Shown here: in pieces, positions 1-32,015 of the stretch
How positions within the stretch are numbered: position 1 is the stretch's first letter
How the letters are laid out: every line of letters starts with the position of its first letter
Assembly (NCBI GenBank): GCA_049999805.1
Contig: JBNGIO010006129.1
Coordinates: forward strand, 115,261-147,275
DNA: 32,015 nucleotides
Source of the DNA: Folioceros fuciformis
Lineage: Eukaryota
Direction of reading: 5' to 3'
Program-made: the position numbers and the translations under genes
Notes under the pieces: generated by a model
Told to the model about the DNA's origin: nothing
What the model saw: the letters and a program-made list of their open reading frames with translations, nothing else
The model's database searches: none

Positions 1-796
1 CCCGCGTTTGGGTTGGCTACAGTTGTGTTGTGTCGTCTTCTCTCTTATTAGCATATTAGCATAGGTGGAAACCGAGGAAAGCAGACGTATATATATAGCT
101 GTGATGACGAGAAAAGGGACCCACAATGCAAGGTTTGGTCAACCTTTCTGGATCCCTGAACAACGCGGGTTTGCCATACCAACCCCTGAATAATCACGAA
201 TCACGATGTTCTGCTGCCTACCGTCTCACGAAGACTTCCGGCTCGATACGTAAGTGAAGCAAGTAGGTGCACTTGAAGGCTGGGGAGATGTGGGACCAAG
301 GACAAAATGTCCGCTAAGCTAGATGTATAAGAGAACCACCACTAATCTCAAATTTGGAGAGCTTACAATGTGTTGCGAGTTTCAGAGTGGGAACGGTGTC
401 GTCCTATGAATGTGTGAGCTTGGGAGATCCTGGTGCGACAGGGCATGGAGAATAGACTAAGCTAGAGATGAATCGTACCAGCCCGTAATTCGGAAATGAT
501 CGGCAAACTCTTGAGGGCGAGGAGCAATGCGCTCGACAACCTCGGCTACATAGTGTCTGGAAGGTGATAACAGAGCATCACTAGGACACACAATTGTGTG
601 ACAACACAATTTCTGTCGAGACAAGCCCGTTCTTGCTCCACAATCAATAAGGAATCCGATAGACAATACAGGGTCAAGACCAGATCAGTCGCGCTACACG
701 AGCTCTTCTACTTCATCTGCTGCAGGGCGGCTTGGTGCTTTTAAGTGATCGAGGACGGCTGGATGATGAAGCACTGCAATACACACTGCTAATTAG

Positions 797-1417
797 CTAC
801 TCAATCACCAGATCCGACGCCTTCTTCTTGAGGCTGGGGAGGTTAGGCCCGAACACGTCCGGGTAGATGGTGAAGATCCACTCGTTGGTCTGGAAGAAGG
901 CGTTGGGGTTAGCAGGGTCGGGACCCTGCGCCACGGTGCGCTGGGTGGCCAGGCCTCTGGCCAGCAAGAAGTCCTCGGTGCCTCCCACGATACTGAAGGT
1001 GCGGACGGTGTTGCTTTTGATGCTGGTGCCGTGCACCTGGATGCCGCCCACCAGTTTATTGTAATTGAAGAGGAATGTGAGGAAGAGCGAGGTGTGGTTG
1101 GTGTTGTTGGCGCGATCCGTGTTGGCACCGATTCCCTTGACGCGACCCAGTTGGAGCGAGCTGGTGCTCTGGCCCTTGAAGATGGGGTCGTCGACCACAA
1201 TGACGCTGCCGAAGCCGAACTGGCCTGGCGCTCTGCTGGCCACCGTCACCTCCGTACCATTGGGTCCATCGATATGGAGCGTGACGAAGACCCTGATCTT
1301 GAGCGGCTTGGGAGTGCCGGCCGGCCGAGGCTTGTACCCCTCCGCCACTACCGCATCCAGCACCAGCAAGGCCACCAGCAGGACCGAAACGTTAACCCAG
1401 GTCCTTGGTGACGCCAT
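797..1417 (-). CDS. Dirigent-family protein 1, single exon, secreted type (~206 aa)
   Basis: Starts MASPRTWVNVSVLLVALLVLDAVVAEG (hydrophobic signal peptide; alternative ATG at 1423). Dirigent motifs FGFGSVIVVDDPI, LGRVKG, RTFSIVGGTEDFLLARGLA. N-glycosylation sequons NGT, NNT, NHT. Stop TAG at 797-799. Confidence 0.9.
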   Translation of the reverse strand: MASPRTWVNVSVLLVALLVLDAVVAEGYKPRPAGTPKPLKIRVFVTLHIDGPNGTEVTVASRAPGQFGFGSVIVVDDPIFKGQSTSSLQLGRVKGIGANTDRANNTNHTSLFLTFLFNYNKLVGGIQVHGTSIKSNTVRTFSIVGGTEDFLLARGLATQRTVAQGPDPANPNAFFQTNEWIFTIYPDVFGPNLPSLKKKASDLVIE

Positions 1418-1617
1418 TCTCATCGATTTGTGTGATCCCGTTCCTCCCCGCCGCTGCACTGCACGAGTGTACGCAAATCTCTCCACCACACTCCTGCCCA
1501 AGAGACCACAAAGCGAAACGACTTCTCAAGCGAATAGATCGGCAACAGCAGGGTCTAGTCCGGCGCAGAAGAGCCCGCGGTACAAGTGCAGTGAGAAGAA
1601 GAGGAGGAGACGGAAGC

Positions 1618-1623
1618 TTTATA
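1618..1623 (-). promoter_or_regulatory. Candidate TATA box of dirigent gene 1
   Basis: TATAAA on the minus strand ~200 bp upstream of the ATG, followed by a pyrimidine-rich tract (ctcctcctcttcttctc). Confidence 0.5.
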
Positions 1624-2128
1624 CAGCTCCCAAGGGACTGCACCCGCATTGGATAGATCTTTTCCTGGCAATCGGCGAGCGGGTATAATTTTAGATGGAC
1701 GCTGGCCGAAAGCACGGGGCCAGCGACCGGGATCGCCGAACCCAGATGGGCTACCAAGGGTCATGCTCTGCTGGACCTCCCTGTCATAGCGGCAAGTCAT
1801 CTGATTCCCGGCAACTGGCCATCGGCCAGTCCCTGAGTCAGACCAACATGCTCAATGATTTACTTCAGGAAACTGGGGCACAACACTGCATCCGAGCCGA
1901 GCAGAGCAGAGCGCGACATTCCTCACAAAATGTGGGGACTTCGAGGTTGTGGCTCCTTCGACGTGCGGGCCAGCGGGTTTACCACCCACCTTGCAGGGGC
2001 CCACCATAAACCTCACTGGGAAAGAAGAATTCTAATACTATTAGAGGTCACGAAGGCTGTCCTCCCTGGGACTTCGTACTTAACAATTTGCCGCGGAGAA
2101 GGGCATCCTTCGCGTTTGAGGAAGCCGT

Positions 2129-2405
2129 AAGGTACGATTTGTACCGAAAGCGCATCCTTCAAGGCACTGTTTGTGCCCAATAAGAGCGTTCCTACCCTTC
2201 GGACATGATTTGTGCCTACGGCCCTTCAGGCATGGTTTATGCCTACAGCGCTTCAGGCAGGATCTCTGACTAAGATCATGATTTTCATTCACCTAAAGCC
2301 CTTGAGGCATGATCTCCGCCTAAGAGCATGATTTGTACCTAAAGCCCTTAAGGCATGATCTCTGCCTAAGAGCATGATTTGCACCTGAAGCGCATCCTCA
2401 AGGCC
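2129..2405. repeat. Degenerate minisatellite (~27-bp units resolving into 46-bp higher-order units)
   Basis: Recurrent gcatgatt(t)g..cct / gccctt.aggc words. The unit cctaaagcccttgaggcatgatctccgcctaagagcatgatttgta starts at 2292 and 2338, with a partial copy at 2384. Confidence 0.8.
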
Positions 2406-3280
2406 CTTTAGGATGAGTGCAGGACTCTTAATCCGTTCTTATGACCATTTGGCCTAAGCCAATTGGAAGTCCGACTTAGATACAAGGTCCAGTTCACACA
2501 CTCGGGCTTGAGCCCACTCTCACAGTCGTTACCACGGATCCCTTCCATGGTTAAGAACCTGGAGAGTCTGAAGAACTTCTACGACAGAGTGACAGGACAA
2601 ATGACAGGAGTGATCCAAGCGATTGGTAAAGATTAATGACATGTGGGACTAAGTTTCCCCTTGACGCGGCCACTTGCGAACGAGTGTCATAAAAAACCCC
2701 CAATCAGCTTGACCACAAAGCGTGTCTTCTATAATTTCCCCAAGTCCTGACAACTGGACACTTCATTCTGTGGGTTGCCCGCCACTTTGCGAATCCGGAA
2801 GCAGTGACTTGCCTGTTGGGCAAAATGAAGGCCAGTTGGCCACGTGCGACCACTACTCGGTCGCCGTCTTAGCCTTCAGGCGCGGGAGAGTGGAGCCGAG
2901 GCGGCATGTCAAGATTTGTCAAGTGCGCTGCTGTGGTCGATGACGCTTTCCTATTGCTGTCTCTTGGTTTGTCCATTGTGATGACTACTGCGTGGATGGA
3001 GTCACTGCGGTGATGCTGCGGAGTGCGGGTTTCTGGGGCCCGGCCCAGAACGGTTCTGTTCCGAGATGGTGGGCGGTGGGGTGTGCGGGATCCGGGCGTA
3101 GAGGGGCGGTATCCATGCCGAGCTTGGTTCGTGGGATGTGAAGCCTCGAGGCGTGCTTCTCAGCCCGCCAGTGTCAACAGTGAGAGTCCCTCGTGGGTTC
3201 TTCCCCCCTTCCCGCCTTCGGCTCACCTTCCTTGTCCCTGAGCTCCGGGTTCCAGTGATTGCTATACCCGCCCGCGTGTA

Positions 3281-3380
3281 NNNNNNNNNNNNNNNNNNNN
3301 NNNNNNNNNNNNNNNNNNNNNNNNNNNNNNNNNNNNNNNNNNNNNNNNNNNNNNNNNNNNNNNNNNNNNNNNNNNNNNNN
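3281..3380. other. Assembly gap (100 N)
   Basis: Run of exactly 100 N. Confidence 1.
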
Positions 3381-4797
3381 TTTCCTCCCATGTGCCCGCG
3401 GCTCGGAGACGAGAGGAAGTCAGGGACCCCTGCTGCTCCCCGTCTCTTTGACTTTCCTATATTTAGGTTGTCCTTCCCATCCCCTGAGAGTCCCCTCCCC
3501 TTTTGGCATCCTATGCCCTTCCCTCTACCCGCACTACCTGAACTTGGGGCTGCAGCCTCCCTTGATGCACTCCGCGCTTCCACATATCCACTCAGATATT
3601 CGAGCCCGGTAAACTTCTCCTTGCCACCCCGGGTGTGTGGCTTTTGCCGCACATCCTTCAGGGCCCGTCTTTCTCTATCGACTCATCCCGACCAGAACGA
3701 GCTGCGTAAAGTAAATTTTCTTTCCTGGCGACCGCATGGTTCAAGTGTCGTCCAGTCCGTCCCAGGTTAATTCCTTGTACCGCATCCCGGATGAAGTCCT
3801 TGGGCGGTGAACATGGGCAAGCTGCCCCAAACCCCGGTAGAAAAACGGGCAGGATAGCAGCAGCTGGCATTACAAGGGCCCGCATCACACATCCACTGGA
3901 TCGGCCGACCACCCACAGTATAGAATTTGTAGAATGCCTGTTTGCCTTCCTGGGTGCTCGATCACAGCTCAGATGTTGGTTTGAGGCAGGGGGAGCAGCA
4001 GTTTCTACCCAGCCCAGCGACGTGCTTCTCTTCTACCTGGCGTCCTCGTTCTCCAAGATAGTCCACAGCAACCTGCGTGGCCACACTCTTACCTCAGCGG
4101 TTGGCTTGCGTAGTCAAATTTGAGTCAAGCATTTAACACCATAATTTGGTTTAGGATTTAACAAGACCGACCATCCATCCCTCCCCATGGTATTGAAGCT
4201 GTAATAAGGAATGCGCGCATCTTCCACTCGCATTTGGTGACATTTTTGCAAATATGCATTACAAGCAATGAACATGAGTGGTCAAGTTGATGATCTACAC
4301 ATTAGTCTTAGTGGATTTCAGCTACAAGCTTAGAAAACTAGCAATGCATTGGGCACATCTAGTACAAGAGACCTCACAACATCTGACTTGTCTATGTGGA
4401 GCACTTGATATGACTCAGACTTATGTTGTTAGGGATAAAATTAATTTGATCAAAATCATAAGTTTCTTGAAGTTGTATGAACAAGCTTCCTCACAAATCT
4501 CACCTATTTAAGGTCTATGAAACTCACCCCAAATGTTATAAGGTGACTCAAAATTTTATCTATATGTATTTATATTTATAATTTATTTATAAAATATGAC
4601 CCATTATATATCTATTTTAGGTTTCTGCCTTCTTCTAATTTTTCTTCTTCATGCTTTAGTATGTGAGATTTTCCATCTCTTTTAATATAATATCAACTAT
4701 ATATATATATCATAATCTATAATCCATAAATTACTTAAGGTATGTATAACCTTTATCACTTACTAAATACAAAATTTTAGAAGTATTTTTGTATCAT

Positions 4798-4824
4798 AAT
4801 ATATATATATATATATATATATAT
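4798..4824. repeat. (TA)n microsatellite in a very AT-rich tract
   Basis: atatatat... run immediately left of the transposon TIR. Confidence 0.9.
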
Positions 4825-4985
4825 GTGCACACCGTACCTTGAGGAGTGATTCGGTGTTAAATAATTATAATTTTAAAAAATTAAAAAATTATTATAATGG
4901 GAATGCCCAATTTCATGAAAACTAGTTTGGTAAGATGCTAAAAACGAAGCATACATGTGCCTAAGCTCCACAATTACGGGTGTCA

Positions 4986-5065
4986 TCATTTGTGCAACTA
5001 GAAGTAGTTTGTGAACGAGAGTTTTATCATTTGTGCAACTGGAAGTCGTTTGTGAACTAGACTTG
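4986..5065. repeat. 41-bp tandem duplication (~2 copies)
   Basis: tcatttgtgcaact(a/g)gaagt.gtttgtgaac at 4986 and 5027. Confidence 0.8.
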
Positions 5066-5120
5066 TTTCCTAGACTTGGATTTCACGAAGGATAGGCGCT
5101 AAGCAGCTGGCTCAGTAACT

Positions 5121-5305
5121 GGGCACTGAGCAATGATGTTGAGCATAGAGACGGGAGTTTGCAACAAGACGTTCCCCAACAATCGGGCACTAAGCGGTGA
5201 TGCTGAGCATGGACACGAGAGTTTGCAACAAGATGTTCCCCAGCAATTGGGCACTAAGCGGTGATGCTGAGCATGGAGACGCGAGTTTGCAACAAGACGT
5301 TCCCC
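5121..5305. repeat. 64-bp tandem repeat (~3 copies)
   Basis: gggcact.agc..tgatg.tgagcat.ga.acg.gagtttgcaacaaga.gttcccc at 5121, 5185 and 5249. Confidence 0.9.
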
Positions 5306-5467
5306 TTTTAGATGCTAAACCCTTGTGCATTTCACTAATGGGAAGCAAAAGCTCTCTGAGGCCATTAGGTGCCTTAGTGCAAATTAGAGGAAGGAGTTGG
5401 GAATGAAATGCAAGCGGCTGATTGACACTGGAAGACCGAGGTGGCTAAACCAACAGGGAATGCGTTC

Positions 5468-5830
5468 TAAGCTAGTAAAGTACATTCCAGATACAATATT
5501 CCCATAAAACAAAGCTAGTAAAGTACGTGCCAGAGACAGAATTCCCATGAAACAAAGCTCGTAAAGTTCGTGNNNNNNNNNNNNNNNNNNNNNNNNNNNN
5601 NNNNNNNNNNNNNNNNNNNNNNNNNNNNNNNNNNNNNNNNNNNNNNNNNNNNNNNNNNNNNNNNNNNNNNNNCGTGCCAGAGATAGAATTCCAATAAAAC
5701 AAAGCTCGTAAAGTTCGTGCCAGAGATAGAATTCCAATAAAACAAAGCTCGTAAAGTTCGTGCCATAGACAGAACTCCTATAAAACAAAGCTGGCAAAGG
5801 ACGTGCTAGAGATAAAATTCCCATAAAACA
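5468..5830. repeat. 43-bp tandem repeat array interrupted by an assembly gap
   Basis: Unit cgtgccagagatagaattccaataaaacaaagctcgtaaagtt at 5673, 5716 and 5759, with diverged copies on both flanks. N gap at 5573-5672. Confidence 0.9.
5573..5672. other. Assembly gap (100 N)
   Basis: Run of exactly 100 N inside the 43-bp array. Confidence 1.
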
Positions 5831-6255
5831 CATTGTCACTAGCAAGGAGAGTGTAGGCCCATGAAGTTGGCAAGGAGGAGGGTCGTCGAGAGTATGGTGG
5901 AAAGGTAGCTCCAACTCTAAGACTTTTAAGTCCCAGCAACTCCATTAGGGTCGATTTGGCAAGTAGCCATCGTGCAAATCCTTGGGGATGAAGAGCCTCT
6001 TCCGCTTGCACCAGCTCAACATTCTATCGTGATCTGTATTATTAGTGCAAGTTGGAAGTGTTGGCCGACAATTAAGCTGCCCATAAGGAGACAATGTTTT
6101 GGCTGGAAGAGTACGAGAATTGTAGGTCATTTCAACTTCTCTTGATATTGGATGGTCGTGATTCACTACTGATAGAAAGCTACCACTAGCAGAATGGTTA
6201 TTTTGTACTGATTTCTTAGAGCTACCTTGAAAGGATCCCATTGGATTCTGCACAG

Positions 6256-6330
6256 TCCTTCAAAACATCAAAACTTTATCGAATAATCCTTCAAAATATC
6301 AAAACTTCGTTGAACGGTCCTTCAAAACTT
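6256..6330. repeat. 31-bp tandem repeat (~2.4 copies)
   Basis: tccttcaaaa.atcaaaactt at 6256 and 6287, partial copy at 6318. Confidence 0.75.
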
Positions 6331-8025
6331 TCTTCAGCACTACTGAATTAGGGAAGCATGTCCTGTAGATAGTCAGTCCTTTTTAGATTCGTAGATAGTT
6401 TGTCCACTAGCTATCTACCATGTCTTCATGAATGTTCCAAAGCTCCTATAAATTTCTATTGCTCCTAGCTAAGTGTTTCATTTAAACTTTGGTTGGCTTG
6501 AAAGGTGGTGCTTTAGCAGATCCACTTGTTGAAGCTCTTTGTGTTGCCAAACATTTCTTCATCACATCCACCCACCTTAGACAAGTAATCTTTATCATCC
6601 TCTTCCCCTTCAAGTTCATGTTTTTCTTCGATATCGTCATTTGTTGTGGAAAAGAGGCATATTGATGAATTTGTTTCCATTGCCTCTAACTGAATATTTG
6701 AGTTGAATGCCCTTAGAAGACTTGTTTTTTCCAACCCATGTCTGATCATTTCCTACATGTTTGAAATGTGTGTCCATGCATTGAATAGCCACTCACACAC
6801 CTTGGGCTTCAAATGTTTTAGCTTCAAGTTGATAGCTACTTTTCCGCCTTCTATCAACTGCTCTTGAATAGTGGCGGCTGTCCACTTGCTGAACTCACGC
6901 TTAAAAGCATGCTTCAAAGGACGTTGAAGGATAACATCAGCACGCTGTAACTTGTTGGTGCATCTAGCAGGAACAATGAGCGAGCAGATCATGGGGTAAG
7001 TATTTTTAAGCCAATCAAGGAACTCCTTACTTTTGTGAGCACTCTAACAATCTATAATCCAAATAAGCTGTTGTTTTGTGCCTAACTTTAATATCTCCAA
7101 TTGCCTTTCATAGTAGGGAAATATAATCTCCTTCACGAAGGCCTTTGATGGCTCTAATGTAGACCAATGTGTGCTGGTATCTGTTAAGTGAAAACCTGCC
7201 TTCTCACATAGCTTAGCATTGTCATGTGCTTTGGGGATTGACCTATTTGTTGTTCTTGTGAAAATGATCTGAAGTGGTATTAAGTAACCTACTGTGGACG
7301 AAGACATTGCTGCAATAATTTGTCTTTTGTCCTCCACCCCAAGCACTTTGATTTCTTTTGTCCCCTTAACCTCCCAAGTGCTCCCAAGAGCCCTTTGTAG
7401 GATTCCTATTTGATCGGTATTGATCACAAGTTTCAGTGGAACACCATATACTTGTGATAGGTAAGCTATCCTATATGTCATCAATTTTCCTTCATATTCC
7501 ATGTCTCTGGAAGCTTGGAAGTTGCTGCAGTAGTAGATGCTCGATAGGACCATGAGAGTTCCTTCTTCATGAACGTTCTTGTCCAATCAATGCTAACTTC
7601 AAATGTTCCCTTTCCAAGGAGTTCAAGTGCCCTTACTAGAATTATACCTCTAAGCATGGGTTGGATAAGAGAAGCTGTCGTTGCCTTGTCCCTCATCCCT
7701 TCAACTTCTTAAAAATTCACCTTGCTCTTTCTTCAAATCAAGCTTGTCTTCCAAAGGACCCATGTTGATGGTTGGTCCATATGCTGCTGATTTTTTACTA
7801 ACTGCAAGCTTGTATGCAGGCTTCAATCCCCATGTCTTCGAGTCAACCCAAGTGTATACAGACCCACGCGTGAGCTTAGCGCATAGATTGTCCATTCTTG
7901 GCTTTCCATGGGCAGCCTTTAGAGAATGCAAAGCAATAGAAAAGTTTCTATGTTTTCTAACACTTGCCTCTATAGGAGGCCATAAATGATCTTGAAACCA
8001 ATTAGTACATGGACCTCATTTCTTG

Positions 8026-8109
8026 TGTCCAACTCCCTTGGCATCCTCCTTTTCTTGTTTCATCCTCTGTCCAACTCCCTTGGCATCCTCCTCTTCTTGT
8101 TTCATCCTC
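8026..8109. repeat. 42-bp in-frame tandem duplication in the transposase N-terminal region
   Basis: tgtccaactcccttggcatcctcct.ttcttgtttcatcctc twice (RMKQE.EDAKGVG). Confidence 0.9.
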
Positions 8110-8237
8110 TTCATAGGTAGAAGAACTGCCTTGCAAGTTGTCTTACATGGTCTTCCTATAGGTCGTTTGACGGGTGTTGGCTTCAATACTTGCTCTTGTG
8201 CGGCAGCTACACTTGTAGCAAACAATTGACTATCTCT

Positions 8238-8375
8238 CACAATTTCAGCATCCCTCTCCTCTCTTTCAATCTTTTGGAAGATGTTTGGTTGCTTGCAAAA
8301 TACCAACACAATTTCAGCATCCCTCTCCTCTCTTTCAATCTTTTGGAAGATGTTTGGTTGCTTGCAAAATACCAA
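8238..8375. repeat. 69-bp perfect in-frame tandem duplication
   Basis: cacaatttcagcatcc...gcaaaataccaa at 8238 and 8307 (LVFCKQPNIFQKIEREERDAEIV twice). Confidence 0.9.
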
Positions 8376-9191
8376 CTCTATCAGAAAATAGAAAGGCTCC
8401 AAGTAGGTAGTTCTTGTTTAAGAAACTAGGATTAATTCAGGAAACTAGCCCTAATTTTGGGAACTAGGGGGAAAACCAAGATTTGTTTGAGAAGCTAGAA
8501 GATATTTGCCAAACTAGGGCTTGTAGGGCTTGTGTCAATCTAGAGCTATACCTACTCGTCCTACTGAATGTTGAAATTTAATAAAATTATTAAAAATGAA
8601 TGTTGAAATTCTAAAAAATATAGATTATAACCTTCAACCTTTAATTTTTTTAAAAATAATTATTTGGGCATTTACCCCGTTGAACCACCCCTCGGGTACG
8701 GTAATAGATTATTTTAATATCTCATCATCATTTGCTCTGCAAATTGAAAAATGGCCGTTCCAAAGCAGTGTTAAATGACACCCCGTCTTCCTGCCCAGGT
8801 CTGTGCTCCTCCCTCTCCTTCTCCCTCTTGTTCTGCCTTCCTGCGCTGAAAGACTCCCCTCCCCCGGCCCCATCCCTCGTCCCTGCAATTCCCTCTCCCT
8901 CTCCTTTCCCTTGGAACCTAATTCCTTCTTCCAGCCAGCCTGAGAGAGCTGGGATGAGTATCCCCGTCGTCTTTATTCTTCACCCGCACAAGACGTTTAC
9001 AGCGAAGCCCAAGTCCTTGGCTCAGCACGATTCGTCGGTGAGACGATTGCTGATGCACACGCCGGCCTAGCTCAGAACAGTTTGTTCCTACTGAATGCCT
9101 AGCTGGCAGCTTGTGGATGGAAATCCGGCCCATGACGAAGTCTGTCCTTAATGGACGCTGCTTACTGTGCGCACTGGTGGCAGATCTCGGC

Positions 9192-9932
9192 TCAGGCGAT
9201 GGTGACGGGGGGCAGAAATTTCTGCAGCGCAGCCAGCCCAGCGACGCGCTTGGCTGTAGTGGCCTCGCTGTCCAAGGTGACGCGCCACACGTTTGTGGAG
9301 CTCTGCTGCCCCGTGGTGTCGTCCACGGAAGAGCTGACGGACGCCTGCGTGGCCACCCCCCTGGCGCTGTGGAAAGCGCCGGTACCCCCCAACACGGCCA
9401 GCTCGCGCACGTCGATGAGCTTGTTGGAGGTGCCGGACACCACCAGGCTGCCGTTCACGGACTCGGTGTCGAAGGTGAAGGTAATGGTGAGCGTGGAGTT
9501 GGAGCTGACGAGGTCGCCTGCGGTGTTGAGGCTGTAGCCCCTGGCGCGGCCCAGCGGTGTGGACGCTGGGTCAGGCCCCTCGGTGAGCGCGTCGTCGAAC
9601 ACCAGGATCTTCCCGAACTTGTTTCTGCTGGGATCCCCGGACGCCGATTCCCATTCCGAGGGCGACTCCCCGCCGGTGGTGAGGTGCACGTAGAACTGGA
9701 AATCCAGAACCGGGGCGTCCTCCCCGCTTCCCACCTTCCGCCCGCCCTGCACCCAAAACTCAACTTCTCCACACCCATCACTTCCTGATTCATGTCTCCA
9801 CAGCACAAAGCCAGACGGTCCGAGCCAAAAATCTAAGCGCTACTTATACGACGGGTAAGAGTACGCATAGCAAAACAAGGAAGATCACGCATCGCTCACG
9901 TTGTCGAGCTCGGAGATCACAGACGCTGCCAT
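9192..9932 (-). CDS. Dirigent-family protein 2 (2 exons, ~195 aa, no evident signal peptide)
   Basis: Exon 9900-9932 (MAASVISELDN), intron GTGAGC...TGCAG (9747-9899), exon 9192-9746 in frame. Motifs FQFYVHL, FGKILVFDDALTEGPDP, LGRARG, RELAVLGGTGAFHSARGVAT. Exon 1 is less certain than the domain. Confidence 0.85.
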
Positions 9933-10772
9933 GCTGGCCAGATTCTGGACCACTAGTCGTGCGGTGAGCGACCGCCGAAAATCCCACGGCGTGCTGGTGC
10001 GTCCAGTTGGCGGAAACGCGAGATTTGGAATCTACCGTCAGTCAGTGGTGGGATTGTGGAGCTAGAGCTCCAGCTTCTGCTACTCCAGATCCTCACACAC
10101 TACTCCCGTCGCAAAGCTGAGACAGAGTGTCCCTGTTTGAGCATGTGCAAGAGAGCCTTTTCCTCTGCACAATCCGCTGAAGGGTATCCTGGTCTGATAT
10201 ACTTCCAGTGAGAGTCGACAAACTGATGCAGGTCCCAAGGCTTGCAGGTGTCCTCCCTTCCGGATCGCGACATCCAAACTCCCACCCATTTTTGCTATGC
10301 TCAGTCAAACAAACTTTCATGGTCTGTGCATGACAGATCTCCCCCTCTGCAGCCTCTACTCGAAGATTCTAGTATATTCTATCCTACAATTCCAATTTTA
10401 TATTGAGAAACCGTGGCCGGATTGCCTCGCAGATATTGCATTTCAGATCTGTGCGTGTGTGGCAGCTGGGGTTTCGTGTATGGCAGCTGGGAAGTCGTAA
10501 GTGTTGGGCATCCCCAACTTGCCTCTGGTACAGTAGAGGAGGCTCGGAAGCATCCCTGTATGGTTCCTACCGGGGCACGTGAAGGTAACGTGGACTTCAA
10601 TGGACTTGCGTGTCACAATAGCCAACACTTCAAGATGACGTGAGGACAGAGTCGGAATAGTGGTGGGTGGACAGGAAGAACATGACCGTGTAGTCCAGGT
10701 TTAGATTGATGCAAAGCAAGCCATGCATCTGCAAAAAGGAATCCTCTGTTTCCATCCATGAAACAGTGTCCG

Positions 10773-11894
10773 TTATTGGAGAAGCAGCTCAGCCAAACCG
10801 AGGCTGAGATGGTCAGTGAGCAGACTGTCCCGCTGAAGCATGATGGTCCATTTGTTGGTAGACGAAAATTCACCAGCGGAGTTAACGGAAGAAGATACTG
10901 GGCTTTGGATGGCGACGCCATGGGCTACTCGGAAATCTTCCGTGCCAGCCAGAACCGCCACTTCTCGATCAGGCTGTACCTTGTTGGTGGTGCCCCCAAC
11001 GATGAGACTGCCCTTCACGTCACCAGTATTGATCATGAAGGTTAAGAACAGGGAAGAGTTGTTGTTACCAGTAGCTTCATCTGTGTTGACTGCGATGCCT
11101 CTGACACGTCCGATGGGTGTGGAGGCTGGGTCTGGGCCGGTTGTGATCAGGTCGTCCACCGCAAGCACGGTGCCAAACCTGAAGCTGCTGAGATCGCCTT
11201 CCTGTGCAGCCACAGGTACTTCAGAGGCACCTGACCCCCCGATCTGCAGGTGTACATAAAACTTGAAGGAGATGATCGTGTCTTTTGTGCTGTCCAGGGC
11301 CGACCTGGAAAACACCAGTTGCAACATGAGCCTATCCTCCTCAACTCCGGCAGATACATAAGACAGGCCTCTCACCTGGAAGATACTGCACTTTGGTCAA
11401 CAGCTCTGGAATTTTCGGCGATGAGGGCAGTGCTCTGTACACAATGATCCCTGGATTAGCACATAGTGGCAAGGGAAGAAATACTGGTAACCTGGCTTTG
11501 CCTGCATTAGCACATCCTGGCAAGAGACGAGACAGTGGTAACCTGCCTAGCTTTGCAATTGACGTGCAATGATGGGGAGAGGTGATTCCACACTTACATG
11601 GCCATGTTCTGCTGGCGCAGATGGCGGAGACGACAAGATAGTCACTCCTGCTAGTAATGTTGCAACAGCAGCCCGAGATAAGCTTGTCAGCGTTGATGTC
11701 ACGAGGTCTGGTCCATCGGGTGAACCAGGTCTTGGAGTAGCGGGAGAATGCTGGAGCTGATCACGAAACCCCAACTCAGACTTTGGATGTATTCCACATA
11801 CTGCTTGTTTCCCACGTCCCTGGCCTGCATTTTGTTGTGACGAACCGACATCAACGGCAACGAACTTGAAAACCGATGCCCAGTAAGCATCCAT
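10773..11894 (-). CDS. Dirigent-family protein 3 with long N-terminal extension (putative plastid/thylakoid targeting)
   Basis: Domain exon 10773-11304 (FKFYVHL, FGTVLAVDDLITTGPDP, IGRVRG, REVAVLAGTEDFRVAHGVA). Phase-compatible upstream exons 11376-11434 and 11598 onward with GTGAG/GTAAG donors. Start uncertain: ATG at 11894, or a further exon from ~12114 (MATSTFAPP...). Confidence 0.8.
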
Positions 11895-12889
11895 AACACG
11901 TAAGATGCTAGCCTAGCCACTTGACAAGAAGATATGAGATGCCTGTGATCTGGCAAGAGAAGCTTTCCACCGCTCTCTGCTCGAAAACGTTGCGAGTCCC
12001 TGACGATACTGCAACAATCAAGCGGGAAGAAGGTGGACGAAGGAGTGCTCCTGCGAAGGGATCGCATATCCCCATGCCTTGTATCTGTGGAGGAGCGAAA
12101 GTGGAGGTAGCCATCGGCATTGTCCACTTTCGCCAACCCTCCAAGGCCCTAGCCCGAGGGTACGCAGTTCCTAGCACAGTGCAATCTTGGCCATCCCGAG
12201 GGAACCACAACACTCCTGTAAAGGGCAAACCAGTGGGCAATCATTGAGCAGTGCTTGTCAAAGTTTATGCCTAAAAGGGCACCCTGCATACCCGTCGGAG
12301 AATCATAGCCATTCTTCAGAAGGCGTCACGGCTCAAGATTCTAGGCGGCCCACTCGATACTCTATCTAGGCCGGCTGCTGGCACGCGGACACCAGTGTTA
12401 CAGCTGACTGCTCATTTTCGCAACCTAGCCGAAGACAACGACTGCGCAGATCCTGCAATCGCTTGCCTGCCTTGCTCTTTTACACACATGTGCTATGTAC
12501 ATTTTGTTCTGTAGACTGCACACTCAGATGGTAACCTGCAACATCAAAACGTGGGATACGTGCTGGATGCTCGGCTTGCCAAGTAGATGCGGGCAGTTGA
12601 AAAATCATTACGTACAATGCTGTCACAGCTAGATCCAACGCAGCAGCCCACAGACATGTATCTTCATTGCTGCTATGCGTGCACGGCTGTGACTCCCAAG
12701 TTGCCTATGCCTGAACCCGTCGTGATTTGATGGAGTATGTTTTCCAGAGCTTTACGGCTTCCTAGGATGGTGTGATTGGAGCAACTGAAAAGGCGGTAGG
12801 CTGCCAAACCCATTTATAGGTGTCCCGGGCCAGACCGACGGTCATGATAAACGCACGATCGTAGTCACGCAAGCGAAGCTATCACGCCG

Positions 12890-14503
12890 ATGGGGACTTT
12901 AAGCGCTCACGATGTGGGCGTTGCCATGGAGTCGTTATCAGAAGAGGTGCGAGAGCTCTCTCTCGGCACTTCCGGAGAGGTTGAACGTGTGAGGGGTCCT
13001 CTATCTCCCCTGCAGTTTCTCAGGGATTATGTGATGCCTGGTAAGCCATGCATCATCACTGACGCGATTGATCACTGGCCTGCTCTCCGATGCTGGTCCA
13101 ACGAGTACCTCTCTGGTGTGCTGAGAGACCAGACTGTGAGCGTGCACTTCACACCTGATGGGCGGGCGGATGCTGTGTCGGATCCTGGTGTCTTGCAACG
13201 ACTGTATGGCTGCACACTGGCTTCACTGGGTGCTGAGTCTGGTGAGTATGGCTTATTGATGAGGCCTGCCCTGCCCTTGGTGTGGCGGAGTCTTGTCTAC
13301 AGTCTGAGACTACCTGTTTTGTTTCAGAAAAGATGGCACACGCAGCTCTGCTTCACAGGAAGTGAGGGGAAACAGTGGACCGGCAAACACACTTGTGAAC
13401 GGAGGTGAAGATTGTATGCGAAACTCTAGTCCAGTTCGCAGCGAGCGCAATGACTTGCAAGATATTGCAGAAACGGGGCTTGGGTTTTTGTTTGTGACTG
13501 CACATGTCGAGCAATTGCCCTTTCCGGAAGCACTGGAGCTTATTACTCAGGACACCTGCAGCAAGGGCGTGGCATATGCCCAGCACCAGAACGGATGTTT
13601 CTTGACAGAGTACGGGCTGTTGGCAAAAGATGCAGACGAGCATCTACCTTGGGCAACCGAAGCACTGGGTTGCGTGCCCGAGGCGGTTAACATGTGGATT
13701 GGCAATGAGAAGGCTGTGACATCTTTCCACAAGGACCACTATGAGAATTTGTATGCGGTTGTGGCAGGAGAGAAACATTTCACTTTACTGCCTCCTACTG
13801 ATGTGCATCGTCTGTATGTGGATATGTATCCGGCTGCCCAATATTTGAGAGACAAGGTACAGTTGAGTGTTCCATCTTAAATTTGCTCGAATCCCTCCCT
13901 GCTTTGCAGCTGCTTTCTGTCAGACACAGTGTCTTTTTACAGGATTCTGGAAATTTCTCCGTAATTTGCCATCGAGAAGCTCCTGAAGTTCCATGGGTGA
14001 GTGTGGATCCTTATCCACCAGCCTCTGCACTGTCTGAAGCCAGAGCCAAGTTTTCACGATACTTCCAGGGCCCATCTCCTTTCACGTGTACTGTTAAAGC
14101 AGGAGAGATCTTGTATCTGTGAGTCTGCGCTCTGTGGTTGGACCATTCGAGTGTGTGGTGTCCAGCTCTAAAAGTATGAGGTGCTCTTGCCGGTTTCTAA
14201 GTTCACAAACCCTGGCTGGCCTTTATGTCTACAGGCCAAGTTTGTGGTTTCATCACGTTAAACAGTCAGCCGACGCTGAAGGAAAGGCAGTTGCTATCAA
14301 CTATTGTAAGTCCTGATTCTTGGGCACTGACATGGGACAACTTCGGGAAAATTCTGGATGGTTGTGACGATGACAAGATGGCTCCGGGTTTTGCAGGGTA
14401 CGATATGGAGTTTGATGTAAAGTATGCGTACTTCAGCTTCATCAATTCATTGTGGGAAAAGACTGTAGAGGCAGTGACGAAAGCCACCTCGTGTTCACTT
14501 TAA
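12890..14503 (+). CDS. JMJD7: JmjC-domain (cupin_8) 2-oxoglutarate/Fe(II) oxygenase, JMJD7/JMJ32-like
   Basis: Exons 12890-13241, ~13333/13363-13856, 13943-14118, 14235-14305, 14397-14503. Motifs SPLQFLRDYV..GKPCII..AI.HWPAL..W, AVNMWIG, TSFHKDHYENLY, GEILYLPSLWFHHV, AINYWYDMEFD; HxD...H metal triad intact. Confidence 0.92.
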
Positions 14504-14686
14504 CTTGGCCTTCAAATATGATACTTAGCACAAGATGAAGAGGATGGACTTGAGCAATCATATCTTCCTGCCTTTACACCAACTGTAGTATCAATTACAC
14601 CATACCTTGCCGTTCACACTGGATCTCCTCGATCCTCGTTCAGAACCTCCTCCCACCTACGAAGTGCATCCGCATCCCTCAACATC

Positions 14687-16407
14687 TCATGTGCCTACGA
14701 GAAGTTCAAGCACGTACCAATTGCCGGGGGGAGATAAACTGTACCTCTTTTTAATAAGAAAACGCAGTTGGGCTGACTCCCCGTCCTTCTCTTGATGTTG
14801 CTGTAAAAGTAGAGCTTTGGTTGAGCGCTTGGATCGTGGTCATACCATGCGAAACTCAAAACAGCAAGAGTCTGCCATGCAGGTCCCCACGAGTACAAAC
14901 CAGAGATAGAAGTCGTTCATCCTCCAAATATTTTAGCCATCTCCTATACAGCTGGATGGCTAGTGCTACTGATGAAAGAACAGTTGCCAGAATTAGGAAG
15001 AAAGAGAAGCTGCGCTGTGGAGATCCCTGCAAGACGTCATTGAACAATCTCAACCCTGTCAACGGAAGCTGACGACAGACTGATCTAAATGTGAGGAGAA
15101 GAAGTGAAATGCAGTGGGTACCTGGAAAAGTGGGTGTGACAAACAGGACACCTCCAACTGTTGAGAGATCGTTGCTGAGGCTGATGCTCGCTGTATTCTT
15201 GGCTTGGAAAACCATTTCAAACAAAACCTTCGCGACCTCATATTTTGTGCTTGTCTAGCCTGTCATCAACCAATCAGCTGCCTTTAAGCAATTAACCAAA
15301 CTGAGGCGAACGAGACCCTGTGTAACAACGTCCTACAAAGTAATGAAGGATCAAACCAGAAGACGAGAATATGCCTCCCGAGATTGCCTTCCAAATATTC
15401 CAGTGGGAACGACACCGTTTTGCCTCTGCAACACAAGCATGTCTCATCACATTGTCTAAAAGCGAAATGGAAAGGCAAGCAATCCCTTAACGTGATGATT
15501 ACCTGCCACTCTTGGACCGCAGCTTGTGTTTGAAAACCGAAGTACCCAGTGCATCCATCGGGGGAACTGAAGTGTCCTGCAGAAAGGAGGATTTTGCTGA
15601 GACCCCTATGCAGGAAACAAGAGAGAAAGCTGCCACTATCGGCTCCATGTCCGAAATCACGAACCCGTGGATTGCAGATACTGTTGCAACTGGCGTACAT
15701 CCTCACCACAAACCCCTTTCAAAAGGACACGATCGCCAAAATCGTACAGCTTCTGCAGGGCACCTGTCCCTCGATTAGCTTCTTTCCTACTGTTAGAAAG
15801 TTATAAGCCTACACAACACAAGACCTCAGACCTTCCAACGGAGGATTTACAGCACAAAAATCTCACAGCTTGTAGAGGATCATGCACTTCGCTGAACACA
15901 AGCTGCTGTTTCACTAGGCACCGCTCTCTGAATAGGGACAAACTAGCGTGGTTTTGAGAATCCTCCATTTATTGCCTACCGGCAGCAAGAAAGCATGGAG
16001 GAGGATACAACATCTGGAACAAGTACCCCGGCCCTTCGCAGCAAGTGTTTATCCAAATCTGAGAGCTGGTTGGCATTACTCCAATCTTCAGAAGCGATGA
16101 AAGGTGCGAAGTCCAATAACCGAGTACTGCTCGCAACGAATCCTGTTCTCGGAAGGAATGTGGAAGGTGATAGCGCCCCCCGACTAACTCCAATTTCAGA
16201 TGAGGACAACGTGGTGAACTTGTTCTTTCCTGCGTTCCAGGCTAGAGCTGGGCATCGCAACGAACAGAGGAACGTGCGACTAGCCAAATCCATGCCACCT
16301 GCCAGATCCGGCACACATTTCTCTGCCGAGCCTGCACATAAACTCACGCTGCAGCTCCGTAAGCTGCTGCCCATCGATGTTTGGAACGTTCCTTCGAGGC
16401 CGCGCAT
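14687..16407 (-). CDS. Putative organelle-targeted protein with a peptidoglycan-binding (PG_binding_1-like) domain and one transmembrane helix
   Basis: Exons ~15665-15789, 15503-15576 and 15357-15425 join in phase via GT-AG introns to give FGDRVLLKGVCGEDVRQLQQYLQSTGHFSSPDGCTGYFGFQTQAAVQEWQRQNGVVPTGIFGRQSREAY. Further exons 15152-15259, 14901-15068 (FSFFLILATVLSSVALAIQLY) and 14687-14800. First exon (~15980-16407) is Ser-rich and transit-peptide-like; 5' splice choices are ambiguous. Confidence 0.72.
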
Positions 16408-16696
16408 CACCCGCAGGAGGATGGACTGCGAGAATTTCGTGCTGGTCAGAAAATAGAAGCTCGCATTCCTACGACTGAACCACGTGTGCAGGATGGAGGT
16501 TGCACGTTGTCAGACGGGAGGGACGTACAGTATCTCCGAATCTCGCCTGCAACGATCAGACGCCTTCAAGTCTGAGCATCGTTGATTGCGTGCTATTTTC
16601 ACCTGTGTCCAGTGGGCCATACGGCTTAGTGCGATAAAGCCTAGATTAGGCCTTCATCGTAGTTTCGGATGTGAGCGATAGGCTTAGGCGGACAGG

Positions 16697-18488
16697 ATGC
16701 TGAGGGCTAGCGAGCAGGGGCTGCGATCCGCCCAGAAGTGTCTGCAATGGGCGAGAATCTGGGTGTCACGTGAGGGACATGCGGCACCTCTGCATAGGCC
16801 GATTTTCTGTCTAGCAGGCCGGAAAGGACCGGGATGCGGCAACAATCCAATTGGGTCCCGATGGAGCTGGCAGGAAATGGTAGTCCCTGCGCAGCAATTC
16901 GGCCCCTTCTCCTTCCAACAGTCCAGGGGAGCGAAAGTGAATGGATCAGAGGTTTGTGTTCACTCATGTCCAGTGAAGCAGGGTATGATTCCTCTGCAAT
17001 GCTGAAGTCAGTTAGAATCGTGTGCTTCGCAGGTGAGGGCAGGCCAAGTGATAGAGCGGAATGGTGGGTGTTTTCAGCTGCTGGAGTTCTAGACTTTGAG
17101 GTCTCCGGAGTGGAAATGCAATTTTTGACGAAGTTGTTTGTTATGCTCTGTTGTGCTCTCGGGTTCTTCACATGGTGGCTCTCCCTCACTGATCTACTGC
17201 AGGTCGACTCTGCCAGGTCAGCGGTGTTTGTCATCTTGCCTCACTGTCTGGGTGGCGAACTTGTTGACCAAGTGTTCATGTGCAAACTGCTGGGCCTGTA
17301 GGTTTTGAGAACGCAACATACACAGCAAGGCCGTGGGGGAGCTGTAATTCAGGCAAGGGCTATTCTTCAACTGCTCTGTGGTCAGGGTTAGCCTTGGGCC
17401 ATTCAGAGTAACTGGTGTCATTCATGGAGCAGGCTGAAGTTCGAGATGTTCAGAGTGGCCTGAAGTCAACCGAGAGATTTCGCACAAGTGAAGCTATTGA
17501 AAGTGTGTGAAGCTACCCCTCCTCTGTCAACACAGTCAAAACAATTGCCACAAGAATGTTTTTTTTGGCTTGCGTGCAAGAGCCTGGCTCGTGATGAAGG
17601 GATTTTCTCAGGGGTATTCGTAGAGGAGAAGAGCTTCACCTTTTTGTACGAGGAGGGAGGTTTAATCGTTCTTATGGAGTAAGCACCTTGCAATGCATCT
17701 GGCCGCGTTCCAGGCAATTTTGCGTAGGGTGTGTCCATGTTGCCTTTCTGATTCTTGGGCACGTGTCCAGTCCCACGACTTTTGAGCAGGTAGAGCTGTC
17801 GAAGGAACTGTTCGGTGGTCAAGCAGCATACCTGACCGGTACGCTGTAAACAAATTCACCCTACTTTTATGGTGATTCGCTCCTCAGCTCTTACCGTGGT
17901 TCACATGCTTGCCCCAGATGGTCTGGCTGTTTCTGTGCAGGAGTATGATGGAAAGCCCCTTTCTGCAACAGTTCCCTCCAAGGTCACTTGCACAGTTGCT
18001 GAAGCTGAACCATACTTCAAAGGCCAGACAGCAACACCCACGTTTGTTCCCAACTCTCTCACTGTCTGCTTACTACATCTCAAAGACGGTACTGGTCAAG
18101 TTTCCTTATGATGGTTCGAAATTTTGCCTTGTACTGATCAGTTACAAGAAGGCGGTGCTTACAAATGGAGCGACAGTGATGGTAGGTGTATGCAGATAGA
18201 GTTAGTGTACCTTCTTTTCTGTTGATGTGCTCAGTACCAGTCAGCCAAGGTTGCTGACAACTGTTTGACTCAGTCTTCCCACTCTTGTTCTTTTTGCAGG
18301 TGCCATCCTTTATTGTGCAAGGAGATGAAATTGTTGTCGATACTGCAAGTAACTCATACGTCACCAGGTGGGTATAAAAAAGTTGCTTCGCGTCGTCCCG
18401 TTTTTTGATACGCTCTGTTGCAAGATTGGTCTGAGCAAGCCTTTCGACTGAAGATTGACTCGTCTCATATTTCAGATCAAAAGAATGA
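16697..18488 (+). CDS. EFP: Organellar (probably mitochondrial) translation elongation factor P, 11 exons
   Basis: Exons 16697-16951, 17033-17063, 17203-17216, 17302-17352, 17433-17502, 17612-17678, 17771-17838, 17918-18041, 18142-18181, 18300-18367, 18476-18488. Protein: ...QQSRGAKVNGSEVRAGQVIERNGRLCQVLRTQHTQQGRGGAVIQAEVRD...FTFLY...TFEQ...KGQTATPTYKKAVLTNGATVMVPSFI..GDEIVVDT...YVTRSKE. Arg-rich presequence. Confidence 0.92.
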
Positions 18489-18782
18489 GAAGACACATTA
18501 ACGATGACTGCCGTTTGGCACCAAGTGCTTACCTCCATCTAAAGCTTTCAACTTTCAACATTACTTATTAACACGTTCGCCGATACAGTGGCGCGTTTTC
18601 CTGACAGAACTCCAAATTGCCAGGCCTTGTTTCAAGAGATTCAAAAGAAAAATATCCGCAGACCTATGACAGCTTAGAAGGTTTTCAATCGAGAGGGATT
18701 ACAATAGAGGGAACATTCTGTCCTTCTCTTCCGTATAATAACCATCGTCACTGGAGGAGGGTCTCTTGGGAGGGTCTCTTCG

Positions 18783-21700
18783 TCAGACCTTACTGGCTTT
18801 CATTTCTGAGGAGTCTTGGGGAAAACAGGCCCGCTCAACACACCTTACCACGGACGACTGAAGATCTGGAACCGGTACTGAAGGCTCGGCAGTGCCCCGG
18901 CAAAAAGGGCAACATCCCTGATCCAGGAGGGCAATATCCCACTCCTCTTGCTCAAAGAAGTGGTTGCAGGAGGTACACAGACTCACAGCGAGCAGGGGAT
19001 CGACAAGGAAAAAATATCGATGCTTTTGTCCGCTGGCACGAGGCTCCTGAATCAGAACCTGACTCCTCTCCAGACGAGCGAGAGTGGCAGTCCCAACTTC
19101 GATTGTCCCAGCTTTCTTGGAAGATGATAAAAGCAGCACATGCTGCCCCAACAACGGATTCATCCCAACCAGATCCTCTGAGCCCAGATTGTTGAGATAC
19201 TTGGCTTGTATTCTTAAAGCTTGTAAATGTTTGGGAGGGCGAGATTGTATGAGCTGCAAAGCCTGCTCATGCGTCGTTCCTTCCTCTAGAACGAACTCCA
19301 CCTGTAATCATAGCCACGAGCATCAGAAACGTACCGGCAGCCGTCTTGTTCGATACATCAAGTTAGTTCAAAGTAAACAACAACAACCAGAGGAAGTTGA
19401 TCAAAAGTTGTGAACGATCTGAATATGGCTTGATTGCATCTGCTGCAAGAGATCTCGCTTTCTGATGTCACAGGTGGCATAGGAGCAGAGCAGTTGTAAC
19501 AAAACGGGACGTCGTAACTTGATTTTGGGTCGTCAGGACGAGAAGCTTTTGCACGGGCAATTAAGGTAGCCACCTCCAACTTTTCCGCCCAATTCTTTGG
19601 AACCCTGAGGCTTCGCAGTCCTTCATATGCGTGACTGGCTGCTTTATGACAACCTGCAACGTCTCAGCAGCATACAGTCAGGAATGTTCGACTGGGAGTC
19701 TTCAGGAGATGTGGAGAGGAGTGGTACACATCTTACCGAGCTCTTCCCCTTGCCTTGCCAGTGTCACAAGAGTGTTGACCAGTGACATACCCTTCGGTCG
19801 CATGCTCGACACTTGAGACATGAGGTAGCGTCCGATGTTGAACAGGGTATCTGGTCTGGTCGTTCTGAATGGTTCATTAATCGATTGATCAATGAACGAG
19901 TATGCATAATATATCTCCGCCTGCTTCTGCATGGACAAGTACTCATCAAGCGTATGCCGAGTATTGGCCTGGTCAATGCTCCCATTGCATAACTCCAGAA
20001 TCTCTAGTGCCAGTTGCCAGGAGAGGTACGAAGCATCCTTGAAGCGTTTCTCCTTCACCTGCACTACCCATTGAGAGAAGTTGGAACCTGTTGAAGACAG
20101 TTTCTGGTTGCCGCTAAGTCTGCAGCGAGATTTACCAGCGACATCGTACCGCATTCTCAATAAGTTGATTTTGCAGTCGTTGAGACAAATCATGTCTACC
20201 ATCTGCCCTGTAGACTGCTCTAGCATCATGAAACCGGTCACTCTTGATTAGCCACTCTGCGTATGGCCGCGAGACATCCTCATCTATCTCAGGATGTAGT
20301 TTTTTTACGGCAAAAGCATCTTCCCACTGGTGTAACTCCATGTGAAGGAAGAGAGTTGACCTGAATTCAGCATACACGCATTCAGCATTCCTCCTGTGAG
20401 AGTGTTATGCACACTTCTAACTGTGGAATTTAGCAGCAACTTTTTGGCGCACACCTGTGGTCACCGAGCTTGTTATACGTTTCAAAAGCATGGGCATACT
20501 GTCCTGCCTGACGCATCAAAGATGCACACAAGTTCAGCTCAGATATCCTTGTTTGGTCCAGCTTCCTTGCAACCTGCAGAATCCCCAATCCTGATCAAAG
20601 ATAGACAAGGTCAAATGAGCGAAGGGAAAAACACTCAAGCACGCAGTTTTGCACCTCGATAAGCTTCTTAGCTGGACCATGGTCCGCAATTAAGGCAAGA
20701 GCTTTCTCAGGTTGACCAGCAACTAGATACATGTCTGCCGCACTTTCATGATCCATGGTCTGTGCGCTCCACTCTGCTTGCTTTTGAACGATGTCTGTAA
20801 CCCTGGGTCTACTTGACACGTTTGTCTGCGCATCCTTCTGCGCCAATGCTTTGGCCTCGTCGAACATGCGTAGGTCTGAGAACATGTCCATGGCCTTATC
20901 TATCTGTCCTGCCTCAATATATGTCTTGGCTGCCTCATCAAAATCCCCCTGTACCATGGTTGCAACGATGAGTGTATACCTCCCATCGAGCCAAAAACAG
21001 CGGCATGGAATTATGATCATTCCAAGTACCTGGTATGCAAGAACACAAGCCAGAAGTGTTGCCTTTGGCATATTTGAACGTCCTTGACACAGGCGGTGGA
21101 TTAGCCCCAGGAAGCAGACATCCTTGATGCGGACAAAGCTGGCACGAGCAACCTCCCAGTTTTGATCCTGTAGAGCTTCAACCGCCAGGAGACGCCAATC
21201 AGCCTCTGTAACACCAAGGCATGCTACCCTGTAGGCTTGGTCAAACTGCTTCTGTTCCACGTAGTGACGCATACTTGTCGATTGTGGAACTTCAATAGTC
21301 TACTCAACATCACACAACCCTGTGAATGAATCAGTGCATCTTGATATTCGTCCGGCCCCAACGCCCAGGAAATTGTATACAGTAGATCAAAAGAAGACCT
21401 GCATTGACAAATGATGAAGGCAGAATATCTTTGAACCCTGAAATCCAACAACATATCCTTGCAATTTCTGACGATGCACAGGAAAATCTGCAGTCTTGAT
21501 GTTCAACATTCCACTACCAGAGTAGCACAGCATGGTTTCCATCTCTGTGTTCCAAGCAACCGAACTTGCTTGCTTGTCCTCAAACACTATGTCGTTGGTC
21601 TGCAGCAAGCATTTCCAACAATTATGATGACAGAAGCAAAGGCAAACCAGAATAATGACCAACTACCACAGACTCGATGTGCCAGGACAATGCATGACAA

Positions 21701-24610
21701 CTTTGGTGGTAGACAGTACTCCTTGTAACCTCATACCTCGAGGTCGTAGACAAAGAGGTGGGAGCTGTCATCGACCACGGCCAGCTTGGAGCGTTTTGAT
21801 GATAAATCAAGGCAACGAATGGCATCTGTATGCTGGTACAATCGCACAGGAAATGTACTCCGAAGCCACACCCTGACAATCAAGCCATTTTTCATTCCCA
21901 CCAATAGCCCCTCTCCACCAGGAGGACCACCACAAACCTGTACATCATCATGGACTTTGTCAGCAATAGCTACAAAAGCATTCCTGTTGCATCCTTAACT
22001 TGTCCTGCGGTAGAGCATACCGTTGACACAATTAGCCCCTTCCTTTGTTTGCTTACAACCTCACTCTATGTGGCAACGATGGGGAATGATAAAAGGACAG
22101 ATAACAGAAGACATGAAACCTTGATGTATCTGATAGTGGATTCCAAAATCCATTCCTTCTGCTTGGTTCCATCCAGAGCATAAAGCTGCAGCTTCGTATC
22201 CTGTGAATTCACGACAACAACCTGAGCCAATCGGTGGAAGAGAAGTACTCTGCCTTGTCACCTGCGTCTAGAGAAGCTCAGATGTACGAAACCAAGAAGC
22301 TGAGTCCAGGCTTACCTGACAAAGAGTTAGATGCTCTGCAGTAAGAACCAGAAGATTGCACTCAAGGGAGCGGTTGATAATTGCACATGGATTATACACA
22401 GGTTTCATAGCAACCTCCTCACTCAGTTCATAGACAATAAGACGGTTGGACAGCTGGACGGCCACCCTGCCCTGATAAACTGCTATCTTCTTTATATAGT
22501 CAGCACACTTGATGCGCACCTGATGGCCAATTCAGTTTAGACTGGCTACTCATTCTATGAGGTAACTTACTGTTTGAATGTAGAGGATCTTTCTTATGAA
22601 CCCATCATTTTACATGCATTGGATGCTTGTCAGCAAATGGGTATAGCAGTCACGCTGAGCTCCTTCTCACTTGCCTGACCTTCTCATTTGTTAACAAATG
22701 TTGGACAACCACATCCGTCATGACGTCTCTAAATGCATAACGCTCCTTGTATAATCCATGCACCTGAGGAGAGCGGTAATGGTGAACATGTATCAAAGTG
22801 TTGTCTTCTCAATCGCCAATGATCCAGAAGCTCTTCACAAGGACCAGAATTGTACCGTAGAGAAGACTAACTGAAGCATAGAGATGCTGCCATCGTTGCA
22901 TCCAACTACAATGAAATCATGCTTCGGACGTGACCGAACTGTCCAAACCCAGTCTGACGTCTCACACAATACTGTGAGCTTTATACCTTCAACAGAATAC
23001 ATCACCACCTGCTCAAAGAGGGAGACTCATTTGAATGAGTGTGACATTCAGGCATCTGACATTCGGCACAAACACATTCAAGGTGAGATTACCATGTTGT
23101 CCGATCCGCCAACAGACAAGTACTTCCCATCGTGATAACTGACACAACAAGGATTAAACCCAAGGTCGTTGTCCTTGCCGATCTGGTAGGAAAGCAAATG
23201 GGGAAAATGAAAAATATTACAACAAATGTTTTGCCGCAGTTTGGATGACAGATACAGATGCAAACCTGCTTGCCTGCTAAATCATAGAAAGAGAGGGTGT
23301 CATCCCAGCAGCCAACGGCAAGGGTATCTGATGTCTTATTTTGTGTCAAGTTCCACTGCAACGTCCAGATAGGTTCGGACCGTTCAATGACGACCTGCAG
23401 GGCATGTGGTAACGTGGACTTAGTGGATCCTCTGTTTAAGTGGCATTTCCAGCATCCCGACGCAGATGAAGGGGCCAAAAGGAAGCAAGTGCATGCAAAG
23501 AAGCCCAAACCTGTTCAACTCCATTCTTGTCGCAGATAGAGATTTGGCCACTGAACATTCCCAATGCCAAACGCTGCCCATCTCCAGTCCAGGAACAGCA
23601 GAGGATCTGATCGTACTTGTTTTATTAGCAGAGATTATGTAAATCTGAGCAGATAGATGTGAACCCCATATCAGCCGTGGAAAGATCAGCTACCAAGAAA
23701 TACCTTAGAGGCAGCTTTATGCTTGACAACAGACTTTTGCTCCGGTGACCATATCCCAAAATCTTTTGCCGTTCCACTCGCCAGCTGCTAGCAGCCGAGA
23801 CTGAGTAGTCATAAAGAGAAAAAGGAAGGAAGGACGGGTAGTAGAGAAAGACAGCTGAACTGACCTGCTGAGTGACAGGATTGTAAGCAAGACACTGCAC
23901 AGAATCACCATGGCTGTATTTGAGGATTCCCTCTGCCTGCACGGATAGAGCAAAACCATCTTGCTTCTCAGATGCTACATCTGATCAGGATACCACTATC
24001 CGCACTCGGAGACAAACCAGAACAAGTGCGGGACAAACCTTGTGAGTCCATATGATGATTGTCTTGTCAGCACCTCCTGAAGCAAATCTCTTTCCGTCAC
24101 GAGAGTAAGCCACACAGTACACGGCATCCTTGTGACCTGGAAAGACTCTTGACGTGAGTTGTTGTACAATCTCGCAAGCTCCCACTTCAGGTGACGAGGG
24201 AGGAGTTGCAGCACGCTGACCTTTAAGAGAATGTAGCAAATCCCCCTCCTCTGCATCATACATGAGCACTCTACTTCCAACAGCTGCAATAAGCTGACTG
24301 CCATCTGCGAAGGCAAAAGCTGCCTCAGTCAAAATGTCGTTGTCACCTCAAGTCTGCAACCACCTCCAACATAGCACAGGACAAGACTCAACCCGAAACT
24401 CCCATCCTTGAACTACCTGGTCTAAAGGCCACATCGTAGCAGATGCTCTTAATTCCATCATGCTCCGGCTAGGGGGCCACAAACCCAATCAAGGAGCATC
24501 AGCACAAACGCTCATCCCGCTGCCCAGTACCTCCTCTCAGCTCAGATGCCGTGAGAGAACAATGAAATGGAGCATACCACTTGATCAGTCCATGCTACAA
24601 CTGCTCGCAT
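18783..24610 (-). CDS. IFT122: Intraflagellar transport protein 122 (IFT-A; WD40 plus TPR-like), multi-exon
   Basis: Starts [11 protein letters not shown]...[14 protein letters not shown]. Contains [109 protein letters not shown], and C-terminal [10 protein letters not shown]...CPFCR. No disabling mutation in the exons I checked. Confidence 0.95.
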
Positions 24611-24961
24611 TTTCCTCCCCGACTTGCTCCTTAATTGCCCACATTTGCTCCTGATGAGAGGTATGAGATCATCCCCACCCGGAAAATATGATCATGTCCA
24701 TCAAAACCGAGATGAATTTGTGAGATTCACTGAGAATGCGGGAGGGGGGATGTGGAGTGGTCGCGCGATTCTGTGCGAAGAATTGCGGGGTGTGTTAACG
24801 TTGCTTCTCTTGGCTGATGTGGTGCCACTACAGAGAAAGTCGAGAGGAAGAACCGCTGTCGGGGCTAACTGCAGTTAAAGGCCAGGCTCGGGTAAACTGG
24901 TGGCTTGACGGAGTTCCGGGCCTATCTCGTTTCGTTGACAGTGAAAGGCAAGAACCAAAGG

Positions 24962-26041
24962 ATGGCTACAGCAGCGAGCGTCGCCCCTCGCTCCTGTGTC
25001 TTCCAGTCCTTTGCTGCCCCGAGGCTACGGTCGTCTTCTTCTGCCGGCTGCGCCTCTGTTCCCTCCTCTTTGCAGTGCGGATCTCGTCGCGTCTCGGTTG
25101 CCAGGGATGGCTTGAGGCTAAGGGCCCCGGATTCCGGTCGGGTGCAATGGGATCCACTCCGAGCGATTACGAGCCGGAACAGGGGCCATGCCAGAAGCTG
25201 CCTGTCGGCGGAACGAGAGGGATCATTCCATGTGTCGTCTCTTCTTGTGAGGCTCGCGTCCGGATCCTGTTTTTTGCGTGGATAAAGACTTGTGCAAATG
25301 TTGGCATCACTTTTGTGTGGGAACTCTTGTGTTGAGCAGGAGGATATTGAAAAACGCTTACTGGTCATTTCATCGGACGGGGAAATCCGATGGAAGGAGA
25401 CATTGTCCGCAACACTTTTGGCAACAGCAACATTTTTGCAGGTATGCGTGGTCTTTGGCTAACATTCTTGGGCCTGGGCGTTCGTACGAGTGGATGTTCT
25501 CAGCACTGTTGGTGTTAGGTGGGAGGCTCGGCAAATGCAGGAGAGTTTGGGCCACGGTATAATGAGCTTCCCGAATTTAGAACCAGTTCAGAAGGATGGG
25601 TAGTCGTGGGACTAACTTCTCTTGTGGCAGCCTTCATCTACCTGTTTGTTGTGCCGGTAAGCTTCCACAAACTTGTTGAAGCGCAATTCCTGCTGTCGGG
25701 TCTTTCTATTGTCGTCGCGCTGACAAGCATTTGTATCATCTCCTAGTTGGGCCTGTATTACTACCTCGATAAGCGCTGGTACAAGCGAAGTACGCTGGAA
25801 ACCTTCTTCCAATTTATGCTGGTCTTCCTCTTTTTCCCTGGGTAAGGCAGGCAGTTTGTTTTTTTTCTGCTTCCGCCATTGCAACCCGGTGCAGTTGAGC
25901 AACGAACAATGCTTTGTTTGTGCGAGGTTGGCAATGAGTCCAGAGCCTGAAACATGTGGTCTTCATCTTTGCAGGTTGTTGCTTTTGGCACCCTTCGTTA
26001 ACCTCAGACGATTGCCAAAGGATGGAACCGAAGCACCGTAA
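24962..26041 (+). CDS. NdhL: Chloroplast NDH complex subunit L (NdhL/CRR23), 5 exons, ~228 aa
   Basis: Exons 24962-25246, 25340-25441, 25519-25656, 25747-25841, 25975-26041 (687 nt, in frame). Ser/Ala/Arg-rich transit peptide; signature YLFVVP...YLDKRWYKRS.LETFFQFMLVFLFFPGLLLLAPFVNLRR.P. Confidence 0.92.
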
Positions 26042-26870
26042 CGTGTCCTCTCTTCCGTGTACTATATTCGTAACACAAACCAGGAATTCAAAAAACGTTC
26101 GATATCGTCTCGAACTACAGTAGCTGGATACGCAAGGCCGATGTCTCGGGACACGGTCTACAGTCTTAATCTAGTTTCCTGTTTCGCCGTAATTTCTTCC
26201 CCACAATCTAAGCACTTGCACTTGTTTGGTCTCACCACGTTTTGCACTCAGATCGTAATTCCCTACAGAGACAAGTGCGCCAACCTTTTTGTACATAAAG
26301 TGTAGTGCCGATGTGAGGCATGCAAAGCTCAGACTAGGACACTGTTGCACTCGCCCACACGCGCGATTCGCAGGAGTCTAAAAGAACTACGGGCCAGTTT
26401 GCACATTGGGCAAACCACGACGTATCTACAGCGCAATCATGATCTAAGTCCACAGTTCACACAATACCGACCTACTTTCCTCTAGCACCTACCTGCTTTC
26501 TACAATAAACCTTTTACCATACTTCACTCAGAAAAGCCTCTGAATGAACAGCACATGCTTGACTGCCACTCGCCAGAAGCTGATCCCTCGCACCCGCTCC
26601 CGAGTACGTGCACAATTAAGGAAGCTCCTGAGACTCCAGGGCTTAGGTGTCGTACCTTATTTCGTGTAGAGACGAGCTACCTGTAATACCACAGGCATTC
26701 TCCAAGAGCATCCGGATCCAAGCCTGCTGGTTAGCCACAACCGAGAAATTCTGTCGAGAAAAATCCTTAACACAGTGACGGTGTGGCCTGAAGTCGGGAT
26801 CCTACTCCATAATGCGAAAAGAATATCAGAATGATAGGAACCACACCCAGCCGAAGCATCAAGTCTTTGC

Positions 26871-28039
26871 CTAGAGGGCCATTTCTGCTTGTAAAGCGGC
26901 AAGCTCATCTTCTTCCGCAGAGCTCGGCTGAGGCACTTTTTGAGGCGCTGGCTTCTGGGCAGGCCTGTATGGCGTGGAAGGCATCGGAGTAGTAACACTT
27001 GGTGTGAGTAGTTGGTCTTCGAAGTCCGTTCCCTCCAGCTCTTCCAGCTCAGCGTCCAACTCATCCTGAAAAACGCCAAATACACCAGTAAATACTTCAC
27101 AATGAAAGAATCACGACCTGTGAGGATTTCACTCGGCAACACACTTACCTCGTCAAAATCAGCAGCCGCTCCAATGGGAGTCGACAAAGCTTCTTGAATC
27201 TGCTTCATGTTCTCTGTCTGCTCATTAATCTCATCCATGGTCTTGTCGACGTCATCTATATTCCTGTGATGAAAGTGGAAAAACATTGGTACTCGGAGAT
27301 CACTGTGTGATATCTAGTTCAGATGCACTCGGTATCACAAAAAGCACGGTAAGGAAAACATACGTAGCCTTCTGAATGGCCTTCATGGCAGTTGCTCCGC
27401 TGCGCAGGGCATCAACCGTCTCTGTTGTAGCTTTGGCTCCTTCAAGCATTATCATCTGCAACAGTATATAAGTACCATAACAGGGTCAGAAACACAAGTC
27501 GCTTTGAATCTGTTCTACACAGAATCGCTACACAATGTCAGCAACAGCACCTGGTCGTGAATCCGCAACTGAAAATTCCCAAGCTGCTCCACCTGAACTT
27601 CGTACAGCTTCTTTCTCTTGAGGCATTGAAGGGCAGCTGCATGACAGACAACCAACGAAGTAACGAAGGATTTGAGTCCACCATTTCACCACCAGATACA
27701 TTATCTCTAACACAACCAACTCACAACGAGAACAAAAACACAACCTCTCCAACGAACCTCTTTTATTTTTTTGACGTACTGCATCCCTAGCTTTCTCAAT
27801 TTCACTGGCGATTTTCTTCTGCAGCACCTTCTCTTTTTTCTCCAGCATATCAAGAGTCTGCACTACCGATAACACCAGCATGAGCTAAGACCGACATGAG
27901 CCAACCCATGCAACTACATTGACGACTCACAAGACAAATACAAACATCTCAGACTCAGATGCATCACCTCACTCAGCTTGTCGAGTGTCGAAAGAGTCGA
28001 CGGCTCTTCCTTAGGCCGGCCAAACAGTCTGTTGAACAT
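26871..28039 (-). CDS. VPS32: ESCRT-III subunit VPS32/SNF7, 6 exons, 219 aa
   Basis: Exons 27968-28039, 27758-27857, 27551-27636, 27364-27455, 27149-27263, 26871-27065 (660 nt). TLDMLEKKEKVLQKK, KNKRAALQCLKRKKLYE, NIDDVDKTMDEINEQTENMKQIQEALS, EEDELAALQAEMAL. Confidence 0.96.
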
Positions 28040-28053
28040 GATTGCGGTGCAAC

Positions 28054-28061
28054 AAACCCTA
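28054..28061 (+). promoter_or_regulatory. Telo-box-like motif upstream of the VPS32 start codon
   Basis: AAACCCTA ~15 bp upstream of the ATG; a second copy at 29799-29806 in DEN1 intron 1. Short motif, could be chance. Confidence 0.35.
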
Positions 28062-29102
28062 GACGAGAGTTCGTAGCAACCAATCCAACAACAGCCCTTT
28101 AGTTGTCCTGTTGGCAATCCCCTTCACGCACCACCATATGTATAGGGACCCGTGTCCAGGCACCCGCGTCCCGCGACGCGAATCTAGTAAGCTGACCGAA
28201 GATCTGCTCGGGAATTACAAAACGCCACACAGCTTCGGCGTTGGCTCGGTCAGATTTCTAACCGACGCTGCTCAGTGTGATCCGCCTCTAAGTATGGGAT
28301 CCAGGACGCCACAGAATTTGCAGAAAATTCCTGAATCCCACTTCCCAATACTCTACGCTTCCCCGGGTGCCAAAATCTAGCTCTTGGAGAAGCAGCAGAG
28401 CAATCTGGCCCCACTACTTCAACCCCGCAGCTGCTAAATCGCTGCACGCGTCTGCCGCTGGTGCACACAGATAGTTGCCGCGTACAAGCGTGACAATTCC
28501 TAGCCCTTCGGCTCAGGCTGCAGGCAAGCAGCAAATATTTCCGTCCTACCGTGCCGCGTCTTCACACTGGATCACTGATGAGAACACGGAAGCAATGAGA
28601 GGCAGGGCCAGGGCTGTGCTGGCGGAGAGCTCGGGGATGAGACCTCCGAGGGGCGGCCTGGGGAGGATGAGAGTGGAAGGTAAGATGTGGAGGAAGTAAC
28701 AGGAAAGCGCAGGTCCGCGTGTCAGGTTACACAATTTACTTGCCTCCAAAGCCCTCGTACATACAGACGTACGTACACAGTACTTTAGAACCGAAGGGAT
28801 AACGTCCTGAGCAGGTTACCGAGTCGGGGTTCGGAACACCGTGCAACAGTCGATCTTGGCAGCAGCACCTTCCGTAATAAGGTCTTAAGGTCTCTAATGT
28901 GGAGTCCTGAGTCTTGAACACGTAGTGATGGATCCCGAGGTGGAGGAGAAAAAAAATTTGGAAGGCCATGTCAAAGTTTAACCCGTTTCCCTGCTTGGAA
29001 GACTGGGACGTGCCTTGCTATCAAGTGATGATGTTGTCTCTCAAGCAGGCAGCATCCACAGGCGGACGCAAGAGGATGGGATCAATGGGCAGCCGGACTT
29101 GA

Positions 29103-30114
29103 TCACCCTTCCTGCTGCTGCTGCTGCAACCTGAGAGATGAGATGAGTTCCAGGGTGTGTTGCCGCATCTCGGTCACCTTGTCAGCAGTGACTTGCGATC
29201 GGAGGAGAGACGGGATGTCGGGCTCCCTGAGTCCTATTCTCTTGTCTTGAAAGGCCTGGCAGATGACCTTGGCTATGGCCATGACATACACCCCGCAGTC
29301 GTAACTGTTCTCCTGCTGCGGTGTGAGCGGCTCGGTGAGCTTTGCCGACGCAGCAGCTGGCCCTGACAGACATGAAGGTCGGTGTGGGAGACAGACACAA
29401 GAGGCAGTGGCACGGTATAAGGCAACTTAACGCACTCACCTACGAAAGGCTTGATGATGTTCACCAGGGCGCGGGCTTGCCTACAATTAGTGCCGGACAT
29501 GCTATCGAAATGCTCGAACGTATTTCTTTGCCTGCCACACACGAATCAAGGGAGCAGAGTAGAGGTGGTGTTACAACTCCAACCGAGGACAGACATGTCT
29601 TGACAGGACAGGAGAGGACAGGGCAGGACAGTGCAGAAGAGTACAGCGGACCTGGTGTAGACGACCAGTGTCCAGTGAGTGCCGCCTTCGGCAGTCTCCA
29701 CATCTTCATTGTTGTTTAAGGCGAAAAAGATGAGCTGCAAGTGAAGGGACCCGGGATCAGCGTCATGTGCATCGAAGGGGCCAAGCGACAAGAAGGAGAA
29801 ACCCTAGGGTGACAGACGGTGCAGGAATTGGGAAATGACAGACAGCGAACCTGACGATCCGGCAAATTGAGAGGCTGGATGGAAGCCTGCAGGCCGTCCG
29901 CGTCGGGGCAGTGCAGGAACCAAAAAGTAAGCGTGGGACCGACGAGGAGGAGCGGACCGGAGTCGGGAGGTCCCTCTGCAGGCCTGTGTTGCAGCGTGAG
30001 GTAGTAGAAGAAGAACTCGATGATCTGGTCATTGAGGTAATGAGGACCCTGCAGCAGCTCCAGGTCCGCGTGTCGCAGCACCACAGGTCCATAGCTGAGC
30101 ACGGGGCCGTCCAT
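29103..30114 (-). CDS. DEN1: NEDD8-specific protease 1 (DEN1/SENP8, peptidase C48), 4 exons, ~232 aa
   Basis: Exons 29851-30114, 29652-29734, 29440-29531, 29103-29362 (699 nt). VLSY...L...DL.LL.GP.YLNDQIIEFFF, AEGGTHWTL (His), HFDSM (Asp), PQQENSYDCGVYV (Cys). Confidence 0.93.
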
Positions 30115-31252
30115 GGCTGCCGGCTCCTTGCCTAGCGCTCCAGCGCCCTGCACACCGGGGTCCAGGAGGGAGTGCTGCCTCTGCCGCATCCCCCCCCCCC
30201 CGAACCAGAAATGGACATCGATGTCCCACGCCTTATCTATTTTGCAGACGTTCGATCCCCGCGCCGTCAGGGCGGCTCACTTCAGCTGTGCTTTGCTCCA
30301 CCTTTGCTCCCCCCAAAAAAATCCTTGTACGAGTTGGGACAAAAGCGAGCAGAAGGCACGGCTTTCCCGCGCCGTTACCCGGGGACTCCCCGTTTCCTAC
30401 AAACAAATGCAGGCGCCGACAGAAAATGATAAGCGGCAATTCAAAGGGAAACGTTTGCAAGAGGACTGGTCTGTGAACGACGAGACGAGGAAGACGGGAG
30501 AGGAGGAGGAATTGAGCGAAGAGTGTGCACAGGAGAGGAAAGGAGAGGAGCACGTAAAGAGTGGCTGCACAATGCAAAGGCGTGTTTGCTGCTCGAAACT
30601 CAAACAATCAAATTAAGCAGATAATCGACATAAGTTTCAGCGGCCATGTGACATGTCTACTACTACAAGTCTATGCAAGCCTTGTCTGTGCGAGTTAAGT
30701 GTGCCTGTCTGTGTCCCGCGTCTTCACATCTCAGTCTGCACTGCCTCTCTCACCTCCTGCCGCATCAGCCCCTACAAAAACAATGAGCCCAAGACACAAG
30801 GCAGAGCTTCCACGAGCCATAATAGCTCCCAAGAATGGCTTCAAGACAAAACTTTAACGTCAATACAAGTTCTACAGCAAGTCGCAACTTCTTATGGACA
30901 TCTACGTTAACCTTAGAGCTCCACAGCTGCTGCTTACACTGCGCCCCAGTCCAGTAAGGTCATCGACGACTTTCACAGACCCTACAGGATAACCAAAACC
31001 CTGAGCCATGCCTCCCCTGAGTGACACAGCTAACTCCCAGACAGAAGAAGAGAATCCTTGAAGCACAAGTTTTAAATCAGTGACGAATAAATTTGCATTG
31101 CATTGCGTTGCTCAAGTGCGCCATCCGGTTGAGGGAAGCCTTGGACCAAACCTCCTTCTTCATGCGTGTGCTCGTAGTGTAGTATAAGCCTAAACCCGAC
31201 AGGAAAAACACCGGCACCATATCCCTTTCCCTTCCGGAAGAGGAAGATTAGG

Positions 31253-32015
31253 TCAATCATCGTACTCTGCTGCATGTTCCAATAGGTAGTTGGCGGCCAG
31301 CTGCTCGTTCTTGTCGCAAGCCAGGTACGCCTCGATGACGAGAGCCCGGTCGAAGCCCATGCCCTCCAGCCGGTCGATAGCTTCTCGCTCCTCAGGTGTG
31401 ACGTTGATGGCTTGGGCGTTCCCCATGAGTTGCGCTAGCGCTTCTCCGCCCTCGCCAACATCACCGCCCGCCTCGTTGATGAGGCGCAGGAACTCACCCT
31501 GATTCTCCGTTATGAGACGCAGCAGCTGCGGGTTCTGCTTTCCCAGCTCCTGCAGCATGGGCTGCAAGATTTGAGGATTGGCCTGCACCATATTGCGCAA
31601 CGCCAAAAACTGGCCGTTGTTGCGCAAAAAATCTAGGGTTCCGACAGCCCCACCGCCTCCGCCTCCGACGCCGGGCATACCCTGAGGAAACAGGTCAAGC
31701 GGCGCGGCATTAGGCCCCGAGGGCACGTTGATCCCACCAGCCTGGCCATGCTGCTGCTGCTGCCCGGCTCCCGGAGCTGCCGCGGCATCCCCGGCGGCCG
31801 GAACCCGCGCCACGGGAGGAGCCAAGTTGTCCGGGATACCAGAGTAGAGATACTCGACAGCCCGCTCGGGGTTGTTAAACGCGGCTCGCAGCGCCCGGAG
31901 CACCGTCTCCCTGCTCCAGCTCCCGCCTCCCATGTCCACCATCTGCTGGATGGTCTGCTCCAGCCCCGAGCCCGCCACCAGGTTAGACGCAGCATGCCCG
32001 TACGCATCCCCAACG
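31253..32015 (-). CDS. RAD23: Ubiquitin receptor RAD23, 3' part (UBA1 - XPC-binding/STI1 - UBA2); 5' end lies beyond the window
   Basis: Uninterrupted frame: [133 protein letters not shown]. Confidence 0.96.

What the first reader, a model, noticed from the sequence alone, without database searches (positions are those of the whole stretch)
14687..16407. Hidden gene for a membrane-anchored peptidoglycan-binding protein, a candidate chloroplast envelope-to-wall tether
Seen: three short exons splice in phase into a bacterial-type PG-binding helical domain (L.KG..GEDVRQLQ..L...G....TGYFG..T.AAV..WQ..NG..PTG.FG..S), followed by a ~21-aa hydrophobic helix and basic residues. A Ser-rich N-terminus precedes it. 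No protease or DnaJ Zn-finger domain is visible, so the architecture differs from the plant PG-binding-domain proteins I know (matrix metalloproteinases, pTAC5). Established: the moss Physcomitrium patens keeps a peptidoglycan layer around its chloroplasts that is needed for plastid division. Inference: this may be an uncharacterised envelope protein binding plastid peptidoglycan. I cannot tell whether orthologues have been described.
Basis: partly seen in the sequence, partly recalled or inferred. Interest (0 to 1): 0.8.

Follow-up and report, generated by a model that had tools for sequence, protein, structure and literature searches.

The report
Plant membrane protein, bacterial wall-binding fold
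This is a real, spliced gene of a seed-free land plant for a probably chloroplast-bound membrane protein carrying an unusually bacteria-like wall-binding domain, but its layout suggests the domain may face the chloroplast interior, so a role in tethering the chloroplast's peptidoglycan wall is possible but unshown.

Summary
The gene is real: seven exons, minus strand, 16407-14687, 329 aa. Two of six introns are seen as joints in one public run; three more fit its contig ends and depths; intron 5 is unconfirmed. Exons 2-4 build a PG_binding_1-type domain: 64.9 bits on a profile of 26 bacterial domains, best of 1000 shuffles 4.7, up to 58% identical to bacterial domains. One hydrophobic helix (aa 257-277) with RR..K follows; a Ser/Thr-rich leader precedes. 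It is neither the host's pTAC5-like nor its metalloprotease gene. The host encodes PBP, MraY, MurJ, MurB and Ddl matches, so it probably has a plastid wall. The tether idea has a topology problem: leader, then domain, then single helix is the stop-transfer layout, which leaves the domain in the stroma, away from the wall. No plant or algal orthologue was retrieved, but no search used the whole spliced protein. Best reading: stroma-facing membrane adaptor (0.4); wall tether 0.3. Nine literature searches found no description.

The parts
16027..16407 (-). Exon 1 (aa 1-127): Ser/Thr-rich leader and linker; Met1, Met12 and Met39 are possible starts
   Evidence: Contig 16027-16425 in X1; from Met39, 27% S+T, 7 basic and 2 acidic residues in 60
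15753..16026 (-). Intron 1, 274 nt, phase 0; apparently partly retained
   Evidence: Inferred from contig ends 16027 and 15724 and leftover depth; unspliced contig 15724-16056 at depth 9.1
15665..15752 (-). Exon 2 (aa 128-156): start and first helix of the PG-binding-fold domain
   Evidence: PF01471 profile 2-16; profile alignment
15503..15576 (-). Exon 3 (aa 157-181): TGYFG turn and second helix
   Evidence: PF01471 profile 21-38, E 0.004; joint 15425/15503
15357..15425 (-). Exon 4 (aa 182-204): TGIFG turn and third helix
   Evidence: Both flanking introns seen as joints
15122..15259 (-). Exon 5 (aa 205-250): basic linker (8 basic, 1 acidic in aa 207-255)
   Evidence: Acceptor fixed by joint 15258/15356; donor not confirmed
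14901..15026 (-). Exon 6 (aa 251-292) with the single hydrophobic helix (aa 257-277, 15008-14946) and RR..K behind it
   Evidence: Hydropathy 2.24; splice sites GT..AG
14687..14800 (-). Exon 7 (aa 293-329) and stop: end of the 52-aa tail
   Evidence: Contig 14397-14801 is ungapped over it and ends at the acceptor

Best explanation
A nucleus-encoded single-pass membrane protein of the plastid. Shown: spliced gene, PG_binding_1-type three-helix domain, one hydrophobic helix. Inferred: the leader is a transit peptide; import stops when the helix reaches the inner envelope (stop-transfer, as for ARC6), or the protein goes on to thylakoids. Either way the domain stays in the stroma and the 52-aa tail lies on the other side. 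The protein would then be a membrane anchor that holds a partner at the stromal face through the domain: a protein complex, as for the same fold in nucleoid protein pTAC5, or the peptide-sugar precursors of the wall before they are flipped. It would not grip the finished wall.
For: Order leader-domain-helix, with one helix only and no second signal-like stretch (best 11-residue window outside the helix 1.45). The helix has no proline and clustered Phe, features named for inner-envelope and stop-transfer helices, whose proteins keep the N-terminus in the stroma (PMC5853536 passages). The same fold works in the stroma in pTAC5 (PMC4080259 passages). The host's pTAC5-like gene has an intron after the same W-Q position, and a clade of the two domains is not rejected (p-AU 0.389).
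Against: The domain is much closer to bacterial domains (55% over 71 aa, 73 bits) than to host pTAC5 (33%, 38 bits) or metalloprotease (24%, 23 bits). It keeps both G-x-F-G turns that those two have changed, which fits a kept wall-binding surface; the bacterial set was, however, chosen for likeness. The basic residues directly behind the helix would, by the positive-inside rule (recalled), put the tail in the stroma and the domain outside. No partner is identified and targeting was not predicted with a dedicated program.
Confidence: 0.4

Rival explanations
1. Envelope-to-wall tether. The domain lies in the intermembrane space and binds plastid peptidoglycan, while the helix sits in the outer envelope (tail in cytosol) or the inner envelope (tail in stroma). 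It would couple membrane to wall as Pal, Lpp or OmpA do in proteobacteria.
For: Host has intron-split PBP, MraY, MurB and Ddl matches and a MurJ match. The domain is the most bacteria-like of the host's three (64.9 against 42.3 and 31.9 bits). RR..K follows the helix. A cyanobacterial PF01471 membrane protein, SjcF1, structures peptidoglycan (PMC4488944 passages). The proteobacterial tethers are reported missing from cyanobacteria and glaucophytes, so the role is open (PMC4015805 section 11). No SLH match in the host (0 candidates; short split domains are easily missed).
Against: Needs a non-default route to place a roughly 190-aa N-terminal part in the intermembrane space, and no signal for it is seen. 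PF01471 in host pTAC5 and metalloprotease shows that the fold persists without a wall ligand. No binding, localisation or co-occurrence data.
Confidence: 0.3
2. Mitochondrial or dual-targeted inner-membrane protein with a repurposed domain in the matrix.
For: The leader from Met39 is basic and poor in acidic residues (7 against 2 in 60), which also fits presequences (own knowledge).
Against: High Ser/Thr (27%) and length fit plastid leaders better (own knowledge); no mitochondrial ligand is apparent.
Confidence: 0.12
3. Sensor of bacterial (pathogen or symbiont) wall fragments, anchored by its C-terminal helix with the domain in the cytosol; possibly a lineage-restricted gain from bacteria.
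For: Nearest sequences found are Patescibacteria domains at 50-58%; the domain sits among them in the tree at 91/89; no plant relative was retrieved. PMC9434261 (passage) expects many moss PG-binding proteins to serve defence.
Against: No signal peptide for the cell surface. Six spliceosomal introns suggest long residence. The tree held no cyanobacterial or algal rows and does not reject kinship with pTAC5. The orthologue searches were weak.
Confidence: 0.12
4. Weakly functional or decaying gene with inefficient splicing.
For: Intron 1 unspliced contig at depth 9 against about 12 for the inferred spliced arm; retention would stop translation 16 codons into the intron; unexplained depth near intron 5.
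Against: Intact 329-aa frame over seven exons and a well-kept domain.
Confidence: 0.06

Closest known systems
PF01471 (PG_binding_1) domains of Patescibacteria surface proteins (e.g. P0037, P0049, P0102; locus L035)
   Same: 50-58% identity over 62-85 aa; same TGYFG..T..A[VL]..WQ form (72 of 139 motif matches in the 122 fetched proteins are TG/WQ)
   Different: Those are bacterial proteins of 159-1258 aa among the best 25; blastp similarity is confined to aa 126-209 of the model
pTAC5 (At4g13670), plastid nucleoid protein
   Same: Plastid protein with a PG-binding domain (PMC4080259 passages); host copy shares an intron position in the domain
   Different: pTAC5 has a C4 DnaJ zinc finger; this protein has none and has a hydrophobic helix instead; domains only 33% identical; the host has its own pTAC5-like gene (L002)
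Plant matrix metalloproteinases (Peptidase_M10)
   Same: PF01471 match (host L001, 44.5 bits)
   Different: No protease domain here; 24% identity in the domain
SjcF1 (All1861) of Anabaena PCC 7120
   Same: PF01471 domain plus one transmembrane segment in the cyanobacterial envelope (PMC4488944 passages)
   Different: Two PG-binding domains and an SH3 domain; sequences not compared
Moss plastid wall proteins DipM (LysM + M23) and PBP with PDV2
   Same: Nucleus-encoded envelope proteins acting on plastid peptidoglycan (PMC4015805, PMC12681378 passages)
   Different: Other domain families and enzymatic; this protein has no catalytic domain

Membership tests
PF01471 PG_binding_1 | Homology over the whole three-helix domain | tested here: met
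   64.9 bits over aa 137-207 on a profile of 26 of the 50 PF01471 matches; best of 1000 shuffles 4.7; its nearest member there scores 42.1 bits on PF01471
PF01471 PG_binding_1 | Score above Pfam's cut-off (23 bits) on the mature protein | tested here: inconclusive
   Only unspliced pieces were scanned: 17.7 and 17.9 bits on successive parts of the profile
PF01471 PG_binding_1 | Binds peptidoglycan | not testable with these tools
   Needs a pull-down
pTAC5 | C4 DnaJ-type zinc finger | tested here: not met
   No CxxCxGxG in the translated model (read); present in L002
Matrix metalloproteinases | Peptidase_M10 domain | tested here: not met
   No match in the exon translations scanned; L001 matches at 164.7 bits
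SjcF1 | Two PG-binding domains and an SH3 domain | tested here: not met
   One domain on the profile; no SH3 match in any exon
Plastid envelope proteins | Cleavable transit peptide | tested here: inconclusive
   Composition only; no targeting predictor available
Envelope-to-wall tethers (works-like claim) | Binding domain on the wall side of the membrane | tested here: inconclusive
   Layout favours the stroma; flanking charge favours the other side
Envelope-to-wall tethers (works-like claim) | Host makes peptidoglycan | tested here: inconclusive
   5 pathway families matched (PBP, MraY, MurJ, MurB, Ddl; Ddl_N below cut-off exon by exon); the other Mur genes not searched; wall not shown
Envelope-to-wall tethers (works-like claim) | Orthologues track the Mur/PBP set | not testable with these tools
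   No eukaryotic orthologue retrieved

The most novel reading that the evidence does not exclude
The first non-enzymatic membrane anchor of the plastid peptidoglycan wall in land plants: a PG_binding_1 protein that ties an envelope membrane to the wall during division, filling the role of Pal/Lpp/OmpA, with a domain that may have come from a non-cyanobacterial bacterium.
Probability: 0.25. Interest if true: 0.8.

Novelty: new variant of a known kind. Interest (0 to 1): 0.47.

Why it matters
How the envelope membranes of wall-bearing plastids are held to the peptidoglycan is an open question (PMC4015805, section 11). This gene is a small, directly testable candidate: one domain to purify, one topology to determine, one knockout. 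If the domain faces the stroma, it is a further case, after pTAC5, of a bacterial wall module put to another use inside plastids, which is of more modest interest.

Tried and rejected
Orthologue searches, all without the whole spliced protein and so weak. Exon-2 query: 0 of 7 candidates. One genomic frame holding exons 2, 4 and 6 against 1.84 billion representatives: 2 hits at E about 8e-4, almost wholly in intron or out-of-frame parts and without PF01471, rejected as chance; that search also missed the bacterial domains, which shows its low power. Profile with a bacterial scaffold: 1638 of 2377 candidates passed, 120 were listed, all named ones bacterial; the other 1518 were not seen. Exon-only profile: 2 of 69, unnamed bacterial-type fragments. 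Genome contigs: 1 of 376 stretches, a Saccharibacteria locus. Metagenome contigs: 0 of 445 and 0 of 592. Plasmids: none for exon 3; 3 records for a bacterial proxy. Atlas: generic PF01471 clusters below 0.9 and one unnamed cluster at 0.92. PDB: nothing for the genomic frame; 4lpq at E 0.027 for the proxy. No paralogue in the host genome, 1 of 1 candidate being the gene itself. Earlier findings by sequence, place and relatives: none. No run was on record as RNA; X2 and X3 did not cover the gene. Gene-model alternatives rejected: short extra exons inside intron 1 (contig ends fit one 274-nt intron), and a 48-nt intron in exon 7 (contig ungapped there). A first exon-6 end at 14898 was wrong and was corrected; the pTAC5 domain carried two intron residues, corrected. 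MAFFT piled the exon pieces on each other, so those profiles were poor. Patescibacterial origin is not claimed: biased sampling and p-AU 0.389.

Full report
Observation. The finding lies on the minus strand. Seven exons from ATG 16407 to the stop at 14687, all with GT..AG introns, give one frame of 329 aa (one search had the end of exon 6 wrong by one codon).

Splicing. One public run, X1, holds 0.68 of the sampled words; it is only guessed to be RNA and may be the genome's own sample. Laid on 12300-19000 it shows GT..AG joints in both neighbouring genes and two CT..AC joints in this gene, introns 15502-15426 and 15356-15260 (15 of 18 joints shown; X2 and X3 did not cover the gene). The other introns are inferred. 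A contig ends at 16027, the predicted donor, and an unspliced contig begins at 15724, 30 letters inside exon 2 counted from the acceptor; leftover depth on both sides equals 30-nt arms at about 12x. This fits a single 274-nt intron 1, with an unspliced form at depth 9. Depth leaves no room for cover of intron 2 over 15577-15659 and little for intron 6. The bin holding intron 5 has 7398 depth units unexplained, so that intron is unconfirmed; if retained, it would end the protein 20 codons in, before the helix.

Domain. Pfam on unspliced pieces gives PF01471 for exon 3 (17.7 bits, profile 21-38) and for the frame with exons 2 and 4 (17.9 bits, two stretches, best at profile 2-16); both are under the cut-off of 23. 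A profile built from 26 of 50 PF01471 matches in 81 genomes of one bacterial phylum scores the spliced protein at 64.9 bits over aa 137-207; the best of 1000 shuffles scores 4.7. The host's pTAC5-like and metalloprotease domains score 42.3 and 31.9. Best pairwise identities to bacterial domains are 50-58%, against 33% to host pTAC5 and 24% to the metalloprotease. In a 49-row, 90-column tree the domain falls among Patescibacteria rows at 91/89, below the tool's threshold for firm support, and a clade with pTAC5 is not rejected (p-AU 0.389). No cyanobacterial or algal domain was sampled and the bacterial set was chosen for likeness, so the origin is open.

Rest of the protein. One hydrophobic window stands out (2.24; best elsewhere 0.86): aa 257-277, followed by RR..K and a tail of 52 aa. 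The linker before it is basic. From Met39 the first 60 residues have 27% Ser+Thr, 7 basic and 2 acidic residues; Met1 and Met12 give 4 acidic. This fits a transit peptide but is not a prediction. There is no signal-peptide-like stretch.

Host. The assembly is 87 Mb. The window holds three dirigent genes and IFT122, so the host is a land plant with flagellated sperm and a compact genome; 14 RNA-supported introns average 94 nt. A hornwort, lycophyte or other seed-free plant is my inference; it is not shown to be a moss. The genome has matches to PBP transglycosylase, MraY, MurJ, MurB and Ddl, most split by introns; other Mur genes were not searched. A PF01471 search found 2 matches among 3 candidates, a metalloprotease and a pTAC5-like gene; this gene is a third, missed because it is split.

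Relatives. No eukaryotic orthologue was retrieved (counts under Tried and rejected). None of these searches used the whole spliced protein, and one search failed even on the bacterial domains, so this is not evidence that the gene is lineage-specific. An earlier, unchecked AI note (e1-560662) describes an Ostreococcus gene of 981 letters with presequence, PG-binding fold and one helix in an alga said to lack most peptidoglycan genes. I could not obtain its sequence; orthology is untested.

Mechanism. Moss peptidoglycan is placed in the intermembrane space (PMC12681378, PMC9434261; passages; the latter calls it anticipated). Single-helix proteins that stop at the inner envelope, such as ARC6, keep their N-terminus in the stroma, and such helices tend to lack proline and cluster aromatic residues (PMC5853536, passages). 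This protein has that layout, so by default the domain faces the stroma, where pTAC5 uses the same fold (PMC4080259, passages). I therefore rank first a membrane anchor presenting the domain to a stromal partner, a protein complex or unflipped wall precursors (0.4). The tether comes second (0.3): the domain is the most bacteria-like of the host's three, the basic residues behind the helix allow the opposite orientation (positive-inside rule, recalled), the host has the pathway, and no tether is known (PMC4015805, section 11). Mitochondrial targeting, a cytosolic sensor of bacterial walls and a decaying gene share the rest.

Known or new. It is homologous to PF01471 but fails the defining features of pTAC5, metalloproteinases and SjcF1. 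Nine full-text searches listed no paper whose title or abstract start describes such a plant protein. The library lacks most subscription papers; Chang 2024, Utsunomiya 2021 and Hirano 2016 were seen only as citations. Seen: bioRxiv 10.1101/2023.05.02.539068, parts 1-2 of 3; passages of PMC9954125, PMC12681378, PMC4488944, PMC4080259, PMC13650779, PMC9434261, PMC8964177, PMC4015805, PMC4164004, PMC5853536; a term search of 4 supplementary files of PMC11135702, with no PF01471 hit (49). The orthogroup tables of the bioRxiv paper were not seen and may bear on distribution.

Verdict. Observation confirmed, interpretation partly supported. New variant of a known kind; interest 0.47, or 0.8 if it proves to be the wall tether (probability 0.25).

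Noticed in passing
window 15753-16026: Intron 1 appears partly retained (unspliced contig at depth 9 against about 12 for the inferred spliced arm); retention stops translation before the domain.
   Followed up: partly
window 14988-15211: Depth exceeds a single spliced contig by 7398 units; an alternative form near intron 5 could give a soluble protein without the helix.
   Followed up: partly
window 15503/15502 and L002 1501/1500: This gene and the pTAC5-like gene both have a phase-0 intron after the W-Q of the second helix; common descent, or chance at a CAG|G site.
   Followed up: partly
window 12851-14503 (+): Cupin_8/JmjC gene (family scans; joints); one unstranded contig runs 13941-14801, so its 3' end overlaps that of the studied gene.
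   Followed up: partly
window 16622-19000 (+): EF-P-like gene head to head with the studied gene, about 200 nt between their contigs; its contig runs into the last IFT122 exon.
   Followed up: partly
window 17203-17216 (+): The 10 letters between the sides of joint 17065/17300 match 17205-17214, inside a 14-nt stretch flanked by AG and GT: a probable micro-exon of the EF-P-like gene.
   Followed up: no
window 18783-24347 (-): IFT122, pointing to a plant with flagellated sperm.
   Followed up: partly
window 797-1525, 9192-9839, 10773-11396 (-): Three dirigent-like genes.
   Followed up: no
window 26657-27313 (-): Snf7-family match.
   Followed up: no
G000:C6298:50621-53910 (L043, L044): Two Ddl N-terminal domain matches in tandem, 2.5 kb apart: a doubled Ddl or two genes.
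   Followed up: no
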